Shown here: positions 1-64,000 of the stretch, piece after piece
How the letters are laid out: each line of letters opens with the position of its first letter
How positions within the stretch are numbered: position 1 is the first letter of the stretch
NCBI GenBank assembly: GCA_031181385.1
Contig: JAPSKV010000013.1
Coordinates: 11,321 to 75,320 of the forward strand
Direction of reading: 5' to 3'
Length of the DNA: 64,000 nucleotides
From: Fredinandcohnia onubensis
GTDB lineage: Bacteria > Bacillota > Bacilli > Bacillales > Bacillaceae_L
The notes under the pieces: model-generated
Databases searched by the model: none
Seen by the model: only the letters and a program-made list of their open reading frames with translations
What the model was told of the DNA's origin: nothing
Made by a program: the position numbers and the translations under genes

Positions 1-213
1 TCTGAAAAAATGAAAAAGAAAATCGGATACGAGCGCCAGGAAACTACGATGTTTTTAGTGGAGTTCACAGGTTCCAAGTGCGACTTAGCTCCTGTAGATG
101 AAGAAATCGCAGACCTTCAATTTATTCCGGAAAATGAGGTCGCCGATAAACTCACTCACGTTGATACAAGAAGTTTTTTTATGAAAAAGCTGTCTCAACA
201 AAGCACAAAATGA
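1..213 (+). CDS. C-terminal part of a probable NUDIX-type hydrolase (truncated by window start)
   Basis: Frame open from window start; LAPVDEEIADLQFIPENEV resembles NUDIX C-termini; stop overlaps intergenic region before AraC gene. Confidence 0.5.
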   Translation, partial: SEKMKKKIGYERQETTMFLVEFTGSKCDLAPVDEEIADLQFIPENEVADKLTHVDTRSFFMKKLSQQSTK

Positions 214-263
214 CAGGATGGAAATACGTGTGACAGATAGAATGAAGGTAAGGAGTGAGGGAA

Positions 264-1118
264 ATGAGTTGGCTAGAATCATTACAGAATGCAATTGATT
301 ATATGGAGGACCACCTGCTTACGGATGTCTCAATCGAGGAGATAGCGAGTCGTGCAAATGCATCACCGTTTCATTTTCAACGGACATTTTCGATTCTAAC
401 AGATATCACGGTGGGTGATTACCTCCGCCGACGCAGGTTAACGCTAGCAGCTGAAGAGCTATCGAGAACAGATACAAAGATTATTGATCTAGCCTACAAA
501 TATGGTTACGACACTCCCGAGGCTTTCACAAAAGCCTTTCGGAAACAGCACGGTGTAACGCCAAGCGATGTCCGGAAGGGGATTGGAAAGCTGCAATCAT
601 ATAGCCGCCTGGTCATCCAGGTGAGTCTGAAAGGAGCAGAACCAGTGAAATATCGAATTGTTGAGAAGGAAGGATTTAAAGCAGTTGGGGTGAAACGAAC
701 GTTTTCATGTGTGAATGATGAGCATCTTAGTAAGATTCCGAAATTATGGGATGAAGTGAATTCAGATGGCACTTGCGATTCATTGATACCAATGATGAAT
801 GGAGAAACGAACGGGATATTAGGGGTTTGCGTGAGTGAGCCAAATGCCAGAGCAATTGATTATTGGGTGGCGGTGGAAAACGAGGATGGCGCATCTGGAA
901 AGTATGATATTTTAGACATACCAGCTTCAAAATGGGCCGTATTCGAGGTACATGGCGCGATGCCACACGCGATGCAGGACGCATGGAAAAAAATCTACTC
1001 AGAATGGTTTCCATCAAGCGGATATGCGTATGCAGGGACTGCTGAGTTCGAACTTTACCCAGGCGGAAACGCATCAGACCCCAATTACTACTCAGAAATT
1101 TGGATACCAGTGAAGTAA
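264..1118 (+). CDS. AraC-family regulator with C-terminal GyrI-like effector domain
   Basis: N-terminal double HTH (SIEEIA..ASPFHFQRTF; LAYKYGYDTPEAFTKAFRKQHG), C-terminal WAVFEVHGAMPHAMQDAWKKIYSEWFP; RBS GAGG before ATG 264. Confidence 0.9.
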   Translation: MSWLESLQNAIDYMEDHLLTDVSIEEIASRANASPFHFQRTFSILTDITVGDYLRRRRLTLAAEELSRTDTKIIDLAYKYGYDTPEAFTKAFRKQHGVTPSDVRKGIGKLQSYSRLVIQVSLKGAEPVKYRIVEKEGFKAVGVKRTFSCVNDEHLSKIPKLWDEVNSDGTCDSLIPMMNGETNGILGVCVSEPNARAIDYWVAVENEDGASGKYDILDIPASKWAVFEVHGAMPHAMQDAWKKIYSEWFPSSGYAYAGTAEFELYPGGNASDPNYYSEIWIPVK

Positions 1119-1124
1119 AGAGAG

Positions 1125-1152
1125 AGCCCCAAGGAGATTACTTGGGGCTTTG
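1125..1152 (+). terminator. Intrinsic terminator after AraC gene
   Basis: AGCCCCAAG-gagatta-CTTGGGGCT then TTG. Confidence 0.7.
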
Positions 1153-1169
1153 ATGTGGGGGAGTTTCGC

Positions 1170-1400
1170 TAGTGGCAGTATTTTTCGGATAATAGCAGTA
1201 TTTCTGAAATAGTGGCAGTAAGTAGGCGGTTAGTGGCAGTATTTTTGGAATAGTGGCAGTAACAAAAGCTATATGGCGATTTAGACGAGTGGTTTCCAGG
1301 AAAAAACATGTCATCGCAGCGATTTATGGCTGTTAATCCAAAAATACGGCTAATAAATAAAATTTATGGCCAATAATTCGAACTTATGGCCGATAACTCA
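1170..1400. repeat. Two degenerate 20-bp-period tandem repeat blocks
   Basis: TAGTGGCAGTA-type unit at 1170,1190,1210,1231,1251; TTATGGC-type unit at 20-bp period from 1321 to 1400. Confidence 0.75.
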
Positions 1401-1576
1401 CATTGGTTTCACACTTAGCCTACACAAGCAGAAGAGGCAACCCCAAATTGTCTATACCCATAGCCGAAACTGAAGTCTTAGCCCACAAGTAAATAAATTA
1501 GACAGAAATTTTTGAAAAACATATAATGGAAATATTCAGATACATATTTAGAGGAAACATTTAAAGGAGGGACGAT

Positions 1577-1960
1577 ATGAACTTAACACATATTCGTCTG
1601 TTAGTAGATAACTATAAAGAATGCTTTTTATTTTATCGAGACACACTAGGTCTTGAGGTTTCATGGGGTGATGAAAATTCCAATTATGCTGATTTTACTG
1701 GGATCGGAGGAGCAAAACTTGGACTTTTTGAAAGAAAACAAATGGCGTCAGCGATTGGAGCTGAATGTGCCCCACTTGTTGAAAATCAGGACAAATCAAC
1801 ATTAATTTTTAAAGTGAACAGTGTTGAGGATACATATGAAAAAATGAAAGATAAACTTGAGTTCATCACGAAGCCGCACGAACAAGCGGATTGGATGCTG
1901 AAGGTTGCTCATTTCCGAGACCCGGCCGGAAACTTAATTGAAATCTATGAGAATCTTTAA
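1577..1960 (+). CDS. VOC/glyoxalase family protein
   Basis: HIRLLVDNYKECFLFYRDTLG and AHFRDPAGNLIEIYE motifs; RBS AGGAGG. Confidence 0.9.
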   Translation: MNLTHIRLLVDNYKECFLFYRDTLGLEVSWGDENSNYADFTGIGGAKLGLFERKQMASAIGAECAPLVENQDKSTLIFKVNSVEDTYEKMKDKLEFITKPHEQADWMLKVAHFRDPAGNLIEIYENL

Positions 1961-1992
1961 ACCCCATTGTAAAACAAGAAGGAGTGCTGACC

Positions 1993-3255
1993 ATGCATTA
2001 TGGCTGGGTAGTGGTTTGGATTACATTCGTTGCGGTATTGATTGCTGCTGGAATCCGCTCAATTACAGGTGTTATTTTAATTCCGCTTGAACAAGAGTTT
2101 GAGTGGAGCCGTTCGTCTATTTCATTTGCATTTGCTATTAATCTCATACTCTATGGAATTTCAGGTCCGTTCATTGCTGCAGGGCTTGAGAGATTAGGCG
2201 TTCGAAAAATCATGGCTTACTCGATGGTCCTGTTGGTCATTGGGCTAATTACAAGTCTTTATATGACACATATTTGGCAGCTCCATCTCATTTGGGGAGT
2301 CATTATTGGGATAGGTTCAGGCGTTTTCCTGTCCGTTCTTTCTGCAAATATCGCAACGATTTGGTTTGAAGATAAACGTGGAATGGTCTTGGGTCTACTC
2401 ATGGCTGCAACTGCAGCGGGGCAAATGATCTTTTTACCGTTATTGTCATTTTTAACTGAGGAATTCTCCTGGAGAATGGGGATGACTGTATTCATTGGAC
2501 TCGGCCTCCTAATAACTCCAATTATCTTCATCTGGATGAAGGATCATCCGCGTGATAAGGGACTTCTTCCTTATGGAGCGACCAAGGAAGAAGTGAAAAA
2601 TGAAACGAAAAAGAATCCAATCACATCCGCCTTTGAAGTGCTATGGATTGGAATGCGATCCGTACCGTTTTGGTTACTGTCAGGTAGTTTCTTCATCTGC
2701 GGGTTATCAACCGCTGGGCTTTTAGGTACACATTTTATCCCAGCCTCAACCCACCATGGAATTCCCGAGGTTCACGCAGCGAGCATTTTCGCGTTCATGG
2801 GGGTTTTTAATATAATCGGAACGATGATTGCGGGCTGGTTATCTGATCGATTCGATAACCGCTGGCTCTTATTTTGGTTTTATGGTCTTCGAGGACTGTC
2901 GTTACTTGTGTTGCCGTACGCTCTGCAGATGCAGTCATATGTGATGCTTATCGCCTTTGCCGTGTTTTATGGATTAGACTGGATTGCTACGGTTCCACCA
3001 ACGGTTCGACTCGCAGCTGACTTTTTCGGAAAAGTAAATGGGCCAATTGTTTATGGATGGGTATTTGCAGCCCACCAGATCGGGTCAGGTGTTGCTGCGT
3101 ATTTGGGAGGATATTTTTACGAGGTCTTCCATAGCTACACCATCACGTTTCTATCCGCGGGAGTCCTATGTATCATCGCAACACTGTTTGTATTAATCAT
3201 AAAAAAACAAGCCAACACCATCGCTCAAAGCCCTGAGGTTTCAGTTGGGAAGTAA
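1993..3255 (+). CDS. MFS transporter
   Basis: About 12 hydrophobic segments; motif A-like GWLSDRFDNR; RBS GGAG before ATG 1993. Confidence 0.9.
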   Translation: MHYGWVVVWITFVAVLIAAGIRSITGVILIPLEQEFEWSRSSISFAFAINLILYGISGPFIAAGLERLGVRKIMAYSMVLLVIGLITSLYMTHIWQLHLIWGVIIGIGSGVFLSVLSANIATIWFEDKRGMVLGLLMAATAAGQMIFLPLLSFLTEEFSWRMGMTVFIGLGLLITPIIFIWMKDHPRDKGLLPYGATKEEVKNETKKNPITSAFEVLWIGMRSVPFWLLSGSFFICGLSTAGLLGTHFIPASTHHGIPEVHAASIFAFMGVFNIIGTMIAGWLSDRFDNRWLLFWFYGLRGLSLLVLPYALQMQSYVMLIAFAVFYGLDWIATVPPTVRLAADFFGKVNGPIVYGWVFAAHQIGSGVAAYLGGYFYEVFHSYTITFLSAGVLCIIATLFVLIIKKQANTIAQSPEVSVGK

Positions 3256-3279
3256 AGAGGTATCAAAAAACAACGGAGG

Positions 3280-3453
3280 TCATCGCCCCCGTTGTTTTTC
3301 ATTCTCCACAACCGATTCTTTAATCAACGCTTTGCAACACATTACAATACCAGAGAGAAATGCCGTAATGGTGTAGCCAAAGGGTAAGTAAAAAAAGCAA
3401 AACAATGTTGAGACAAACAACCAAATGAGCCAAAAGAGTAACTCTTTATTCAT
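3280..3453 (-). CDS. Small hydrophobic protein overlapping the spoIIP stop
   Basis: ATG overlaps last codons of spoIIP (ATGAATAA); two hydrophobic stretches; weak RBS. Confidence 0.45.
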   Translation of the reverse strand: MNKELLFWLIWLFVSTLFCFFYLPFGYTITAFLSGIVMCCKALIKESVVENEKQRGR

Positions 3454-4597
3454 TCGTTGCATTCACTTTCTCGGCATCGATGATATGTTCACTGATTACT
3501 TTTGCGAGCGCCTCAACGGTATTTTTTATTTCTTTCATGTCATTGTCGACGCCGCCGACCTCAATGAGAATAGAGTTCTCTGCTAAGTCTTGATTATACA
3601 CTCCGTTTCCTTGGTCAAGTCCCTTTCCAACCACACCCCTGCTGATTCCGGGAAACTGTGCTTCGATTGACTTATCTAGAGACTCGGCTAAGGCTAAGCT
3701 ACGCTCAAAATGACGACTCGCTTTACCGACGACAAAAAATACTCTGGCATATGGTTTATTGTTAATGGTAACAGTCGTCACATCTTTTCGAACACTATCA
3801 CGATGAATATCAATTAAAAAGTCTATATCCGAGTCACTTGCCATTGCCGATTGGACGATCTCACGTGAGACTGCATAAGATTTAGTAGTGCTCCACCCTT
3901 TTTTCTTCAATTTCTGCCCAATATTTGTTTTATCGACTACCGCCCCAACTCCGTATTTTTCTAACTCCTTCCCAAGAAGTTCGCCAACAACTGTGATGTT
4001 TGTTTTAGAATCAACCGCTTTATTCATATCTGGGTCATTAGTAAGTCCAAGGAGAGGTAAGTAAGATTCATAACTGTGAGAGTGGTAGATCAATACCTTT
4101 TTATCGGTGGCTAGATTTACGGGTGGTGTTTTCGGATCTTCCTTACTAAACTCCTCCAATTCCTTTTGAGCCATTTCTCTTTCTTGTAATAAGACATCTA
4201 AAGGTGGGGCTGATTCGTATGGGAGATTGGTGAAATCTGTCCCCTCCCCAGATACCAGGATTTCGGTATGATACAAAGATAACCCGGGTAGTTCATGACC
4301 GAAAAAGCTTCGTAAGTCACCGTATTTAAATTGAAGGGTTGATTCTATTAAGATTTTTGTGAAAGAATCCTGTTCTACCGTTAAAGATTGTCCGAAATAG
4401 GCATTTTCAGATTCAAGTAATTTCACAAAAAACTCAGTTGGAAAGGTTCGAATGTTAACATCGATTTCACGAAAATTAATCAAATCTCTTTTAATAGAGG
4501 ATATGCTTGATGCAGCAGCAAAACAAATGAGTACGGTTAAGATAAACAAAAGGGCGATTCTTGGAAGAAAAAATTGTCCATACCCTGAATTTTTCAT
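3446..4597 (-). CDS. spoIIP: Stage II sporulation protein P paralogue (cell wall amidase/endopeptidase)
   Basis: N-terminal TM; IYHSHSYESY, IDIHRD, GVYNQDL and LIEVGG motifs typical of SpoIIP. Confidence 0.85.
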   Translation of the reverse strand: MKNSGYGQFFLPRIALLFILTVLICFAAASSISSIKRDLINFREIDVNIRTFPTEFFVKLLESENAYFGQSLTVEQDSFTKILIESTLQFKYGDLRSFFGHELPGLSLYHTEILVSGEGTDFTNLPYESAPPLDVLLQEREMAQKELEEFSKEDPKTPPVNLATDKKVLIYHSHSYESYLPLLGLTNDPDMNKAVDSKTNITVVGELLGKELEKYGVGAVVDKTNIGQKLKKKGWSTTKSYAVSREIVQSAMASDSDIDFLIDIHRDSVRKDVTTVTINNKPYARVFFVVGKASRHFERSLALAESLDKSIEAQFPGISRGVVGKGLDQGNGVYNQDLAENSILIEVGGVDNDMKEIKNTVEALAKVISEHIIDAEKVNATNE

Positions 4598-4627
4598 GAT
4601 ATCCGTCCTTTATTGCTTTTGGACATA

Positions 4628-4656
4628 TATATATGAAAAATAGTATTAAAATAGAA
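4628..4656 (-). promoter_or_regulatory. Putative sigmaE-type promoter of spoIIP
   Basis: Minus strand TTCTATT-N14-CATATATA, 30 nt upstream of the start. Confidence 0.4.
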
Positions 4657-4731
4657 TGTCTATTTTTCCTATGATAGATTTTGTTCAAATGAAAAAAGCA
4701 TGGCGGACCATGCTGTGTATCTAAAACTCTC

Positions 4732-5118
4732 TTATTTATCTTCTCGTAATAAATACTGGTTTCCATCTTGATCGTAGAAGGTGAACATAGAGCCATACGG
4801 CATTTTTTGTAATTCACCAACCTTGACGCCGTTTGAATTCATTTTATCATATGCAGAGTCAATATCAGTTGTGCTGAAAAGAATCGATGGATGAGAAACC
4901 TTTGATGGGTCATGCTGCTCCATAGCTGCCTTCGCATAGAGTACCAACGTCGTAAATTCGTTTTTACTTGGACCAACCTCAATCCAAGAGAATTCAGGTC
5001 CCATCGGTTGTTCAAACTTTAAAACGAAACCAAGTTTGTTCACCCAGAAATCCTTTGCTTGTTCTTGATCTTCCACATATACAGTTACTTTACCAATTTT
5101 ATTTATCATCATTATCAC
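4732..5118 (-). CDS. VOC/glyoxalase family protein (true start probably 5112 or 5109)
   Basis: KVTVYVEDQEQAKDFWVNKLGF and FYDQDGNQYLLRE motifs; RBS AGGTGA. Confidence 0.9.
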   Translation of the reverse strand: MIMMINKIGKVTVYVEDQEQAKDFWVNKLGFVLKFEQPMGPEFSWIEVGPSKNEFTTLVLYAKAAMEQHDPSKVSHPSILFSTTDIDSAYDKMNSNGVKVGELQKMPYGSMFTFYDQDGNQYLLREDK

Positions 5119-5222
5119 CTATTTCTATAGTGTCATCAATAATTTTAACAAATCTACAAGTAAAAACGAAATTCTTGTAAAACGAAAAAATACAGAGGCC
5201 ATTTAGCCTCTGCATTTACCAT

Positions 5223-6089
5223 TTAATGTCCGCTGCCGTCTCCAAAATTACTACCTGTCACATCGGCGATATTTTCAATCGCAATCAATGCACTTGGGTC
5301 CATTTCATGTGAGATTTCCTTTAGTGTGGAAAGCTCAATCCGGCTTACAATTGTATAAATAATTTTCCTTGGTTCATTTGTGTAGGCTCCTTCACCATGA
5401 ATAAAGGTAATCCCACGACCCAAAACCTTGTTCAATTCATTAGCAAGCTCATCAGGCATATCAGAAATTATGGTTACTGATTTTAGTTCTTCCAAACCTT
5501 CAACCACAATATCAATCATCTTAAAAGCAATGTAATATGTAATAATCGAATACATGGCCGTCTCCCAGCTGAACACGAGTAAGGCAGCAAGGATAAAAAT
5601 AAACACGTTCATGATCATTACAAATTGTCCAACAGATACTGGTCTTTTTTTACTTACGATGATGGCTAAAATCTCCGTACCATCCAAGGCTCCACCAGTT
5701 CGAATGACCAATCCAACACCCGTTCCCAAAATAACCGCGCCAATAATCGTTGCTAAAAATAGATCATTTGTTACAGGTTCAAAATGATGCAAATAGGCAG
5801 TAAAGGCGGATAAAACGACAACGCCATATAATGTATGTAATGTAAATTTCATTCCCATTTTTCGGTACCCAAGAAAAAGGAAGGGGATATTAAAAACAAT
5901 CAGGAAGATACTCATTGGAACTCCAAATATCTTGGACGCAATGATAGAAAGACCAATAACCCCACCATCCAAAATATCATTTGGTACTAAAAATAGTTCC
6001 AACCCAAAGCCCGCGATTAGAGCCCCAATGGTAATCATAATAAGTTGTTTAATTTCTGTTAATACCCGTTTTTTCTTTGTTTTTCCCAC
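5223..6089 (-). CDS. YitT family membrane protein (DUF161/DUF2179)
   Basis: DGGVIGLSII, GGALDGTEILA, GRGITFIHGEGAYT motifs; GTG start at 6089 chosen. Confidence 0.9.
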   Translation of the reverse strand: MGKTKKKRVLTEIKQLIMITIGALIAGFGLELFLVPNDILDGGVIGLSIIASKIFGVPMSIFLIVFNIPFLFLGYRKMGMKFTLHTLYGVVVLSAFTAYLHHFEPVTNDLFLATIIGAVILGTGVGLVIRTGGALDGTEILAIIVSKKRPVSVGQFVMIMNVFIFILAALLVFSWETAMYSIITYYIAFKMIDIVVEGLEELKSVTIISDMPDELANELNKVLGRGITFIHGEGAYTNEPRKIIYTIVSRIELSTLKEISHEMDPSALIAIENIADVTGSNFGDGSGH

Positions 6090-6236
6090 AAAAACCATGC
6101 CTTTCACTATCAAAATAAATTTACTTATTAATATTACCACAATCGACGGACATGCTTATAATTTTAGAAGGAAAATAATACCTTTATGTGGAAATCAATA
6201 ATAAGTAATCTTTATAAGTTAAGCAAAGGAGCACAA

Positions 6237-7010
6237 ATGAACCAATTCGATAATTTTGAGGAATACAGAGATCCGGTCCTTTATGAACGAGAAAATGACC
6301 CTTTCCAAGATGATGTTGAATTTATAAAAAAATGGGCTAGAAAAGTTAACGGGCCAATCATTGATTTGGCTTGTGGAACAGGTCGAGCAACAATTCCCTT
6401 AGCAGAAGCGGGACATTCCCTTATTGGGGTAGACATACATCATGGCATGCTTACTCAAGCTGAAGAAAAAACAGCACATACAGACGTAAACATTGAGTGG
6501 ATTGAGCAAAATTGCACGAATCTCCAATTGGGTGTGAAAAGTCCACTCATTTTTATCGTAGGAAACTCTTTTCAGAATTTCCTTACGAATGAAGAGCAGG
6601 ATTAGCTTCTAACTTCCGTTCACAATCACCTTGAAGAAGAGGGGATTTTCATCTTCGGCACGAGGTTCCCAAGTCCGGATGAATTGCTTCAACCACCTAC
6701 TGAGGAATATTGGCGAAGCTATAAGGATGAAACAGGGAAAACGGTAGATGTCTACACGATAAGTAACTATGACACGCTTCAGCAGGTGCAACACTATATA
6801 ACCATTAGACGAAAAAAGAATGATAGTGGTAAAGCTGTTGTGGAACAGAAAAGCAATATCAAATTGCGCTATGTGTTCCCGCAAGAGATGAATCGTTCAC
6901 TCAAACAAAACGGATTTGAGATTTTAGGAGTTTACAAAGATTGGGATGAATCGCCGTTAACGCAAGATAGCCATCAAATGATTTATGTATGCAGAAAGGT
7001 TTCTGAATGA
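6237..7010 (+). pseudogene. Class I SAM methyltransferase interrupted by in-frame TAG
   Basis: IIDLACGTGR motif I; TAG at 6603-6605 after EEQD, and the same frame continues LLTSVHNHLEEEGIFIFGTRFP to 7010. Confidence 0.85.
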
Positions 7011-7083
7011 ATAGAAATGATCATAGGCCTTGCATCCATCACATTAGTAGCTTTATAAGTTTATCAAAAAAGGAAGTGGAGTA

Positions 7084-7887
7084 GTGGTCGTAACGAAGCA
7101 ATTTGCCCAAACCATAGAAACAGCTGAAGTAGAGGTATTGCACTCTAGACTAGCGGCTATACAAGCAATCGAAGGAAATCCGATGGGCGTTGAAGTGAAA
7201 CAATTTGGAAGTGCAACAGCCTTTTCCGTTAAGAACATTCCAGGACCATCATTCAACACAGTGAAGGGTTTATCTGATGGCGATGAGAAATACATTGAAG
7301 AAATCATTCATTTTTACAAACAGAAGGATATTCCTGTTCGATTCGAACTAACGCCTGGACATGTTTCTTCGGATTTCTTAATGTTTTTGAACAACAAAGG
7401 TTTTTATCAATCCGATTTTCACACAACTCTTTACTCAGAACATCGATCACATCAAGATAAGAGTACTAATTCTAAAATCATTGTTCGCGAGTTAGATCAT
7501 AATGAATTTGATTTGTTTGCCGAAATTTACACTGAGGGCTTTGGTATGCCGGCATTTTTAAAAGTTGGGGTCGCACAGAATAACAAAATACTTTACGACA
7601 ATGAAAATTGGACGTTTTATCTGGCAAATTTTGAAAATGAACCAGTAGGTATAGGAGTTTTATATACTCAGAATAGTATTGGAACTCTCGCTGCCGCAAC
7701 GACCCTGCCGGAATTTCGTAATCAAGGTATACAAACAGCATTAATTAAGGTACGGATGCAAAAAGCAGTGGAACAAGGGTGTATGTTAATTGTAGGTCAG
7801 GCAAAATTTGGCTCAATCAGTCAAAACAACATGGAACGAGCGGGTATGAGAATAGGGTATACAAAGGCTATTTGGATGATGAAATAA
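7084..7887 (+). CDS. GNAT family N-acetyltransferase
   Basis: AATTLPEFRNQGIQTALI acetyl-CoA motif A; SQNNMERAG. Confidence 0.9.
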   Translation: MVVTKQFAQTIETAEVEVLHSRLAAIQAIEGNPMGVEVKQFGSATAFSVKNIPGPSFNTVKGLSDGDEKYIEEIIHFYKQKDIPVRFELTPGHVSSDFLMFLNNKGFYQSDFHTTLYSEHRSHQDKSTNSKIIVRELDHNEFDLFAEIYTEGFGMPAFLKVGVAQNNKILYDNENWTFYLANFENEPVGIGVLYTQNSIGTLAAATTLPEFRNQGIQTALIKVRMQKAVEQGCMLIVGQAKFGSISQNNMERAGMRIGYTKAIWMMK

Positions 7888-7900
7888 AGGAGAGGTGTCG

Positions 7901-8245
7901 ATGGCACGTATAGTAGGTTTTGAAATCAGCAGCCAAGAACCTGAAAAAGCAGTAAAATTCTATTCAGCTGTTTTCGGTTGGGAATTCGAGGAACCTAATT
8001 GGGGGTTTTGGCCTGTTAAAAGCACAGGTCAAGTAGCTATTCAAAGTGGGATTAGCAAAGGCCCGCATGATTATCCGCATGGAACCAGAATCCAGATTGA
8101 AGTTGATTCGATTGACGATACCATTGTGAAAGCTGTAGACAACGGAGCGATGATTGTTCGTGAAAAAATGGAGTTTGATGAGTTTTTCTTGGCATATCTA
8201 GTCGATCCAACTGGACTTGGTTTTGGTCTAATTGAAAGAAAGTAA
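7901..8245 (+). CDS. VOC family protein
   Basis: IVGFEISSQEPEKAVKFYSAVFGW; AYLVDPTGLGFGL. Confidence 0.9.
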   Translation: MARIVGFEISSQEPEKAVKFYSAVFGWEFEEPNWGFWPVKSTGQVAIQSGISKGPHDYPHGTRIQIEVDSIDDTIVKAVDNGAMIVREKMEFDEFFLAYLVDPTGLGFGLIERK

Positions 8246-8359
8246 TCTTTCATTGTAATTTTACGATTGTTAGCCGCAATATATAGACTATGATCTATAA
8301 GATTGCGGCTTATTTTAAACCTCTTTATACTTTGTTTTTATTGATTTTAGGTCTGTCTA

Positions 8360-8920
8360 CTATGTCGATGTATGCTTATGCAACTTCCATAAGAGAACAA
8401 GAAACATGATTTCCATGAACAGGCCTAAAGGAATCGTAAAGAATAGGTAACCAATAATAATGTCTCTGGAAAGGTTCATCACGAATGTATGTGAGAGCGT
8501 GATAATAAGCATGACAGTCATATAAATTTTAAAAGTTTGCGCACTTCTACTTACTAAAACTTCATCCCCTAGAGTAGAGACAACTGTCATGATTAACTGA
8601 AAAACAAGAAATACAATGACCAACTTAAAAATTTCTAGTAAAAAGGTATAAGTATCCCAGATGGGTGTACCTACAAAAGATCCTATTTCATTCCCATTCA
8701 CATTTTGTTGGATAAACACAGTTGGAATGCTAATGGGTATAAGAACGATCAACAGCTTTTTTAATAGATTACCAATTCGGCTTTCTGAAGGAACTCCTAC
8801 TAGGCTTGCGAAAATGAGATAATACCCGATCGGCTCCGGCAAAATATCAACGTAAATCAAATGGATCTCTAAAAGAATAAAAACAAAGCCCCAGAACATT
8901 TGCCTAAAATTAATATTCAT
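8360..8920 (-). CDS. Hypothetical membrane protein
   Basis: About 5 hydrophobic segments; ATG overlaps the upstream gene stop; RBS GGTGAG. Confidence 0.75.
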   Translation of the reverse strand: MNINFRQMFWGFVFILLEIHLIYVDILPEPIGYYLIFASLVGVPSESRIGNLLKKLLIVLIPISIPTVFIQQNVNGNEIGSFVGTPIWDTYTFLLEIFKLVIVFLVFQLIMTVVSTLGDEVLVSRSAQTFKIYMTVMLIITLSHTFVMNLSRDIIIGYLFFTIPLGLFMEIMFLVLLWKLHKHTST

Positions 8921-9849
8921 TCACTCTCACCAGCCTTTTTACCCTCGATGATTTCATTGATCGCCTTTTGGTCTAAATCAGGGTGGTCTATGATTGGTAA
9001 CTCTCTCACAAACTTTTCAACAGCCTCTGTTTTTCCGTTGAGTTTGATGCTGAATTGAAAGTAACTATGCCTTGTCGGATTGAATTGCATTAAGAAGCGT
9101 ACCCATTCATTTTTTTCCAAAGTAAATGGAAGTAAATCATCACTAACGGTGACACCAGGTAAATCATTCCATTCTTTTTCACGGTCTTCATCGAACCATG
9201 TTGGAGGATTTGCACCAGTCTTGAGTTTTTCGAGTTCACGCAATTTTTCCTGTTCAAGGTCAACCTTAATAAAAATGTCATCTGACAATTCCTCTTTAAA
9301 AGGAATCTCAATTTCCTCTATGGTGATCGGTTCTAAAGCAACCATCGATTTCTCTTCCCGATGCTGATTACTACTTGAACTTATTTGTGTCTCTAACATA
9401 TTAAGGTATTCCGTATCTTTATGAAGAATGACTTCTCCAATATCAGCCAAAAGGGTTTTTCCATTGGAGAGATGGACCTCCATTTCTGAAAACGATAAAG
9501 GACCTTCACCTTCGAAATCCGCAGGAAACGTAACATAAAATGCTTTTAAATAATGATGTATATACTCCTGTTCAAACTGAGGTTCCTGCGACTCCCACAT
9601 AAAGTCCATATTCGAACTCGCATAGGCCTCAATTCCATCAATTTGTACATGATTAATTGAGGAAGAGTCCGACTTATTGGTTACGTAATAAAATGTAAGC
9701 ATTGTCTCATCTTCATCGTTCAAAGTGAGTTCATAATAATGCTCTAAAAATAGTGGGGTATCCAGCTGTTTAGATTGGAAATATAAATAATTGCCGATAT
9801 AGCTAAGGATAATGACCAATATACTGACCCAGAATATTTTCTCCCTCAA
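8917..9849 (-). CDS. Hypothetical protein with N-terminal membrane anchor
   Basis: Long ORF; TTG 9849 preceded by GGGGG; KIFWVSILVIILSYIGNYLYF anchor. Confidence 0.7.
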   Translation of the reverse strand: MREKIFWVSILVIILSYIGNYLYFQSKQLDTPLFLEHYYELTLNDEDETMLTFYYVTNKSDSSSINHVQIDGIEAYASSNMDFMWESQEPQFEQEYIHHYLKAFYVTFPADFEGEGPLSFSEMEVHLSNGKTLLADIGEVILHKDTEYLNMLETQISSSSNQHREEKSMVALEPITIEEIEIPFKEELSDDIFIKVDLEQEKLRELEKLKTGANPPTWFDEDREKEWNDLPGVTVSDDLLPFTLEKNEWVRFLMQFNPTRHSYFQFSIKLNGKTEAVEKFVRELPIIDHPDLDQKAINEIIEGKKAGESE

Positions 9850-10233
9850 ACAAAAACCCCCAATTCTATAATTCTCTAAAACTATTTTACCATCAAGACT
9901 CGTAAATATTTTTATTAATTTCAATTTTCTTGAAATGATGCGATAATGGAGGTAACAGATATCTAAAGGAACGGAGGGAGGAGTTTCGATTTTATTATGA
10001 TAGTGTCTTTGATTTCATTTATGTAGCATTATTCTGGTGGGTGATCTTTCTAGTTTTTCAACGTATCAACAACCGTTATCCTAAGAGTAATCCGTGGAAG
10101 AAGGATATCATTTTAACGTTTATTCAAGCATTAGTAGTCACACTTATATTCCCATTAATCATGATGCTCATTATACAGAATTAAACGATTGACACCTTCG
10201 ATTAAAAGGCATTGAAGAATATCCAAATGCCTT

Positions 10234-11253
10234 TTACAACTCCCATGTAAACCATCTTCCATGCCCTTCAGTTTGAGCAACAACATGTTTATACTCTTTC
10301 CCATCAAGAGAATAATCTAGGTGAAGGTCGCGGTCTTGTATATTGTTATATAGATGGAAAATCTCACGTTCAAACCCGATCTGCTGAACCTTATCTAGCA
10401 ATCTATTCCTCACTTCCGAAGGCATTTGGTTAGCCACATGGGTGTGAAACACACAAATAGCATATTCGCTTGAAACTTGTTTTGAAAGTTCATCAAGCAC
10501 TTCAACACCATTCCCTTTAATCAACCGTATTTCGTTCGCCTTAACAATTTCTGAAGCCTTTTCAAATAACTCCCGTCTTTCATGATGTTCCGGCCAAATG
10601 AGGGCTTTTAGCCAGAGAACATTTTCATCATCCGTTAAATCAATAGGATGGAGGTCGATGCCAATACGTTCAGATACTGGTGGAATAAAGTCTTGTAGAG
10701 TAGGAGTATTGTCTCCTTTTATTTCAGCTTTTATATGCAAATTTGATTCTCTGTTTCCGAAAACTGCTCCCGTTCCATACGAGTAACTATACTGATCCCA
10801 TAGCAACTGCAGGCCGGCACTGGTCCCAATTTCAATCAATGCTAGCGGCTTTTTCACGATATGATAAATAGATTGAAAGGCTGGAAAAAGAAAGGAACAT
10901 CGTCTTACTTCATTTGTTTGAACCAATTTTTCCTGTAAAAGCGGGATGATTTCGTCAGAATATTGACTGCAAAACTCTTTAAAAGGTAAAAAGGATTCCT
11001 CTACTTTCCGAGGATTCTTCGTCATACTTGGATAAAAATCACGAAGCCGGTGGTTCTTTCCTTTTAATAAAAGGTAATGAACAGCACCAAACAACAAATT
11101 AGATGAAGGTTGACCACTACGTGCATGAGAAGCCAACTCAAGGAGTTCATCATCGTCGGCAATCTGTAATGAAAGAAATTCATACAAGCTACTTGAGCCC
11201 TTACATTCAGTGTTGGCGAAGTTTCGAAACTTAATAGACTGAGTGTTATTCAT
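10234..11253 (-). CDS. DUF2332 family protein
   Basis: VQTNEVRRC, LIEIGTSAGLQL, WLKALIWPEH motifs; GGAGG RBS before ATG 11253. Confidence 0.85.
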   Translation of the reverse strand: MNNTQSIKFRNFANTECKGSSSLYEFLSLQIADDDELLELASHARSGQPSSNLLFGAVHYLLLKGKNHRLRDFYPSMTKNPRKVEESFLPFKEFCSQYSDEIIPLLQEKLVQTNEVRRCSFLFPAFQSIYHIVKKPLALIEIGTSAGLQLLWDQYSYSYGTGAVFGNRESNLHIKAEIKGDNTPTLQDFIPPVSERIGIDLHPIDLTDDENVLWLKALIWPEHHERRELFEKASEIVKANEIRLIKGNGVEVLDELSKQVSSEYAICVFHTHVANQMPSEVRNRLLDKVQQIGFEREIFHLYNNIQDRDLHLDYSLDGKEYKHVVAQTEGHGRWFTWEL

Positions 11254-11511
11254 CTTTCTTTCCTCCTGAAAATTTTTTCGAACTTGACCCTCAAACCAAG
11301 ATAAACCCCAGCGAATTATATACTGAAAGGTCTGGTGGAATACATGAAGGAACAAACAGTAAAGTTTACGTATAATGAAATCGACTTACTTATAGAAGCA
11401 ATGGATAAGGATATATGGAAAGATATTAAATGGAAGTTTGTAACTGAAGAAGAAATTGAATCTTTATTAAAAACCTCTTAAGGCATCCCTTAGGGGGTTA
11501 TTTATTTAATA

Positions 11512-12249
11512 CTACTCCTCTCCCCACTCCAATTGCTCTTCCTCGATTAGGGTTAATAGTTTGTTTTCACCCTCGATTTCATAGCTTTTATCTTCGATTC
11601 GCAACTCACTCTCGGTAACAACTAAACTGTAGGCATCTTCATCAATATAGACTGTCACGAAATAACCCAATCCAGGTCCAAATCTTGTTTTCATAAGGTT
11701 CATATCTGAAGGTTCAAAAATGAGTCTTTGTATCATTGATGGATCAGTGATTGTTGAATAACTGTGAATGTATCCCTTTGCTTCATCTAATGTACTCCAT
11801 GTTAATTCAATTTTGTCGATTTTCTTCGTTTCCCCGATGTATTTACCAATTTCCTCACCAAAAGTAGTATTAGTGATTTTCTCATAAGTAAAAAAGATTC
11901 CAAAAGTAGCAATTACAGAAACGACCATTAAAAGAAGAGACAATTTGTACTTTTTCCCCTCAACATATTTCCATTCCATAAATGACTGAAATCCCCAAAA
12001 AGAAATCATAAAAAAGATTACAAGCCATTTTACATGGTTAACATTGCCAATATCAAATAATGTATAGGCACTTCCCAAAAATAAGATGACGATCAGGAGG
12101 CCGCCTACCCGGAATTTTATACGCCCGTCTGATTCGGCCACATTATACCCTGTTTCTAATCGTTTTCCTACTAAACTATCGATTATAGAAAGAAGCAAAA
12201 ACATCAATAATATGACGAGACCCATCAAAACCCCCCAATCATATTTCAA
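11512..12249 (-). CDS. Membrane protein, DUF4181-like N-terminus
   Basis: Four TM segments, FQSFMEWKY motif, soluble C-terminus. Confidence 0.65.
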   Translation of the reverse strand: MKYDWGVLMGLVILLMFLLLSIIDSLVGKRLETGYNVAESDGRIKFRVGGLLIVILFLGSAYTLFDIGNVNHVKWLVIFFMISFWGFQSFMEWKYVEGKKYKLSLLLMVVSVIATFGIFFTYEKITNTTFGEEIGKYIGETKKIDKIELTWSTLDEAKGYIHSYSTITDPSMIQRLIFEPSDMNLMKTRFGPGLGYFVTVYIDEDAYSLVVTESELRIEDKSYEIEGENKLLTLIEEEQLEWGEE

Positions 12250-12386
12250 TTATACTGATTACTGGAAAAATATACTAGGTGAAGTCTAAATTCCAAAGCT
12301 TAATTTTTGTACAAATTCACCTAACGTGTCAAAATGAAATGGAAATAGGAAATAATACAAGTATGGACAAGCAAGGAGTGAACGAT

Positions 12387-13241
12387 ATGAGTTCCCTTTT
12401 TAAACGAGATTTAAAAAAACATTGGTATATAAAATACAACAATAATGGGTATCCGCATGTTCAACAAGGCTTTGTGCTACCTCCAAATCGGTTCGAGGAA
12501 TTTGACCCGTTTTTAATTATGGCAGAGGACTGGTATAAGCGTGGCGCATTTCCGGACCACCCACACCGAGGATTTCAAACGATTACCTATGTAATTGATG
12601 GACGATTGGAGCATATTGATAACCACGGTGGAAACTCAATTTTAGAGGCCGGCGATATCCAGTATATGAATGCTGGCAGTGGTGCAAGACATGCTGAGGA
12701 GCCAGTTGACCAAGATATTGCTCATACGCTTCAGTTATGGTTGAACTTACCAAGTTCCCTAAAAAATACACAAACCTCCTACCAAAATGTGTATATAGAG
12801 GATGTACCACGAGTGAAAATTGAAGGTGGGGAATTAAAGGTTTACTCCGGAGAAATAGCTGGAGTTAAAGGGCCGATGAATAGCTTGGTTCCCATTACAA
12901 TGACCGAGATTTCACTTGCGAAGGGCATGACTTACATACACATACTTCCTGAAAATCACAATGCGTTTGTATACGTACTTTCCGGTGAAGTAGAGCTTGG
13001 TGAAAATAAAACACCTCTTAAAAAGACAGGGGCAGGAACCCTTACCTTTAACGAAAATGGTAAAGATGAAAGCGAATTTCAAATAACAGCAAATAGTCGA
13101 GCAAAATTACTTGTTTACTCTGGGGTCCCACTTAGAGAAGAAATTGTCGCTTATGGCCCATTTGTAATGAATTCAATGGAAGAAGTCCAACAAGCATACC
13201 GTGATTTTCACGCAGGAAAATTTGGCCCACCGGCAGAATAA
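12387..13241 (+). CDS. Pirin family protein
   Basis: FPDHPHRGFQTITY, MNAGSGARHAE, LQLWLNLP, YGPFVMN; RBS AAGGAG. Confidence 0.93.
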   Translation: MSSLFKRDLKKHWYIKYNNNGYPHVQQGFVLPPNRFEEFDPFLIMAEDWYKRGAFPDHPHRGFQTITYVIDGRLEHIDNHGGNSILEAGDIQYMNAGSGARHAEEPVDQDIAHTLQLWLNLPSSLKNTQTSYQNVYIEDVPRVKIEGGELKVYSGEIAGVKGPMNSLVPITMTEISLAKGMTYIHILPENHNAFVYVLSGEVELGENKTPLKKTGAGTLTFNENGKDESEFQITANSRAKLLVYSGVPLREEIVAYGPFVMNSMEEVQQAYRDFHAGKFGPPAE

Positions 13242-13255
13242 GGAGTACGGCTACA

Positions 13256-13498
13256 ATGAATAAAGAAGTGATTGTCTATACAACAAATGACTGTGTCGAA
13301 TGTACTTTTGTCAAAAAGGTTCTCACTGAAAATGGCATTCCATTTGACCTCCGAAATATTGCGGAAAACGAGGTCTACCAAAAAGAAGTGGAACGCTTCG
13401 GTTTTTTAGGTGTCCCTGTAACAGTTGTAGGTGACCGCGCTGTTAAAGGATTTAACCCTGAGCTAATTGAACTATTAGAACCGTTGATAAAGTCTTGA
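13256..13498 (+). CDS. Glutaredoxin/NrdH-like protein
   Basis: YTTNDCVEC CxxC motif; GVPVTVVG. Confidence 0.88.
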   Translation: MNKEVIVYTTNDCVECTFVKKVLTENGIPFDLRNIAENEVYQKEVERFGFLGVPVTVVGDRAVKGFNPELIELLEPLIKS

Positions 13499-13590
13499 TC
13501 TCTGTGCAATGGTTAAAAGTGGTAAAGGTAGGAAATCCTAAAGCTATACACACCTCAAGAAGATGGGAATAAAATAAGGAAACAAAATCA

Positions 13591-13983
13591 ATGGGTGAAC
13601 TTATGGAGAAAATCAAAAGTTGGGCAAAACGCTTAAAAAAACAAATATTCGTCTTATATTTTGCATATAAGGATGCGAGGGTTCCTTGGTATGCTAAGCT
13701 TTTTACTGCTGGAGTGGTAGCTTATACATTCAGCCCTATCGACTTAATCCCAGATTTTATACCAATCCTCGGATACCTTGATGAGGTCATCCTTGTCCCA
13801 ATTGGGATCATGTTTGCATTGAAAATGATTCCAAGTGCAGTCATTGCAGATTGCGAAATTAAAGCAGAAGAAATGATGAAAAACGGCAAACCAAAAAACT
13901 GGGTTGCGGGGACACTTATCCTATTACTATGGACCTTGATTTTTATCTGGATGATTGTCAAAGCATCTCAATATTTCCTCTAA
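13591..13983 (+). CDS. YkvA/DUF1232 family membrane protein
   Basis: YTFSPIDLIPDFIPILGYLDE signature. Confidence 0.92.
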   Translation: MGELMEKIKSWAKRLKKQIFVLYFAYKDARVPWYAKLFTAGVVAYTFSPIDLIPDFIPILGYLDEVILVPIGIMFALKMIPSAVIADCEIKAEEMMKNGKPKNWVAGTLILLLWTLIFIWMIVKASQYFL

Positions 13984-14526
13984 ACCTGTATTTCAAAGCG
14001 AAATACAGGTTTTCTTTTGATTGTAACTAATCTTCAAAAAAATTTTTTCACTTGCACAGAACAATTAAAATGCGATGAAATAGCATTATTCACGACGGAA
14101 CAAAAATAAGGGAGATAGGGCAGTATATATTGAGTTATAACCATGCGGGAATGCTTAGAAAAGCGCTGTCACTTGTCGAATTATTATGATTTATTTTGCA
14201 TGAAATTTGATGTTTATGCTATTTTTCATGTTATAATAACAAAAGATGAAATGAAGAATAAGAGTTTATTAGTACTCCATTCATTCATCTGGAGATGCAA
14301 GGCTGTATTATCGGAGCCATGAAACATCTAAATAAACTTCTTACTTTTAACTGGCTTTTAAATAGCCTATAATTATCATATAATAATGAAATATTAATCT
14401 ATTAAAAATTGCCATCCAAAATGGCCTTGATTGAGACGAGAAAGAGATTGTCTGACAATGGTGAGCCCGATTTTGTGACCGCCTTCATCTTTTTTGTCCA
14501 AATTTTAAAAGAAAAGGTTGATAAAT

Positions 14527-16056
14527 ATGAGCAACATAGAAACCAAAACAGATGTCATTTTAATCGGTGCTGGTATCATGAGTGCGACATTAGGGACACT
14601 CTTGAAGGAACTAGTGCCTGAATGGAACATTACCGTTTTTGAAAAGCTCGATAAACCAGGAGAGGAAAGCTCTCACGAATTGAATAACGCTGGTACAGGT
14701 CATGCTGCACTTTGTGAACTTAACTATACCGTTGAAAAACCAGACGGAACATTAGATATTAAGAAAGCGATTAATGTCAACGAACAGTTCCAAGTTTCTA
14801 AGCAGTTTTGGGCACATCTTGTGAAGAACAATTTAATCCAAAACCCACAAGATTTCATCATGCCATTACCACATATGAGTATGGTCCAAGGAGAAAAGGA
14901 CGTCGAATTTTTAAAGAAACGATTTGAAGCGCTGTCAAAAAATCCGTTGTTCCAAGGAATGGAATATACCGAAGATCCGGAAAAATTAATGGAGTGGATT
15001 CCGCTTATTATGAAGGATCGCCAAACAAACGAACCGATTGCAGCTACAAAAGTAGACGCTGGAACAGATGTGAACTTCGGTAATTTAACACGCATGTTGT
15101 TTGACCATTTAAAGAATAAAAAAGTCAACATTAATTACAACCACAGTGTAAAAGATGTGAAACGTACAAGTGATGGTCTATGGGACTTGAAAGTAAAAGA
15201 TCTAAACAGTGGATCTGTTAAACATCATAAAGCAAAATTCGTTTTCATTGGAGGCGGTGGAGGAAGCCTACATTTACTCCAAAAATCCGGTATTCCTGAA
15301 GGGAGACATATTGGCGGATTCCCAGTAAGCGGAATTTTCATGGTATGTAATAATCCGGAAGTGATTGAAAAGCATCATGCCAAAGTATATGGAAAGGCGA
15401 AGGTTGGTGCGCCACCAATGTCTGTTCCACATCTTGATACAAGATATATTAACAACAAAAAGTCATTACTATTTGGACCATTTGCGGGATTCTCTCCAAA
15501 GTTCCTAAAAACAGGGTCAAATATGGATTTAATTACTTCAATCAAACATGATAATTTGTTAACGATGTTAGCTGCAGGGGTAAAAGAAATTCCGCTAACA
15601 AAATACTTGATTCAACAAGTCATGTTATCAAAAGAACAACGAATGGAAGAACTCCGTGAATTTATCCCAAATGCAAAAAGCGAAGATTGGGATTTAATCG
15701 TAGCTGGCCAACGTGTTCAAGTCATTAAAGACACTGAAGCAGGCGGCAAAGGAACCCTTCAATTTGGTACTGAAGTAATTACTGCAGCTGACGGTTCAAT
15801 TGCAGCATTACTAGGTGCATCACCAGGTGCTTCAACTGCTGTTCATGTTATGCTTGAAATCATTAAAAAGTGCTTCCCGCAACATATGTTAGAATGGGAG
15901 CCAAAAATCAAAGACATGATTCCTTCATATGGGTTATCCCTAATGGAACACCCAGATCTTCTGGAGAAAATCAATGCTTCAACTGGAGAAGCACTTGGCT
16001 TAATCGAAAAACAAGAGAAGATAGAAAAAAAACAAAAGGAACTTGTCCTAAGTTAA
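14527..16056 (+). CDS. mqo: Malate:quinone oxidoreductase
   Basis: [53 protein letters not shown]. Confidence 0.97.
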
Positions 16057-16160
16057 CCGCTTACGATTTATAAATAAAAAGAACCTTCAATCTCGAATGG
16101 GATTGGAGGTTTTTTATGTAAAAAATCCGAACCACTAGGTAGTCCGGATTATGTCATTTC

Positions 16161-17129
16161 TTAATTCAAATGAACCTTTAATGCATCTAAACTAATTTCT
16201 TCATTGCCAATATTATACGTAGGTATTACCTCAATAAACTTTGGTGGATTTTTGCTATCAATTTCAAAAATAATTCTAGAATCTGAAACGGTATGGAGTG
16301 ATAATCTTTCACCTTGATCAGAAACAACCTTAAAGTACAGATTTTCACCTTCTATACCAGCTGTTGATAATTTTTCATATGTTAAAATTGCGTTCGTTTT
16401 CCCAAGGTTAATATCTTTGAAGTGAAGGCTATATGCATTGTTTGAAGAGAACAGGGTTTGATTCAACTCAATTTCCCTCGAAGGTAATTTCTCAACAGAA
16501 AGATTAAAGGACCACTCCCCTTGTACCCCGGCCATATGTGTAAATGTAATCGGGAGCGTCAAAGCGTCCGGACTTTTCTCATTTCGATTTTCCAAAATCA
16601 TCGCACCAACATAGTTATTACCCTGTTTTGTTAATGTCCCTATGGTACCACCCCAGGCAGACGTATCTTTCCCATCAAACATATTGAAGCTATAACCTGG
16701 CTCGGGTCCTGTTTCTCCTCCGAATGTATCAGATAAGTTATCTCCAGATGCTTTAAAAGTTATGCCAACATAGGAGCCATCATAAAAAATCGAGGTAACA
16801 CTCATTTTGACTCCATTATTTTCAACTGTTTGATTCATTTCCGTTATAAGTTGCTCAGTTGCCAAATTCTGACCGATTGTCATTTGATAATTATCGTAAA
16901 TACCCCCAATGATTGGAACTTGAGCAAGAACCTGATTAACAGGTGTAAAAATAAATCCGGACGCAAGGAGTAGTGCTGCAGCTCCAGTAGTAAAAAAAGT
17001 TGTGCGTTTTAGTGGTTGCATGTATTTTCTCTTTCGACGGAACCTTTCACCGCGCTCTATTCCTTTTTCAATCGCAAAATGTAGTTCTTGTTTCGGTATC
17101 TCAATATCATTAAATAAGTCTTTTTCCAT
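16161..17129 (-). CDS. Probable anti-sigma factor (DUF4179-like)
   Basis: Overlaps ECF sigma gene; single TM after basic KRRK stretch; extracellular VENNGVKMSVTSIFYDG. Confidence 0.75.
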   Translation of the reverse strand: MEKDLFNDIEIPKQELHFAIEKGIERGERFRRKRKYMQPLKRTTFFTTGAAALLLASGFIFTPVNQVLAQVPIIGGIYDNYQMTIGQNLATEQLITEMNQTVENNGVKMSVTSIFYDGSYVGITFKASGDNLSDTFGGETGPEPGYSFNMFDGKDTSAWGGTIGTLTKQGNNYVGAMILENRNEKSPDALTLPITFTHMAGVQGEWSFNLSVEKLPSREIELNQTLFSSNNAYSLHFKDINLGKTNAILTYEKLSTAGIEGENLYFKVVSDQGERLSLHTVSDSRIIFEIDSKNPPKFIEVIPTYNIGNEEISLDALKVHLN

Positions 17130-17652
17130 AATAATCAGCCCCTAACGTTTTTCTTAATTCAGCTTTTGCTCTACGTAAATAGGTTTTAATGGTTGATTGT
17201 GGCTTATCCAGAATCGTAGAAATCGTAGAAATTGGCAAATCATAATAATAGAAAAGTAAAATAGCATTTCGATAGTTCATATTTAGCGACGAAAGTGCCT
17301 CTGATAAATCGATTGAAAGGTTCATTTCAGGCGTCTGGCTTGATTCGATTAAATACTCTAATGTTTCTTCGGGAAGCTGTATCACCTTCTTATTACGTGC
17401 AAGTTCCTTATAAGCGGTTCGCATTAAAATTTTCACAAGCCATGTACTGAAAAAAACGGGTGATTTCAGTTGATGGATGGAAATATAGGCCTTATAGGTA
17501 GCTTCCTGTATGACATCAAGTGCATCCTCTTTGTTCCGCATATGTAAATAGGCAATTTTATATAATTTCTCACTTTCAGATTTAATAAGTTGTTCAAATG
17601 CTTGTTTGTCACCAGCAATGGCCAACTCAACTAATTTCGTAGAATACGTCAT
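17110..17652 (-). CDS. ECF sigma-70 factor
   Basis: DALDVIQEATYKAY, FSTWLVKI region 2; region 4 ISTILDKPQSTIKTYLRRAK; RBS GGAGG. Confidence 0.92.
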   Translation of the reverse strand: MTYSTKLVELAIAGDKQAFEQLIKSESEKLYKIAYLHMRNKEDALDVIQEATYKAYISIHQLKSPVFFSTWLVKILMRTAYKELARNKKVIQLPEETLEYLIESSQTPEMNLSIDLSEALSSLNMNYRNAILLFYYYDLPISTISTILDKPQSTIKTYLRRAKAELRKTLGADYYGKRLI

Positions 17653-17844
17653 TAGCTAACCTCCTTTCAACTATTAGAGGTGAGATATGTAATAAAAAGT
17701 TTCAAAAAAATCTATTGTTTATAGTAATATATCATTTTGTCGAAAGAAAAACCTCCTGTTGTCAGCTATTCTGTGTAGGAAGAACTCTACATTTGTTGAA
17801 TTAATAGGATGGTTATTTATTTTAACTAAAAAGGGGTAACTTCC

Positions 17845-18066
17845 ATGAATATTAAATTAGTTGATGTAACAGAGGAGAATTTCTATGATGTGATCAATTT
17901 AAAGTCAGATGAAAACCCTGTTTTAAATGCAATTATTGAGGATATGGTAAATACCTATCAATGCGAGGAAATCTATCTATCTGTTATCTATAATAATGAA
18001 CGAGCAATACGAACCTATGAAAAAGCGGGTTTTATCCCAACCGGAGAGGTAGAAACGGAAGTTTAA
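17845..18066 (+). pseudogene. Internally deleted GNAT (polyamine acetyltransferase-like) remnant
   Basis: Recognisable N-terminus (MNIKLVDVTEENFYDVINLK) fused to C-terminus (LSVIYNNERAIRTYEKAGF); central motif A absent; 73 aa. Confidence 0.7.
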
Positions 18067-18113
18067 GAAGAATAATACATAAATGAAGAAACCTTTAGGA
18101 GGTTCTGAGAATA

Positions 18114-18496
18114 ATGGAGAATCAGTTAAAGCAACATTTAAAAGAATTAGAGGAAATGCATATAAACGTAGAAGTTCGTAAAAATAGTGAAGCGCTAGAA
18201 AAACTTCTAGCAGATGATTTCTTTGAGATTGGTAGTTCCGGTTATATGTTTAATAAAAAGGAATGTCTTGAATCCAGAATTGATCTTTCGGTCATGTCTC
18301 TCCATAACTATGAGATCTATCCCTTGGCAGCAGATGTCGTTTTAACGACATATTTCATTGTCAATGAGACGAGGAAACGGAATACCCTGCGAAGTTCCAT
18401 AGGAAGCATGTTGAAGGAAGATGGCAATTGTATTTTCATCAAGGGACAATCTCACCAATGAAGTTGAATGATATAATAATTCAACGAAATAAATAA
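18114..18496 (+). pseudogene. DUF4440/NTF2-like protein with a 1-nt frameshift
   Basis: LLADDFFEIGSSG..LRSSI; after 18401 an alternative frame gives (W)KHVEGRWQLYFHQGT, the usual C-terminus. Confidence 0.8.
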
Positions 18497-18578
18497 GTAA
18501 CAAGCCGTATTTCAATCTTTTTAAATAAACATACTGGGTTGATATAATAGATAGGTACGCAATTTACATATCTAGGAC

Positions 18579-18914
18579 GTGGTTTATATTTTACATGCAA
18601 TTTTCTTTTTTATTATAGCAGGAATCGCTGAAATTGGTGGAGGTTACTTGATTTGGCTTTGGTTAAGGGAAGGGAAGCCATATTATTGGGGAATCGGTGG
18701 CGGAATCGCATTGGCCCTATATGGTGTGATTGCCACTTTTCAAACCTTTCCTTCTTTCGGTAGAGTTTATGCAGCCTATGGAGGGGTCTTTATCGTTCTT
18801 TCTGTCCTCTGGGGATGGGGAATTGATAGGAAAACACCCGATCTATACGATTGGGTAGGTGCAGGAATCTGTATCATAGGTGTTTCGGTCATGTTATTTG
18901 CACCACGACAATAA
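18579..18914 (+). CDS. YnfA/UPF0060 (SMR-like) membrane protein
   Basis: [35 protein letters not shown]. Confidence 0.93.
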
Positions 18915-18928
18915 GAAAAGGCGATGAT

Positions 18929-19138
18929 CTAAGGAAGGATCAACGCCTTTTTACTTTTTTGCGATTTCTGTTTAGTCTTTTTAGAGACGGTCTTAATGAA
19001 AAATACACCTGCAATTAGGGCAAGTAAATTAAGAGAATCACCAAAGTTTACCGTGAAATTTATATGGTTATTCACTCTAATCTTGTTATAGTTTCTATTA
19101 TCGGTCTTCGCCTGTGGTTCTTTTTCAATGTTATCCAT
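18929..19138 (-). CDS. Small hypothetical protein, single TM and basic tail
   Basis: GGAGG RBS; INFTVNFGDSLNLLALIAGVFFI. Confidence 0.6.
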   Translation of the reverse strand: MDNIEKEPQAKTDNRNYNKIRVNNHINFTVNFGDSLNLLALIAGVFFIKTVSKKTKQKSQKSKKALILP

Positions 19139-19365
19139 ATAAATCCCTCCATTTTGAGTGGTTGTCCTAAACCCAATATATGAAAGAATAAAATAAGTAT
19201 TCGAACCAATGCCCTAACAACGAAAATATTTTAGTTTGTCCGATATCCAAGATTATTAGAAAAAATCCAAGAATATCTCGCAATAATAGGAGTTCAAAAA
19301 AACAAGAACACATCAAGTAGATATGTTCTTGTTTTTGTGTGATGTTTTTGAAGGCTACCTTTTAC

Positions 19366-19554
19366 TCACTTAGGAAAATAGCAAGCACCGATAATGATTA
19401 ATAAGATAAACAACACAACGACTAATACAAAGGTATTATCGTTACAAGGTTCAGGACAAGCATATCCATAACTAGGGGCTGTATAAGTTGGTTGTGGTGC
19501 CATGTAAGGGGTCTGAAAAGATGCCGCATTTACGTTAGATACATTTAGCTCCAT
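19366..19554 (-). CDS. YjcZ-family small sporulation protein
   Basis: C-terminal FVLVVVLFILLIIIGA signature; RBS AAAGGA; downstream terminator. Confidence 0.88.
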   Translation of the reverse strand: MELNVSNVNAASFQTPYMAPQPTYTAPSYGYACPEPCNDNTFVLVVVLFILLIIIGACYFPK

Positions 19555-19744
19555 GTTCTTACTTCCTTTCTCTGTGTAGATTCCCTACAGTATACTCACC
19601 TAGTCTCAAATTGCCACGTTTTCCTAGGAAAATGGGTGTTTATCACGAGCCCTAAAAGAGCTTACATTTTTAAATGTTTTACTAGTTTCATATTTTATAT
19701 TTTTCTAATGAATTTGTAGTTAATTGAATAAAGACAGAATAATT

Positions 19745-19771
19745 TGAAACTAAACAAAGAGTACGAACGTA
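19745..19771 (+). promoter_or_regulatory. ECF (sigmaW/M-like) promoter
   Basis: TGAAAC-N17-CGTA upstream of the 19813 gene. Confidence 0.5.
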
Positions 19772-19812
19772 TATATTATAAAAGATTTTAACGTCACTAA
19801 GGGGGGGCTGAT

Positions 19813-20121
19813 TTGGCAGAAGTCATTTTGTATTTTATTTTAATGATTCCTTTATATGCAGTGTTAATATGGACCTATTTCAACCCCGAGGAAAGTATGA
19901 TTTTCGGGCAAAGGTGGATGTATAAGGAAGAACCTGAGTTTTCGGCTGATGCCATTCGCTATACGAAATTTATGGCTCGAGTAGGTATTTTACTTATAAC
20001 AATGGTATTCGTACTCTTTATTATTGATCATCTCATGATTCGACTTATCATCATTTTAGGATTCATTTCTTATGTGATCATCGGTGGCTATCGGATATTA
20101 CAAAAATACTTGGACTCTTAA
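19813..20121 (+). CDS. Small membrane protein (DUF6199-like)
   Basis: NPEESMIFGQRWMYKEEPEFS flanked by TM segments; TTG start with GGGGGG RBS. Confidence 0.75.
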   Translation: MAEVILYFILMIPLYAVLIWTYFNPEESMIFGQRWMYKEEPEFSADAIRYTKFMARVGILLITMVFVLFIIDHLMIRLIIILGFISYVIIGGYRILQKYLDS

Positions 20122-20256
20122 AATGTCGAAAATTCCGTATGTAAAAAAACGAAAAAATTATCATTTTTTGTAAATGATTTTTGTATAATGGATTTAGGCA
20201 CTACAGGGTATCTGCAGTGCTTCCTTTTTTATAAGAAAAATGGAGGGGAACATTCG

Positions 20257-20721
20257 ATGGAGAATGAGGTTTTGGTGGATAAAGACAAACAAGAAAAAAC
20301 GAAAGTGAAGGTGGAGCGTAAAGAAGGGGAACCAACTGCAGCCTTTAAAGGAGCTTCGTGGGCAGCGTTAGTAGTTGGTGTTTCTGCTTATCTGATCGGT
20401 TTATTTAACGCGGCAATGGAACTAAATGAAAAAGGCTATTACTTTGCAATCTTAATTTTTGGTCTGTATGCATCCGTTTCTTTGCAAAAAGCCGTAAGGG
20501 ATAAGGAAGAGGGAATTCCGGTAACAAGTATCTATTATGGAATTAGTTGGGTTGCACTCATCTTATCTGTATCATTAATGGCGATTGGACTTTACAACGC
20601 TGGAAGTATCGTTTTAAGCGAAAAAGGTTTTTACGGAATGGCATTTGTTTTAAGTATTTTTGCTGCCATTACCGTTCAAAAGAACATCCGTGATACACAA
20701 AAGGCAAGAGAAAGAGATTAA
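20257..20721 (+). CDS. YiaA/YiaB two-helix-repeat inner membrane protein
   Basis: Duplicated [14 protein letters not shown] / [21 protein letters not shown]; GGAGGGG RBS. Confidence 0.9.
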
Positions 20722-20747
20722 GAGATATAAAAAGGGACCGTCCATGT

Positions 20748-21716
20748 CTATAATGGATGGTCCTTCTTTCCTTTTTGCTTGTTTCTTTTCCATAACAGAA
20801 GCGGAATCCAACTTAATAAAATGATCAGAAAGATAGATACGAGAGTTAAAATTACTGTATCCGTCATCAAGATTGAAGTGTAATCTCTAAAATCCATTTC
20901 CTTGGCAAAGACCTGATAAGGGTTATCGACATTATAGATGATAGGCATATCCTTTTTATATTTATTATAAGTATGCCACGTGACGCCTTTTACGACAAAA
21001 ATGGTGTCATGGTTCTTAGGTTTATACATCAAGGAGATGTAGTACTCACTTCTGTTGTACCTAGACGTTCTCCTTTCAAAACCGCGATCCGTTACAATCG
21101 CCATTGTTTCAGCATGATTCTTTCCAAAGTATTTCTTATACCCATTTTCAAATGCTGATTTTGTTTCAGTTGATAGAAAGAGAAGGAGAGCTATTATCAA
21201 GCCACCAAATAAGAGTACAGGAATCACAAAACCCGTAATTTTTTCAAGAAACAAGTGTCTTGAGATATTTGAAAGCAATTCCCTTATTGCATTAATTTTA
21301 CCTAGCCAATATAAAATATAGCCGATTGGATACAGACTAAAGACGGTTAACAAAATATAAAACCAGCGTATTTCATCTTTCAACAGTGTCTCCGTATAAA
21401 ACTTTCCGTCGACTTCATAACCGGGAATAGTATCTCCTACATCAATTTGGCCAAATAGATCCTGAGAAATCGTGATCATCGAATCATTATGTTTTGTAGG
21501 GATACTACTTTCAGGTAAAGCTCCGATTTGGACAGAAAACCTGGGGCCTTCCAATAGCCCATTCACTACATACTTTCGCCAAACCCTCTCTTCAACTAGA
21601 TTTTTCTCCGCTTTTTCAAGAAACTCCTGGTGCTCCTGAACGTTATCATAGATCGTATAACATATAAAAATAAATGCCGCAAATGCTACTATTTTTGGCC
21701 AACTTAATTCCTTCAT
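20748..21716 (-). CDS. Hypothetical membrane protein
   Basis: Long ORF with 4-5 TM segments; AAGGA RBS. Confidence 0.7.
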   Translation of the reverse strand: MKELSWPKIVAFAAFIFICYTIYDNVQEHQEFLEKAEKNLVEERVWRKYVVNGLLEGPRFSVQIGALPESSIPTKHNDSMITISQDLFGQIDVGDTIPGYEVDGKFYTETLLKDEIRWFYILLTVFSLYPIGYILYWLGKINAIRELLSNISRHLFLEKITGFVIPVLLFGGLIIALLLFLSTETKSAFENGYKKYFGKNHAETMAIVTDRGFERRTSRYNRSEYYISLMYKPKNHDTIFVVKGVTWHTYNKYKKDMPIIYNVDNPYQVFAKEMDFRDYTSILMTDTVILTLVSIFLIILLSWIPLLLWKRNKQKGKKDHPL

Positions 21717-21888
21717 AACTAAACATCCTTACATATCATTATTCTTTAAGTATATGAAACAAATTTAGAAATAAAAACAAGTCGAAAGTACTACTAAACT
21801 TTGAAAAATCGATTTAACCATTATGTAATGGAAGTTGAAATAGTTGTGTTAAAATGGAGTTAAGTTTTAGTGGAAGGATGGGGTTCTG

Positions 21889-22050
21889 GTGAGATGTGGT
21901 GCAAAATGCTTTCTTGTAGAAATTGAGGTAGACGGGAAAACACAAGTTCAGTCAGTTAACGCAAGAACACCTGCAGAAGCTCGAAAAAACATCCGAAAAG
22001 AATTAGGAACCGAAACTCAAATTCTAGCAGTTAAAGAAGAGAAGAAGTAA
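21889..22050 (+). CDS. Small protein below the ORF-track cutoff (53 aa)
   Basis: GTG..TAA, MRCGAKCFLVEIEVDGKTQVQSVNARTPAEARKNIRKELGTETQILAVKEEKK; GGAAGG/GGGG upstream. Confidence 0.6.
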   Translation: MRCGAKCFLVEIEVDGKTQVQSVNARTPAEARKNIRKELGTETQILAVKEEKK

Positions 22051-22114
22051 TGAAGCAGGGTGCTTTAAAAGTAACATAACTAAGATTCCAATATAAATAA
22101 AAGGGAGATCACGG

Positions 22115-22936
22115 TTGATGAGCCAATTAATTCGAGACCAATATCCACTCAAAGGAAAAAATGTACTTATTACTGGAGTTAGCCGTCGCCAAGGGATTGG
22201 GTATGCGATTGCCCGTCAAGTGGCTGCATGGGGAGCATCTGTTATAATTCATCATTTCCAGACTCATGATCAAGAACAATCATGGGGTGCGGATGATTTG
22301 AGTGAAGTACTTAAAGGTATCAAAGCTGAGCTAATCGAGGATGCATTTCTGTATGACATAAGCGGGGATTTTTTAGACCCTGAAGAACCAAAAAGGGTGA
22401 TGGATGAAATCCGTTATAATTGTGGCCATATAGATGCTGTTGTTTGCAATCATGCAATGAGTGGGAACGATGGCGCACTTGGTGAACTGACTGTAGAAAT
22501 GTTAGATAAACACTGGGCTGTTAATACACGTTCATCCATTCTACTCGCACAATATTTTGCAGCCCAACATAACTCTAAGTCAGGCAGAGGAAAAATTATA
22601 TTCATGACGTCGGGACAACGATTAGGTCCGATGCCAGGTGAAGTTGCGTATGTTGCTTCGAAGGGAGCGCTAGCTGACCTGACGCTTACACTATCAGATC
22701 AATTGGCTGATCAAAACATAACCGTGAATACCGTGAACCCAGGACCAGTTGATACGGGGTATATGACCGAGGAACTATGGGGAAATCTTAAACCCATGTT
22801 CCCATTTGGTAGAATTGGACACCCGGAAGACCCAGCGCGTCTTATTGCGTGGTTATTAACGGAAGAGGCTTCGTGGATTACCGGACAAATCATTAATACA
22901 GAAGGTGGCTTTGGCCGGTGGCGTCCTCATTCCTAA
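22115..22936 (+). CDS. SDR family oxidoreductase
   Basis: LITGVSRRQGIG, YVASK (YxxxK), NPGPVDTG, GQIINTEGG. Confidence 0.93.
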   Translation: MMSQLIRDQYPLKGKNVLITGVSRRQGIGYAIARQVAAWGASVIIHHFQTHDQEQSWGADDLSEVLKGIKAELIEDAFLYDISGDFLDPEEPKRVMDEIRYNCGHIDAVVCNHAMSGNDGALGELTVEMLDKHWAVNTRSSILLAQYFAAQHNSKSGRGKIIFMTSGQRLGPMPGEVAYVASKGALADLTLTLSDQLADQNITVNTVNPGPVDTGYMTEELWGNLKPMFPFGRIGHPEDPARLIAWLLTEEASWITGQIINTEGGFGRWRPHS

Positions 22937-22967
22937 TGGAGGAGTTTGAAACATTTCTGTACTCAAC

Positions 22968-23583
22968 AGATCGAAAAACGATAAATGCTATACCGCAAAT
23001 AGCATAAACGGTATAGCACCAGATCGAGAAACGATAAATGCTATACCGCAAATAGCATAAACGGTATAGCACCAGATCGAGAAACGATAAATGCTATACC
23101 GTAAACAGCATAAGCGGTATAGCTCCAGATTGAGAAACGATAAATGCTATACCGCAAACAGCATAAACGGTATAGCTCCAGATCGAGAAACGATAAATGC
23201 TATACCGCAAACAGCATAAACGGTATATCCATGTATCAAAAAACGATAAATGCTATACCGCAAATAGCATAATCGGTATATCCCTGTATCGAAAAACGAT
23301 AAATGCTATACCGCAAACAGCATAATCGGTATATCCCTGTATCGAAAAACGATAAGTGCTATACCGCAAACAGCATAAACGGTATAGCACCAGATCGAGA
23401 AACGATAAATGCTATACCGTAAACAGCATAAGCGGTATAGCTCCAGATTGAGAAACGATAAATGCTATACCGCAAACAGCATAAACGGTATAGCTCCAGA
23501 TCGAGAAACGATAAATGCTATACCGCAAACAGCATAAACGGTATATCACCAGATTGAGAAACGATAAATGCTATACCGCAAAT
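22968..23583. repeat. 53-bp tandem array, about 11.6 units, each with internal inverted repeats
   Basis: Units begin at 22968, 23021, 23074 ... 23551; consensus AGATCGAGAAACGATAAATGCTATACCGCAAAYAGCATAAACGGTATAGCWCC. Confidence 0.97.
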
Positions 23584-23719
23584 GAGTGTTCAAAATCCAA
23601 ACACCTATTTCAATTGAAAGGCACTCTTAAGTTAAGGGAGTTTTAGGAATAATGTCACGAACTGAAGAATAAACGTTATTATACAAGCCTTCCTAAATCT
23701 TCGTTAAGGTGCTGATGTT

Positions 23720-23899
23720 TTGAATAGGAATAAGAATATTAGTGTAGCAATTCTATTGCTGATTTTGATACTCGTTATCCTTATTGTCCATGTAATCCTT
23801 CATGTAAATGTGTATGTTGTATACAGCGCAAGTCTTGGTACGATTTTTATGATTGGCCTCATTATTTTACTCATTATTTTACTCATATTAAAAACGTAA
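23720..23899 (+). CDS. Very hydrophobic 59-aa protein
   Basis: TTG with AAGGTG RBS; two TM-like stretches; followed by hairpin GTGTTAATC..GATTAACAC plus T-run. Confidence 0.55.
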   Translation: MNRNKNISVAILLLILILVILIVHVILHVNVYVVYSASLGTIFMIGLIILLIILLILKT

Positions 23900-24008
23900 A
23901 CCGTCTAAACGTCTAAAGAGGTGTTAATCAAGCAGGATTAACACTTCTTTTTGTTGAACTTATTCTAGTAATACTACAGTTGTCATTTCTTACAAATAGG
24001 AGGTTTCT

Positions 24009-24296
24009 ATGGCATTTCTATTTTGGCCGTTTATGATTGTATCACTTATACTCTCCGTTATATCAATCTATAAAAATAAACCTTTATTACTCGTGATATC
24101 CGCAGTGCTTATCGTACCACTGTCACTCTATCTTGCAGCTACACCACGTTTTGAAATATGGGGACTCATATTTCCTTTGTTTAATGTTGGGGCTGCCGTG
24201 TCTCTAGCGAAAAAGATAATCTGGTTATCGGTTTTACTTATTGTTCCAAATTTCGTTCTTATTGGATGGATCGGATTTTCGGTAATGAATCAGTAA
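24009..24296 (+). CDS. Small membrane protein
   Basis: AGGAGG RBS; hydrophobic; YLAATPRF. Confidence 0.75.
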   Translation: MAFLFWPFMIVSLILSVISIYKNKPLLLVISAVLIVPLSLYLAATPRFEIWGLIFPLFNVGAAVSLAKKIIWLSVLLIVPNFVLIGWIGFSVMNQ

Positions 24297-24318
24297 AATT
24301 TTAGAGGAGTGTCTCAAC

Positions 24319-24996
24319 ATGGATATTAAATTAGTCATTTTACAAACAGATAGAATGGAAGAGATGAAGAAGTTCTATGTTGACCTTTTCGGATTTCCTT
24401 TAATTAAAGAAAATAACAATAGCTTTCGTATTAAAGTAGGTTCAAGCGAGTTGGAATTTACCACACAAAACGTAAAAGGGAATCCTTATTATCACTTTGC
24501 CTTTAATATTCCGTCTAACAAGTTTAGAGAAGCAAAGTCATGGGTCAAAGAGAGGGTGGAATTAAGTGTGGAGGATGGGGATGATGAAGCCTATTTTTCT
24601 TTATTTTCCGCACATGCCCTCTATTTTTACGATCCGGCTGGGAATATTGTAGAGTTTATTTCAAGGCAGGGCTCTGAAGAAGAAACAAAGCCATTCTCCA
24701 TAGTCAGTGTGATGAATATTAGTGAGATAGGACTTACAGTTAATGATGCGATTAATGCTGGCACTAGGTTAATAGAGATTGGTATTAATGAGAGGAACAA
24801 CAATCCACTTAGTCAAACATCACTAAATTTCATGGGAGATAAATCAAAAGGAATCTTCATAATTTTAAACCAACCTGGCAGAAGATGGATCTTTTCCGAT
24901 AAGATTTCAGCCACATTTCCACTTGAAATTTTAACAACAGATGGCAGTAAAATTGTGGTCAATTCTGAAAAACAGTTTCATGTGAACAAGGGTTGA
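24319..24996 (+). CDS. VOC family protein (ring-cleaving dioxygenase-like)
   Basis: YYHFAFNIPSNKF; LYFYDPAGNIVEFI. Confidence 0.85.
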   Translation: MDIKLVILQTDRMEEMKKFYVDLFGFPLIKENNNSFRIKVGSSELEFTTQNVKGNPYYHFAFNIPSNKFREAKSWVKERVELSVEDGDDEAYFSLFSAHALYFYDPAGNIVEFISRQGSEEETKPFSIVSVMNISEIGLTVNDAINAGTRLIEIGINERNNNPLSQTSLNFMGDKSKGIFIILNQPGRRWIFSDKISATFPLEILTTDGSKIVVNSEKQFHVNKG

Positions 24997-25048
24997 GTAA
25001 GAAAGCTACTATCTCGGTTGTTTTAACCACATTGGAAGGTGATTATAT

Positions 25049-25570
25049 ATGGAACAGGTTACATTAATCCGACCATCACTAGACTATCAATCTGAATATC
25101 TATCCTTCTACAATGAATGGAAAGAAAGTCAGGAAGATATGGTACCTTGGGTGATTAGTAAGGACCCATCAAATTTTCAAGAAATGCTTCAAGCTCTATT
25201 TGATTCTGAAAAAGGAGAAAATCTCCCTGAAAATTGGGTGCCTGACTCAACCTTTTGGTTAGTGGGCGAAAACAAAAGTGTAATCGGAGCAGTAAATATC
25301 CGCCATCAATTAACCGAAACGTTATTCAATAGTGGTGGTCATATTGGGTATGGAATCCGCCCCTCTGAACGACGTAAAGGATATGCAACGAAACTATTGG
25401 CATTATCTTTAGAAAAAGCGAAAGAACTTGGGATTCAGAAAGCCTTAGTTGTTTGTGATGAGGATAACATCGGTTCATTAAAAACAATAGTAAATAACGG
25501 TGGGGTACCTGATACGGATTTTACCGAGGAAGATGGTAATGTCATAAAAAGGTTTTGGATAGAAATTTAG
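25049..25570 (+). CDS. GNAT family N-acetyltransferase
   Basis: GGHIGYGIRPSERRKGYAT; NIGSLKTIVNNGG. Confidence 0.92.
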   Translation: MEQVTLIRPSLDYQSEYLSFYNEWKESQEDMVPWVISKDPSNFQEMLQALFDSEKGENLPENWVPDSTFWLVGENKSVIGAVNIRHQLTETLFNSGGHIGYGIRPSERRKGYATKLLALSLEKAKELGIQKALVVCDEDNIGSLKTIVNNGGVPDTDFTEEDGNVIKRFWIEI

Positions 25571-25703
25571 ATTCATTTGCTTAATGTTGAACTAGATAGT
25601 TTCTTTTACAACAGCATTAATTCTCCATGAATTAATGCTGTTTTTGTCTCAATTGTATTATACATCCGTTATGGTTAACACTAAATTCATAGTAAAAAAA
25701 CAC

Positions 25704-25754
25704 TTGACTATAAGGAAAAATTTTTGGTAAAGTTACAAACAGACCGGTTGGTAT
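25704..25754 (+). promoter_or_regulatory. sigmaA-like promoter and probable TetR operator
   Basis: TTGACT-N18-TAAAGT then imperfect palindrome AGACCGGTTGGTAT just before the tetR RBS. Confidence 0.4.
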
Positions 25755-25774
25755 GGTGGAGGTGTACTACGGGA

Positions 25775-26332
25775 ATGGATACAAAATCGCTGATCATTGA
25801 AATCGCGACAAAGCTTTTCCAGCAAAAAGGATATATAGGTGTTGGACTAAATGAAATATTAAAAGCATGCAATATTTCAAAAGGTTCGCTTTATCATCAT
25901 TTTCCAAATGGAAAAGAGGAATTACTTATTGCTTGCCTCCAAGAACTGAATGCAACGATTACTCAGGACATTGAGGAGATATTCGAACGATACCCGAACA
26001 CAAAAGAAGCTACCAACGCTATGATTGAGAAATTAATTGTTCATTTTGAAACGGAAGGAACGATTGTTGGTTACACGTTTAGCAGTATTGTCAGCGAAAT
26101 GGCTTCGCTAAGTGAACCAGTCCGCAATGCTTGCTCTCTTTTGTATAAAAAAATGCAACATATCTATTCAAACAAGCTAGTAGCAGATGGATTTTCGAGA
26201 GAAGCAGCGGATTCTATCGCCCTTGCGATGGTAGCGACTGTTGAAGGTGGAATGATGCTATGTTTAACACAAAAATCAAGCCATCCACTAACAACCATTT
26301 CTCAAGTTCTTCCAAAATTATTAAAAGAGTAA
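25775..26332 (+). CDS. TetR family regulator (LmrA/YxaF-like)
   Basis: LFQQKGYIGVGLNEIL..SKGSLYHHFPNGKEEL HTH; GGAGG RBS. Confidence 0.9.
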   Translation: MDTKSLIIEIATKLFQQKGYIGVGLNEILKACNISKGSLYHHFPNGKEELLIACLQELNATITQDIEEIFERYPNTKEATNAMIEKLIVHFETEGTIVGYTFSSIVSEMASLSEPVRNACSLLYKKMQHIYSNKLVADGFSREAADSIALAMVATVEGGMMLCLTQKSSHPLTTISQVLPKLLKE

Positions 26333-26373
26333 GTGTTATTCCCAAAAAAGAATAATATGGTTTTTGAAAAACG

Positions 26374-26432
26374 GCTAATTCCACTTTTTCATGAGCAGAG
26401 CTCAGGTAGAAGAGGGATTAGCTTTTATTTTG
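26374..26432 (+). terminator. Long hairpin plus U-tract between tetR and MFS gene
   Basis: 16-bp stem 26374-26389/26408-26423 (1 mismatch, 2 G-U), inner TGAGC/GCTCA stem, then TTTTATTTT. Confidence 0.6.
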
Positions 26433-26480
26433 CCAAAAATAGACTAAACTCAGGTCAAATCAAAGAAAAAGGAGATTTTT

Positions 26481-27941
26481 ATGAATACACAATTACAAGT
26501 CAAAAGTCCTAAGATGATGGCATTTATTTTAATGTTTGGTACCTTTATCGGATTATTTGGTGAAACAGCATTAAACATGGCATTAACAAATATTATGGGT
26601 GAATTTTCAGTTAAACCTGCTATTGCCCAATGGCTGACAACAGGATATCTATTAGTATTAGCGATACTAGTACCAATTTCTGCGCTGTTAATGAAATGGT
26701 TCTCTACGAGACAATTAGTAATCGGCGGATTAGTTATTTCACTTTTAGGAGCGGTATTGGCTGCTCTATCCCCAAATTTTGCAATTCTATTAGCTGGCCG
26801 TATCGTGCAAGCCATTGGAACGGGTGTTTTAATACCAGTGATGACGAGTGTTCTTTTAATTATTTTCCCTGTTCATAGACGTGGAGTTGTAATGGGGATT
26901 ATGGGACTTGTTATTACGTTAGGCCCTGCCTTAGGCCCAACACTTTCAGGGGTCATTATTAGTACATTAGGTTGGCCATATATTTTCTGGATTAGCACTA
27001 TTTTATATGCATTATTAACACTTCTTGCGTTAATTAAAATTGAAAATGTTTCGGAGATTACACGACCTAAAATTGATTATTCATCGGTTGCTTTATCATC
27101 AATTGGTTTTGGCGGATTAATTTACGCATTAGCATCGATGGCCGAAGCTCCTATCTCAGCGCCTATCGTTTGGGCACCCTTACTTGTTGGAATCATCGCG
27201 CTTCTATTATTTGGCGTTCGCCAAATGAAAATGGCTCAGCCTATGGTAAACTTACGTGTATTTAAGTACCCAATGTTTACTTTGGGAACAGCCACGATGT
27301 TTCTCGGGATTTTAATGATTTTAGCAGCGGGTATTCTCTTACCAATGTATCTAAAGGATGCTTTATTATATACTGCAGCTGTGGCAGGGTTATTATTACT
27401 TCCTGGTAATGCGGTCAATGTTGTAATGTCACCAATTGTTGGTAGTCTCTTTGACAAATTCGGACCACGTGTTTTCGTTATTATTGGTTCTATTGTTATT
27501 TTGATTGCAAATTTCATGTTTGCATCCGTCATATCAGCATCAACTCCTGGTTGGCAAATAATCGTTGCATTTATGCTTTTCTTCTTTGGGATCACAATGG
27601 TAATGATGCCATCACAAACAAATGCCCTAAATCAATTGCCACGTGAATTATATGCGGATGGTTCAGCTGCTATGAACACATTGAATCAAGTAGCTGGGGC
27701 TGCAGGTACAGCGATAGCAATTACGTTATTTACAGCTGGTCAAGGAAGCTATGTGGCAGAAGTTCCTGCTGCATCAGATCCGGAAATTTTAGCCGCAGGT
27801 GTAAAATATGCATTCTACTTTGTAACTGGAATTTCAGTTGTTACCTTAATTTTATCCTTATTTGTAAAAAGGGAATCCTCTGTAAAGGAAAATGCAATAT
27901 CAACAGTACAAGCAACAGAACCTGTGTCATTAAGAAATTAA
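26481..27941 (+). CDS. lmrB: DHA2 family MFS efflux pump, LmrB-like
   Basis: GETALNMAL, QWLTTGYLLVLAILVP, LGPALGPTLSG; 14-TM pattern; downstream of LmrA-like TetR. Confidence 0.8.
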   Translation: MNTQLQVKSPKMMAFILMFGTFIGLFGETALNMALTNIMGEFSVKPAIAQWLTTGYLLVLAILVPISALLMKWFSTRQLVIGGLVISLLGAVLAALSPNFAILLAGRIVQAIGTGVLIPVMTSVLLIIFPVHRRGVVMGIMGLVITLGPALGPTLSGVIISTLGWPYIFWISTILYALLTLLALIKIENVSEITRPKIDYSSVALSSIGFGGLIYALASMAEAPISAPIVWAPLLVGIIALLLFGVRQMKMAQPMVNLRVFKYPMFTLGTATMFLGILMILAAGILLPMYLKDALLYTAAVAGLLLLPGNAVNVVMSPIVGSLFDKFGPRVFVIIGSIVILIANFMFASVISASTPGWQIIVAFMLFFFGITMVMMPSQTNALNQLPRELYADGSAAMNTLNQVAGAAGTAIAITLFTAGQGSYVAEVPAASDPEILAAGVKYAFYFVTGISVVTLILSLFVKRESSVKENAISTVQATEPVSLRN

Positions 27942-28015
27942 TGAACTTTGTATAATTGGTAAAACAACCAAAAGAAAAGGCGCTAGTTTCCAGTTAGCGC
28001 CTTTTCTCAAGTTTT

Positions 28016-28852
28016 TTATTTTTTCACTAAGTCACTTATTTTCAGCTCAAACTCAGCATGGTCTCCAAGTGCATGTGGAACTTGAATACTTATGATAACA
28101 GCATCTTCAAGAAAGTATGAAAAAACGCCATAAGGGTTTTCTTCAGGATTTGGGTGATCTGCTTTCGTAACGGCCTCAATAAGCGTTGGTGAATCAAGCG
28201 TTTTGACGTATTCAACAATAGCAGCCTGTTTTTCCTGGTTTGGCTCCTTTGGATTTTGCCAATCAATGTAAGGTGCATTTTCTAATTTTTCAATGAAGCC
28301 TTCATCTATTACAAACATATCCGCTAGTCTTACTTTTTCTCCATTTGTCCAGTCAATAGTGGTGGTGAAAAAAAGGCTTGTAGGATACATCCCACCATTA
28401 TAGTCACCGGTATATCGAATACTAAAGGTATCAGAATCTGGGAATACAGCTTCATAATTCATTTCAAGTGGAGAATCACCACCTTGATATTGCTGTAGAA
28501 AAACAGTTGCGTCTTCTTTAATAAGTGTATTGATTTCCTGCTCTAGTTCCTTATCCTGCATTTTATTTAGCTGTGGATAATAAATTATAAGCTCCCCATC
28601 CTCATAAGTAGCTGTATCTATTTCAAAAGGTTCTGTAATTTTTTCTTCGCCTACTTGCTTCGATGGTGTTTCTTCTTCTTCATCTACTTCTGCCTCTTTT
28701 GTTGTTGCCTGATCATCCTCATCGACTTCTACTTGTTTTGGTGGTGTATTATTTTCATCCACCTGTTGTGATGGTCCTGTCTTCTCACTACTACAGCCTG
28801 CTAAAAATAGAGCACAAGCAAACACAACCAATAAAAGAATTTTATTCATTCG
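28016..28852 (-). CDS. Lipoprotein (DUF4163/RsiV-like C-terminus)
   Basis: Lipobox FLAGC after signal MNKILLLVVFA; acidic linker; VPHALGDHAEF. Confidence 0.7.
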   Translation of the reverse strand, partial: RMNKILLLVVFACALFLAGCSSEKTGPSQQVDENNTPPKQVEVDEDDQATTKEAEVDEEEETPSKQVGEEKITEPFEIDTATYEDGELIIYYPQLNKMQDKELEQEINTLIKEDATVFLQQYQGGDSPLEMNYEAVFPDSDTFSIRYTGDYNGGMYPTSLFFTTTIDWTNGEKVRLADMFVIDEGFIEKLENAPYIDWQNPKEPNQEKQAAIVEYVKTLDSPTLIEAVTKADHPNPEENPYGVFSYFLEDAVIISIQVPHALGDHAEFELKISDLVKK

Positions 28853-29031
28853 ACTCTCCCCTTGAAAAATATTCCAAATCATTACTTTCTATTTTATTAC
28901 AATCAATTATGGAAATGAATATCAGTTGACCAAATAAATCTAGGTTGTTATCATTTAATTATCGTTTAGTGAACTTTGTTTCTTATTAGAAAACATTATT
29001 GCATCATACGATTATAATAGAAGGTGATAAC

Positions 29032-30129
29032 ATGAATTTACAGACAGATGTTTGTATTGTGGGCGGAGGTCCTGCAGGTGCTCTACTTGGCTTTTTAATG
29101 GCGAAGAAGGGTCTATCAACCATTGTCGTTGAGCGTACTTCTGGAAATGAACGTGAATTTAGAGGTGAACATATCAACGCAGAAACCGAAGCTATATTAA
29201 AAGAACATCAACTTTTCGATAAAATAGAAGCACTTGGATTATTAAAGATGAAGAAAGTTGAATATATCTATGGTATTCATATTGTCAAAACAATCACTCC
29301 AACACTTGAAGATCACGTTGGAATTCATATACCACAGCCGCATTTTTTAACAGCTGTTTCTAACGAAGCAGCACAGTTCCCAAACTTTCAGTTGCTTGTA
29401 AACACAACTGTTACGGGGTTAGTTCAGGATGATCAAGGACACTATACTGGTGTAAAAGCGAAACAAAATGGACAAGAAATCAACATTGCGAGTAAAATCG
29501 TTGTGGGAACGGATGGCCGTTATTCAACTGTTCGAAAACTTGCGGGTATTGCGGCTTCTGAGGAATCACATGGATATGATGTGCTTTGGGCTAAAATTCC
29601 AGCACCTGCTGATTGGGAGCCTTCAACAAAAATGGTTCTTGCTAATGGACATCAACTTGCGTTGTTTACACAAACAGGTGGGACGATTCAAATAGGCTGG
29701 AACATTGAAGAAGGTACATTCAATTCTTTACGAAAGCAACCGCTAGAGCCATTTCTGGAGCCACTATTAACGAGCTTTCCAGAATTAGAGACAACCGTAA
29801 GGGAACATATTCAATCGTGGAAAAACTTCGTCTGCTTAAAAGTGTTTAGTTCAAATGCAGCCACTTGGGTAAAAAATGGCCTCATCATCCTTGGAGATGC
29901 AGCCCATACAATGACACCAACGGCTGCAATTGGTATTAACTGTGCGATTAAAGATGCACATGTTTTGGCACCCATCCTCGAACAATCATTAAATGAAGGC
30001 GATCTTAGTGAATCAAGATTAAAAGAATTCGAGATTGCAAGACGAGTGGAAATCGAACAACAACAAGAAATGCAATTTGAAAAAGAAGAGTCATTCAAAG
30101 ACAATTTCTTAGAGGTTGTTGGAAGCTAA
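29032..30129 (+). CDS. FAD-dependent monooxygenase (UbiH-like)
   Basis: VCIVGGGPAG, VGTDGRYSTVR, ILGDAAHTMTP. Confidence 0.9.
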   Translation: MNLQTDVCIVGGGPAGALLGFLMAKKGLSTIVVERTSGNEREFRGEHINAETEAILKEHQLFDKIEALGLLKMKKVEYIYGIHIVKTITPTLEDHVGIHIPQPHFLTAVSNEAAQFPNFQLLVNTTVTGLVQDDQGHYTGVKAKQNGQEINIASKIVVGTDGRYSTVRKLAGIAASEESHGYDVLWAKIPAPADWEPSTKMVLANGHQLALFTQTGGTIQIGWNIEEGTFNSLRKQPLEPFLEPLLTSFPELETTVREHIQSWKNFVCLKVFSSNAATWVKNGLIILGDAAHTMTPTAAIGINCAIKDAHVLAPILEQSLNEGDLSESRLKEFEIARRVEIEQQQEMQFEKEESFKDNFLEVVGS

Positions 30130-30313
30130 GCATGCAGTAGCATAACGCTGCATGCTTTTTTGATGCCGAAAAATGGCCTTTAAAAGTACAGTGCTTTTTC
30201 CCAGTAACGTTTTAAATAAAAGAAAGGATTTTCTCTGTTTCATAACGAATAAAACATATAAATAGGTAATATGTTGGAAATTAACGTTTTTGAAAAATAT
30301 CAGGGGGAACAAG

Positions 30314-30877
30314 ATGAATCTAGTCAAAATAAAAGGAGAAAAAGTCACTTTACGTCCAGTCGAAAAAGAAGATTTACCTGTACTATGGGAAATGCGCTAC
30401 GGGAACCCAAATACAGAATGGAAAAAGTGGGATGCGCCTTATTTCACACTTAAGTACATAGATAAAGAAACATATTTAAAAAAAGCGGAACATCAACTCG
30501 CCATGCAACATCACCCATTAGATCACATGATTATTGAAGCGGATGGTCAAATCATCGGATCAGTTATTTTCTACTGGGAAAGTGAAGCCACCAGATGGCT
30601 TGAGATGGGCATTGTCATCTATCTCCCAGAATATTGGGGAGATGGCTACGGAACCGAGGCAATGAAGCATTGGATTGCCTATTTATTTGAAACGATCCCA
30701 TATATCGAAAGAGTCGGATACACGACATGGTCAGGCAATCAACGAATGATCAAGGTTGGCCAAAAGCTCGGAATGACCCTCGAAGCGCGCATGAGAAAAT
30801 GTCGCTACTATAACGGGTTCTACTATGACTCAATCCGGATGGGGTTGCTCAGAGAAGAATGGGAACAAGATAAATAA
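30314..30877 (+). CDS. RimJ/RimL-type GNAT acetyltransferase
   Basis: YWGDGYGTEA; TWSGNQRMIKVGQKLG. Confidence 0.9.
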   Translation: MNLVKIKGEKVTLRPVEKEDLPVLWEMRYGNPNTEWKKWDAPYFTLKYIDKETYLKKAEHQLAMQHHPLDHMIIEADGQIIGSVIFYWESEATRWLEMGIVIYLPEYWGDGYGTEAMKHWIAYLFETIPYIERVGYTTWSGNQRMIKVGQKLGMTLEARMRKCRYYNGFYYDSIRMGLLREEWEQDK

Positions 30878-30962
30878 AATCTCGAACCTGCATTCCTAGT
30901 GAAATGCAGGTTTTTTTAATGAGACAAAGGTTCATTGTCCCACAAAATTTTTCCAACTTTAA

Positions 30963-31015
30963 TTGACACCTTTCAAACATCAGCTTAATATTATATATGA
31001 GCATATGCTCATATA
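30963..31015 (+). promoter_or_regulatory. sigmaA promoter with CzrA/SmtB-type operator
   Basis: TTGACA-N17-TAATAT; perfect 22-bp palindrome TATATGAGCATATGCTCATATA at 30994-31015. Confidence 0.85.
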
Positions 31016-31038
31016 CTTTAAATAAAGTGGGGATATTT

Positions 31039-32076
31039 ATGTATGATGTTGTGATAATCGGAGCCGGTCAAGCGGGTTTAGCCATGGGTTATTATTTAAA
31101 ACAAGCCGACCAATCATTTCTACTTATAGATAAAGCGAAGGAAATCGGGGAATCATGGAAAAATCGGTATGATTCACTAACGCTTTTTACACCAAGAGCT
31201 TATAGTGAGCTTCCTGATTTCAAAATGAACGGTCCAAGGCAAGGTTACCCAACAAAGGATGAGGTTGCCGATTATTTGGCTAAATACGCATCATACCATT
31301 CACTTCCGACCCAACTAAATACAACAGTCACCAACGTTACAGAGGCAGAAGATGGCTTTAAAATTGAAACTACGAAAGAAATAATCCAGGCCAAAAATAT
31401 AGTGATTGCAACTGGACCATTTCAAGAACCATCGATCCCAAATTTTGCAAAGAACTTATCCAATCAAGTATTTCAAATCCATTCATCACAATATAATAAT
31501 CCAACGCAACTCAAAGATGGACCTGTTTTGGTTGTGGGGGGAGCAAATTCTGGTGCACAAATTGGAGTTGAGTTGGCAAAAGAGCGGACTGTGTATCTCT
31601 CGGTTAGCCAAAAATTCAACTTTATCCCGCAGGACTTCGGTGGGAAGAGCATTTTTTGGTGGTTTGATAAATTTGGTATACTCAAAGCCAGTACAACATC
31701 CAAACTAGGTACTTTTATAAAAAAACGTCCCGATCCGATTTTTGGATTTGAATTAAAGATAGCCATCAAGTCAGGTAAAGTTACGATAAAACCAAGAACC
31801 ATTTCTTTAAAAGAAGATACATTTGTTTTTGAAGATAAAAGCGACCTTAACGTTCCTAATGTAGTTTGGGCAACAGGGTTCAAATCTAATTATCATTGGC
31901 TACAAATCCCGAACGCATTACAAGAAAACGGTGAGCCAGAGCATATAAAAGGAATCACAAAAATCAAAGGTCTTTATTTTTTAGGATTACCCTGGCAAAC
32001 GAGAAGAGGATCAGCCTTACTCCAGGGAGTTGCCGATGATGCAAAGTTCATTGCTCAGCATATCCAGGTAACCTAG
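31039..32076 (+). CDS. czcO: Flavin-containing oxidoreductase, CzcO-like
   Basis: IIGAGQAGLA, WKNRYDSL, VVGGANSG, WATGF; clustered with czcD. Confidence 0.8.
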   Translation: MYDVVIIGAGQAGLAMGYYLKQADQSFLLIDKAKEIGESWKNRYDSLTLFTPRAYSELPDFKMNGPRQGYPTKDEVADYLAKYASYHSLPTQLNTTVTNVTEAEDGFKIETTKEIIQAKNIVIATGPFQEPSIPNFAKNLSNQVFQIHSSQYNNPTQLKDGPVLVVGGANSGAQIGVELAKERTVYLSVSQKFNFIPQDFGGKSIFWWFDKFGILKASTTSKLGTFIKKRPDPIFGFELKIAIKSGKVTIKPRTISLKEDTFVFEDKSDLNVPNVVWATGFKSNYHWLQIPNALQENGEPEHIKGITKIKGLYFLGLPWQTRRGSALLQGVADDAKFIAQHIQVT

Positions 32077-32103
32077 CACAATTTAAGAAAGAAGGGTTAA
32101 ATA

Positions 32104-32412
32104 GTGGAACAAAAAGATCATTCCTTTTTATCACAAACCACAATTGACGAAGCATCACGCATTTTTAAAGCACTCGCGGATCCGACGCGGATTAAAATTC
32201 TCTATTTATTATCACAAGAGGAATGTTCAGTTACCCATATTGCAGAAATCCTCGAAATGTCACAATCAGCGGTATCCCATCAACTCAGCCTACTGCGAAA
32301 TCTTCGCTTAGTGACATACCGACGCGAGGGGAATACATTCCTTTATACATATGATGATGAACATGTCATTACCTTGCTCCACCAAGTCATTCATCATATT
32401 GAACATGAATAG
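32104..32412 (+). CDS. czrA: ArsR/SmtB zinc-sensing repressor
   Basis: FKALADPTRIKIL, SQSAVSHQL; alpha5 site D-x-H-x10-H-x2-H (DEHVITLLHQVIHHIEH). Confidence 0.85.
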   Translation: MEQKDHSFLSQTTIDEASRIFKALADPTRIKILYLLSQEECSVTHIAEILEMSQSAVSHQLSLLRNLRLVTYRREGNTFLYTYDDEHVITLLHQVIHHIEHE

Positions 32413-32421
32413 GAGGGGAAA

Positions 32422-33378
32422 ATGATGGGACATCACCATCACCACCATCATCACGGTCACGACCATCATGGTCACCATCACCATCACCATCATCATTTTG
32501 ATGAAGTTAGGGAAGGCAATAAAAAAGGCTTACTCATAGCTCTAATCATTACAACTGGAATCATGCTGCTGGAATTTTTCGGAGGTCTTATTACAAACAG
32601 TTTAGCTTTGTTATCAGATTCAGGTCATATGCTTAGTGATGCAAGTTCATTAGCATTAAGCTTAGTTGCATTTTGGTTTGCTACCCGACCTGCATCACCG
32701 AAGAAGACCTATGGGTTTTACCGATTTGAGATTTTAGCCGCCCTTTTTAATGCAGTTACACTGTTTGTCATTGCTGGTTTTATCGTTTATGAGGCATTTC
32801 ATCGATTTTTCGAGCCTCCGACTGTAGCAAGTGGAACGATGATGATTATTGCTGGAATTGGTCTTTTGGCGAATATACTGAGTGCTTGGTCACTGATTAG
32901 TAAAGGCGATGTAAAAAACAACGTTAATCTAAGGAGCGCATACCTCCATGTTCTTGGAGATGCACTTGGATCAGTGGGTGCCATAATCGCAGGACTCTTG
33001 ATGCTGATGTTTGAATGGTATATAGCGGATCCCATTATTTCTGTAGTTGTCGCAATCCTGATTTTAAAAAGTGCATGGGGTGTGTTAACACATTCGATTC
33101 ATATTTTAATGGAAGGTACGCCGATTACGATTGATCAAAAAGAAGTGAAAGCCACCCTTGAAGAAATTGAAGGAGTAATTGATGTTCATGATCTTCACAT
33201 TTGGACGATCACATCAGGCATTGATTCGCTCACCTGTCATATTTTAATCAAAGACGACCATGACAGCCAGGAAATTTTACAGCAATCCATTGATAAAATA
33301 CGTGACAAATTCAAAATCGAACATACCACCATTCAAATTGAAAAATCATCGATTGAGCATGGGGAAATGCGAGTATAG
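32422..33378 (+). CDS. czcD: CDF zinc/cobalt/cadmium exporter with His-rich N-terminus
   Basis: LALLSDSGHMLSD, AYLHVLGDALGS, HDLHIWTI, HTTIQIE; 19 His in first 25 residues. Confidence 0.93.
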   Translation: MMGHHHHHHHHGHDHHGHHHHHHHHFDEVREGNKKGLLIALIITTGIMLLEFFGGLITNSLALLSDSGHMLSDASSLALSLVAFWFATRPASPKKTYGFYRFEILAALFNAVTLFVIAGFIVYEAFHRFFEPPTVASGTMMIIAGIGLLANILSAWSLISKGDVKNNVNLRSAYLHVLGDALGSVGAIIAGLLMLMFEWYIADPIISVVVAILILKSAWGVLTHSIHILMEGTPITIDQKEVKATLEEIEGVIDVHDLHIWTITSGIDSLTCHILIKDDHDSQEILQQSIDKIRDKFKIEHTTIQIEKSSIEHGEMRV

Positions 33379-33483
33379 AAATCTCTAAAGGGGCATCCAA
33401 GAATGGAAGGCCCCTTCTTTTAATAAAAGGCATTTATATTGTAAAATAAAAGTATCTACGGTTTTTTATTAGGAGATGGAGAA

Positions 33484-34185
33484 ATGAGAGTTCTTGTTAT
33501 AGAAGACAATGAGAGTGTTTGTTCAATGATCGAAATGTTTTTTTCAAAGGAAGGTATTCAGGGTGAGTTCGTCCATGATGGACTAAAGGGTTATAATCGA
33601 TTTAAAGAGGAGAATTGGGATTTAATCATTGTGGACTGGATGCTTCCTAGTATGGATGGCGTGACCATCTGCAGAAAAATACGCGAAGAAAAAAGCTCTG
33701 TTCCGATTATTATGCTTACCGCAAAGGACAGCGAATCTGATCAGGTATTGGGCCTTGAGATGGGTGCAGACGACTATGTTACAAAGCCATTCAGCCCACT
33801 TGCTTTAATGGCACGGATTAAGGCGGTCACAAGACGCTACAATAGTAAGCCTTCAGAGGAAGTAGAAACGGGAACACTTCAAACAGAACATTTTAAAATA
33901 AATAAAATTACAAGAGAAGTTATTCTGAACGGGAAGTCAATTACGAATTTAACGCCTAAGGAATTTGATTTATTGTATTATTTTGCGCAGCATCCGAAAC
34001 AAGTATTTTCTAGAGAACAGTTATTAGATCGCGTGTGGGGTTACCAATTTTATGGAGATGAGCGCACGGTCGATGTACATATTAAGCGGCTACGTAAAAA
34101 ATTAGGGACTGCGAATCAGCCATTTTTCCATACAGTGTGGGGTGTTGGCTATAAATTTGATGAGACCGTTGAGGAAGACAAATGA
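33484..34185 (+). CDS. yclJ: OmpR-family response regulator
   Basis: IEDNESVCSMIEMFF, DWMLP, KPFSP, FYGDERTVDVHIKRLR; recalled close match to B. subtilis YclJ. Confidence 0.85.
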   Translation: MRVLVIEDNESVCSMIEMFFSKEGIQGEFVHDGLKGYNRFKEENWDLIIVDWMLPSMDGVTICRKIREEKSSVPIIMLTAKDSESDQVLGLEMGADDYVTKPFSPLALMARIKAVTRRYNSKPSEEVETGTLQTEHFKINKITREVILNGKSITNLTPKEFDLLYYFAQHPKQVFSREQLLDRVWGYQFYGDERTVDVHIKRLRKKLGTANQPFFHTVWGVGYKFDETVEEDK

Positions 34186-35585
34186 AATTTCGGTACATGT
34201 TTCAACAACTTGTTAGTCACATAAGTGTGATTGTGGTTGCTTTTGTTATCTTAAGTATTGTGTTCGCGCATTACGTTGGAAACCTCGTCTTCGAAGAAAA
34301 GGTCGAAGAATTGACCACTTATGGTGAAAACATCATTTCCGATATTAGTCGCACATCTAATGTGGATTCATTAATTCGTCAGTACTCAAACATGCTAGGT
34401 GAGAGAAATATCTTATTTACAGTATTTGATGAAAATGGTGTAAGTCTGAGTAATGTCAGTGGATTTGTACCACAAGTGGAGTTAAAAAAGAAGGAATGGG
34501 ACAAGGTCCGCAGTGGGCATATCGTCTCAGTCAAACAGGATTATAAGCGATTTGAACAAGAAGTGACATTTATTGTCATGCCTTATATGATTGGTCAAGC
34601 TTTTGTCGGTGGGGTCTTGCTTGCGTCCCCAATCAGCGGGACACAGGAAATGATTCATGATATTAACCAGTATTTATTTTATACAATGTTTTTAGCATTG
34701 GCTGTTGCTCTTTTAATGAGTTGGATTTTGTCGACGGTTCATGTGAAACGCATCAAACGCTTAAGGAAAGCTACCTCAATGATTTCTGCTGGAGATTATT
34801 CGATTAAATTACCTTCATCCGATTTTGATGAGATTGGGGAGTTATCGAAGGATTTTAACGAAATGGCGCAGCGCTTGCAGCAATCAATGGAGGAAATTGA
34901 AAGCCTTGAAAGCAGAAGGCGAAAATTCATGGCCGATGTTTCCCATGAATTACGAACTCCACTTACAACGATTAGTGGGGTGATTGAAGGGTTAAGTAAT
35001 GACTTGATTCCAGATGAAGAAAAGGCAAAAGGCGTTCAATTGGTGAGTCAGGAGACAAAGCGTCTCATTCGTCTTGTGAATGAAAATCTGGATTATGAAA
35101 AAATACGTTCTAATCAGGTTACGCTTCAAAAGGAAACAATCGAATTAATTGAAGTGCTTGAGGTTGTTAAAGACACACTTGAACCACAAGCAGAAGAAAA
35201 AAATGATCAAATCAGGATTGATGTTCCAAACGATTTAATGATTACAGCAGACTACGACCGTTTAATACAAATTCTAATTAATATCACAAAAAACAGTATT
35301 CAGTTTACTGATAATGGCACCATTTGGATTCGTGGAAAAGCAGGAGAACATGAAACAATTATTGAAATTGAAGATACGGGTATCGGTATTGATCCAGCAG
35401 AAATAGAAAATATTTGGCATCGTTTTTATAAAGCAGATGTCTCTCGAACGGGTACACTATTCGGTCAATTTGGCCTAGGACTTTCGATCGTAAAACAGTT
35501 GGTTCAGCTTCATCATGGTAAAATTAAGGTAACGAGTGAAAGAGGAAAAGGAACCAAGTTTGAAATTCGATTTCCATTAACGTAA
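34182..35585 (+). CDS. yclK: HAMP sensor histidine kinase
   Basis: Two TM, HAMP, VSHELRTPL H-box, DTGIGI, GLGLSI; overlaps RR stop. Confidence 0.85.
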   Translation: MKFRYMFQQLVSHISVIVVAFVILSIVFAHYVGNLVFEEKVEELTTYGENIISDISRTSNVDSLIRQYSNMLGERNILFTVFDENGVSLSNVSGFVPQVELKKKEWDKVRSGHIVSVKQDYKRFEQEVTFIVMPYMIGQAFVGGVLLASPISGTQEMIHDINQYLFYTMFLALAVALLMSWILSTVHVKRIKRLRKATSMISAGDYSIKLPSSDFDEIGELSKDFNEMAQRLQQSMEEIESLESRRRKFMADVSHELRTPLTTISGVIEGLSNDLIPDEEKAKGVQLVSQETKRLIRLVNENLDYEKIRSNQVTLQKETIELIEVLEVVKDTLEPQAEEKNDQIRIDVPNDLMITADYDRLIQILINITKNSIQFTDNGTIWIRGKAGEHETIIEIEDTGIGIDPAEIENIWHRFYKADVSRTGTLFGQFGLGLSIVKQLVQLHHGKIKVTSERGKGTKFEIRFPLT

Positions 35586-35640
35586 TCCATCATAATAATG
35601 GTGGATTTTCGTTTATTTTTCCACTTCTTTTCAAGGTTTG

Positions 35641-35661
35641 TTAATATTTTGTTCATAAATT
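35641..35661 (+). promoter_or_regulatory. OmpR-type direct repeat upstream of htrA
   Basis: TTAATATTTT-g-TTCATAAATT, 11-bp period, 45 nt upstream of start. Confidence 0.45.
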
Positions 35662-35705
35662 TTGACTATGATATAAATAGGGAGTAATTCAAGGAGGAAT
35701 TCATA

Positions 35706-37151
35706 ATGGAAAACGATAAACGTTTTAATGAATTTAAACATACAGATGATCAATCTAACAACCTAGATAATAAGGAAAGCTATACTGCAGAGAGTCAGTC
35801 AGAGCAGGAAAACGTGGATTTGAAATCAGAGGTAGAACATCGTGATATAGAGCCAACGCTATCCGAACCAACTGAAACCCTTCAGAATTCAGAAGTTATT
35901 GAAGCAACATCTCAGCAAACAGCAGTTACCGAAGAATCGGCTCTTCGTGCATCAAGGCCAAAAGAGAAAAAGTCAAACTCAAAAGCGAAAAGCTTTTTAT
36001 CCATGTTGTCTGCAGGTGTCCTTGGTTCGGCATTAACGCTTGGAGTTGCACCACATATTGACGGTCTCCAGGGATATTTCAATTCAGAGTCTCCTGCAAC
36101 AGAGCAGAACTCCGAGGTTATTGAAGCATCTGGACCGGTAAAAATCCAACCTACCACAGTTAATGACTCAGCGTCTTCTGTCGCGGATATGGTGGAAGAG
36201 GCATCAAAAGGGATCGTCGGAATCACAAGTATGCAATCCCAACAAAATCCATTTAACAGAAGCAGTTCGCAAAGTGTTGAAAGTGGAACGGGCTCAGGGG
36301 TTATTTTTCAAAAAGATGGAGATAAAGCATATATTGTAACGAATAACCACGTTATCGAAAATGCAAATGAGGTTGAAATCTCCCTTCATAATGGTGAAAA
36401 AACAATGGCTAAGTTGATTGGAACAGATCCATTAACCGATTTAGCTGTTTTAGAAATAGATGCTAAACATGTCGAGGCGGTTCTTCCATTTGGTGATTCT
36501 GGGACACTAAGACCTGGTGATCAGGTATTTGCGATTGGGAATCCACTTGGACTCGATTTATCAAGAACAGTTACATCAGGAATTGTAAGTGCTAAAGACC
36601 GAAGCATATCGGTTGATACCTCTGCAGGTAGCTGGGAACTAAACGTTATTCAGACGGATGCGGCCATTAACCCAGGTAACAGTGGTGGCGCTCTATTAAA
36701 CACACAAGGACAAGTAATTGGAATTAACAGCTTGAAGATTGCGAATAGCGGAGTAGAAGGATTAGGCTTCGCGATTCCAAGTAATGATGTTGTTCCGATT
36801 ATTAACAGTCTGATTGAAAATGGTAAAATTGAGCGTCCATTTATCGGCATCGGTTTAGCGGACCTAGCGGAAGTTCCAAGAATGTATTACGCTGACCTTC
36901 CGAATGACGTGAAGGAAGGAGTCATTGTAACGAGTGTTGCGCAAAACTCAGCAGCAGAAAAAGCTGGTTTAAAAATGACCGATGTCATCGTAAAAATAAA
37001 CGATACAGAAGTTAAGAGCTCAATGGACCTTCGCAAATATTTATATTCAAAAGTAAAAATAGGCGATCAAATTGAATTAACCTTCTATCGAGGTGGAAAT
37101 CTCGAAACAGCTTCATTAACTTTAACAAGTAATACGACTGGAATTGAATAA
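35706..37151 (+). CDS. htrA: HtrA/DegP-like membrane serine protease with PDZ
   Basis: TNNHV, DLAV, AAINPGNSGGAL catalytic triad motifs; TM segment; C-terminal PDZ. Confidence 0.93.
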   Translation: MENDKRFNEFKHTDDQSNNLDNKESYTAESQSEQENVDLKSEVEHRDIEPTLSEPTETLQNSEVIEATSQQTAVTEESALRASRPKEKKSNSKAKSFLSMLSAGVLGSALTLGVAPHIDGLQGYFNSESPATEQNSEVIEASGPVKIQPTTVNDSASSVADMVEEASKGIVGITSMQSQQNPFNRSSSQSVESGTGSGVIFQKDGDKAYIVTNNHVIENANEVEISLHNGEKTMAKLIGTDPLTDLAVLEIDAKHVEAVLPFGDSGTLRPGDQVFAIGNPLGLDLSRTVTSGIVSAKDRSISVDTSAGSWELNVIQTDAAINPGNSGGALLNTQGQVIGINSLKIANSGVEGLGFAIPSNDVVPIINSLIENGKIERPFIGIGLADLAEVPRMYYADLPNDVKEGVIVTSVAQNSAAEKAGLKMTDVIVKINDTEVKSSMDLRKYLYSKVKIGDQIELTFYRGGNLETASLTLTSNTTGIE

Positions 37152-37474
37152 TTGACATAAAGGGCCCAAATCGAATCAGATTTGGGTCTATTTGCGTCGG
37201 AAATCTATCCGACATTTTTTTCTATTGCCGACACCATTTCCCGGGAAACGACAGCGTGTATTGGTTAGTGACAGCAAATTTAAACAGATATAAAAACACT
37301 CTAGACCATAGGAATTATGCATGGTACTAACTATTACCTAAATATCAATTATTTTTAAAATATTCTTTCAGTTTCTTAAGAAAATAGAATACTTATAAAC
37401 GCAATAATCTGGTCTCAACTAACATCAAGTGCCATATAGATTACTACCACTTAAAAAAACAGGAGGAGTTTACA

Positions 37475-37930
37475 ATGAGTCACTATTTATTGACGCAATT
37501 TGAATTATTAAAAGGTCGTTTTCTTGGCGATTTAGAGGATGTAACGGACGACATAGTTACCATTCAACCGGACGGTTTTAATAATACAATTCTTTGGCAT
37601 GTAGGTCATCTCGTTACGGTCAATGAGCAGTTTATGTTTGGCTATCCTAAGAAATCTACTTTTCTACCGGAAAATTATATGAACCTCTTTGCCAAAGGAA
37701 CTAGTCCTTCCGACTGGAATGGAGAAACCCCCTCAATAGCAGATCTAGTAAATCAATTTACCGAACAGGTAGCTAGAATACAGCAAATCACCGTTGAACG
37801 TTTTGAAGAGAGATTGAAACAACCTTTTCTTGGGCTTGAAACCTTTGGTGAAATAACGAATCTAGCGCTATTCCATATTGCCTACCATTTAGGCCAAATT
37901 CATGCGATGAAGATTATGCTTCAAAAGTAA
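37475..37930 (+). CDS. DinB family protein
   Basis: FNNTILWHVGH; FHIAYHLGQI. Confidence 0.88.
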   Translation: MSHYLLTQFELLKGRFLGDLEDVTDDIVTIQPDGFNNTILWHVGHLVTVNEQFMFGYPKKSTFLPENYMNLFAKGTSPSDWNGETPSIADLVNQFTEQVARIQQITVERFEERLKQPFLGLETFGEITNLALFHIAYHLGQIHAMKIMLQK

Positions 37931-38120
37931 GTAAACTACAAATTTGGAGGAAAACACATATTCCCTTGCAAACTATAAAAAGTATAAAAAGCACTTGACA
38001 ATTCTAGAAAAAATAAAAATGCTAGTATGTTTTTAGTTCAATAGTATGATATGATAAGAGTATGTCATCAAAAGGCCTTTCATTCTTAGTGCTATTAAGA
38101 ATGAAAAGGGGATTTTTGAT

Positions 38121-38690
38121 TTGAAGAAAAGAACATGGACGTATGAAGAAATAGAGTTTTTGAAGGACAATGTAGGCCGTATGAAAATCTCTACCATTGC
38201 CAATCACGTAGAACGAACGGAAACGGCAGTTGAGTTAAAGATTAAAAGATTAGGGCTTTCGAACACCAAGTCCTTTACAGGTCAATTGACAATGCATGAA
38301 TTGGCGACTCTATTAAAAATTGATCCAAAGTCTGTAAAGCTATGGATTGATAACCATGGACTAAGGTACACAAAAAAGGCAACGCGAAATACACGAAAAT
38401 TTTACTTTATTAAACCCGAAGATTTTTGGGATTGGGCGAAGAATAATAAAAGCCGAATTGACTTCTCGAAAATTGAAAAAAATGCTATCGTTCCTGAACC
38501 ATGTTGGGTGGAAGGAGAGCGTTCAAAGCAAAAGAGGGTCAATTATCGAGCGTGGACAACAGTAGAAATTAACTCCATGATTGAGCTTGTGGCAACAGGT
38601 ACTCCGTTTACCGACATTGGAAAAAGACTAAACCGTAGCCCAATTAGCATCCAACGTAAATACCAGCGTATGAGCAAAGCAGTGAAATAA
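38121..38690 (+). CDS. Hypothetical DNA-binding protein with terminal Myb/HTH-like repeats
   Basis: WTYEEIEFL..TAVELKIKRLGL and WTTVEINSM..IGKRLNRSPISIQRK; TTG start with AAGGGG RBS; basic. Confidence 0.7.
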   Translation: MKKRTWTYEEIEFLKDNVGRMKISTIANHVERTETAVELKIKRLGLSNTKSFTGQLTMHELATLLKIDPKSVKLWIDNHGLRYTKKATRNTRKFYFIKPEDFWDWAKNNKSRIDFSKIEKNAIVPEPCWVEGERSKQKRVNYRAWTTVEINSMIELVATGTPFTDIGKRLNRSPISIQRKYQRMSKAVK

Positions 38691-38713
38691 ATACATCATT
38701 GATAAAAACCAAA

Positions 38714-38800
38714 CTATACAAAAGGCAAAATTGTTGAAAGACAATGACGCAAAGCCACGGGCCTAAGGAGGATTCCTCTATGGTGGCCGGGTTGCTATAG
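38714..38800 (+). ncRNA. Cyclic di-GMP-I (GEMM) riboswitch aptamer
   Basis: GGCAAA-ATTGTT-GAAA-GACAAT-GACGCAAAGCCACGGGCCTAA..TATGGTGGCCGGGTTGC with closing CTATA/TATAG, matching the recalled consensus and GNRA tetraloop. Confidence 0.9.
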
Positions 38801-38828
38801 AATGGAAGGGTTCCTTTAATTGATGACG

Positions 38829-38873
38829 AAAAAATGGGAGATACTAGTTGAATAACTAGTTCTCCCATTTTTT
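38829..38873. terminator. Bidirectional intrinsic terminator
   Basis: AAAAAATGGGAGATACTAGTT-gaat-AACTAGTTCTCCCATTTTTT. Confidence 0.85.
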
Positions 38874-38879
38874 AGAGGA

Positions 38880-39081
38880 TGTTCAAAAAGTCCGGTGAAA
38901 TTGACACATCGAATTTCTTCGTTGGCTTGTTTTTCCGTTGCTCACGTATTAACTACATACGTTCCACTACTCAAAACTGCACCGCCTCGAACTTTCGACG
39001 CACAGGACGTGCTAGTGTCGACAATGCCACAGGACGTGGCGTTTTTGTCGACGTGGTCCTTTTCATCCTCCTTTTTGAACA
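38880..39081. mobile_element. MITE-like repeat, long variant
   Basis: 11-bp terminal IR TGTTCAAAAAG/CTTTTTGAACA; aligns end to end with 63155-63296 apart from a 58-bp insert. Confidence 0.75.
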
Positions 39082-39092
39082 AGCATATTACA

Positions 39093-39203
39093 TTATTGAT
39101 CAAGTGAATTATCATCTAATTCTTTAACACCGTTCATAATTTGCACTGCAAAACCGACACAAACTAGAATAAGACTAAAAACAAGAAAATATGCTACAAA
39201 CAT
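39093..39203 (-). CDS. 36-aa single-TM peptide
   Basis: GAGGTGA RBS, ATG..TAA; MFVAYFLVFSLILVCVGFAVQIMNGVKELDDNSLDQ. Confidence 0.6.
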   Translation of the reverse strand: MFVAYFLVFSLILVCVGFAVQIMNGVKELDDNSLDQ

Positions 39204-39406
39204 GTAACTCTCACCTCATCATAGTTTTTTCTATTTCTATCTTTAGTATAGTGCGAACCCATATAGGCTTCTGTGATTTAAATCACAAAAACACTCTATT
39301 TTCGAAATTTCCCTATGTGAAATTGGAATCAATTCTCGTTGTAGTTCCTTTTTAATTGTGATATATTTTTTTAGATACAATCTGTGATAACGGAAGGATA
39401 ATTTGC

Positions 39407-40990
39407 ATGAGCTATATAGATGAAGTTCAAAAACGAAGAACGTTTGCCATCATCTCCCACCCGGATGCAGGTAAAACGACGATGACGGAGAAATTATTAT
39501 ATTTTGGTAATGTAATTCGTGAAACAGGAACGGTAAAAGGAAAAAAATCAGGAAAATTTGCTGCGTCGGACTGGATGGAGATTGAAAAGCAACGTGGAAT
39601 TTCTGTTACATCAAGTGTTATGAGTTTTCCATACGAGAACTTCTATGTCAATATTCTTGATACACCAGGACACGAGGACTTCAGTGAGGACACCTATCGT
39701 ACGTTAACAGCTGTGGACAGTGTTGTGATGATCATCGACTCCACGAAGGGCGTCGAGCCCCAAACGATTAAACTATTTAAAGTTTGTCGCATGAGAGGCA
39801 TTCCGATTTTCACATTCATTAATAAGCTTGACCGAGAAGGAAAGGATCCACTTGAACTCTTAGCCGAAATTGAAGAGGTTCTTGGTATTGAATCGTATCC
39901 AATGAACTGGCCAGTTGGAATGGGGAAACGATTCTTAGGGATTGTCGACCGTTACAACAATCAATTTGTGCATTTTACTGGAAATGAAGATGAAAAAATC
40001 ATTTCATTACAGGAGCTTGAGGACGGCAAGCATCGTGGAATTACAGATACTCCGATTTACGAAAGTACACAAGATGAGTTACTTTTATTGGACGAAGCAG
40101 GAAATGATTTTGATGTGGAACGTGTAGCCAAAGGTGAACTAACGCCTGTATTCTTTGGTAGTGCGCTCGCAAACTTTGGTGTAGAAACGTTTTTTAATAC
40201 ATTTTTACAATTTGCTTCAGAACCGAAGCCACGTAAAACAAATCTTGGCTTAATTCCACCAGAGGACGAAACGTTCTCAGGTTATATTTTCAAAATCCAA
40301 GCAAACATGAACACGAAGCACCGCGACCGAATTGCATTCTTGCGCGTTTGCTCAGGGAAGTTTGAACGTGGAATGAGTGTCAACATCACTCGTACAGGAA
40401 AATCAATCAAGCTCAATCAAACTCAGCAGTTTATGGCAGCAAGTCGTGAAACAGTAGATGAGGCTTATCCTGGCGATATTATAGGGATTTATGATCCAAA
40501 TGTCTACCAAATCGGTGATACACTTACAGCCGGTAAAGAAGATATGCATTATCAGGAACTACCTGTGTTCCCACCTGAAATGTATCGTAAGGTTCGTGTA
40601 AAGAACGTAATGAAGGCAAAGCAATTTAGAAAAGGTATTGAACAGCTCGTTCAAGAAGGAGCAATTCAATTATTCAGACAGGAATCAAGTGATGAGTTCA
40701 TTCTTGGTGCGGTTGGTCAACTTCAATATGATGTGTTTGAATATCGATTAGAGGGAGAATATAATGTCTCTGTTGAGTTCACTTCACTTGGAAATAGAAT
40801 CCCAAGATGGATTGGCAATAAAGATGTAGATACTCGTCTATTTGATTCAAGAAGTCTACTTGTCCGGGACCGTAACGACCGATATGTCGTGTTATTTGAA
40901 AACGACTTTACGTATCGTTATTTCCAAGATAAAAACAAGGACGTTGAACTCATCGACCTCTATGAAAGCAATGACTATAAAGGTGTATAA
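39407..40990 (+). CDS. prfC: Peptide chain release factor 3
   Basis: [51 protein letters not shown]. Confidence 0.97.
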
Positions 40991-41055
40991 AAACATGGCT
41001 CAAAACGCTCAGAAAACTTCTCTGGGCGTTCATGTTTATTTAGAAAGGAATTGGT

Positions 41056-42111
41056 ATGAAAAGGAAATATATTAAAAAGATCTTCAATCAAGATGAACCG
41101 AATATGAAAATTATTACATTACTACTGTTGATAGTAAGCACTCTTTCTATCCTCTTCTCAATCGGTATAGGGCCAGTCTCTGTTCATCCACTTACGGTCA
41201 TCGAAATTCTTTTCTCCAAACTTCCCTTTCTCACTATTGAAAATAACTGGACACAGGTTGAGTATAATATCGTTTGGGGTTTACGCTTACCAAGAGTGTT
41301 ATTAGGAATGATTGTTGGTGCTTCATTAGCGATAACAGGGGTTGTTATGCAAGCGTTGGTTCGTAACCATCTTGCAGACCCATTCATTCTTGGTGTCTCT
41401 TCAGGTGCATCTGCAACCGCAACATTAGGAATGTTATTTGGTGCCTTTTCGATTTTTGGTACTTATTCCCTTTCCATCAGTGCGTTTATTGGTGCTGCTG
41501 TGACAATCATTTTAGTCTATACCCTTTCAAGGGTGAACGGAAGAATCAATGTTACTCATCTCTTGCTTTCAGGTGTTGCAATCGCACTGATGATGGATGC
41601 ATTGACAAGAACGATTACGCTAAGTGCTCCGAATGCATTAGGCTTACATAATGCCACCTTTTGGATGTCAGGAAGCTTGGCGGGAGCAAAATGGGGCTAT
41701 TTAACGCTACCACTTATAGTGGCAGTGATTTGTATGATTGTTTTAATGAGCCAATATCGTGCTCTCAATGCCTTACTTTTCGGTGACGAAACAGCGGGAA
41801 CATTAGGCTTTAATGTGGGGAGATTGCATAAATTGTTGATCCTTGTTGCCTCGCTATTAGCTGGTGTCACGATAGCGGTGAGTGGGTCAATTGGATTTAT
41901 CGGGTTAATGGTTCCGCATATTACTAGACTACTCGTTGGTTCAGATCATAAGCGAGTTCTTCCTGTCAGTGCCTTACTCGGTGGAATTTTTGTCGTGTGG
42001 ACAGATGTTGCCGCCCGAATGGTGATAGCACCTGAGGAATTACCAATTGGGATATTAACAGCATTAATAGGCGGGCCATTCTTCATTTGGTTATTAAAAA
42101 CGAAAAAGTAA
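41056..42111 (+). CDS. FecCD/BtuC-family ABC permease
   Basis: LRLPRVLLG, RNHLADPFILGVSSGA, GSIGFIGLMVPH, ELPIG. Confidence 0.93.
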   Translation: MKRKYIKKIFNQDEPNMKIITLLLLIVSTLSILFSIGIGPVSVHPLTVIEILFSKLPFLTIENNWTQVEYNIVWGLRLPRVLLGMIVGASLAITGVVMQALVRNHLADPFILGVSSGASATATLGMLFGAFSIFGTYSLSISAFIGAAVTIILVYTLSRVNGRINVTHLLLSGVAIALMMDALTRTITLSAPNALGLHNATFWMSGSLAGAKWGYLTLPLIVAVICMIVLMSQYRALNALLFGDETAGTLGFNVGRLHKLLILVASLLAGVTIAVSGSIGFIGLMVPHITRLLVGSDHKRVLPVSALLGGIFVVWTDVAARMVIAPEELPIGILTALIGGPFFIWLLKTKK

Positions 42112-42123
42112 TGAGGTGAAAAA

Positions 42124-42909
42124 TTGAAACTACAAGTTGAGAATTTGAATTTTTCATTGAATGAAAAACAAATTATTGAAGATATGAATTTGCATGTTTC
42201 TGAAGGTGAATTTGTCGGAATCATAGGACCAAACGGAAGTGGGAAATCGACTCTCCTAAAAAACTTGTATCGTGGGCTTAAGCCCAATTCTGGTGTTGTT
42301 TTTTTAGATAGAGAGAATGTATATAAAATGAACCCTAAAGCGGTTGCCAAAAAAATCGGTGTTGTCGGACAAGAAAATGTCATCCCATTTGATTTTAAGG
42401 TCGAAGAAATCGTCGCAATGGGGAGAAGTCCATACAAAGGATTTTTTGATGGTGACAGTAGAAAAGATAAAGATATTGTTGCAAATGCGATTGAGCAAAT
42501 TGGTATGTCTGATATGGAGAAACGCAATTATATCAATCTATCAGGTGGGGAAAAGCAGCGCGTCTTACTAGGTAGAGTGCTTGCTCAGCAAACGGATTTA
42601 TTACTGCTAGATGAACCAACAAACCACTTGGATATCCAGCACCAGCTACAAATTTTTGATTTAATAAAAGGTCTAGGTGTAACGGTCTTATCCGCCATCC
42701 ATGATTTAAACCTTGCAGCTCTTTATTGTGACCGACTTTATGTTGTCAAGGATGGGCGTATTATGATGGCAGGAACTCCTGAAGAAGTATTAACGTCTCA
42801 ATCGATATACGAAATCTACGGGGTCAGGTCTGATGTAGCGGTTCATCCAACTACAAAAAAAGTGACGATTACCTATTTACCCGTCAGTTTGCTAGAAGGA
42901 GAAAATTAA
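42124..42909 (+). CDS. ABC ATPase (FepC/BtuD-like)
   Basis: GPNGSGKST, LSGGEKQR, LLLDEPTNHLD. Confidence 0.95.
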   Translation: MKLQVENLNFSLNEKQIIEDMNLHVSEGEFVGIIGPNGSGKSTLLKNLYRGLKPNSGVVFLDRENVYKMNPKAVAKKIGVVGQENVIPFDFKVEEIVAMGRSPYKGFFDGDSRKDKDIVANAIEQIGMSDMEKRNYINLSGGEKQRVLLGRVLAQQTDLLLLDEPTNHLDIQHQLQIFDLIKGLGVTVLSAIHDLNLAALYCDRLYVVKDGRIMMAGTPEEVLTSQSIYEIYGVRSDVAVHPTTKKVTITYLPVSLLEGEN

Positions 42910-42910
42910 A

Positions 42911-43861
42911 ATGAAAAAGTTAGTTTTACTAATGACAGGGTTTCTTGTATTAGTGTTAGCGGGATGTGGCTCCGATACAAAGGACGGCTCCGTTACTAAA
43001 TCTAAGGAAGCTCTAGTCATTGATAACTATGGGAGAGAAGTAGAATTTACTGAGAAGCCTTCAAAAGTGTTAACTTTAGGGCCGAATGCGACCGAATTAT
43101 TTATCGCATTAGGACTCTCTGATTATGTAATTGGAAATAGTTTGGACAATCATAGTCGCGGTGCCTTACCTGAATACAAGGACGATTATGAGAAAATTCC
43201 CGAGCTTACGTACGGTTCTGCAACAAGGGAAGCTGTATTAACTAGTGGAGCCGATTTTATTTACGGCATCGATTGGGAATTTGGAAGTGAAGGCCTAGAT
43301 GTCGATGAACTTGAAAGCTATGGAATCAACGTATATATGAATAAAGCCACATCAATGGACGAAATTTATAAAGAAATACGTGATATCGGTAAGATTTTTG
43401 GCATTGAAGATCGCGCAGAGGCATTTATAGAAGAGCAAAAGGAACGAATTGCTAGTGTGCAGGAGAAACTGGCTAATCACGAGCCGGTTGATGTACTAGT
43501 ATATGACAGTGGTGGAAATGGCGTTTTCACCGCGGGTAGCACAAACTTTGAAACGTTATTAATAGAGTTAGCTGGTGGCCAAAATGTTTTTAATGATATC
43601 ACAGACAAACAATGGACCACAGTTAGCTACGAAGAAGTACTCGCAAGGCAGCCAGATGTCATTCTGATTCATGATTATGATGCTCCTTCGATTGAACAAA
43701 AAATAAAGGACATTAAAAATGACCCAGCTCTTTCGCAGCTTGAAAGTGTTAAAAATGAAAAGTTTGTCGTTATTTCATTAGAGAGTGTATTACCAGGAAA
43801 CCGTATGGCGTATGCAGTTGAAACATTGGCTAGAGGATTCTATCCGGAATTGTTTAAATAG
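42911..43861 (+). CDS. Class III substrate-binding lipoprotein (siderophore/cobalamin type)
   Basis: Lipobox LAGC; GGQNVFNDI, VSYEEVLARQPDVI. Confidence 0.88.
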   Translation: MKKLVLLMTGFLVLVLAGCGSDTKDGSVTKSKEALVIDNYGREVEFTEKPSKVLTLGPNATELFIALGLSDYVIGNSLDNHSRGALPEYKDDYEKIPELTYGSATREAVLTSGADFIYGIDWEFGSEGLDVDELESYGINVYMNKATSMDEIYKEIRDIGKIFGIEDRAEAFIEEQKERIASVQEKLANHEPVDVLVYDSGGNGVFTAGSTNFETLLIELAGGQNVFNDITDKQWTTVSYEEVLARQPDVILIHDYDAPSIEQKIKDIKNDPALSQLESVKNEKFVVISLESVLPGNRMAYAVETLARGFYPELFK

Positions 43862-43934
43862 CAGGAGTAATCACGTGAATTCCTTCATTCGATTTGCTAT
43901 ATTGAAGATATGAAACTGAAAGGATACAAATTTA

Positions 43935-44162
43935 ATGCTATTAAAAATATTGCTTGCGCTCATCCTTCCGGGTGTACTCGTCGTTTTCTTTACAAGAGTG
44001 ACCTATAATCATTATGTGGGTTTTTTACTTGCGGTTGCCCTTATCGTTGCATCTATTTATAAAGGATATGCGGATTCCGCTATTATTATCGTTGCGGATA
44101 TCATATCGTTGGGAGCAGGATTCATGTATGCAAGAAATATGGGGAAAAGAGCGGGAAAATAA
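43935..44162 (+). CDS. csbA: General stress membrane protein CsbA
   Basis: VFFTRVTYNHYV..YKGY; syntenic upstream of uvrB. Confidence 0.88.
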   Translation: MLLKILLALILPGVLVVFFTRVTYNHYVGFLLAVALIVASIYKGYADSAIIIVADIISLGAGFMYARNMGKRAGK

Positions 44163-44220
44163 AGTCCTTCATCGAGATGATGAAGGATTTTTGTCTTTGA
44201 AGCAGCCAATAGGTCATTTA

Positions 44221-44958
44221 TTACTTATCTAATTTCTCCAACTCAGAAACAATGACTGTTTGAATCTCATCATTTCCAATTGCCCCTCTATGAAAGGTGT
44301 TTGAATCCAACCAATAGAGTAGTCGGAAGGATACTCCATTATTAAGCTCTATTTCTATAAAAACACGCTCACCTTCAAATTTGCCTGTTTTATATAATGT
44401 ATCTAAATCACCTAAAACCAACGGATACCAAGTCTCAATAAATTGTTTCTTTGATTCATCTGAAAATGTATGTAGGCGGCTACCGTCTTCGGTGCTTTCA
44501 AAATGAATGTTTTTTACCAGTCCATCTAATGGATAAAGCTCGCCAGCCGTTTTGGCTCTCTTATTTTCGTCAACAACAAACACATCATCTCCCGCAGTTA
44601 GGATGAAAGAGGAAGGATACCCTTTTACCTCGTAAATTGAAGTTCCTTCAGGTAAATAAGTCGCGTCCCCATTTTTCATTACATGATCACTGCAGGCATG
44701 CTCACTCATCATGAACGTGACATTTCCAAGTTTTTCTCCTTTTTCAATGATCGAATTTTGTTCATCTGAAGCATCCGGAAAATGGTGTTCATATTTTATA
44801 TCGTTGATCATTAATACATCCACCCATTCAATCACTTCTCCATTTGGGCACCCTTCCGTTTGATCGATAGATTGGCTGGGACTTGGTGGTGTAGTAAATT
44901 GCTTGTTGCATGAAACTAACAAAATAGAAACGAAAATTAATATGAAGCTCCCCCTTTT
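44221..44958 (-). CDS. Hypothetical lipoprotein
   Basis: MIKRGSFILIFVSILLVSC lipobox; GGAG RBS. Confidence 0.7.
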   Translation of the reverse strand, partial: KRGSFILIFVSILLVSCNKQFTTPPSPSQSIDQTEGCPNGEVIEWVDVLMINDIKYEHHFPDASDEQNSIIEKGEKLGNVTFMMSEHACSDHVMKNGDATYLPEGTSIYEVKGYPSSFILTAGDDVFVVDENKRAKTAGELYPLDGLVKNIHFESTEDGSRLHTFSDESKKQFIETWYPLVLGDLDTLYKTGKFEGERVFIEIELNNGVSFRLLYWLDSNTFHRGAIGNDEIQTVIVSELEKLDK

Positions 44959-45048
44959 TATCATAAAACATCTCCTTTGCTTCAATCTATTTTTCCAAAT
45001 TATAACATGATATATTTGTTTAGAAACTACATTTCAACAAATAAAAAT

Positions 45049-45062
45049 CGAATATCAGTTCG
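45049..45062. promoter_or_regulatory. LexA (Cheo) SOS box
   Basis: CGAATATCAGTTCG about 100 nt upstream of uvrB. Confidence 0.8.
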
Positions 45063-45164
45063 TATTTTTGTTTGTTTTAGGTCAGTTTGTGGTACAATGT
45101 TTCTATCGAGAAAAAGTCAGTGGAAAATTACATAAAAAGATAAGAATGGATGGGAGGAACGTAA

Positions 45165-47144
45165 ATGAAGGATCAATTTGAGTTAGTCTCAAAGTATTCA
45201 CCACAGGGTGACCAACCAAGAGCAATCAAACAGCTTGTTGATGGAATTAAAGCGGGCAAAAAAATTCAAACATTATTAGGCGCTACGGGTACAGGAAAAA
45301 CGTTTACGATTTCGAATGTAATCAAGGAAGTAAATCGACCAACCCTTATCATTGCCCACAATAAAACATTGGCAGGACAGCTTTATAGTGAGTTTAAAGA
45401 GTTCTTTCCAAATAACGCTGTTGAATATTTTGTTAGTTATTATGACTACTTCCAACCAGAGGCATATGTTCCATCATCTGATACATATATCGAAAAGGAC
45501 TCAAGTGTGAATGATGAAATTGATAAGTTGCGACACTCTGCAACATCTTCCCTATTTGAACGACGCGATGTCATCATAATTGCAAGTGTATCTTGTATTT
45601 ATGGCTTGGGTTCTCCTGAGGAATATAGGGAACTCGTTGTTTCCTTACGAACTGGAATGGAAATCGAACGAAATGAGCTTTTACGCAAATTAGTGGATGT
45701 TCAATATGAACGAAATGACATTGACTTCCGTCGCGGAACCTTCCGTGTAAGAGGGGACGTCGTTGAAATTTTTCCTGCCTCACGTGATGAGCACTGTATT
45801 CGCGTGGAGTTTTTTGGCGATGAAATTGATCGGATTCGTGAGGTGGATGCCTTAACAGGTGAAATACTGGGTGAACGTGAGCATGTTGCGATATTCCCGG
45901 CATCCCACTTCGTAACCCGTGAAGAAAAAATGCAAATTGCGATTAAAAATATTGAGGCAGAGCTAGAAGAACGCTTAGCTGAACTTCGTGAAGATGGTCA
46001 ACTATTACAAGCGCAGCGTCTTGAACAACGGACGAATTATGATCTTGAAATGATGCGTGAAATGGGCTTTTGTTCAGGTATTGAGAACTATTCACGTCAT
46101 CTTACATTAAGACCTCCAGGTTCAACACCCTATACTTTAATGGATTATTTTCCAGAGGATTTGCTAATTGTCGTCGATGAATCGCACGTGACATTGCCAC
46201 AAATTCGCGGCATGTTTAATGGTGACCAAGCAAGAAAACAAGTACTGGTTGATCACGGCTTCCGTCTTCCTTCTGCATTGGATAACCGACCACTCCGCTT
46301 TGAGGAGTTCGAAAAGCATATCAATCAAATCATTAATGTGTCTGCGACACCTGGACCGTACGAAATCGAGCACACAGACGAAATGGTTGAACAAATTATT
46401 CGTCCAACTGGTTTACTTGATCCAATTATTGAGGTTAGACCAATTCAAGGTCAAATTGATGACTTACTAGGTGAAATTCAAGACCGTGTTAATAAAAATG
46501 AACGTGTCCTGATTACTACCTTAACGAAAAAAATGTCTGAGGATCTAACGGATTACTTGAAAGACGTCGGAATCAAGGTAACTTATTTGCACTCAGAAAT
46601 AAAAACGCTAGAGCGGATTGAAATTATTCGTGATCTCCGTATGGGTAAACATGATGTACTAGTAGGGATTAACCTGCTTCGTGAAGGACTGGATATTCCA
46701 GAAGTCTCACTTGTTGCTATTCTAGATGCGGATAAGGAAGGGTTCCTTCGTTCGGAACGCTCACTCATCCAAACCATTGGTCGTGCCGCTCGGAATGCTA
46801 ATGGTAGAGTCATTATGTATGCAGATAAGATGACGAACTCGATGGAAATTGCGATTAGTGAAACAAAACGTCGTCGTGAAATGCAAGAGGAATATAACAA
46901 AAAGCATGGTATTACGCCACAAACCATTAAAAAGGATATTCGCGATGTCATTCGTGCTACAACGGCAGCCGAAGATACTGAAACCTATGAAACAGTACCT
47001 AAGTTAACCGGATTATCGAAGAAGGAACGCGAACAAGTAATTGCTGAAATGGAAAATGAAATGAAGGAAGCAGCAAAAGCACTTAATTTTGAACGGGCAG
47101 CTGAATTACGTGATTTAATTTTGGAGTTAAAAGCGGAAGGATGA
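45165..47144 (+). CDS. uvrB: Excinuclease ABC subunit B
   Basis: [34 protein letters not shown]-terminal UVR domain. Confidence 0.99.
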
Positions 47145-47151
47145 CATAAAC

Positions 47152-50025
47152 ATGGCATTGGATAAAATAGTCGTCAAAGGAGCAAGGGCCCATAACTTAA
47201 AAAACATAGATGTTACGATTCCGAGAGATCAACTAGTTGTCGTGACCGGTCTATCTGGTTCAGGAAAGTCATCCCTTGCATTTGACACCATTTATGCAGA
47301 AGGACAACGGCGTTATGTCGAGTCCCTCTCTGCATACGCACGTCAATTTTTAGGGCAAATGGATAAACCAGATGTTGATTCAATTGAGGGTCTTTCACCT
47401 GCGATTTCGATTGACCAAAAAACAACAAGCAGGAATCCAAGGTCAACTGTTGGTACGGTTACAGAGATTTATGATTATTTGCGGTTATTATATGCTCGAG
47501 TAGGAAAACCGGTTTGTCCTAACCATGGAATTGAAATTACATCACAAACCGTTGAGCAGATGGTAGATCGTATTTTAGAATACCCAGAACGGACAAAGCT
47601 GCAGGTACTCGCGCCTGTTGTATCAGGACGTAAGGGTGCCCATGTGAAGATTTTAGAGGATATAAAAAAGCAAGGTTATGTCAGAGTCCGTGTCGATGGT
47701 GAAATGCTTGAGCTATCAGATGACATCGAGCTAGAAAAGAATAAAAAACATTCAATTGAGGTTGTCATTGACCGAATTGTAGTTAAAGAGGGTGTAACGG
47801 CAAGACTATCTGATTCAGTTGAGGCTGCCCTACGTTTAGGCGGAGGCAAAGTAATTATTGATGTGATTGGGGAAGAGGAACTCTTGTTTAGTGAGCTTCA
47901 TTCATGCCCGATTTGTGGTTTTTCCATTGGGGAGCTTGAACCAAGAATGTTCTCTTTTAATAGTCCTTTCGGGGCATGTCCCGATTGTGATGGATTAGGC
48001 AACAAACTTGAAGTCGACCCAGATCTCGTGATTCCGAACTGGGATTTATCACTTCGAAAGCATGCAATTGCACCATGGGAGCCAACAAGCTCTCAATATT
48101 ACCCACAATTACTAGAATCAGTTTGTAATCATTACGGGATTGATATGGATATCCCGGTAAAGGATATCCCGAAGCATTTGATGGATAAAGTCCTTTATGG
48201 AAGTGATGGCGAAGAAATCTACTTCTATTATGAGAATGACTTCGGTCAGAAACGTGAAAATAATATCATTTTTGAGGGTGTCCTTCGAAATGTAGAAAGA
48301 CGTTACAAAGAAACAAGCTCCGATTATATTCGGGAGCAAATGGAAAAGTATATGGCTGAGCGTGCTTGCCCTTCATGTAAAGGTTATCGGTTGAAAAAGG
48401 AAAGTCTTGCTGTTCTAATCTCAGGGAAACATATTTCTAATGTTACAGACTTTTCCATTAATGAGGCTTTTGAATTCTTTACTAATATTGAGCTCTCTGA
48501 AAAAGATATGAAAATCGCGAACCTTATTTTTCGAGAAATCAAAGAACGACTCGGTTTTCTCGTTAATGTTGGATTAGATTATCTAACTCTAAGTCGTGCC
48601 GCAGGAACTTTATCTGGTGGTGAGGCTCAACGGATTCGACTAGCTACTCAAATCGGTTCGCGTTTAACAGGTGTTCTCTATATTTTGGACGAGCCGTCAA
48701 TTGGATTACATCAACGAGATAATGACCGACTCATTGATACGCTAAGGACAATGAGGGATATTGGGAATACATTAATTGTTGTTGAGCACGATGAAGATAC
48801 GATGCTAGCTGCTGATTATTTAATCGACATCGGACCAGGAGCTGGAATTCATGGGGGAGAGATAATCGCTGCGGGAACTCCTAAAGAAGTAATGGAAGAC
48901 CTGAATTCCTTAACAGGACAATACCTCTCGGGTAAAAAGTTCATCCCACTACCAAGCGAAAGAAGACAGCCGGATGGACGCTATGTAGAAGTTATTGGTG
49001 CAAAGGAAAATAACCTGAAAAATGTATCAGCTAAGTTCCCACTTGGATTGTTCATTGCTGTTACTGGTGTATCAGGATCAGGTAAGAGTACTTTGGTGAA
49101 TGAAATTCTCCATAAATCATTGGCACAGAAACTGAACCGAGCAAAAACAAAACCTGGTGAACACAAGGAAGTTAAAGGTATTGAACAATTGGAAAAAGTA
49201 ATCGACATTGACCAGTCGCCAATTGGACGGACACCTCGATCAAATCCGGCTACATACACAGGCGTCTTTGATGATATTCGTGATCTGTTCGCTAATACAA
49301 ATGAAGCAAAGGTAAGAGGTTATAAGAAGGGTCGTTTTAGTTTCAATGTTAAAGGTGGACGCTGTGAAGCCTGCCGTGGTGATGGAATTATTAAAATCGA
49401 AATGCACTTCCTGCCAGATGTTTATGTACCTTGTGAGGTATGTCATGGGAAACGCTATAACCGTGAAACATTAGAAGTAAAATATAAGGATAAAAATGTA
49501 TCAGATATATTAAATATGACAGTTGAGGATGCATTATCCTTTTTTGAAAACATTCCACGAATCAAACGTAAAATTGAAACATTATATGATGTTGGTTTAG
49601 GCTACGTTAAACTAGGACAACCTGCAACAACACTTTCTGGTGGAGAAGCACAACGCGTGAAGCTCGCTTCTGAATTACATCGTCGCTCAAATGGTAAGTC
49701 ATTTTATATTTTAGATGAACCAACAACGGGCCTACATGTAGATGACATTTCGAGATTGCTTAAGGTCTTACAGCGACTAGTTGAAAATGGGGATACAGTC
49801 CTTGTCATCGAACATAACCTCGATGTAATCAAAGCCGCAGACTACATTGTTGACCTCGGCCCAGAAGGCGGAGACAAAGGTGGTACCATCAATGGAACTG
49901 GTACACCAGAAGAAATTACAAAAATCAAAGCATCCCACACTGGACGCTACCTAAAACCAGTCCTTGAACGCGACCGCCAGCGGATGAAAGAATTAATCAA
50001 AGAAAAAGAAACAGTTACTAAATAA
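47152..50025 (+). CDS. uvrA: Excinuclease ABC subunit A
   Basis: Two ABC ATPase halves ([24 protein letters not shown]) and zinc fingers. Confidence 0.99.
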
Positions 50026-50031
50026 ATGTAG

Positions 50032-50068
50032 AATCCCGATTTGTGAACAGAGCAAATCGGGATTTTTT
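50032..50068 (+). terminator. Terminator hairpin copy 1
   Basis: AATCCCGATTTG-9nt-CAAATCGGGATT plus T-run. Confidence 0.85.
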
Positions 50069-50176
50069 ATAATGAAAACACACTTGGGTTAGGAAAATTA
50101 TGGTATCCTACTAATAAGGGCATATAAGGTAATTTTTTGAAAGAGGCTATTCTAAAACCATACAAAGGGGATAAAG

Positions 50177-50560
50177 ATGAAAATCACCATTCGCGTTACT
50201 GAAATTTTGTTGGGGGCTATATTTTTAGGAGCAGGTTTAAATGGGTATGCTGTGTTGTTTGGATTTGAGCCATTTGCGCCAACAAGCCCAGCTGCGATGG
50301 AATTTTTGGGAGATGGCTACTTACTAGCGTTGGAAAAAGGTGTTGAAATCATTGCGGGATTATTATTGATTATTCATAGGTATGTACCGTTAGCCTTAGT
50401 TGTTTTAGCAGGTCTAATAGTCAATATTTTAGCATTTCATATCTTTGTAGATTCAGAGTTGCTTCCATTGGCAATTATGATAACAATATTTGAAGGAATA
50501 TTAGCCTGGCATTACCGCGAAAACTTTAAAATGCTTTTAGAAAGTAAGCCTAAGCATTAA
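50177..50560 (+). CDS. DoxX-like membrane protein
   Basis: ILLGAIFLGAGLNG..EIIAGLLLII..VNILAFH; 4 TM. Confidence 0.75.
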   Translation: MKITIRVTEILLGAIFLGAGLNGYAVLFGFEPFAPTSPAAMEFLGDGYLLALEKGVEIIAGLLLIIHRYVPLALVVLAGLIVNILAFHIFVDSELLPLAIMITIFEGILAWHYRENFKMLLESKPKH

Positions 50561-50562
50561 AT

Positions 50563-50599
50563 GTAACCACAGGTAACCACAGGGGCGGTTCTTGTGGTT
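50563..50599 (+). repeat. REP-like element R1
   Basis: AACCACAG-GGGCGGTTC-TTGTGGTT preceded by tandem copy of GTAACCACAG. Confidence 0.75.
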
Positions 50600-50611
50600 T
50601 GATGAAACAGG

Positions 50612-50649
50612 AAAATCCCGATTTGCGAAAATATGCAGATCGGGATTTC
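50612..50649 (+). terminator. Terminator hairpin copy 2
   Basis: AAATCCCGATTTGC-8nt-GCAGATCGGGATTT. Confidence 0.8.
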
Positions 50650-50817
50650 TAAATTTTACGTCCCCTTAATGAAAAAAATGATATAATTAAATCTAATTTT
50701 TAAAATTTTTGATTATTGTTATATTAAATTATATTTTGTATTAAAGTTTATTTTTTTACATAAACTCACAAATTAAAACAATAATGAAGAAAAAGAATAT
50801 GTAAGGGAGTTTTTAAC

Positions 50818-51756
50818 ATGGAACATCGTAATAAAATTATAGACTGTACTATTCGTGATGGGGGATTAGTTAACAATTGGGACTTTAGTGTCGAATTTGT
50901 TCAAGACTTGTATAATTGCCTAAGTGCAGCTGGTGTGGAATACATGGAGATTGGCTACAAAAATTCGCCTAGGCTACTCAATGCAACTGAGCCTAATCCA
51001 TGGAGGTTTCTTGACGATAACTTCCTTAAAGAAATTATTCCTGAGAAAAAAACGACGAAGCTATCTGCTCTGGTAGATATTGGGCGTGTTGATCCTGCTG
51101 ACATACTACCCCGTGAGGAAAGTGTTCTAGATATGATTCGAGTTGCGTGCTACGTACGTGAAGTAGATAAAGGCTTGGAGCTTGTAAAAATGTTTCATGA
51201 CCTAGGCTACGAGACTTCACTTAACATCATGGCTTTATCTAGTGTTCCTGAACGTCAGCTTATTGAAGCGTTTGAAATGGTGAAGGCAAGTCCTGTCGAC
51301 GTTGTCTATATCGTTGACTCATTTGGAAGCTTAGCTCCTACCGATATTGAGCATCAAGTGAAAAAGTTCCAAGAGATGCTCCCTAATAAACAGCTTGGAA
51401 TACATACGCATAACAACATGCAATTAGCATTCGCCAATACACTAGCTGCGATGAGAAACGGAGTTACTTATCTTGATTCGTCTGTTTATGGTATGGGTCG
51501 TGCGGCTGGTAATTGTCACACAGAGCTTCTCGTTAGTTACATACAAAAAAGTAGCTATGAGATTAAGCCAGTTCTCAGTATCATTGAAAAGCATATGATA
51601 GAAATGCGACAAAAGTGGGAGTGGGGCTATATCATTCCTTACATGATCTCCGGTATGCTTAATGAACATCCACGTGTCGCTATGGCCTATCGTAATAGTG
51701 CAGACCGTGATAACTATGTAGACTTTTATGACAAAGTAACATCACCTGAATCTTGA
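50818..51756 (+). CDS. DRE-TIM metallolyase (HMGL-like / 4-hydroxy-2-oxovalerate aldolase-like) catalytic domain protein
   Basis: IDCTIRDGG, YIVDSFGSL, GIHTHNN, GMGRAAGN motifs. Confidence 0.85.
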   Translation: MEHRNKIIDCTIRDGGLVNNWDFSVEFVQDLYNCLSAAGVEYMEIGYKNSPRLLNATEPNPWRFLDDNFLKEIIPEKKTTKLSALVDIGRVDPADILPREESVLDMIRVACYVREVDKGLELVKMFHDLGYETSLNIMALSSVPERQLIEAFEMVKASPVDVVYIVDSFGSLAPTDIEHQVKKFQEMLPNKQLGIHTHNNMQLAFANTLAAMRNGVTYLDSSVYGMGRAAGNCHTELLVSYIQKSSYEIKPVLSIIEKHMIEMRQKWEWGYIIPYMISGMLNEHPRVAMAYRNSADRDNYVDFYDKVTSPES

Positions 51757-51758
51757 CT

Positions 51759-51816
51759 GGAACTAGGAACCAAGGGGACGGTTCTATTGGTCCCCAATGG
51801 GAAAACCCGGGGACCA
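51759..51816 (+). repeat. REP-like element R2 with extra hairpin
   Basis: GGAACCAA-GGGGACGGTTCTA-TTGGTCCC; second IR TGGTCCCC/GGGGACCA. Confidence 0.75.
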
Positions 51817-51832
51817 GTTTGTTCTAAATAGG

Positions 51833-51868
51833 AATCCCGATTTGCTTAGACGCAGATCGGGATTTTTT
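51833..51868 (+). terminator. Terminator hairpin copy 3
   Basis: AATCCCGATTTGC-6nt-GCAGATCGGGATT plus T-run. Confidence 0.85.
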
Positions 51869-52059
51869 AAATGAAATATAAGAATTTATCAGTCAACAAT
51901 AGTCACTTTGATATTTGCTACATTTTTTTCTAATTAACTATGATACTATAAATTTGATAAGTCTCTCCATACCACCTTCCTCTACTCTGTTTTATTAAAC
52001 CTCCCTTTTTAGTTTCAAATTCCATATATTTTTAAAAAAACGAATATGAGGTGATGTTT

Positions 52060-52547
52060 ATGCCCTAGGGCTGCAAGAAGAAAAAGTAGTACGAGTGTCT
52101 ATCATGTCATTTTAAGGGGGATTAATCGTCAAATAGTACCAAAATCCATTAAAAGCCGGAATTGTTGGGAATGTTTCAAATTACAAATGGAGTAGTTATA
52201 GTGAATATGTAGGAGATTCTAAATCTAAAATTATAGAAAAAGATTTTATTTTGGGCTTGTTCAATACGGATACGGATAAAACGTTAGCTTTGATCCATTT
52301 TAAAAAATTTCATATGGAAGAGTCTAAAGAAGGATACCTTGATATCCAAGAAACAAAGAGAATTACTGACAAACAAGCAATTGAAATCATCAAAAATATC
52401 TGCAAAGTAAACCACTGTTTAGACTTCCAAAAGATAAATCCTGACGAACGGGATACACACATCAAAACCTTAAAATCCATTGGACTATCAACTAGGCAAA
52501 TAGCAAGACTTACCGGAATAAGCCGTAAAGTAATATTAAAAGCATAG
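52060..52547 (+). pseudogene. REP-associated tyrosine transposase (RAYT, Y1 HUH) remnant
   Basis: GAGGTGA RBS, ATG, +1 C frameshift, then RAARRKSSTSVYHVILRGINRQIV joined to QNPLKAGIV..YKWSSYSEY..GLSTRQIARLTGISR; HUH region missing. Confidence 0.85.
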
Positions 52548-52648
52548 AGACCAAGGGAGGACCGAGGGGACGGTTCTCTTGGTCCCGATAGAAAGATTAT
52601 TCTAAGGAAAAGCAGCCAGGAACCACTAGAACCGTCCCTATGGTTCCC
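52546..52648. repeat. Inverted pair of REP-like elements (REPIN-like)
   Basis: GGACCGAG-GGGACGGTTCT-CTTGGTCC at about 52559-52585 and the reverse-complement copy GGAACCACTAGAACCGTCCCTATGGTTCCC at 52619-52648. Confidence 0.8.
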
Positions 52649-52688
52649 TTTGTTCCTCTAAGACTCGAGGCTTATTTTTATAAAATCT

Positions 52689-52715
52689 TGAAACCAATCA
52701 TGTCTCGTTATCGTA
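52689..52715 (+). promoter_or_regulatory. ECF (sigmaW-like) promoter of the yvl operon
   Basis: TGAAAC-N17-CGTA; B. subtilis yvlABCD is sigmaW-dependent. Confidence 0.6.
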
Positions 52716-52742
52716 TATAGAGGTATAAAGGGGAGATGAAGA

Positions 52743-53057
52743 GTGAATACCGATAAATTAATTGCAGCGTTGTGTTACTTCAGTGTTTTCTTCGCAGGGT
52801 TTATTTTACCACTCGTTGTTTATATCATCGTTCAAAATCCAATAGTAAAAAGGCATGCCTTGCATGCATTAATCTCACATATAATTCCAGTAGCGACAAT
52901 CGTTTTTATCATCATTCCGTTTTTCTTTATATGGTCTGTGGAGGCATTTGTAGCAACAATGCTACTAGTGTTCATCCTATTAGCGATCATTAACGTCGGA
53001 ATTGTGATTTGGAACATTGTAAAAGGAATTCAAGTATTAGCTCAAGAAGAACTTTAA
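52743..53057 (+). CDS. yvlA: YvlA-like membrane protein
   Basis: AALCYFSVFFA..ALISHIIP..IWNIVKGI; synteny. Confidence 0.75.
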   Translation: MNTDKLIAALCYFSVFFAGFILPLVVYIIVQNPIVKRHALHALISHIIPVATIVFIIIPFFFIWSVEAFVATMLLVFILLAIINVGIVIWNIVKGIQVLAQEEL

Positions 53058-53071
53058 GGGAGGAAGGAACC

Positions 53072-54178
53072 ATGAAAGAAGAACAAAAACGCATTTTAAA
53101 ACTAGTTGAGGAAGGAAAACTGACAGCCGAGGAAGCAATCGTTCTAATTGAAAAGCTCCATTCTGGGGAGGAGAGTCAGTCCCAAGATCCAGCACAGGAA
53201 ATCAAGACAGAGCTTTCGACTCAAGTCCAGTATGAGCAATCCCAGCAGCAGCAACAAAATTCGTATGAAAGCAAGGGTTCTGCGAAACATAAATTTATGG
53301 ATTTTATCGACACTGCTCTGAAAAAAATTAAAGACCTTGATCTCGACTTTAATTTCGGTAATGCAGTAGAAGTGAAACATATTTTCCAGCATAAGGACGT
53401 ATATATTACCAAGCTTGACCTCGATGTTTCAAATGGAAGCATTACGATTATTCCATGGGAAGAGAAGGATGTCCGCGTTGAATGTGAAGCAAAAGTATAT
53501 AATATTGATAACCAAGAACGTGCACGTAAAGCATTTTTAGAGGATGTTCTTTTCTCGATTGAAAATGGTGCACTTCGCCTATCAATCCAGAAAAAGCAAA
53601 TGAAAGTTCATGCAAAAATATATGTTCCTCAGGAAAATTATGAGAGTATAAAGACACGCATGTTTAATGGACCGATAACTGGGGAAAATTTACGAGTAAA
53701 GGATTTCCGTGCAAAAACTGCAAATGGTGCAATCACCATTTCGAATCTTGATACAGAATCGGTTGAAATAGAAACAGCAAATGGTCACATTAAAGCAAAT
53801 CAAATCACAAGTAAGGATTTTGAAGCAGAAACATTAAATGGTACAGTAACTACAACTGGACGTTTTGAAAAAGTTGACCTACAAAGCTTTAACGGTAACA
53901 TTACCTGCGATATTCAGGGCGATAGCTGCCACACTGCTTATGTAAAAACAACCACTGGCAGCATTGATATGTTTATCGCAAACGACTATCAAGTTGACGG
54001 AGAATTAAAATCAAATCTCGGTAGCTTCAAGTCAGAGCTTCCAATGATGTCGATCATTGAGGAGAAAAATGAAGTTGTTCAGAAGTCTCTACGTTTTAAA
54101 GCAAATGAAGAGAAAGCGCAAAAGCTACATCTTTTTGCTGAAACGAAAACAGGCTCTATTAACATCAAACCACTTTGA
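53072..54178 (+). CDS. yvlB: YvlB-like protein (SHOCT plus DUF4097 beta-repeat)
   Basis: EEQKRILKLVEEGKLTAEEA; repeated KTANG/ETANG/ETLNG/KTTTG motifs. Confidence 0.85.
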   Translation: MKEEQKRILKLVEEGKLTAEEAIVLIEKLHSGEESQSQDPAQEIKTELSTQVQYEQSQQQQQNSYESKGSAKHKFMDFIDTALKKIKDLDLDFNFGNAVEVKHIFQHKDVYITKLDLDVSNGSITIIPWEEKDVRVECEAKVYNIDNQERARKAFLEDVLFSIENGALRLSIQKKQMKVHAKIYVPQENYESIKTRMFNGPITGENLRVKDFRAKTANGAITISNLDTESVEIETANGHIKANQITSKDFEAETLNGTVTTTGRFEKVDLQSFNGNITCDIQGDSCHTAYVKTTTGSIDMFIANDYQVDGELKSNLGSFKSELPMMSIIEEKNEVVQKSLRFKANEEKAQKLHLFAETKTGSINIKPL

Positions 54179-54188
54179 GGTGTTTACT

Positions 54189-54389
54189 ATGAAAAAGAAA
54201 TTATACCGCTCCACCCGAAATAGAATGCTAGGAGGGGTGCTTGGAGGCCTAGCAGATTACACGGGAATCGATGCATCGCTTTTACGTATTCTTGCGGTGG
54301 TCGGGTTTATCATAGGTGTGGGTTCTTTAGGACTCATTTATCTCATTTGGTTGTTTATTGTACCGAATGAAGGAGATGTCTATAGATAA
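54189..54389 (+). CDS. yvlC: PspC-domain protein
   Basis: KKLYRSTRNRMLGGVLGGLADY; YLIWLFIVP. Confidence 0.88.
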   Translation: MKKKLYRSTRNRMLGGVLGGLADYTGIDASLLRILAVVGFIIGVGSLGLIYLIWLFIVPNEGDVYR

Positions 54390-54754
54390 TGAGGTGGATT
54401 GCTAGCATAATTGTTAATAGCATCGTACTAATGGTTGTGGCGGGCTATGTAGATACCTTTCATCTCGAGGGGGTAGGCGCAGCTGTCACAGCAAGCGTAA
54501 TCCTATCGATTCTAAATGTAATCGTAAAACCGATTCTCATTGTTTTAACCTTACCTGTTACGGTTCTCTCATTAGGTCTATTTTTGTTTGTGATCAATGC
54601 ACTCACTTTAATGCTGACACAGTCCCTAATGGGTGACTCCTTTGTCATCGAAGGATTCGGTACAGCATTACTAGCAGCAGTCATTATCTCGATTCTAAAT
54701 TTACTCATTCAAAAAGTAATCGTCGAACCGCTTCAGGAGAAAAAGAAGAAATAA
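54389..54754 (+). CDS. yvlD: YvlD-like (holin family 4/DUF360) membrane protein
   Basis: LNVIVKPIL..LPVTVLSLGLFLFVINA. Confidence 0.88.
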   Translation: MRWIASIIVNSIVLMVVAGYVDTFHLEGVGAAVTASVILSILNVIVKPILIVLTLPVTVLSLGLFLFVINALTLMLTQSLMGDSFVIEGFGTALLAAVIISILNLLIQKVIVEPLQEKKKK

Positions 54755-54836
54755 AACTTTACTAGCAGCGTAGTCCAGGGAGGATTACGCTGTTTTTTAT
54801 TGAAAATATAGTCAAAGTAGGGAAAGGAGTACAAGC

Positions 54837-55361
54837 ATGTTTCCAATACTAGAAACCGAACGACTAAGATTAAGAGAAATCGTCCATAGTGATGCCCAAG
54901 CAATATTCAACTGTTTCTCAAACAATGATGTCACGCGTTATTATGGTCAGGATCCTCTAACCGAAGTAGAACAGACAGAGCAGTTTGTTGAGTTCTTTGC
55001 AAAAAACTATAAAGAAAAGCGTGGAATAAGATGGGGGATCGAATTAATAGAAACCGAAGAACTCATTGGAACCATAGGATTTAATGCCTGGTCTCCCAAA
55101 CATAAGCGAGCAGAAATCGGCTATGAGTTACAGCCCCAATACTGGCGAAAAGGCTACGCAACAGAGGCTGTTAAAATAGTAATCTCTTACGGTTTTGACG
55201 ATCTAGGCTTGACCCGCATTGGTGCCGTTGTGTTTCTTGAAAACGCAGCATCAAATGAATTGTTAATTAAGCTTGGATTCGAAAAAGAAGGTATCTTAAG
55301 GAATTATATGTACCAAAACGGTGTTGCGCATGATACAAATGTTTATTCACTAGTAAAATAA
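54837..55361 (+). CDS. RimJ/RimL-type GNAT acetyltransferase
   Basis: LETERLRLRE; AEIGYEL..YWRKGYATEA; NAASNELLIKLGF. Confidence 0.92.
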   Translation: MFPILETERLRLREIVHSDAQAIFNCFSNNDVTRYYGQDPLTEVEQTEQFVEFFAKNYKEKRGIRWGIELIETEELIGTIGFNAWSPKHKRAEIGYELQPQYWRKGYATEAVKIVISYGFDDLGLTRIGAVVFLENAASNELLIKLGFEKEGILRNYMYQNGVAHDTNVYSLVK

Positions 55362-55390
55362 AAATACTCAAACACATTCCATTCTTGGGA

Positions 55391-55473
55391 TGTCTCTGAG
55401 GTCATCTCTCGCGGACAAAACAAAAGAGTTGAATAAACGAATTGTCTCTGAGGCCGTCTCTCTGACACAAAAC
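55391..55473. repeat. Two-copy degenerate direct repeat, 52-bp period
   Basis: TGTCTCTGAGGYCRTCTCTC..ACAAAAC at 55391 and 55443. Confidence 0.6.
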
Positions 55474-55702
55474 AGAAGCTAATTCTCCCAATCCACCTTT
55501 CAAAAACATATGTCCCCAACATTCTTCTGCAATTTAAATCAGAAAAGTTTTGGCCTTACACAGAAAAATGCTAAAATAGGAGAATGAGTTTGAAAAATAT
55601 AATTTTAAAAAATACAGTCTGTTTAAGCACGAAATGAGAGGGCTTTAAAAATACGCAGCAACAATTGAAAACTACATGAGTCACAATCAAGGAGGAACAG
55701 AT

Positions 55703-56638
55703 GTGCCAAAAGTTAGCACAAAAGATTTAATTGAGAAATTCAAATTAGAAATAGTGAGTGGGGAAGAAGGTGTTAATCGCCCGATAACAACAAGTGATAT
55801 ATCTAGACCAGGTATTGAACTAGCGGGATTTTTTGATTACTATCCTTCAGAGCGAGTCCAGCTATTAGGAAAAACCGAACTGACGTTCTTTGAGAAATTG
55901 TCTACCGAAGAAAAAAGATATCGTATGGAAAAGCTTTGTACAGATATCACTCCTGCAATTATTATTTCGCGTGATTTAGAGGTTCCGACAGAACTGATTG
56001 AGGCTTCCGAGCGTGAATCTGTTCCGGTGATCAAAGCACCTATGAAGACAACGAGACTATCAAGTAGGATTACAAACTTTTTAGAAAGTAAGCTCGCGCC
56101 AACAACAGCTGTCCATGGTGTTCTAGTGGATATATACGGAGTTGGGGTGCTAATCATTGGTAAGAGTGGTGTTGGTAAAAGTGAAACAGCGCTTGAACTT
56201 GTCAAACGCGGACACCGTCTCGTTGCAGATGATTGTGTAGAAATTCGTCAAGAGGATGATGATACACTTATTGGAAGCGCACCTGAGCTTATCGAGCATC
56301 TCCTTGAAATTCGCGGTCTTGGGATCATCAATGTCATGACCTTATTCGGAGCAGGTGCAATTCGAAATTATAAACGGATTACGCTTGTGGTCAATCTAGA
56401 ACTTTGGGATCAGACAAAGCAATATGACCGACTAGGTCTTGAAGAAGAAAAAATGAAAATCATCGATACTGAATTAACAAAATACACAATTCCAGTTCGT
56501 CCTGGGCGAAACTTGGCCGTTATCATTGAAGTGGCGGCAATGAATTACCGTCTTAAACGTATGGGCTTAAACGCTGCAGAAGATTTCTCAAATCGTCTTT
56601 CACATACAATTGAATTTAGGGAGCACGACGACATATAA
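55703..56638 (+). CDS. hprK: HPr kinase/phosphorylase
   Basis: [25 protein letters not shown]; PVRPGRNLA. Confidence 0.98.
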
Positions 56639-56667
56639 AAATATCAATAAAATAGGGAGTTGAGATA

Positions 56668-57483
56668 GTGGACCGAAACATTCAACCATTAGACCCAACA
56701 TTTTTAGAATTTGGCGCGTTACGCATTCAGTGGTATGGATTAATCATCGGGCTAGGAACCATGCTAGCCCTTTACCTTGCCATTAAGGAATCAGAACGCA
56801 GAGGCTTGCACAAGGATACTTTCATGGACCTCATGCTGTTCGCGGTACCGATTGCTATCATCTGTGCAAGAATTTATTACGTTATTTTCAAATGGGATTA
56901 TTACTCACAAAATCCTTCCAAAATTATTGCAATTTGGGAGGGTGGAATTGCCATTCATGGTGCGTTAATCGGTTCAGTTGTGACTGCGATTGTGTTTGCG
57001 AGAGTAAAAGGCTTGTCCTTTTGGAAAATTGCAGACATCGCGGCACCAAGCATTATCTTAGGTCAAGCAATTGGCCGTTGGGGAAATTTTATGAACCAAG
57101 AAGCACATGGAGGACCAATTGCAGAGAATCAGATTCAGACCTTCTATAATGTACTACCTGACTTTATCATGGACCAAATGTATATCCAAGGTACGTACTA
57201 TCATCCGACCTTTTTGTATGAATCGGTTTGGAGTTTGGTAGGCTTTGTTTTATTACTAATGCTTCGAAAGGTCAACCTAAGACGTGGGGAAATGTTCCTT
57301 ACTTATGTTATCTGGTATTCAATTGGCCGCTTATTCGTAGAAGGCTTACGTACAGATAGCTTAATGCTTGGGGATATTCGAGTGGCTCAGTTAATTTCAG
57401 TTTTATCTATTGTGGGAGCAATCATCGTACTTATTTATCGAAGAATAAAAGGTCATTCAAACGAGCGTTATATAGAGAAATAA
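56668..57483 (+). CDS. lgt: Prolipoprotein diacylglyceryl transferase
   Basis: [36 protein letters not shown]. Confidence 0.98.
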
Positions 57484-57507
57484 CAAAGTAAAAGGGAGAG
57501 GGGAAAC

Positions 57508-58452
57508 TTGCTAGATACAATCAAGAGAGGCTTCATAGTAGGATTAAAAACTACTTGGACATTAGGGAAGGTAATTTTCCCGGTTACCCTACTTGTCACA
57601 ATGCTGCAATATACACCAGTGCTAGATTGGGTGATTAAGTGGATTGCCCCAATCATGGGCTGGTTTGGTCTGTCAGGTGATGCCGCAATACCACTTGTAT
57701 TAGGTAACTTTTTAAACCTTTATGCAGGGATTGGGGCGATCTTAACACTAGATTTGACTGTAAAAGAAGTTTTTATTTTAGCGGTCATGCTATCATTCTC
57801 GCATAATATGATTATCGAATCGACTGTTGCTGCGAAAGTAGGTATGAAGATTTGGGTAATTGTAACAGTTAGACTGGGACTTGCATTCATTTCTGCCTTT
57901 GTAATTAATCTAGTTTGGAAAGGTGGAAGTGAGTTAGCAAAATATGGACTAGTCTCAACGAAAGATGAACAAATTTCAGGCTGGGGTGCTATTGTATTAA
58001 ATGGTATTGAAAAAGCTACATTTGGGATTCTGCAATTGGCTCTTATTGTCATTCCGTTGATGGTTGTTATTCAAATATTAAAGGATTTAAAATGGTTGGA
58101 TGTATTTTCAAAGTGGATGACGCCAGTCACCAAGGCACTTGGAATGAAGGAAAATACATCAACAACCTTGGCAGCAGGTGTTTTGTTCGGTCTAGCGTTA
58201 GGAGCAGGTGTAATGATTCAGGCGGTAAAAGAGGATAATGTAAGTAAGAAAGATGTAACCTTAGCGTTAATTTTCTTAGTATCCTGTCACGCGGTTGTGG
58301 AGGATACACTTATCTTTATCCCTCTAGGCATTCCAGTCTTACCGCTATTGTTAATCCGTCTCATTACTGCAATCATACTAACAATGGTCATCGCTTTTAT
58401 CTGGAAACGCGTCGAGCAAAGTAATAGAAAGGAAGCTGTTTATGGCAATTAA
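57508..58452 (+). CDS. yvoD: YvoD-like nucleoside-recognition (Gate) domain membrane protein
   Basis: Synteny lgt-yvoD-ppaX; [12 protein letters not shown]. Confidence 0.8.
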
Positions 58453-59089
58453 AACATTACTATTTGATTTAGATGGAACGTTAATTGATACGAATGAACT
58501 GATCTTGCAATCTTTTTTACACACCTTTGGGAAGTACTTCCCTGAACGCCAATACAGCAGGGAGGATATTTTGCCTTTCAATGGTCCAACTTTACATGAA
58601 TCTTTTTCTTCTGTAGACCCGGACCGTGCAGAAGAAATGATTGCGGAATATCGAAAGTTCAATCATGAAAAGCATGATGAACTAGTAACTGAATTTCCGA
58701 GTGTATTTGACACCATTAAGACGCTGAAAGAAAAAGGCTATAAAATTGGCGTTGTTACAACAAAAGTACGAAAAACGGTTAACATGGGATTACAACTAAC
58801 AAAGCTTGACCAATTCTTTGATGTCGTGGTGACATTGGATGATGTCACAAATCCAAAACCAGATCCAGAACCAGTGCTGTTAGCATTGAAAATGTTAGAC
58901 TCAACACCTGAAGAAGCTATAATGGTTGGTGACAATTATCAGGATATTGTAGCCGGAAAAAATGCGGGCACAAAGACTGCAGGAGTAGCCTGGTCTCATA
59001 AAGGAAAAGACTTCTTATTAGAATACAACCCTGATTTCATGCTTGAAAACATGAGTGACCTATTGGATTTAGTTTCGGTTAAAGGATGA
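58442..59089 (+). CDS. ppaX: HAD-family pyrophosphatase PpaX
   Basis: [21 protein letters not shown]; synteny. Confidence 0.93.
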
Positions 59090-59096
59090 AAAAACT

Positions 59097-59621
59097 GTGA
59101 AACGACGAACCACACGATATTTTGTTTCAGGTCCTAATTCACTTTGGCAAATCTATAAGACCGTATCCTTTTGGAAGGTTGTTAAAAACTTTATCGTCAT
59201 ACAGTTCGCGCGCTATACGCCATTCCTTGGTGTGAAAAATTGGCTATATCGCACTTTTTTAAATATGCAGGTAGGGGAAAAAACAGCATTTGCACTCATG
59301 GTAGTCCCGGATACAATGTTTCCCGAGAAGATCAGTGTCGGAAGCAACACAGTCATTGGCTTTAATACCACCATTCTAGCCCATGAATATTTGATTAAAG
59401 AATACAGACTGGGTGACGTTAAAATTGGCAGCGAGGTAATGATTGGGGCAAATTCAACGATTTTGCCAGGTGTGGAAATCGGCGATGGAGCAATCGTATC
59501 AGCGGGTACATTGGTCCACAGAGATGTCCCAGCGGGTAGCTTTGTTGGAGGTAACCCGATGCGAGTGATCTACACGAAAGAACAAAGGGAACAACGAGAA
59601 AAAGAGGAATCTAACCATTGA
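59097..59621 (+). CDS. yvoF: Hexapeptide-repeat acyltransferase YvoF-like
   Basis: IGSEVMIGANSTILPGVEIGDGAIV; synteny. Confidence 0.85.
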   Translation: MKRRTTRYFVSGPNSLWQIYKTVSFWKVVKNFIVIQFARYTPFLGVKNWLYRTFLNMQVGEKTAFALMVVPDTMFPEKISVGSNTVIGFNTTILAHEYLIKEYRLGDVKIGSEVMIGANSTILPGVEIGDGAIVSAGTLVHRDVPAGSFVGGNPMRVIYTKEQREQREKEESNH

Positions 59622-59777
59622 TTTGGTTTGGTTCCTTTTTTATTGTCACAACTTACACCTTTTACTCATCTCTTTTAACTTCTCTTTTATGCTATATCAA
59701 CTTCTTTCCTCTTTTAAATTTCCATTTCCAACATCTGTCTCCTTTCTTCCTCTCTTGCTTACAAAATCCCATTCAGC

Positions 59778-59845
59778 TTATCCACGATATTCACACAAAC
59801 CACAACCTTACTAAAATATTATCAACAGTATCCACATAATCCACA
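59778..59845 (+). repeat. Tandem DnaA-box-like 9-mers
   Basis: TTATCCACG, ATATTCACA, CAAACCACA at 59778-59804; TTATCAACA, GTATCCACA, TAATCCACA at 59819-59845. Confidence 0.55.
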
Positions 59846-59925
59846 GTTAATAACTGTATTTCCAATAAAACAGACAAAATCCAAATCCAACCCAATTAAT
59901 TTCACCTAAATTCTGACTTTTTCTG

Positions 59926-59991
59926 TTGACGCATGTAAGGGATAGGTGTATCATATACTTTATCTTGGTAGTATATTAGCGAACTAAAGTA
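59926..59991 (+). promoter_or_regulatory. sigmaA promoter of his operon with palindromic operator candidate
   Basis: TTGACG-N17-TATCAT with TG extension; TACTTTA...TAAAGTA inverted repeat at 59956-59991. Confidence 0.6.
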
Positions 59992-60056
59992 AAATGATTT
60001 TTTTAAGAAAATATTGGGAAAGTTAACATATACAAACTTTGGTGGTGACGAAAATC

Positions 60057-61229
60057 GTGTTTATGTTTGAAAAACCGTTAGGGATGAGAGATACATTGCC
60101 TGCTTTATATGAAGCGAAAAAGAAAATTCGCAATGCAATGTCATCTCAAATTGAAAGCTGGGGTTATCAATTTATTGAAACTCCAACACTTGAATACTAT
60201 GAAACAATCGGCGAGGCGTCAGCGATCCTCGACCGTCAATTATTTAAACTATTGGATTCACAGGGTCACACACTTGTGCTAAGACCTGATATGACAGCTC
60301 CAATTGCTCGAGTCGCAGCATCTCGTTTATATCAAGATGAATATCCACAACGCATCGCATATTCCGCAAATGTGTTCCGTGCGCAGCAGCATGAAGGTGG
60401 AAGACCAGCTGAGTTTGAGCAAATCGGAGTAGAGTATATTGGCGATACAACAACAAGTGCTGATGCTGAGGTTATATCGGTTATGATTGCGTCTCTTAAG
60501 CAAGCAGGATTAACTAATTTTACAGTGCCAATCGGCCATATTGGTTATGTAAGAGCATTGTTTATGGAGATTGTCGGAAATGAAGCAAGAGCGGATGCCT
60601 TACAACGCTATTTATATGAAAAAAATTACGTTGGCTATAGAGAGCATGTGAAAAAACTACCGCTTTCTTCTATTGATAAACAGCGATTGCTATCCCTTTT
60701 ACAATTGAGAGGAAACGAATCGAAAATTAAAAAAGCGAAGGATTTAGTCGAATGTGAAGAAGGAAAAAGGGCAGCAGATGAACTTGAAATGCTCTGGAAA
60801 AAGCTAGAGGCATTCGGAGTAACTGAGCATATAAAAATTGACTTCAATCTCGTCAGCCATATGAGCTACTACACAGGAATTCTTTTCGAAGTATACGCTG
60901 AGAATGTAGGCTTTCTAGTAGGAAATGGTGGACGCTACGATCATTTATTTGAAAAATTTGATCGTCCTGCACCAGCGACAGGCTTTGGTATCCGCATAGA
61001 TCGATTACTTGAAGCACTTGATTTACCTCAGGAAGAGCCAGAAATCCATTGTGTGATTTTTAGCGCTGAACAGAGAGAAGAAGCCATCCGATTTGCGATG
61101 AGTAAACGAGAACATGGTGAAAGGGTTATCCTTCAAGATATAGCTGGAGTCAAGGATGTTGATGCTTGTACGAATGCTTTCGCCAAAAACACCTTTTTCT
61201 TAGGAACGACAAGGAGGGAGGAGGCATAA
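60057..61229 (+). CDS. hisZ: ATP phosphoribosyltransferase regulatory subunit
   Basis: MFMFEKPLGMRD, LRPDMTAPIAR, MSYYTG, GGRYD. Confidence 0.96.
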   Translation: MFMFEKPLGMRDTLPALYEAKKKIRNAMSSQIESWGYQFIETPTLEYYETIGEASAILDRQLFKLLDSQGHTLVLRPDMTAPIARVAASRLYQDEYPQRIAYSANVFRAQQHEGGRPAEFEQIGVEYIGDTTTSADAEVISVMIASLKQAGLTNFTVPIGHIGYVRALFMEIVGNEARADALQRYLYEKNYVGYREHVKKLPLSSIDKQRLLSLLQLRGNESKIKKAKDLVECEEGKRAADELEMLWKKLEAFGVTEHIKIDFNLVSHMSYYTGILFEVYAENVGFLVGNGGRYDHLFEKFDRPAPATGFGIRIDRLLEALDLPQEEPEIHCVIFSAEQREEAIRFAMSKREHGERVILQDIAGVKDVDACTNAFAKNTFFLGTTRREEA

Positions 61230-61859
61230 ATGAGTGACAAATTAACAATTGCGATGCCCAAGGGCCGAATTTTTGAAGAGGCGGCACAGCTTTTAGTAAA
61301 AGCAGGATACAATCTTCCTCCAGAATTCGAGGATTCCAGAAAGTTGATTATCGACGTTCCTGATGAGCCGTTTCGATTCATGCTTGCAAAACCAATGGAT
61401 GTGACTACATATGTAGAGCACGGCGTAGCAGACCTTGGTATTGCCGGAAAAGATGTAATGCTTGAGGAAGAGCGCGATGTATATGAGGTACTCGATCTGC
61501 AAATCAGCAAATGCTATCTAGCTGTTGCTGGACTCCCAGATGTCAAAATCAAAGGTGTTGCACCTAAAATCGCAACAAAATACCCAAACATCGCATCTAG
61601 TTATTTTCGTGAAAATGGGGAGCAGGTTGAAATTATTAAACTAAACGGTTCGATCGAACTTGCACCATTAATTGGTCTTGCAGATCGAATTGTCGATATC
61701 GTCTCAACAGGACGTACATTGAAGGAAAATGGATTAGTTGAACTTGAACATATTGCAGATATCACGTCACGTCTTATTGTAAATCCAGTAAGCTATCGCT
61801 TAAAGGATCAGCAAATCGATGAAATCGTAGAGAGGCTATCAACTGTGGTATCGCAGTAG
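61230..61859 (+). CDS. hisG: ATP phosphoribosyltransferase (short form)
   Basis: [35 protein letters not shown]. Confidence 0.97.
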
Positions 61860-61886
61860 TATTAAATGAGAAAGGACCGACACACC

Positions 61887-63152
61887 ATGCGAATTGAACG
61901 TGTTACCAACACTGTTTCACTGAAACGGACCATTGATAGTGGGACAGAAGAACAAAGAAAAGCAGTCTTAGAAATTCTCGCTAACGTACAAAAAGAAGGG
62001 GATCAGGCCCTTCGTAACTACACTGAGAAATTTGACGGAGTTTTACTTGAGGGATTAAAAGTAACCGAGTCAGATTTCAAAGAAGCTTATCAAAAATTAG
62101 ACGCGAAACTTGTTCCAATTATTAAAGAAGCAGCTGAAAATATCCGTGATTACCATAGCCGTCAGGTAAAGCAGTCATGGATGACACTGAAGGACAATGG
62201 GACAATTCTCGGTCAAAAGATCACTCCACTTGATGCAGTTGGTGTCTATGTTCCTGGTGGGAAGGCTGCCTACCCGTCATCCGTCCTAATGAACGTCATT
62301 CCTGCACAGGTCGCTGGAGTCGAGAGGATTGTGATGGTGTCACCACCTGGAAAAGACGGTACCATTCCAGCTGGTGTATTAGTGGCTGCGGACATCCTTG
62401 GTGTGAAAGAAATCTATAAGGTCGGTGGTGCACAAGCAGTTGGGGCGTTGGCGTACGGAACGGAAACCATCAAGCCTGTTGATAAAATCGTCGGTCCTGG
62501 TAATATCTTTGTCGCATTAGCAAAACGTGAGGTATATGGAAACGTGGATATCGACATGATTGCAGGACCTAGTGAAATCGTCGTGTTGGCAGATGAGACA
62601 GCTCTTTCAAACGAAATCGCTGCAGATATACTCTCTCAAGCAGAGCATGATGAACGAGCATCAAGCATTCTCATCACACCATCAATGCAGCTTGCAGAAG
62701 CCGTTTCCGAAGAGGTTGAAAGACAGTTAAGCCTTCTTCCACGTGAAGCGATTGCTAGAGCCTCAATTAATGATTTTGGAGCCATTTACGTTACTGGTGA
62801 CCTAGATGAAGCAATTAAGGTTGTAAATGAGCTTGCTCCAGAGCATCTCGAAATCGTGACGGATGAACCGATGGAGCAGGTTGGAAAAATCAAGCACGCA
62901 GGCGCTATTTTTATAGGACGTTATAGTTCTGAGCCTGTCGGTGACTATTTTGCTGGTCCAAACCACGTCCTTCCGACAAACGGAACAGCACGTTTTTCAA
63001 GTCCACTAAGTGTGGATGATTTTACAAAAAAATCAAGCATTATTTCGTATAGTAAACAAGCGATTGAGGAGAACGGTCCGAAAATTGCTGCTTTTGCAAG
63101 ACTAGAGGGATTAGAAGCACACGCGAGAGCTGTTGAGGAACGATTAAAGTAG
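61887..63152 (+). CDS. hisD: Histidinol dehydrogenase
   Basis: [44 protein letters not shown]. Confidence 0.98.
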
Positions 63153-63154
63153 AA

Positions 63155-63296
63155 GTTCAAAAATTCGGGTGAAAATGACACTTCGAATTTCTGTGTTGGC
63201 TTGCTTTTCCGTTCCTCACGTATTAACTGCATACGTTCCGGTACTCAAAGCTGCGCCGCCTTGAAATTCTTGGTCCTTTTCAACCTCATTTTGAAC
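63155..63296. mobile_element. MITE-like repeat, short variant
   Basis: GTTCAAAA...TTTTGAAC ends; colinear with 38881-39080. Confidence 0.75.
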
Positions 63297-63330
63297 ATAT
63301 ATTAAAATAATTCACAAAATTCACATCTCG

Positions 63331-63368
63331 TTGTGGATTATGTGGATAATGTGGATAATAATCCACAA
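63331..63368. repeat. DnaA-box cluster
   Basis: TGTGGATTA, TGTGGATAA, TGTGGATAA (two perfect reverse boxes), then TAATCCACA. Confidence 0.65.
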
Positions 63369-63429
63369 AATTAAGAAATTTCAGGCGCTCGAAGTAATCA
63401 TTAAAATGTGAATAACGGTAGGTGTAATT

Positions 63430-64000
63430 ATGACAAGACAAGCAAAGGTTGAACGAAAAACAAATGAAACAGATATAAAATTAGATTTTGCAGTAGATGG
63501 GGAAGGCATTTCGAAGCTCGATACTGGCGTTCCATTTATGTCCCATATGCTAGATCTCTTTACACAACATGGAAAATTCAACTTAACAGTTGATGCAAAT
63601 GGTGATACAGAAATCGATGATCACCATACTACAGAGGACATTGGAATTTGTTTAGGACAGGCATTACGTGAAGCACTTGGAGATAAAAAAGGCATCAAGC
63701 GCTACGGTAACGCTTTTGTTCCAATGGATGAAGCTCTCGCACAGGTTGTTATCGATCTAGGAAATCGCCCACATTTCGAATTAAAAGCAGATTTCCCAAG
63801 TTCTCGAGTTGGCACATTTGATACAGAGCTTGTCCATGAATTTTTATGGAAGCTTGCATTAGAGGCAAGGATCAATCTCCACGTAATTGTTCACTACGGT
63901 CACAATACACATCATATGATTGAAGCTATTTTTAAAGCATTTGGTCGTGCATTAGATGAAGCAACGATGATTGACCCACGAGTTAAGGGGGTCCCGTCAA
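63430..64000 (+). CDS. hisB: Imidazoleglycerol-phosphate dehydratase (runs off window end)
   Basis: RKTNETDI, HMLD, DDHHTTED, GHNTHHMIEA, IDPRVKGVPS. Confidence 0.97.
   Translation, partial: MTRQAKVERKTNETDIKLDFAVDGEGISKLDTGVPFMSHMLDLFTQHGKFNLTVDANGDTEIDDHHTTEDIGICLGQALREALGDKKGIKRYGNAFVPMDEALAQVVIDLGNRPHFELKADFPSSRVGTFDTELVHEFLWKLALEARINLHVIVHYGHNTHHMIEAIFKAFGRALDEATMIDPRVKGVPS

What the first reader, a model, noticed from the sequence alone, without database searches (positions are those of the whole stretch)
22968..23583. 53-bp tandem array of double-hairpin units
About 11.6 near-identical units with no unique spacers. Each unit has hairpin 1 (T)ATCG-ARAAA-CGAT(A) and hairpin 2 GCTATACCG-13nt-CGGTATAGC, plus a mutually exclusive ATGCT(A)/(T)AGCAT pairing. 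The period is not a multiple of 3 and both strands carry stops in every unit, so it cannot encode a repeat protein. It lies directly 3' of an SDR gene with no intervening terminator seen, so it could be transcribed as a multivalent protein-binding or processed RNA, or act as a DNA operator/cruciform array. No known element class was recognised.
Basis: partly seen in the sequence, partly recalled or inferred. Interest (0 to 1): 0.75.

Follow-up and report, generated by a model that had tools for sequence, protein, structure and literature searches.

The report
Dispersed 53-bp minisatellite array family
The 53-bp tandem array is real, but it is one copy of an apparently undescribed family of variable-copy intergenic repeats found at several sites in Fredinandcohnia genomes; it is transcribed along with its neighbours, its hairpins are not conserved as structures, and only a sequence core is conserved.

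Summary
Window 22967-23582 holds 11.6 head-to-tail 53-bp units without spacers, starting 30 nt after an SDR gene, with no terminator between.

It is not a one-off. Homologous arrays lie at the same site in F. onubensis (10.6 units). They also lie at an unrelated site, between an rRNA operon terminator and mgtC-ctsR-mcsB-clpC, in eight related genomes, with about 2.6 to 8.6 units or a degenerate relic. One close relative keeps only a single 33-nt partial unit at the SDR site. Three more distant relatives have none there.

DNA runs holding this same strain, and RNA runs of a relative, show further arrays elsewhere in those genomes. The RNA runs show transcript contigs running into the array from both sides.

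Across 46 units from 9 arrays, stem pairing is not kept better than shuffled controls. G·U-type and C·A-type single changes are about equally common. Only this strain's recently amplified unit variant folds strongly.

However, 28 of 53 positions are invariant or nearly so between clades whose 4-fold sites are about half diverged.

Best reading: a dispersed minisatellite of the MIRU/BOX/BIME kind, transcribed passively, whose conserved core hints at an unidentified sequence-specific partner. Interest is modest.

The parts
22118..22936 (+). SDR-family oxidoreductase gene immediately upstream. A TTG at 22115 is an alternative start.
   Evidence: ORF list. Pfam adh_short/adh_short_C2 is recorded for the identical protein. 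Orthologues are 86-92% identical in Fredinandcohnia and the 'Bacillus' timonensis group.
22937..22966 (+). 30-nt linker between the SDR stop codon and the first unit. It contains no terminator.
   Evidence: Sequence. Terminator scan found 0 sites in 21700-24400. The linker is conserved in F. onubensis L001 and in L006.
22967..23582 (+). The array: 11 full 53-bp units plus a final 33-nt partial unit (23550-23582). The + strand is A-rich (A 42%, T 19%).
   Evidence: TRF, unit table, HMM hits, base composition.
23020..23072 (+). Example unit (unit 2). Palindrome 1 arms are 23023-23026 and 23032-23035. Palindrome 2 arms are 23040-23048 and 23062-23070.
   Evidence: As RNA this unit type folds at -15.5 kcal/mol, z = -5.9.
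23232..23390 (+). Units 6-8, of the older 'TGTATCG...' type. They resemble the F. onubensis units, and units 6 and 7 carry T at column 50, which weakens hairpin 2.
   Evidence: Unit table compared with L001 units. This type folds at -8.5 kcal/mol, z = -1.9.
23073..23231 (+). Units 3-5, copy A of a recent 6-unit (318-bp) higher-order duplication.
   Evidence: 157/159 identical to 23391-23549.
23391..23549 (+). Units 9-11, copy B of the higher-order duplication.
23583..23621 (+). 39-nt post-array segment present only where the array is present (window and F. onubensis; absent in L006). It contains a weak 5-bp stem, 23586-23590 with 23600-23604.
   Evidence: Comparison of window, L001 and L006. 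The stem pair T23590-A23600 is C-G in L001, a single compensatory change.
23622..23719 (+). Conserved non-coding stretch upstream of the next gene. It is promoter-like (TATTAT here, TATAAT in relatives) and is present in all relatives, with or without the array.
   Evidence: Alignment by eye of window, L001, L006, L007 and L010. The promoter scan reports the palindromic TATAAT on the - strand. This is an inference.
23720..23899 (+). Downstream 59-aa hydrophobic small ORF, conserved in relatives.
   Evidence: ORF list. A 59-aa gene is called at the same place in L007 and L010.

Best explanation
This is one locus of a dispersed, clade-restricted family of 53-bp intergenic minisatellites (VNTR-type arrays) in Fredinandcohnia and the neighbouring 'Bacillus' timonensis group.

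The arrays sit at several unrelated intergenic sites per genome. They gain and lose whole units, presumably by replication slippage or unequal recombination (the mechanism is inferred). In some lineages they collapse or decay. They are transcribed passively as part of neighbouring transcripts; here that means as the 3' tail of the SDR mRNA.

The two hairpins come from two short palindromes in the unit. They are strong only in the young unit variant that recently amplified in this strain, and they are not maintained as structures. The array has no function specific to the SDR gene.

About half of the unit (AAAC.ATAA.TG.TATACCG.AAA.....TAA.CGGTATA) evolves much more slowly than neutral sites. 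So the repeat is not drifting freely: something reads the sequence. Whether that is a host DNA- or RNA-binding factor, or whatever propagates the repeat, cannot be told from sequence.
For: SHOWN:

(1) The same family occurs at an orthologous site. F. onubensis L001:7247-7810 has 10.6 units with the same first and last bases of the array.

(2) The same family occurs at an unrelated site, 5S rRNA terminator -> array -> mgtC-ctsR-mcsA-mcsB-clpC, in 8 genomes. Copy numbers are about 8.6, 8, 4.6, 3.6, 2.6, at least 4.8 and 3.1, plus a degenerate relic in strain QZ13. F. onubensis carries both loci.

(3) There are further loci. Contigs with other flanks end in units in DNA runs that hold the window's own strain, in isolate runs, and in RNA runs, where at least 4-5 array loci are implied.

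(4) Turnover is fast. L013 and L020 have mcsB 99.6% identical but 2.6 versus 3.6 units. The window has a 6-unit duplication that is 157/159 identical. L006 keeps only one 33-nt partial unit at the SDR site. L007, L008 and L010 have none there.

(5) Structure is not selected. Paired cells are 84.8% against a shuffle mean of 84.3% (57/500 shuffles as high); the covariation score is reached by 70/500 shuffles; pairs with changes on both sides by 393/500. G.U(+) versus C.A single changes number 27 vs 33. Units of other species fold at z = -1.1 to -2.0.

(6) It is transcribed. Neighbouring genes differ in depth from 3 to 64,000, so the runs are real RNA. The SDR contig runs into the array and the downstream contig starts inside it. 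The locus-2 array is covered at 85x against 498x for mgtC.

(7) A core is constrained. 13 columns are invariant and 15 nearly invariant in 46 units. Array consensus identity between clades is 0.72-0.85, while 4-fold sites of mcsB and mgtC are 0.40-0.62 identical.

INFERRED: the slippage or recombination mechanism, passive transcription, and the absence of a locus-specific function.
Against: The conserved core, including unpaired positions such as A10-A12, A17-A18, A31-A33 and T39-A41, is hard to explain if the repeat is entirely functionless.

How the repeat reached new loci is unknown. I saw no target-site duplication or terminal inverted repeat, but I did not test for them formally.

Only two loci could be read in full. 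In both, the A-rich strand has the orientation of the flanking genes, which would also fit an RNA-level role.

Transcription evidence comes from unstranded assembled contigs of a related organism, not from the window's own strain.

No whole genome could be scanned, so the true number, orientation and context of arrays are not known.
Confidence: 0.55

Rival explanations
1. The array is a multivalent DNA binding platform. A sequence-specific, probably dimeric, DNA-binding protein recognises the inverted half-sites TATACCG/CGGTATA and the AAAC..TAA direct motifs. The arrays would then act as operator-, centromere- or nucleoid-organising-type clusters. The 53-bp period is about 5 helical turns, which would put successive sites on one face of the helix.
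For: Conservation is at the level of sequence, not pairing. The information profile of the two arms of palindrome 2 is symmetric: columns 23-29 mirror columns 49-43. The core evolves more slowly than 4-fold sites. Half-site centres are 22 and 31 bp apart and the period is 53 bp, all close to whole numbers of helical turns (read from the sequence).
Against: No candidate protein and no gene is shared by the two loci. Arrays are dispensable and decay in some lineages (L006, QZ13). Copy number is very variable. The conserved spacer residues are asymmetric (AAA and TAA on the same strand), unlike a simple dyad operator. AA/TT helical phasing is not significant against unit shuffles (593/5000 and 223/5000 shuffles as high). 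There is no match in plasmid or phage collections, and no rep or par genes lie nearby.
Confidence: 0.2
2. The array is a functional RNA element. Transcribed as the 3' UTR of the SDR mRNA, and in other transcripts elsewhere, it could protect the mRNA from 3' exonucleases as REP/BIME elements do. Alternatively it could act as a multivalent sponge for an RNA-binding protein that reads the A-rich loops, or be processed into 53-nt small RNAs.
For: Transcript contigs run into the array from both sides. There is no terminator between the gene and the array. The whole array folds far better than shuffles on the + strand (z = -16.3). The invariant unpaired residues are all A-rich on the + strand. In the two loci that could be read, the orientation matches the flanking genes.
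Against: There is no covariation above shuffles and no excess of G.U over C.A changes. Units of other species fold like shuffled sequence. The - strand also folds better than its shuffles (z = -10.3) and more stably in absolute terms (-245 versus -210 kcal/mol). The locus-2 array lies after the rRNA terminator and upstream of the conserved mgtC promoter-like region, outside an obvious transcription unit, and is covered about 6-fold less than mgtC. No Rfam family matches. The SDR gene does without the array in close relatives.
Confidence: 0.15
3. The array is a relic of something else: a degenerate CRISPR array, plasmid iterons from an integrated replicon, or an assembly artefact.
For: Regular repeats containing a palindrome superficially resemble CRISPR repeats. 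The 22-nt sub-repeat spacing resembles iteron spacing (TRF period-23 rows).
Against: There are no spacers: all 53 columns are homologous between units. The neighbouring genes include no cas, rep or par genes. Plasmid and phage collections give no match. Independent runs reproduce both flanks exactly, and the array occurs in independent assemblies of other species.
Confidence: 0.03

Closest known systems
MIRU (mycobacterial interspersed repetitive units; 40-100-bp intergenic VNTRs of Mycobacterium tuberculosis, some classes 53 bp). From my own knowledge; one paper on a 53-bp mycobacterial repeat surfaced.
   Same: Direct head-to-tail units of about 50 bp. They lie in intergenic regions between co-oriented genes, at several loci per genome. 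Copy number differs between close relatives, and they are transcribed with their neighbours.
   Different: There is no sequence relationship and the phylum differs. MIRUs typically carry small ORFs that overlap the stop and start codons of the flanking genes. Here the array starts 30 nt after the stop codon and has no continuous frame. The units here contain two palindromes.
Pneumococcal BOX elements (boxA-boxB(n)-boxC), in which the 45-nt boxB module is tandemly repeated a variable number of times. From my own knowledge.
   Same: A Firmicute intergenic repeat with a tandemly iterated module of about 50 nt, predicted stem-loops, transcription with neighbouring genes, and multiple loci.
   Different: BOX elements have conserved terminal modules (boxA, boxC) shared by all loci. 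Here the sequences flanking the arrays differ at the two loci, and the arrays begin and end at different unit phases: columns 1-33 at the SDR locus, about columns 17-53 at the rrn locus. BOX has over 100 copies per genome; here only a handful of loci are seen.
REP/BIME elements of enterobacteria and pseudomonads, with their RAYT transposases. From my own knowledge.
   Same: Extragenic palindromic units clustered 3' of genes, co-transcribed, with alternating short and long linkers between palindrome arms. BIMEs stabilise upstream mRNA and bind IHF, gyrase and Pol I, which makes them the obvious functional analogy.
   Different: In BIMEs whole palindromic units alternate in orientation. Here all units are direct repeats. 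No GTAG-type head was recognised. There are few loci rather than hundreds. No RAYT gene is seen near either locus. The palindromes are not maintained by compensatory change.
CRISPR arrays, and orphan CRISPR-like arrays such as Listeria RliB. From my own knowledge.
   Same: Regularly spaced partly palindromic repeats that are transcribed.
   Different: There are no unique spacers at all and no cas genes among the neighbours. Units are 86% identical over all 53 columns.

Membership tests
Bacterial dispersed intergenic minisatellite / VNTR (generic kind) | Head-to-tail direct repeats with units of 10-100 bp, non-coding | tested here: met
   Period 53, 11.6 copies, 0% indels. The longest open stretch is 42 aa (+) or 52 aa (-).
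Bacterial dispersed intergenic minisatellite / VNTR (generic kind) | Copy number differs between close relatives at the same locus | tested here: met
   SDR locus: 11.6, 10.6 and 0.6 units. rrn-mgtC locus: about 8.6, 8, 4.6, 3.6 and 2.6 units, including 2.6 versus 3.6 in genomes whose mcsB is 99.6% identical.
Bacterial dispersed intergenic minisatellite / VNTR (generic kind) | Homologous arrays at several unlinked loci of one genome | tested here: met
   F. onubensis has both L001 (SDR locus) and L012 (rrn locus). Other flanks are joined to units in runs that hold the window's own strain and in other runs.
MIRU | Units carry small ORFs that overlap the stop and start codons of the flanking genes; sequence homology to mycobacterial MIRU classes | tested here: not met
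   The array starts 30 nt after the SDR stop, and no frame runs through it. Homology to mycobacterial MIRU sequences was not tested directly.
BOX element | Conserved boxA and boxC terminal modules flank the repeated module at every locus | tested here: not met
   The flanks of the two loci share nothing recognisable, and the arrays start and end at different unit phases.
REP/BIME | Clusters of palindromic units in alternating orientation | tested here: not met
   All units are in direct orientation. The unit HMM hits only one strand of each array at significant E-values.
REP/BIME | Hundreds of copies per genome and an associated RAYT (Y1 transposase) gene | not testable with these tools
   No whole genome could be scanned. 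There is no other copy in the 64-kb window, and no transposase was called next to either locus.
CRISPR array | Repeats separated by unique spacers of similar length | tested here: not met
   All 53 columns are homologous between units; mean column identity is 86%.
CRISPR array | Adjacent cas genes | tested here: not met
   The neighbours are an SDR, small membrane ORFs, a glyoxalase/TxDE-like protein, a GNAT, a TetR and an MFS transporter.
Structured non-coding RNA (any Rfam family) | Match to a curated covariance model | tested here: not met
   Nothing at gathering score. The best sub-threshold hits are mir-92 at 21.5 bits against a cut-off of 47, and S808 at 15.4 against 76.
Structured non-coding RNA (any Rfam family) | Base pairs maintained by compensatory or wobble changes on the transcribed strand | tested here: not met
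   Covariation is not above shuffles. G.U versus C.A single changes are 27 vs 33. There are a few isolated compensated pairs: 6-14 U-A in two adjacent L012 units, 21-51 A-U in two units, and several pair types at 22-50.
Intrinsic terminator | G+C-rich stem followed by a U tract | tested here: not met
   0 terminator-like sites in 21700-24400. No unit is followed by a T run.
Plasmid iterons / partition centromere arrays | Direct repeats adjacent to rep or par genes on a replicon or integrated element | tested here: not met
   No rep or par genes nearby. No match in 72,556 plasmids or 50,697 phage records.
Plasmid iterons / partition centromere arrays | Sites phased with the DNA helix | tested here: inconclusive
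   The period of 53 bp is 5.0 turns and the sub-spacings are 22 and 31 bp. However, the 10.6-bp AA/TT harmonic is not significant against unit shuffles.

The most novel reading that the evidence does not exclude
The conserved core (AAAC.ATAA.TG.TATACCG.AAA.....TAA.CGGTATA), repeated 3 to 12 times at several chromosomal sites, is the recognition site of a dedicated, still unidentified sequence-specific protein of the Fredinandcohnia / 'Bacillus' timonensis clade. The arrays would then be multivalent loading or sequestration platforms. On DNA they could serve chromosome organisation or insulate highly transcribed units such as the rRNA operon. On RNA they could act as a protein sponge. Either would be a new host-repeat system in Bacillaceae.
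Probability: 0.15. Interest if true: 0.65.

Novelty: new member of a known kind. Interest (0 to 1): 0.3.

Why it matters
In practical terms, these arrays break short-read assemblies. The Logan contig of the identical strain ends 63 bp after the SDR gene. They would also make good VNTR markers for typing Fredinandcohnia strains.

In biological terms, this is a clean example of a minisatellite family that has persisted at one orthologous site (rrn-mgtC) since before the split of clades whose synonymous sites are near saturation, while copy number turns over quickly. A core of about 28 positions stays fixed, yet the hairpins that first catch the eye are not what is conserved. That contrast gives a testable question: what reads the core?

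If a binding protein exists, the finding becomes considerably more interesting. If not, this is ordinary repetitive DNA.

Tried and rejected
(1) Pseudo-protein search. I translated the arrays of three loci in both strands, concatenated the translations, and searched the 5.8-billion-protein set, hoping that spurious ORFs called in other arrays would reveal more loci. Nothing scored E <= 0.01. Nine array ORFs are not in the collection as exact sequences.

(2) Plasmid and phage collections, blastn 'distant' mode: no match.

(3) Viral contig scan with a degenerate core pattern: one single-site hit, L005, with no array. L003 from the metagenome scan is likewise a chance hit inside a response-regulator gene.

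(4) Rfam at gathering score and at permissive E-values: nothing credible.

(5) Promoter and terminator scans: no promoter-like or terminator-like site inside the array.

(6) Intrinsic DNA curvature. The AA/TT 10.6-bp harmonic is the highest in the window, but that is trivial for a tandem repeat, and it is not significant against shuffles of the unit.

(7) The alternative ATGCT/AGCAT helix. It is 91% 'paired' only through runs of G.U wobbles, and shuffles reach the same value in 500/500 cases. Rejected as evidence for structure.

(8) Inter-unit versus intra-unit pairing of the palindrome-2 arms: indistinguishable, 287 Watson-Crick cells each.

(9) Concerted evolution between loci within one genome. 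F. onubensis locus 1 and locus 2 have a consensus identity of 0.83, which is lower than locus 1 against another genome's locus 2 (0.91), so there is no sign of it.

(10) Polarity of gain or loss at the SDR locus. The SDR genes of the window, L001 and L006 are about equidistant (4-fold identity 0.73-0.80), so this is unresolved. The L006 pattern fits a single deletion that removed the rest of the array plus the 39-nt segment.

(12) Literature. Full-text searches for the unit sequence, for 53-bp Bacillus repeats, and for Fredinandcohnia found nothing on this repeat.

Full report
OBSERVATION

Tandem Repeats Finder reports an array at window 22967-23582 with period 53, 11.6 copies, 93% matches and no indels. 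The 31-nt core of the unit occurs 11 times within 3 mismatches, against 0 in shuffles, and nowhere else in the window. A profile HMM built from the units finds no further copy in the 64 kb.

The unit is CAGATCGAGAAACGATAAATGCTATACCGCAAACAGCATAAACGGTATAGCAC. It holds two short palindromes. The first is ATCG-N5-CGAT. The second is GCTATACCG-N13-CGGTATAGC, which is perfect in 7 of 11 full units; the other four have T at column 50.

No reading frame is open for more than 42 aa on the + strand or 52 aa on the - strand. The array begins 30 nt after the stop codon of an SDR-family gene (22118-22936), and no terminator-like site lies anywhere between 21700 and 24400.

Units 3-5 and 9-11 are 157/159 identical, which marks a recent six-unit duplication. 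Two metagenome runs reproduce both flanks without a single difference.

THE REPEAT IS A FAMILY, NOT A ONE-OFF

A scan of one genome per species with a strict core pattern found Fredinandcohnia onubensis. In that genome the orthologous SDR gene is followed by a 10.6-unit array (L001:7247-7810) that begins and ends at the same bases of the unit as the window's array. The window therefore comes from a related Fredinandcohnia: its SDR is 92% identical at the protein level (BLASTP) and 77% identical at 4-fold sites.

A metagenome scan found the same repeat in a different context (L002). There it sits after the 5S rRNA gene and its terminator, and upstream of mgtC-ctsR-mcsA-mcsB-clpC. The McsB of that contig is identical to one from 'unclassified Fredinandcohnia'.

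Using members of that McsB cluster, I fetched the same locus from further genomes. All of them carry the repeat at that site, with these unit counts:
- about 8.6 units in L011;
- about 8 in L012, which is the same F. onubensis genome as L001;
- 4.6 in L014-L017;
- 3.6 in F. salidurans (L020);
- 2.6 in L013;
- 4.8 in 'Bacillus' timonensis (L021);
- 3.1 in Bacillus sp. 1P02SD (L022);
- a degenerate relic in Fredinandcohnia sp. QZ13 (L018/L019).

L013 and L020 have mcsB genes 99.6% identical yet differ by one unit.

The SDR locus tells the opposite story. One close relative (L006, GCA_003640645.1) keeps a single, somewhat decayed 33-nt partial unit and lacks the 39-nt segment that follows the array in the window. 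B. timonensis, Bacillus sp. HNG and Bacillus sp. JJ1533 have no unit there at all.

There are more loci still. Contigs with foreign flanks end in units in the runs that hold the window's own strain and in isolate runs. The RNA runs of a relative imply at least four or five array loci.

No gene is common to the two loci that I could read in full.

TRANSCRIPTION

Three small RNA-seq runs (X15-X17) come from an organism whose SDR is 92% identical to the window's. They are real RNA: neighbouring genes differ in depth from about 3 to 64,000, and contigs break at gene boundaries.

The SDR contig starts near 21800 and continues about 180 nt into the array. The contig covering the downstream genes begins inside the last units. 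At the rrn-mgtC locus, in one run the mgtC contig (498x) reaches into the array, and a separate 331-nt contig (85x) spans the array up to the end of the 5S gene.

These are unstranded assembled contigs from a relative, so the evidence is indirect. It does fit read-through transcription, which the lack of a terminator predicts.

ARE THE HAIRPINS WHAT MATTERS?

I aligned 46 full units from 9 arrays without gaps (alignment A2) and counted the 15 proposed pairs.
- 84.8% of cells pair, against 16-38% when the partner is slid by 1-3 columns. So the palindromes are real.
- Shuffling partners among units gives 84.3%, and 57 of 500 shuffles reach the observed value.
- The covariation score is reached by 70 of 500 shuffles, and the number of pairs with changes on both sides by 393 of 500.

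Single changes that leave a G.U pair on the + strand are no commoner than those that leave C.A, which would be a G.U pair only on the other strand (27 versus 33). Intra-unit and inter-unit pairing of the second palindrome cannot be told apart.

A few compensated pairs do exist. They are 6-14 U-A in two adjacent L012 units, 21-51 A-U in two units, and C-G, A-U, G-C and G.U at pair 22-50. They do not exceed chance.

Folding energies agree with this. The window's dominant unit type folds at -15.5 kcal/mol (z = -5.9). The older unit type in the window, and units of F. onubensis and B. timonensis, fold at -5.7 to -9.7 kcal/mol (z = -1.1 to -2.0).

The strong double hairpin is therefore a feature of a young variant that has just amplified in this strain, not of the family.

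WHAT IS CONSERVED

13 columns are invariant and 15 more are at least 90% conserved in the 46 units. They spell AAAC.ATAA.TG.TATACCG.AAA.....TAA.CGGTATA. This includes positions that would be unpaired loops or linkers. The 5' arm of palindrome 1 is among the less conserved parts.

Between the core Fredinandcohnia group and B. timonensis, 1P02SD or QZ13, 4-fold degenerate sites of mcsB and mgtC are only 40-62% identical. The array consensus sequences are 72-85% identical. Between the window and F. onubensis the two measures are similar (0.83 versus 0.77).

So about a third of the unit drifts freely while the core is held. Because the rrn-mgtC array sits at the same site in all these genomes, vertical descent is the simplest history. 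Homogenisation within an array does not slow divergence between species. I therefore infer constraint on the core, either from a host factor that reads it or from whatever propagates the repeat.

There is no sign of homogenisation between the two loci of F. onubensis.

WHAT IT MOST LIKELY IS

The behaviour is that of the dispersed intergenic minisatellites known from other bacteria. The points of resemblance are direct units of about 50 bp, several unlinked loci, rapid gain and loss of whole units, collapse and decay in some lineages, no linked gene, and passive co-transcription.

I put 0.55 on that reading. It carries the rider that the conserved core is unexplained.

A multivalent DNA-binding platform gets 0.2. 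It is favoured by sequence-level conservation, symmetric half-sites and a period of five helical turns. It is weakened by dispensability, the absence of any candidate protein and non-significant helical phasing.

A functional RNA, whether a 3' UTR stabiliser of the REP/BIME type, a protein sponge or processed small RNAs, gets 0.15. It is favoured by transcription and by the A-rich conserved loops. It is weakened by the lack of covariation or strand bias, and by the position of the locus-2 array outside an obvious transcription unit.

CRISPR relic, iteron relic and artefact are essentially excluded.

COMPARISON WITH KNOWN FAMILIES

The generic defining features of a dispersed VNTR are met. MIRU-specific features (overlapping small ORFs) are not met. 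BOX-specific features (shared terminal modules) are not met. REP/BIME-specific features (alternating orientation, very high copy number, RAYT) are not met or could not be tested. CRISPR features (spacers, cas genes) are not met.

No paper in the searchable library mentions the unit sequence or such a repeat in this genus. The family appears to be undescribed, but it is a new member of a familiar kind.

LIMITS

Only two loci could be read in full. No whole genome could be scanned. Transcription evidence is unstranded and comes from a relative. The polarity of gain or loss at the SDR site is unresolved.

Noticed in passing
window 38714-38799 (+): c-di-GMP-I riboswitch aptamer, 83.6 bits against a gathering score of 35.
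   Followed up: no
window 38999-39065 (-): Bacillaceae-1 RNA (RF01690), 42.5 bits against a gathering score of 35. It lies 200 nt from the riboswitch on the opposite strand.
   Followed up: no
window 19366-19554 (-): A 62-aa ORF (Pfam YjcZ_2 in the identical Logan contig) lies in the most heavily covered stretch of the region in RNA runs X15-X17. Contig depths there are 8,000-64,000, against about 100 for the neighbours.
   Followed up: partly
window 23583-23621: A 39-nt segment is present only where the array is present. It holds a weak 5-bp stem (23586-23590 with 23600-23604) whose closing pair T-A is C-G in F. onubensis, a single compensatory change. It may be a decayed unit remnant, since it shares AGTGT..AATC with F. 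onubensis unit loops.
   Followed up: partly
window 22937-23720 and loci L006, L007, L008, L010: The space between the SDR gene and the 59-aa gene is an indel hotspot in the clade. It holds the array (window, L001), one partial unit (L006), nothing (L007), a 302-aa Lon_C-domain gene (L008/L009), or a 104-aa membrane ORF (L010).
   Followed up: partly
window 22967-23582: Each 53-bp unit is itself built from a 22/31-nt sub-repeat: AAAC-N2-4-TAA-N1-2-SS(G)-TATA-YCG occurs twice, and TATCG is duplicated at the junction. TRF reports period-23 rows for this. The + strand is strongly A-rich (A 42%, T 19%).
   Followed up: partly
L022:2140-2330 and L019:1-200: Between the rRNA terminator and the array, QZ13 and 1P02SD carry about 300 nt with a different recurring motif (GGTAACGAAAA...GTTCC...). 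TRF did not call it as a tandem array.
   Followed up: no
L021: roughly 300 nt downstream of the array and upstream of mgtC (approx. 640-700): B. timonensis has a second copy of the 3' end of the 5S gene plus a terminator-like hairpin (GCTAGGCAAC...GGTAGGTCTTTTTT) downstream of the array. This suggests a local duplication or rearrangement at the end of the rRNA operon.
   Followed up: no
window 32431-32496: 18-bp period repeat CATCACCATCACCACCAT (3.5 copies). It is probably a histidine-rich coding repeat.
   Followed up: no
window 1170-1261: Weak 20-bp period tandem repeat, 4.6 copies, 68% matches.
   Followed up: no

Follow-up and report, generated by a model that had tools for sequence, protein, structure and literature searches.

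A c-di-GMP-I riboswitch aptamer behind a DNA-binding-protein gene in Fredinandcohnia onubensis, with an adjacent linker complementary to the 5'UTR of the same gene

A c-di-GMP-I aptamer downstream of a 189-aa DNA-binding-protein gene

The analyzed window comprises 64,000 nucleotides of the F. onubensis contig JAPSKV010000013.1 (assembly GCA_031181385.1, positions 11,321 to 75,320, forward strand). It harbors an open reading frame at 38121..38690 (+) encoding a 189-aa protein with Myb/SANT-like N- and C-terminal repeats and a central HTH_17/MerR-like domain. Homologs are named “DNA-binding protein” in Fredinandcohnia, yet Pfam, NCBIfam and PDB sequence searches yielded only sub-threshold Myb/HTH matches (Pfam Myb_DNA-binding 4.7e-5, HTH_17 3.3e-4). 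The stop codon is followed after 23 nt by a match to Rfam RF01051 (c-di-GMP-I, GEMM-I) at 38714-38799 (+), which covers the full model (positions 1-87 of 87) with 83.6 bits against a gathering score of 35 (E = 5e-15), and in which the conserved junction motifs (GGCAAA, GACGCAAAGC, CUAA and GCC..GG) agree with the consensus. Orthologous hits in relatives score 66-84 bits, and across 13 sequences 6 of 21 predicted pairs of the aptamer helices change on both sides with almost none broken. The 5' strand of helix P1 (CUAUA) maps to 38714-18 and is extended by a CCA at 38709-11 that can pair with UGG at 38803-05 and is kept in most lineages.

A strong bidirectional intrinsic terminator (38829-38873) starts about 30 nt after the aptamer. 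It consists of a long perfect 33-nt hairpin at 38835-38867 flanked by A6 (38829-34) and U6 (38868-73), and is the dominant feature of the minimum free energy fold (z = -5.2), although a simple terminator scan missed it because of the length of its stem. The stem sequence varies among species with compensatory changes. In the predicted layout the terminator forms the 3' end both of the gene/riboswitch transcript and of the transcript of a convergent gene encoding a conserved hydrophobic 36-aa peptide (39203..39093, minus strand), which is probably a neighbor rather than a target. This is the only other called gene before prfC, which starts at 39407, and no same-strand gene lies close downstream of the aptamer. 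The preliminary description of this locus had pointed out precisely this arrangement, namely a c-di-GMP-I aptamer in a 3' position with a terminator behind it, no antiterminator pairing and the next same-strand gene (prfC) more than 500 nt away, and this observation is confirmed. One correction concerns the 534-nt gap, of which about 217 nt (about 38872-39088) is an insertion of a MITE-like repeat that near-identical strains lack at this site, so that in the ancestral layout the terminator abuts the stop codon of the 36-aa gene. The element (38874..39088) carries 26-nt terminal inverted repeats (38880-905 and 39056-081) and a two-hairpin Bacillaceae-1 motif at 39065..38999 on the minus strand (Rfam RF01690, 42.5 bits, gathering score 35), displays about 30-fold the depth of the flanking sequence with many different flanks, and is not part of the switch.

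The gene-then-aptamer order is kept in 17 to about 20 Fredinandcohnia-group genomes, in Aquibacillus, and in metagenomic relatives with 62-68% protein identity. In relatives that do have downstream genes, these genes carry additional aptamers of their own. In an Anoxybacillaceae MAG (locus L022), the homologous gene has a c-di-GMP-I aptamer plus terminators in the ordinary 5' position, pointing at this gene family as a c-di-GMP-riboswitch target in its own right. Folding of this 5' riboswitch did not reveal the sign of regulation, as both terminators form in every model.

Complementarity between the 3' linker and the 5'UTR

The 30-nt linker between aptamer and terminator (AGAAUGGAAGG..CCUU..UUGAUGAC) is nearly invariant across genera, whereas the flanking intergenic DNA diverges. 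Within the segment 38796..38827 (+), the P1 3' strand UAUAG (38796-800) overlaps AGAAUGGAAGG (38799-809, H1), followed by CCUU (38813-16, H2) and UUGAUGAC (38820-27, H3). We found this linker to be complementary to the 5' end of the predicted mRNA of the upstream gene (GUCAUCAA-AAGG-CCUUUCAUUCU, 38064-38086). Here, GUCAUCAA (38064-71) and AAGG (38072-75) would act as tether strands pairing with H3 and H2, respectively, whereas the adjacent anti-SD strand CCUUUCAUUCUUA (38076..38088) pairs either with the Shine-Dalgarno (SD) strand in cis or with AGAAUGGAAGG of the linker. The SD strand (UAAGAAUGAAAAGG-GGAUUUUUGAU, 38096..38123) includes the SD sequence at about 38105-38112 and the UUG start codon at 38121-23, and is sequestered in a hairpin in the minimum free energy fold of the 5'UTR (-20.4 kcal/mol). 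This hairpin is conserved in exactly the lineages that have the 3' aptamer and linker and is absent in homologs without one (L020, L023 and L039-41), although one metagenomic relative (L054) keeps hairpin and linker without a detectable aptamer. A putative extended -10 element (TGaTATGAT, 38047..38055) would place the start of transcription near 38062 and thus GUCAUCAA at the very 5' end of the mRNA. The block is conserved across Fredinandcohnia 5' regions, and a -10-like hexamer lies 7-9 nt upstream of GUC(A/G)U in the other lineages, yet this promoter is an inference from sequence and was not called by a consensus scan, as a -35 element is lacking.

Duplex predictions yielded 22-30 bp and -26 to -36 kcal/mol across lineages, with -27 kcal/mol at the present locus. 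Energy alone does not single out the 5'UTR, as a few unrelated sites within the 64-kb window, among them purine-rich or palindromic chance sites, score as well or better. We therefore relied on ranking within each locus and on covariation. The 5'UTR of the gene is the best partner of the linker in the whole locus, on both strands, in 9 of 10 lineages (z = -4.8 to -6.9), and cognate partners beat swapped partners in all 20000 permutations. GUCAUCAA:UUGAUGAC becomes GUCGUCAA:UUGACGAC in lineage L050 and GUCAUUAU:AUAAUGAC in L051, whereas AAGG:CCUU becomes AUGAGUG:CACUCAU (L048 and L051), AGGUUA:UAAUCU (L021) and AAAG:UUUU (L017). Overall, 95.5% of cells are paired and 6 of 22 pairs change on both sides, with a covariation score of 0.231 compared with 0.113 for shuffles (0 of 500 as high) and at most 0.082 for slid partners. 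It has to be considered that the helix segments were cut by hand at fixed length from the duplex predictions, since MAFFT alignment of 5'UTR-linker chimeras placed H3 out of register, which biases the count towards pairing, and that the lineages are related, leaving about 4-6 independent covariation events. In L048 and L051 the 5'UTR segment AUGAGUG has a perfect partner in the linker but none in the cis SD strand; complementarity is therefore not a by-product of the linker resembling the SD strand. G·U pairs render the sense-strand duplex more stable than the antisense one in 10 of 11 lineages.

To explore whether P1 and H1 compete, both mRNA ends were folded in a cis model joined by a 12-A spacer. 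With P1 enforced, only the tether forms (12-18 bp) and the SD hairpin stays closed, whereas unconstrained folding yields H1 (27-32 bp) with opening of P1 and the SD hairpin in 4 of 8 lineages, the two states lying only 0.4-3.4 kcal/mol apart, a difference that a ligand could tip. In the other 4 lineages the structure is nearly the same with and without P1 enforced. Moreover, P1 and the core of H1 overlap by only 2 nt, and mutual exclusion relies on the weaker CCA:UGG extension of P1 and on a GCUA:UAGU extension of H1, leaving gating and its sign uncertain.

Interpretation as a proposed split expression platform and alternative readings

Collectively, these results are best explained by a c-di-GMP-I riboswitch whose expression platform is split between the two ends of one mRNA, a model that we hold with moderate confidence. 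In this view, the 189-aa gene is transcribed from about 38062 to the terminator at 38873, and its 5'UTR folds into a long hairpin burying the SD sequence and the start codon, while its 3'UTR holds the aptamer and a linker that is an imperfect copy of the SD strand. H3 and H2 would tether the 3'UTR to the extreme 5' end of the message, such that AGAAUGGAAGG could invade the hairpin by pairing with the anti-SD strand CCUUUCAUUCU, free the SD and switch translation on. As the same linker nucleotides (UAUAG-AA-UGG) form the 3' strand of P1 and its extension, ligand binding should lock P1 and hold the linker back, so that translation of the regulator would probably be off at high c-di-GMP. The analysis establishes the aptamer as a family match, the SD hairpin, the conserved and covarying complementarity of both ends, and the overlap of P1 with H1, whereas c-di-GMP binding, co-transcription and hence action in cis, translation initiation as the output and the sign of the response are inferred. 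No terminator lies between the reading frame and the aptamer, but the three metatranscriptome runs that hold the locus are assembled contigs with erratic, amplicon-like depth (a 429-nt and a 234-nt piece at about 10-fold depth) that give neither ends nor strand, so co-transcription and the start site rest on sequence alone.

The interpretation given in the preliminary description is partly supported. A 3'-UTR role, suggested there as control of mRNA stability, is the right general direction, and indeed no downstream gene is under control of the aptamer and no local antiterminator is apparent. The designation as an orphan is, however, wrong, as the aptamer has a conserved partner in the upstream gene, and of the further options raised there, a ligand sponge, antisense control of the peptide mRNA and a relic of gene loss, none accounts for the conserved linker and its covariation.

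Among the alternatives, the same pairing could act in trans, although we consider this unlikely. Aptamer, linker and terminator might accumulate as a separate RNA of about 160 nt, made from a promoter inside the 3' end of the reading frame or by processing of the 3'UTR, that opens the SD hairpin of newly made mRNAs of the neighboring gene, with c-di-GMP gating the availability of the linker. All complementarity and covariation evidence applies equally, the terminator would provide a stable 3' end, and one contig of an RNA run (38527-38760) has about 9-fold the depth of the gene body, which cannot be interpreted with confidence. Terminated riboswitch transcripts acting in trans are also known (Listeria SreA/SreB and EutX/Rli55). 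However, the spacer between stop codon and aptamer is only 10-60 nt and not conserved, no conserved -35/-10 was found at a fixed distance upstream of the aptamer, and strict adjacency to this one gene in every lineage is what cis action predicts. Somewhat less likely still, the pairing may mainly control mRNA stability, by protecting the 5' end from RNase J1/Y or creating an RNase III site, with the aptamer modulating decay rather than ribosome loading. H3 involves the predicted extreme 5' end, a duplex of 22-30 bp could be an RNase III substrate, and a c-di-GMP-bound aptamer stabilizing upstream RNA has a precedent in Vc2 of V. cholerae (bioRxiv 10.1101/617340). This remains a partial rival, yet it does not explain why the linker specifically mimics the SD strand and targets the anti-SD strand of a conserved SD-sequestering hairpin, and the duplex is interrupted by conserved bulges.

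The remaining readings are very unlikely. Ligand-controlled read-through, producing antisense RNA against the 36-aa peptide mRNA or transcription into prfC, would fit the convergent arrangement with a shared terminator that is kept across Fredinandcohnia. However, no pairing with the 5' half of the terminator is visible, the peptide gene is absent next to the aptamer in Aquibacillus and in the metagenomic relatives whose downstream DNA was recovered, the 217-nt repeat separates terminator and peptide gene in this strain with other copies inserted there in relatives, and the linker-5'UTR covariation stays unexplained. A relic, in which the aptamer once led a downstream paralog and the linker (SD-like GGAAGG ... 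AUGACGAAAAAAUGG, reading “MTKKW”) is its decayed 5' end, may well describe the evolutionary origin, given the resemblance of the linker to the SD/start region of the gene (GAAUGAAAAGG..UUGAU-UUG AAG AAA) and the 5' aptamer in L022. As an account of the present state it is contradicted by an aptamer and linker kept under purifying selection with compensatory changes across genera, while the neighboring spacer and terminator stem diverge, and by covarying complementarity that extends to 5'UTR segments without counterpart in the SD strand. Likewise, the small reading frame in the linker (MTKKWE...) runs into the terminator and is not conserved beyond about 4 codons, and was rejected as a coding feature. 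The complementary segments could also be DNA inverted repeats of an invertible or mobile cassette of about 740 bp with the promoter outside it, and invertible switches do lie next to c-di-GMP riboswitches in Clostridioides difficile. Yet the orientation is identical in all of the roughly 30 loci recovered, conserved 3-nt bulges and G·U (not C·A) positions allow only the sense RNA to pair well, no recombinase gene is adjacent, and no strand-switch joints were seen in the available contigs, while raw-read DNA runs of a related study contained no reads on the locus. A ligand sponge, the least likely option, would fit a terminated aptamer transcript without downstream gene but not the strict linkage to one gene, the invariant linker or the 5'UTR covariation, and one aptamer per mRNA is unlikely to titrate the ligand.

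Implications and comparison with known systems

Riboswitches are defined and annotated as 5' leaders acting on the next gene downstream. The furthest-reaching version of our model, which we regard as only slightly more likely than not, is a natural split riboswitch with the aptamer in the 3'UTR, whose switching strand acts across the whole reading frame (about 720 nt) on an SD-sequestering hairpin at the 5' end of the same mRNA, with constitutive tether helices circularizing the message and a ligand-gated strand exchange between P1 and the anti-SD strand setting translation of a Myb-like regulator in response to c-di-GMP. If so, “orphan” or 3'-located riboswitches elsewhere may have upstream targets that current annotation logic cannot see, and target assignment by downstream gene can be wrong. 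A conserved case would widen the repertoire of positions from which riboswitches act and would give a concrete explanation for some orphans. It would further link c-di-GMP signaling in Bacillaceae to an uncharacterized Myb/HTH protein, which in relatives sits among other c-di-GMP-riboswitch-controlled genes (DUF5317, an HD-GYP-type protein), and would offer a portable 3'-end control module for synthetic biology. The design is plausible where transcription outruns translation, as in B. subtilis. Literature searches found no description of a 3' c-di-GMP riboswitch pairing with its own 5'UTR.

Canonical c-di-GMP-I riboswitches such as V. cholerae Vc2/tfoY and Bc1/Bc2 of the B. cereus group (Rfam RF01051; PMC11218506) share the aptamer class with its conserved helices, and P1 is presumably the ligand-stabilized helix whose 3' strand is shared with an alternative pairing. 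Here, however, the aptamer lies 3' of its gene, with no adjacent downstream ORF and no local antiterminator or SD, and the alternative partner lies about 720 nt upstream in the 5'UTR of the preceding gene. Control of upstream RNA by Vc2 (bioRxiv 10.1101/617340) likewise involves a c-di-GMP-I aptamer at the 3' end of an RNA that influences the fate of the sequence upstream of it, but in that case the aptamer also precedes its classical target tfoY and the reported effect is ligand-dependent RNA stability, whereas here no downstream target exists and covarying complementarity to an SD-sequestering 5'UTR hairpin is present. Riboswitches that serve as terminators or long 3'UTRs of upstream genes (PMC7821165) similarly end the upstream transcript at the riboswitch terminator, yet they still control a downstream gene and no function for the upstream mRNA is known, in contrast to the specific complementarity to the upstream 5'UTR found here. 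In riboswitch-derived or riboswitch-controlled regulatory RNAs, such as Listeria SreA/SreB acting on the prfA 5'UTR and EutX/Rli55, an aptamer-containing RNA acts through a separate effector segment on another RNA or protein; these use SAM or B12 aptamers, distant targets and ordinary 5' positions, whereas the proposed target here is the adjacent upstream gene and the effector segment overlaps P1. In the icaR mRNA of Staphylococcus aureus (PMC3868564), the 3'UTR of a regulator's message base-pairs with the ribosome-binding region of its own 5'UTR to set translation, and the conserved complementarity between 3'UTR and translation-initiation region is found at the present locus as well. The icaR 3'UTR, however, pairs with the SD itself, represses and has no ligand sensor, whereas the 3'UTR described here is complementary to the anti-SD strand, is predicted to activate, and is fused to a riboswitch aptamer.

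Genomic context of the c-di-GMP-I aptamer

The c-di-GMP-I model of Rfam (RF01051) matches positions 38714-38799 on the + strand over its full length, with a score of 83.6 bits against a gathering score of 35. The upstream ORF 38121-38690 (+, 189 aa), encoding a putative Myb/HTH protein, ends 23 nt before the aptamer. About 30 nt after the aptamer lies a 33-nt perfect hairpin flanked by A6 and U6 (38829-38873), which dominates the minimum-energy fold with z = -5.2 compared with shuffled sequences. This structure is a bidirectional intrinsic terminator that a simple consensus scan missed only because of its stem length. The next gene on the + strand, prfC, starts at 39407 and was assigned by its Pfam matches GTP_EFTU/RF3_C. 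Two minus-strand features lie in between: a 36-aa hydrophobic ORF (39203..39093) and an Rfam hit for Bacillaceae-1 (39065..38999, 42.5 bits). The observation made in the preliminary description, a c-di-GMP-I aptamer in a 3′ position without an adjacent downstream gene, thus holds. The 36-aa peptide gene (MFVAYFLVFSLILVCVGFAVQIMNGVKELDDNSLDQ) is conserved across Fredinandcohnia, is convergent with the Myb/HTH gene and shares the bidirectional terminator with it; searches of Pfam and NCBIfam returned no family for it.

The apparently empty downstream space is partly an insertion. The encoded proteins place the window in Fredinandcohnia (F. salidurans/onubensis group). A near-identical strain contig (L001) lacks about 210 nt corresponding to positions 38874-39083, and other sequencing runs show the same 217-nt skip, from 38871 to 39089. 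The inserted segment (38874-39088, about 215 nt) carries 26-nt terminal inverted repeats (38880-38905 and 39056-39081), has many different flanks and reaches about 30-fold the depth of the surrounding DNA in a genome run, with the Bacillaceae-1 motif located inside it. It is a MITE-like repeat, and in the ancestral layout the terminator directly abuts the stop codon of the convergent 36-aa gene. Further copies occur in both orientations near the same terminator in relatives (L004, L008, L015, and L016). Some Bacillaceae-1 instances, described in Rfam as sRNA, may therefore be mobile repeats rather than dedicated sRNA genes.

To identify the genes to which the aptamer is linked, homologs of the 189-aa protein were collected from genomes and metagenomes and their loci were scanned with Rfam. 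All 17 Fredinandcohnia-group genomes (L003-L019), three metagenomic contigs (L036-38) and L001 harbor the aptamer (71-84 bits) immediately after this gene, as do Aquibacillus salsiterrae (L021, 60% protein identity) and metagenomic relatives at 62-68% identity (L048-L053), where the neighbors are different, with FapA and STAS genes located upstream. In Aquibacillus and in the metagenomic loci, genes do follow downstream, namely a 54-aa ORF, a DUF5317 gene and a gene for an HD_5/HATPase protein, yet each of these has its own additional c-di-GMP-I aptamer with its own terminator, while the first aptamer remains next to the Myb/HTH gene. In A. salsiterrae, the second, conventional aptamer and its 54-aa ORF (MRKVYYRMKYNWHLSKFKRL..., no family match; L021 positions 3792-3875 and 3912-4076) come with a weak terminator-like hairpin with a U-run and a strong SD. 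Three of the metagenomic relatives carry three c-di-GMP-I aptamers within about 1.8 kb (L048: 2608-2693, 3017-3105, and 3862-3948; L050: 2684-2768, 3305-3391, and 4340-4424; L051: 2107-2191, 2510-2598, and 3358-3443), of which the first follows the Myb/HTH gene, the second precedes a DUF5317 gene and the third, in L048, precedes a gene for an HD_5 (HD-GYP-type) + HATPase protein, forming a dense c-di-GMP riboswitch regulon island. More distant homologs (L020, L023, and L039-41) have no aptamer. In one Anoxybacillaceae MAG (L022), a c-di-GMP-I aptamer (2738-2832) with two terminator-like hairpins lies in the ordinary position upstream of the homologous gene (2998-3564), next to transposase fragments, so that the same gene family is reached by the same ligand through two different architectures. 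The conserved partner of the aptamer is therefore the Myb/HTH gene rather than the peptide gene or prfC, and the element, whose helices show compensatory changes across these lineages, is not a decaying relic.

Complementarity between the 3′ linker and the 5′UTR

Between aptamer and terminator, the sequence GCUAUAGAAUGGAAGG(N3)CCUU(N3)UUGAUGAC is almost invariant, whereas the spacer before the aptamer and the terminator stem vary freely. The 5′UTR of the gene contains an equally conserved long hairpin, AUCAAAA-GG-CCUUUCAUUCUUA [loop] UAAGAAUGAAAAGG-GGA-UUUUGAU-UUG(start), which in the predicted fold buries the Shine-Dalgarno sequence and reaches the start codon, at -20 kcal/mol. This SD hairpin co-occurs with the 3′ aptamer and linker and is missing in homologs that lack them. 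The linker is an imperfect mimic of the SD strand and is complementary to the opposite, anti-SD strand and to the nucleotides 5′ of it, in three helices: H1 (linker AGAAUGGAAGG with 5′UTR CCUUUCAUUCU, 11 bp), H2 (CCUU with AAGG, 4 bp) and H3 (UUGAUGAC with GUCAUCAA, 8 bp), which together give -27 kcal/mol. A conserved extended -10 element (TGaTATGAT, 38047-55) predicts a transcription start at about 38062, and in the other lineages a -10-like hexamer lies 7-9 nt before GUC(A/G)U. By inference, the H3 strand would then be the very 5′ end of the mRNA.

We next asked whether this complementarity exceeds what chance or common descent would produce. Duplex energy alone is not decisive within 64 kb, as a few unrelated sites score as well. 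The terminator hairpin (33388-33420, +) after ORF 32422-33378 carries the exact 11-mer AGAAUGGAAGG in its loop, in the same sense as the invariant linker core, and near-matches (at most 1 mismatch) to the 11-mer or its complement number 7 in the window, including the linker core itself and its 5′UTR partner, against 1.5 expected, which may reflect chance, compositional bias or a second player. Other lines of evidence are stronger. Within each locus, scanning both strands, the gene's own 5′UTR is the best partner of the linker in 9 of 10 lineages, with z from -4.8 to -6.9. Considering only the variable part, cognate linker/5′UTR pairs average -16.9 kcal/mol compared with -12.0 kcal/mol for swapped pairs, and none of 20000 permutations did as well.

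The pairing also covaries. Written as 5′UTR:linker, H3 changes from GUCAUCAA:UUGAUGAC in the window to GUCGUCAA:UUGACGAC in L050 and to GUCAUUAU:AUAAUGAC in L051. H2 changes from AAGG:CCUU to AUGAGUG:CACUCAU (L048/L051), UGAGUG:CUCUUA (L050), AGGUUA:UAAUCU (Aquibacillus) and AAAG:UUUU (L017), and H1 from CAUUC:GAAUG to CGUUC:GAAUG via G·U (L015) and to UAUUC:GAAUA in L054, a metagenomic homolog with 66% identity. On a hand-segmented alignment of nine lineages, 95.5% of cells pair and 6 of 22 pairs (14 cells) change on both sides, yielding a covariation score of 0.231 compared with 0.113 for shuffles (0 of 500 as high) and at most 0.082 for slid partners, although the segments were chosen from duplex predictions, which favors pairing. 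In L048/L051, the 5′UTR segment AUGAGUG has a perfect partner in the linker but none in the cis SD strand; the complementarity is therefore not merely a by-product of the linker being a copy of the SD region. Moreover, G·U pairs make the sense-strand duplex more stable than its antisense counterpart in 10 of 11 lineages, pointing at selection on the + strand RNA rather than on a DNA inverted repeat. L054 (about 2092-2200) keeps a 5′UTR stretch complementary to a covarying linker (GAAUAGAAAGG : CUUUUUAUUC), yet Rfam finds no aptamer there even at E <= 1. Only the 3′ tail of an aptamer seems to remain, so this locus may be a ligand-independent derivative.

Proposed mechanism and alternative explanations

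Helix P1 of the aptamer is formed by CUAUA (38714-18) and UAUAG (38796-800), and in most lineages it can be extended by CCA (38709-11) pairing with UGG (38803-05). H1 uses 38799-38809 and can extend into GCUA:UAGU of the hairpin loop. The same linker nucleotides can therefore belong either to P1 or to H1, which was examined in a cis folding model with the 5′UTR and 3′UTR joined by an inert spacer. With P1 enforced to mimic the ligand-bound state, only the tether H2/H3 remains (12-18 long-range bp) and the SD hairpin stays closed. Without constraint, H1 forms (27-32 bp) and both P1 and the SD hairpin open in the window, L014, L017, and L053, where the two states differ by only 0.4-3.4 kcal/mol, a gap that ligand binding could easily override. 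In the other four lineages the model changes little, so that gating is suggestive rather than demonstrated.

We interpret these data such that H2/H3 tether the mRNA ends; without c-di-GMP, the linker would displace the SD strand and translation would be on, whereas with c-di-GMP, P1 would hold the linker back and translation would be off. The presence of the aptamer and of the SD hairpin, the covarying complementarity and the overlap of P1 with H1 are established by this analysis, whereas c-di-GMP binding, a single transcript, translation as the output and the sign of the response are inferred, the latter from thermodynamic modeling only. In two metatranscriptomic runs, short contigs covering the 5′ part of the gene (38076-38504, 429 nt) or its 3′ end plus half the aptamer (38527-38760, 234 nt) have about 10-fold the depth of their neighbors, while depth is flat in a third run; these pieces look amplicon-like and could not be interpreted. 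The reading of the preliminary description is only partly supported, and the orphan interpretation is replaced here by a specific, testable mechanism that rests on comparative evidence.

Among the alternatives, action in trans as a separate sRNA would involve the same pairing, and only the lack of a conserved promoter and the strict adjacency to the gene argue against it. Control of mRNA stability through 5′-end protection or RNase III is compatible with H3 at the 5′ terminus and with the Vc2 precedent (bioRxiv 10.1101/617340), but does not explain the SD mimicry. Antisense control of the 36-aa gene, another option raised in the preliminary description, is countered by the absence of an antiterminator, by the gene not being a conserved neighbor and by the disruption of the spacing by a repeat. 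A relic of a lost paralog is a plausible origin, because the linker looks like an SD followed by 'MTKKW'; as a description of the present state it is contradicted by conservation and covariation. An invertible DNA cassette is at odds with the same orientation in about 30 loci, with repeats that carry bulges and strand-specific G·U pairs and with the absence of an adjacent recombinase. A ligand sponge explains none of the linkage.

Relation to known systems

By sequence and structure, the aptamer is an ordinary member of the c-di-GMP-I family, and the aptamer class is thus known. The element does not share the positional and architectural feature of this family, as it is not a 5′ leader with an adjacent expression platform, and it is the proposed regulatory architecture that is new. 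Full-text literature searches found no report of a 3′ c-di-GMP riboswitch that pairs with the 5′UTR of its own gene. The closest known systems include the effect of Vc2 on an upstream RNA and the 5′-3′ UTR pairing of icaR (PMC3868564), which has no sensor, pairs with the SD itself and represses. They further include riboswitches that terminate upstream genes and so become their 3′UTRs, for which no function in the upstream mRNA is known (PMC7821165), and the riboswitch-derived trans-acting RNAs SreA/SreB and EutX/Rli55.

Follow-up and report, generated by a model that had tools for sequence, protein, structure and literature searches.

Probable local copying of the uvrA terminator within a REP/RAYT spacer of Fredinandcohnia

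A hairpin repeated behind three consecutive genes in Fredinandcohnia is probably the ordinary terminator of uvrA, copied twice locally in a REP/RAYT spacer by REP-associated rearrangement with subsequent decay, and not the recombination site of a gene-capture array. On several occasions REPs have inserted beside the uvrA terminator or within it, giving a REP+terminator composite, and in the F. onubensis/salidurans group the spacer has two further copies of this composite along with a few bases from the uvrA 3' flank. Between these extra copies there is now a relocated aldolase gene with its own promoter and a REP in place of its 3' end. The DoxX-like gene precedes the aldolase block in the window type and follows it in the F. 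salidurans type, and later deletion affected a 166-aa gene, the RAYT and, in F. onubensis, the first extra copy (H2).

The extra copies would have arisen through REP-associated segmental duplication or illegitimate recombination, not through site-specific cassette capture, with REP-REP recombination or RAYT-dependent breakage as possible routes and one junction possibly falling at a TAAAT microhomology common to the uvrA and DoxX stop regions. Several orders of events fit (tandem duplication at TAAAT, REP-REP deletion and import were tried), and no unique order is derivable.

The repeated hairpin and its identity

The window, i.e., the whole 64,000-nt stretch of DNA analysed, carries the hairpin AATCCCGATTTG..CARATCGGGATT three times: 3' of uvrA (H1), of a DoxX-like gene (H2) and of an HMGL-type aldolase gene (H3). 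The features of the spacer and its borders are as follows.

47152-50025, plus strand: uvrA, 957 aa, an open reading frame; UvrA Pfam domains were matched on the identical gene order in the relative L002
50030-50071, plus strand: H1, predicted native intrinsic terminator of uvrA, REP-less allele, with a 15-bp stem, loop GAACAGA and T-run; arms 50032-50043 and 50053-50064, 6 nt past the uvrA stop codon (50023-50025)
50072-50176, plus strand: scar of a lost 166-169-aa membrane-protein gene (deletion junction 50115/50116) and native DoxX upstream region
50177-50560, plus strand: DoxX-like small membrane protein, 127 aa, so called after the names of homologues
50561-50599, plus strand: ATGTA, a 10-nt tandem duplication (GTAACCACAG twice, 50563-50582) and a REP hairpin (50575-50599, core GGGGCGGTTCT)
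50610-50650, plus strand: H2, putative paralogous copy of the uvrA terminator behind the REP, with a weaker U-tail; arms 50614-50625 and 50636-50647, behind the DoxX-like frame
50651-50817, plus strand: predicted aldolase promoter, with an extended -10 TGATATAAT at 50679-50687, and AT-rich leader
50818-51756, plus strand: HMGL-like (DRE-TIM) aldolase, 312 aa (Pfam PF00682 at 2.4e-29)
51766-51818, plus strand: REP (core GGGACGGTTCT at 51775) with an adjoining second small hairpin
51819-51877, plus strand: H3 module, second putative paralogous copy of the uvrA terminator, with uvrA remnants on either side; arms 51833-51844 and 51853-51864, behind the aldolase frame
52048-52547, plus strand: dead RAYT (REP-associated Y1 HUH transposase), N-terminal fragment 52061-52135 and C-terminal part 52137-52547
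52560-52647, no strand assigned: inverted REP pair, a REPIN-like doublet 3' of the RAYT, arms 52567-52586 and 52619-52638
52743-53057, plus strand: yvlA-like DUF4870 gene, first of the conserved yvlA-D operon and right border of the variable spacer

By orthology and fold, the repeated hairpin is the predicted Rho-independent (intrinsic) terminator of uvrA. All three copies lie on the coding strand past a stop codon, at distances of 6, 53 and 76 nt for H1, H2 and H3, and fold at -20.8, -22.4 and -22.7 kcal/mol (z about -6.8) into perfect stems of 12-16 bp with loops of 8 to 10 nt. A run of six T follows H1 and H3, whereas the tail of H2 is weaker (UUUCUAAAUUUU). An orthologous hairpin is located directly 3' of uvrA in eight related strain or species groups examined, L153 included, the exception being F. 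salidurans (L010), in which a 7-nt H1 stub and REPs adjoin uvrA and the hairpin of REP.H2 is the first complete one; a single hairpin immediately after uvrA is seen in L076, L099-L103, L104, L105, L020 and L040. The structure is kept by compensatory change among orthologues: 96.4% of the alignment cells are paired, two pairs carry compensatory double changes and seven carry one-sided changes, mostly G.U, with a covariation score matched by 2 of 500 shuffles, and in F. salidurans the pairing of H3 is kept via a C-G to U-A double change. Such G.U-tolerant covariation would fit selection at the RNA level, and each hairpin probably terminates transcription of the gene ahead of it today. The GC-containing stem, short loop, U-run and placement 6-76 nt past a stop codon, along with the compensatory and G.U changes, resemble intrinsic terminators in general, from which the locus differs in that one sequence stands behind three neighbouring unrelated genes, an unusual arrangement.

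The loops of H1, H2 and H3 are wholly different on near-identical stems, and each loop type resembles the lone uvrA terminator of a different distant species.

The hairpin is confined to this locus within the material compared. With at most one mismatch per arm, the arms matched 8 times in the 64-kb window against 0.88 expected, a count reached in none of 100 shuffles, and no further hairpin was found, so that all three copies stand within 1.8 kb, the remaining 62 kb having none. A pattern scan of 185,579 species genomes gave 93 stretches, and among the 80 loci listed only four Bacillaceae genomes occur, always at the uvrA locus, each relative's genome having 1-2 exact-pattern matches; these loci also include many unrelated genomes of Bacteroidota and Clostridia, each with a single copy of the palindrome. 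In runs with the window's strain or close relatives, matches were restricted to the locus contig; this matching, with a 54-nt hairpin stretch, is uneven in its sensitivity to arm-only matches, and the exact-pattern genome scan is the main basis. A genome-wide terminator family, which the original prediction had named first among outcomes speaking against it, is thus not what was found among the listed loci. The only Rfam gathering matches in the window, a c-di-GMP-I riboswitch and a Bacillaceae-1 RNA, are both distant from the hairpins.

REPs, the RAYT and the extra copies

The REP core GGGRCGGTTCT lies at 50582, 51775 and 52567 on the plus strand and at 52628 on the minus strand (5 matches against 0.78 expected), which places a REP ahead of both H2 and H3. 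The inverted pair before yvlA folds as one long hairpin of -43.6 kcal/mol. The architecture outlined in the original prediction is therefore recovered: the same hairpin does stand behind all three genes, a REP precedes it behind the DoxX-like and aldolase genes (cores at 50582 and 51775), and the block ends before the yvl operon in a RAYT remnant and a REP pair. The REP described behind the DoxX-like gene exists too, although its core there reads GGGGCGGTTCT.

The 10-nt tandem duplication GTAACCACAG is missing in X4, X5 and X6, and a REP just upstream of yvlA is common to the window, F. salidurans, JJ1562 and HNG. REPs are also dispersed at other extragenic sites, with matches on other contigs of X1, X2, X4, X5 and X6 and a minimum of 4 additional sites in the window's strain, a copy number that appears low as read from incomplete genomes. 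The repeated hairpin is itself not a REP, as it differs from the consensus GGAACCAnnGGGACGGTTCTnnTGGTTCC and has no copies outside the spacer. REPs mark the rearrangement junctions. In F. salidurans, a REP directly adjoins the H1 stub GTAGAATCCC, and DoxX has a REP group on either side.

The window's RAYT has the start region GAGGTG-ATG TTT ATG CCC TAG and a 286-nt internal deletion, relative to X4 and X5, that takes out the HUH and Tyr motifs. Full-length copies occur in L002, L010 and L104; those of L002 and L104 match Pfam Y1_Tnp at 1e-14, and that of L104 scores 71.7 bits (5.6e-20) with NCBIfam REP_Tyr_transpos, just under the cut-off of 80, against 20 bits for IS200. A RAYT-type Y1 HUH transposase gene is accordingly present, full-length in relatives and as a remnant in the window, between inverted REPs whose arms (51766-51794 and 52619-52647) are 86% complementary, as is also the arrangement in L104. 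The gene is found within the uvrA-yvlA spacer in four lineages, with a dN/dS of 0.12-0.17 in relatives, i.e., under purifying selection. As judged from these comparisons, the spacer of the Fredinandcohnia / 'Bacillus sp. JJ' clade is the resident locus of a single RAYT and its REPs.

Among the relatives compared, the two extra hairpins are restricted to the F. onubensis/salidurans group, and their surroundings carry scraps of the uvrA 3' flank, which points to segmental copies of that flank. The ATGTA before REP.H2 copies the first 5 nt past the uvrA stop, and TAAATGTA is common to the uvrA end. Upstream of H3 are remnants of uvrA's last codons (CAGTTTGTTCTAAATA; CAGT..TTCTAAATA) and downstream a uvrA 3'-flank remnant TTTTAAATGAAA; when compared with the L099 uvrA end, each flank of H3 gives a score reached by 3 of 2000 shuffles, over homologies that are short (12-16 nt). 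F. onubensis without H2 shows a clean 48-nt indel, and since H2 is present in both sister clades, its loss is most simply explained as a slippage deletion between GGTT repeats.

The composite also occurs at uvrA itself. It lies straight after the gene in JJ1562, HNG and one contig of run X3, the Logan contig of that run joining 50025 to 50563 and 50631 to 50052; in F. salidurans the arrangement is comparable, except that uvrA and REP.H2 are separated by an additional REP and the H1 stub. Near-identical strains can differ in whether their uvrA terminator allele bears a REP or lacks one. In a metagenome collection, the composite pattern GGTTCTNNTGG-N12-42-AATCCYGATTTG matched 47 stretches, all of them chance matches, as REP core and second hairpin arm were both missing from every one; this negative carries little weight, as the scan missed the clade's own uvrA locus.

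Gene content, variation among relatives and alternative explanations

The DoxX-like gene occupies the same place by uvrA in L099-L103, JJ1521, JJ1533, JJ1562 and HNG, and the order uvrA - hairpin - (166-aa gene) - DoxX - yvlA recurs in relatives without any REP, aldolase or RAYT, L099-L103 and JJ1533 having the layout uvrA-H-166aa-DoxX-terminator-yvlA. By gene order, this layout is the ancestral one, and the DoxX-like gene is an ancestral neighbour of uvrA and no cargo. Its product has no Pfam or NCBIfam match, 'DoxX' being the name that sources give to homologues. The yvlA-like gene is conserved in all relatives.

The aldolase gene is the sole lineage-specific gene of the block and has its own promoter, whose motif AATGAAAAA-TGATATAA is also found upstream of the Neobacillus aldolase, while the Priestia upstream region holds a degenerate form only (TTGACA...AATGAATCGTGGTATAAAC). 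Its last 7 codons have been replaced by the REP, and its score is under the NCBIfam cut-off for 4-hydroxy-2-oxovalerate aldolase. Homologues in other genera have 319 aa and 85-90% identity and are monocistronic, with their own terminator, in unrelated contexts; these contexts in Neobacillus and Priestia led us to reject the aldolase as a conserved uvrA neighbour in other genera.

Variation at the locus does not follow the hairpins. Losses of the 166-aa gene and of the RAYT have three different endpoint pairs (two for the 166-aa gene, one for the RAYT), with the internal deletion of the window's RAYT as a fourth; F. onubensis L076 and run X5 have 580-600 extra nt at the scar, and L002 and L153 another partial deletion. 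In F. salidurans, DoxX is in the other position, with junctions inside the H1 left arm and at REPs. A 'gene + REP + hairpin' unit is never gained or lost in the 9 relatives examined for modular change at hairpin and REP boundaries, and no variant among them is bounded by two hairpins. The assembled contigs of X1 and X2 (the window's strain), which drop rare variants, hold no hairpin-to-hairpin deletions or circles.

The absence of unit-wise gain and loss at hairpin boundaries means that the cassette model fails, and we consider it very unlikely that the uvrA terminator hairpin served as a recombination site at which DoxX and aldolase genes were inserted serially with regeneration of the site. 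Three near-identical direct-orientation stems each ending a gene, a hairpin unique to the locus among the listed Bacillaceae loci, a lineage-specific aldolase gene, and a F. salidurans aldolase block separated from uvrA by only the H1 stub, REPs and REP.H2 are what such an array would offer. DoxX, however, is ancestral at its place in REP-free relatives, strains show no whole-cassette difference, the F. onubensis indel covers H2 only and other deletions end elsewhere, and the F. salidurans junction lies inside the H1 left arm and at a REP with no hairpin-to-hairpin joint. The aldolase gene brings its own promoter, and within about 10 kb (prfC, ABC transporter, csbA-like, uvrB, uvrA, yvlA-D, GNAT, hprK and lgt genes) there is no integrase or other recombinase. 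The attC architecture (R''-L''/L'-R', extrahelical bases, GTTRRRY) is likewise absent, the stems being perfect, without bulges and backed by T-runs. The integron-like serial capture without an integrase put forward in the original prediction has thus to be given up; what stands of the proposed site regeneration is that the extra hairpins copy the terminator site with uvrA flank, and what stands of the suggested REP/RAYT mediation is the presence of REPs at rearrangement junctions, which either the RAYT or ordinary recombination may have made.

An unlikely reading treats the REP+hairpin composite, or the hairpin alone, as a small RAYT-copied mobile element with genes merely lying between insertions. 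A REP directly ahead of both extra copies, the clean 48-nt presence/absence of H2 and the purifying selection on the RAYT in sister strains agree with it, as does the insertion of other REP families into palindromes and their reiteration along with flanking DNA (PMC3733652), but among the listed loci of the genomes examined no hairpin copy lies outside the spacer, the metagenome matches to the composite are due to chance, no target-site duplication is seen, slippage most simply explains the absence of H2, and the uvrA flank of the copies fits segmental copying. That the hairpins are independent look-alike terminators, by chance or convergence, or that a DNA-binding protein uses the palindrome as its operator, is hardly credible. 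The palindrome's single occurrence in many unrelated Bacteroidota and Clostridia genomes among the listed loci does suggest an 'easy' terminator solution; set against this are three copies in 1.8 kb with none in the other 62 kb, and flanks homologous to the uvrA end. A loop varying from 8 to 10 nt is ill-suited to a dimer operator, and the G.U changes indicate RNA pairing. A known RNA family or protein operator was rejected on the lack of an Rfam match near the hairpins and on the variable loop length.

The differing loops on near-identical stems are not predicted by a simple recent duplication, and they count against the preferred explanation, local REP-associated copying, together with the DoxX tree conflict, the weak U-tail of H2 and flank homologies of only 12-16 nt. 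In the DoxX tree, the F. salidurans copy falls outside L099 and the window clade, in conflict with the flanking genes, which implies an old duplication or import by recombination; sped-up evolution of the F. salidurans DoxX was rejected, as a relative-rate comparison to outgroups showed no acceleration. Import would take the form of a mosaic, in which the uvrA end, H1, the 166-aa gene and DoxX of a diverged relative recombined into a F. salidurans-type chromosome (crossover in uvrA, illegitimate junction at TAAAT, loss of a redundant second DoxX between REP pairs) and the hairpins are alleles of different lineages. This improbable course is a variant of local copying and does not contradict it. 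It draws on the grouping of the window-clade DoxX with L099 and not with F. salidurans, both being equally distant from outgroups, on the junction of DoxX and REP.H2 at TAAAT(GTA), common to the uvrA end, on the match of each loop type to a different species' uvrA terminator, and on the coexistence of REP-less and REP-bearing alleles among near-identical strains; yet no two-DoxX intermediate was found, the 3' part of uvrA holds no foreign stretch, and the microhomology amounts to just 5-8 nt. It is also rather improbable that the composite would be a portable 'gene-end' module dependent on the RAYT, with a block of ~2.5 kb bounded by REPs having moved whole and the RAYT perhaps being expressed via a conserved CCC_UAG +1 frameshift; a conserved chromosomal gene would then have been relocated by REP/RAYT action, through a RAYT on which selection still acts. 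The block in question (REP.H2 - aldolase - REP.H3 - RAYT - REP pair) lies after DoxX in the window clade; in F. salidurans it lies before DoxX, inside the broken uvrA terminator.

Relation to known systems and significance

The locus shares with REP/REPIN-RAYT systems (Nunvar 2010, PMC2817692; Bertels & Rainey 2011, PMC3116915; Bertels 2017, PMC5581495) a single Y1 HUH gene between inverted REPs, REP doublets that form long hairpins, extragenic dispersal of REPs and a vertically inherited RAYT kept at one locus under purifying selection, and with Group 1 RAYTs the low REP copy number described for them. It differs in its Bacillaceae host, in a RAYT with a C-terminal extension, no in-frame start codon and a sub-cut-off NCBIfam score, in the death of the window's RAYT and in a repeated hairpin that is not a REP. 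As in the local reiteration of REPs with flanking DNA, a REP and the adjacent uvrA terminator are repeated, and in F. salidurans the terminator palindrome has REPs within its left arm; here, however, whole genes (0.5-1.2 kb) separate the repeats, with no tandem and three copies at one locus. The block resembles IS200/IS605 transposons in encoding a Y1 HUH enzyme, a type that recognises DNA hairpins, but the hairpin is neither multi-copy nor at the ends of a moving unit, no conserved target tetranucleotide is seen, and the enzyme is far closer to the RAYT model; copies at unrelated loci with the defined ends or target duplication of an IS200/IS605 or MITE-type element are absent among the 80 listed of 93 stretches. 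With integron attC arrays the locus has in common direct-orientation, hairpin-forming sites at the 3' ends of consecutive genes, and it departs from them in lacking an integrase, in having perfect stems and T-runs in place of bulged attC sites, in genes with promoters, in the absence of cassette-wise strain variation and in one 'cassette' gene being ancestral.

The cellular role of RAYTs is still debated. Should RAYT-dependent movement of a gene-carrying, REP-bounded block prove true, RAYTs would directly relocate genes in Firmicutes. As a caution, the repetition of a hairpin behind one gene after another does not by itself mark recombination sites. The case shows, in an ordinary but instructive way, how the home locus of a REP/RAYT system reshapes a conserved intergenic spacer: a neighbour's terminator has been copied, a relocated gene truncated and re-terminated, and the whole subjected to decay by deletion.

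Hairpins and REPs between uvrA and yvlA

The three near-identical hairpins lie exactly where the original prediction placed them, each behind a gene:

H1, arms 50032-43 / 50053-64: 6 nt behind the stop codon of uvrA (47152-50025)
H2, arms 50614-25 / 50636-47: 53 nt behind the stop codon of a 127-aa membrane-protein ORF, the DoxX-like gene (50177-50560)
H3, arms 51833-44 / 51853-64: 76 nt behind the stop codon of a 312-aa HMGL-type aldolase ORF (50818-51756)
REPs (short extragenic palindromes, core GGGRCGGTTCT): one before H2, one before H3, an inverted pair at 52567 / 52628

Their occurrence is non-random: with up to one mismatch the arms give 8 matches in the 64-kb window against 0.88 expected, a number reached in 0 of 100 shuffles, and the remaining 62 kb hold no site comparable to H1-H3. 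Folding energies are -20.8, -22.4 and -22.7 kcal/mol (z about -6.8). All four occurrences of the REP core in the window fall at this locus; the REPs ahead of H2 and H3 were found as predicted, as was a remnant of a RAYT (REP-associated Y1 transposase) gene between H3 and the inverted pair. A 10-nt tandem duplication (GTAACCACAG twice, 50563-50582) lies at the 5' margin of the REP that follows the DoxX-like gene and is not in the contigs of sequencing runs X4, X5 and X6. Elsewhere in the window, a c-di-GMP-I riboswitch (38714-38799, +, 83.6 bits) lies 200 nt from a Bacillaceae-1 sRNA on the opposite strand (38999-39065, -, 42.5 bits).

The uvrA-yvlA spacers were compared among the Logan isolate L002, L153, F. 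onubensis (L076), F. salidurans (L010) and four further contigs of its type (L154-L157), Bacillus sp. JJ1521 (L020), JJ1533 (L040), JJ1562 (L104), HNG (L105), five metagenome contigs of a REP-free relative (L099-L103) and contigs of runs X1-X8; L002 and the X4 contig (both 16,744 nt) are likely one contig, as are L153 and the X6 contig (both 17,838 nt). Divergence in uvrA and yvlA is 1-5% among Fredinandcohnia strains, 3-7% for L099 and 12-21% for the JJ/HNG group.

Table. Spacer layouts (U, uvrA; H, hairpin; m, 166-aa gene; D, DoxX-like gene; A, aldolase gene; T, terminator of D; R, REP; Y, RAYT gene; V, yvlA)
L099 type: U-H-m-D-T-V, without REP
JJ1533: U-H-D-T-V
JJ1521: U-H-m-D-R-V
JJ1562: U-R.H-m-(nudix fragment)-R-Y-RR-D-RR-V
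HNG: U-R.R.H-m-Y remnant-RR-D-T-R-V
F. salidurans (5 contigs): U-'GTAGAATCCC'-R-R.H2-A-R.H3-Y-RR-D-T-RR-V
Window, X1, X2: U-H1-(m deleted)-D-R.H2-A-R.H3-Y(286-nt deletion)-RR-V
L002: as window, except m partly deleted with other endpoints, Y full length
L153: m as in L002; H2 right arm mutated; Y deleted
F. onubensis: U-H1-m-D-R-(no H2)-A-R.H3-(no Y)-RR-V
X5: m kept, all three hairpins, Y full length

Origin of the repeated hairpin

One orthologous hairpin directly follows uvrA in 8 of 9 relative groups; the exception, F. salidurans, has a 7-nt H1 stub at uvrA, and its first complete hairpin is REP.H2, a REP-terminator composite behind two REPs. Across 14 copies, orthologous and paralogous, 96.4% of alignment cells pair, with compensatory double changes at two pairs (A-U to U-A in L099, C-G to U-A in F. 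salidurans H3) and one-sided variation at seven, mainly to G.U, which fits pairing in RNA; the covariation score was matched by 2 of 500 shuffles. Orthology behind uvrA, together with these paired changes, identifies the repeated hairpin as the predicted intrinsic terminator of uvrA. The stems of H1-H3 are identical and the loops unrelated, each loop type matching the uvrA terminator of a different species, a combination that a simple recent duplication would not predict.

That the hairpin might be a common genome-wide terminator family, an alternative raised with the original prediction, is not borne out. An exact-pattern scan of 185,579 species, one genome each, turned up 93 stretches, of which 80 were listed; in these, the only Bacillaceae copies (two in F. 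onubensis, one each in F. salidurans, JJ1521 and JJ1533) all lie at the locus, and the remaining stretches, from Bacteroidota, Clostridia and other groups, are unrelated palindromes found once per genome. In runs with the window strain or close relatives, the hairpin matches the locus contig only, and REPs match several more contigs. Dozens of Bacteroidota genomes in that listing (L003-L082), many of them Chryseobacterium, carry this same palindrome, ATCCYGAYTTG..CARATCGGGAT, once; there it is probably some gene's conserved terminator, without relation to the uvrA locus. Chance matches of such an 11+11-nt palindrome in the scan number about 15 by rough estimate.

H2 and H3 are restricted to the onubensis/salidurans group, and each carries bits of the uvrA flank. 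From the DoxX stop onward the window reads TAA-ATGTA-REP-H2, and TAAATGTA likewise directly follows the uvrA stop. A contig of run X3, whose strain shows 1 mismatch over 226 nt of uvrA, links 50025 to 50563 and 50631 (+AGAT) to 50052, in the order uvrA-TAAATGTA-REP-hairpin-3' flank of H1; the uvrA terminator therefore also exists as a REP.H allele, of which REP.H2 is a copy. Upstream of H3, CAGTTTGTTCTAAATA aligns with the last uvrA codons of L099, CAGTTTCTAAATAA, and downstream TTTTAAATGAAA agrees fully with the flank of the L099 terminator; 3 of 2000 shuffles reach the score of each alignment. Judged from sequence, the extra hairpins are not independent sites but segmental copies, about 70-110 nt long, of the 3' end of uvrA. 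The junctions coincide with REPs and a TAAAT microhomology.

The RAYT gene and its neighbours

Full-length RAYT genes occur in L002, L010 and L104, with a Pfam Y1_Tnp match at 1e-14 (L002, L104); that of L104 scores 5.6e-20 and 71.7 bits against NCBIfam REP_Tyr_transpos (cut-off 80) and 20 bits against IS200. The gene is found in this spacer in four lineages, about 18% diverged, with dN/dS of 0.12-0.17, and is bracketed by inverted REPs, the defining arrangement (PMC2817692). Further contigs of these genomes also carry REPs, though few, much as Group 1 RAYTs are reported to have low repeat numbers (PMC5581495). The RAYT reading frame (PRxARxKS..YHV) lacks a start codon and is in the +1 frame relative to a conserved GAGGTG-ATG TTT ATG CCC TAG G, which stops after four codons (window 52048-52069; L002 about 11233-11254; L010 2935-2956; L104 5112-5133). 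Four lineages share the GAGGTG-ATG motif unchanged, and the ORF that follows runs for about 250 codons without a stop; the start region resembles a putative conserved, prfB-like +1 frameshift site (CCC_UAG) more than an inactivating mutation common to all four.

The DoxX-like protein shares 95% identity with its F. onubensis counterpart and has no Pfam or NCBIfam match, its label coming only from source names of homologues. Proposed as captured cargo, the gene is instead ancestral beside uvrA, because the layouts of relatives keep it there. The F. salidurans copy (L010 3865-4248) differs by 10-12% from that of the window clade (50177-50560), against only 1-5% for uvrA and yvlA, and falls outside L099 plus the window clade, unlike flanking genes, with no rate acceleration and equal distance to outgroups. 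The conflict suggests either import by recombination or an old duplication followed by differential loss. A promoter-like site at 50044-50073 (TGAACA-18-TATAAT, 10 of 12 positions) overlaps the H1 loop and the end of the T-run; its TATAAT is not in the L099 version of the flank, and it could drive the DoxX-like gene, m and its promoter region being deleted.

Among the relatives compared, the aldolase is the sole lineage-specific gene in the spacer (139.8 bits against NCBIfam 4-hydroxy-2-oxovalerate aldolase, cut-off 229). In Neobacillus and Priestia its homologues (319 aa, 85-90% identical) stand in unrelated contexts as monocistronic genes, each with its own terminator. The Neobacillus promoter motif AATGAAAAA-TGATATAA, merely degenerate in Priestia, is kept in the window directly after H2, and the last 7 codons of the window gene are lost to a REP. 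In F. salidurans about 130 nt of unrelated sequence replaces this promoter between H2 and the leader (L010 1440-1690 = L154 3540-3690), and the gene may rely on another promoter or on uvrA read-through. Several public records name homologues (P0133, P0137, P0153 and others) 'nucleoid-structuring protein H-NS', evidently a propagated misannotation of this Bacillaceae aldolase-domain protein.

Cassette capture, mobility and local reiteration

The original prediction, an integron-like serial capture of genes at the uvrA terminator, was right that the copies derive from this terminator and that REPs are involved; capture itself is very improbable. Besides the ancestry of the DoxX-like gene, the aldolase has its own promoter motif, the hairpin architecture is unsuited and no recombinase gene was found in the roughly 10 kb around the locus. 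Nor are the boundaries of variation cassette-wise, as modular gain and loss would have it. F. onubensis lacks H2 alone (48 nt lying between GGTT repeats), and since both sister clades have H2, slippage deletion is the simplest account; m was lost through two different deletions, and Y was inactivated or lost through two further ones. In the window clade the DoxX-like gene precedes the block; it follows the block in F. salidurans, where the left junction falls within the H1 left arm, abutting a REP, and two REP groups flank this gene. A mobile REP.H module is somewhat less improbable than capture but still unlikely: no copy was found elsewhere among the stretches listed from the exact-pattern scan of species genomes, or in a metagenome scan for the composite, which did not recover the uvrA locus of this clade either.

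REPs have inserted beside the uvrA terminator, REP-plus-terminator copies with uvrA flank lie behind the DoxX-like and aldolase genes, and the locus decayed afterwards. The copies probably arose through REP-associated segmental duplication or illegitimate recombination, and every copy would now terminate the gene ahead of it. Both the reiteration of REPs with flanking DNA and their insertion into palindromes have been described before (PMC3733652), and the finding is of a familiar type: a REP/RAYT locus whose flank has been reiterated locally.
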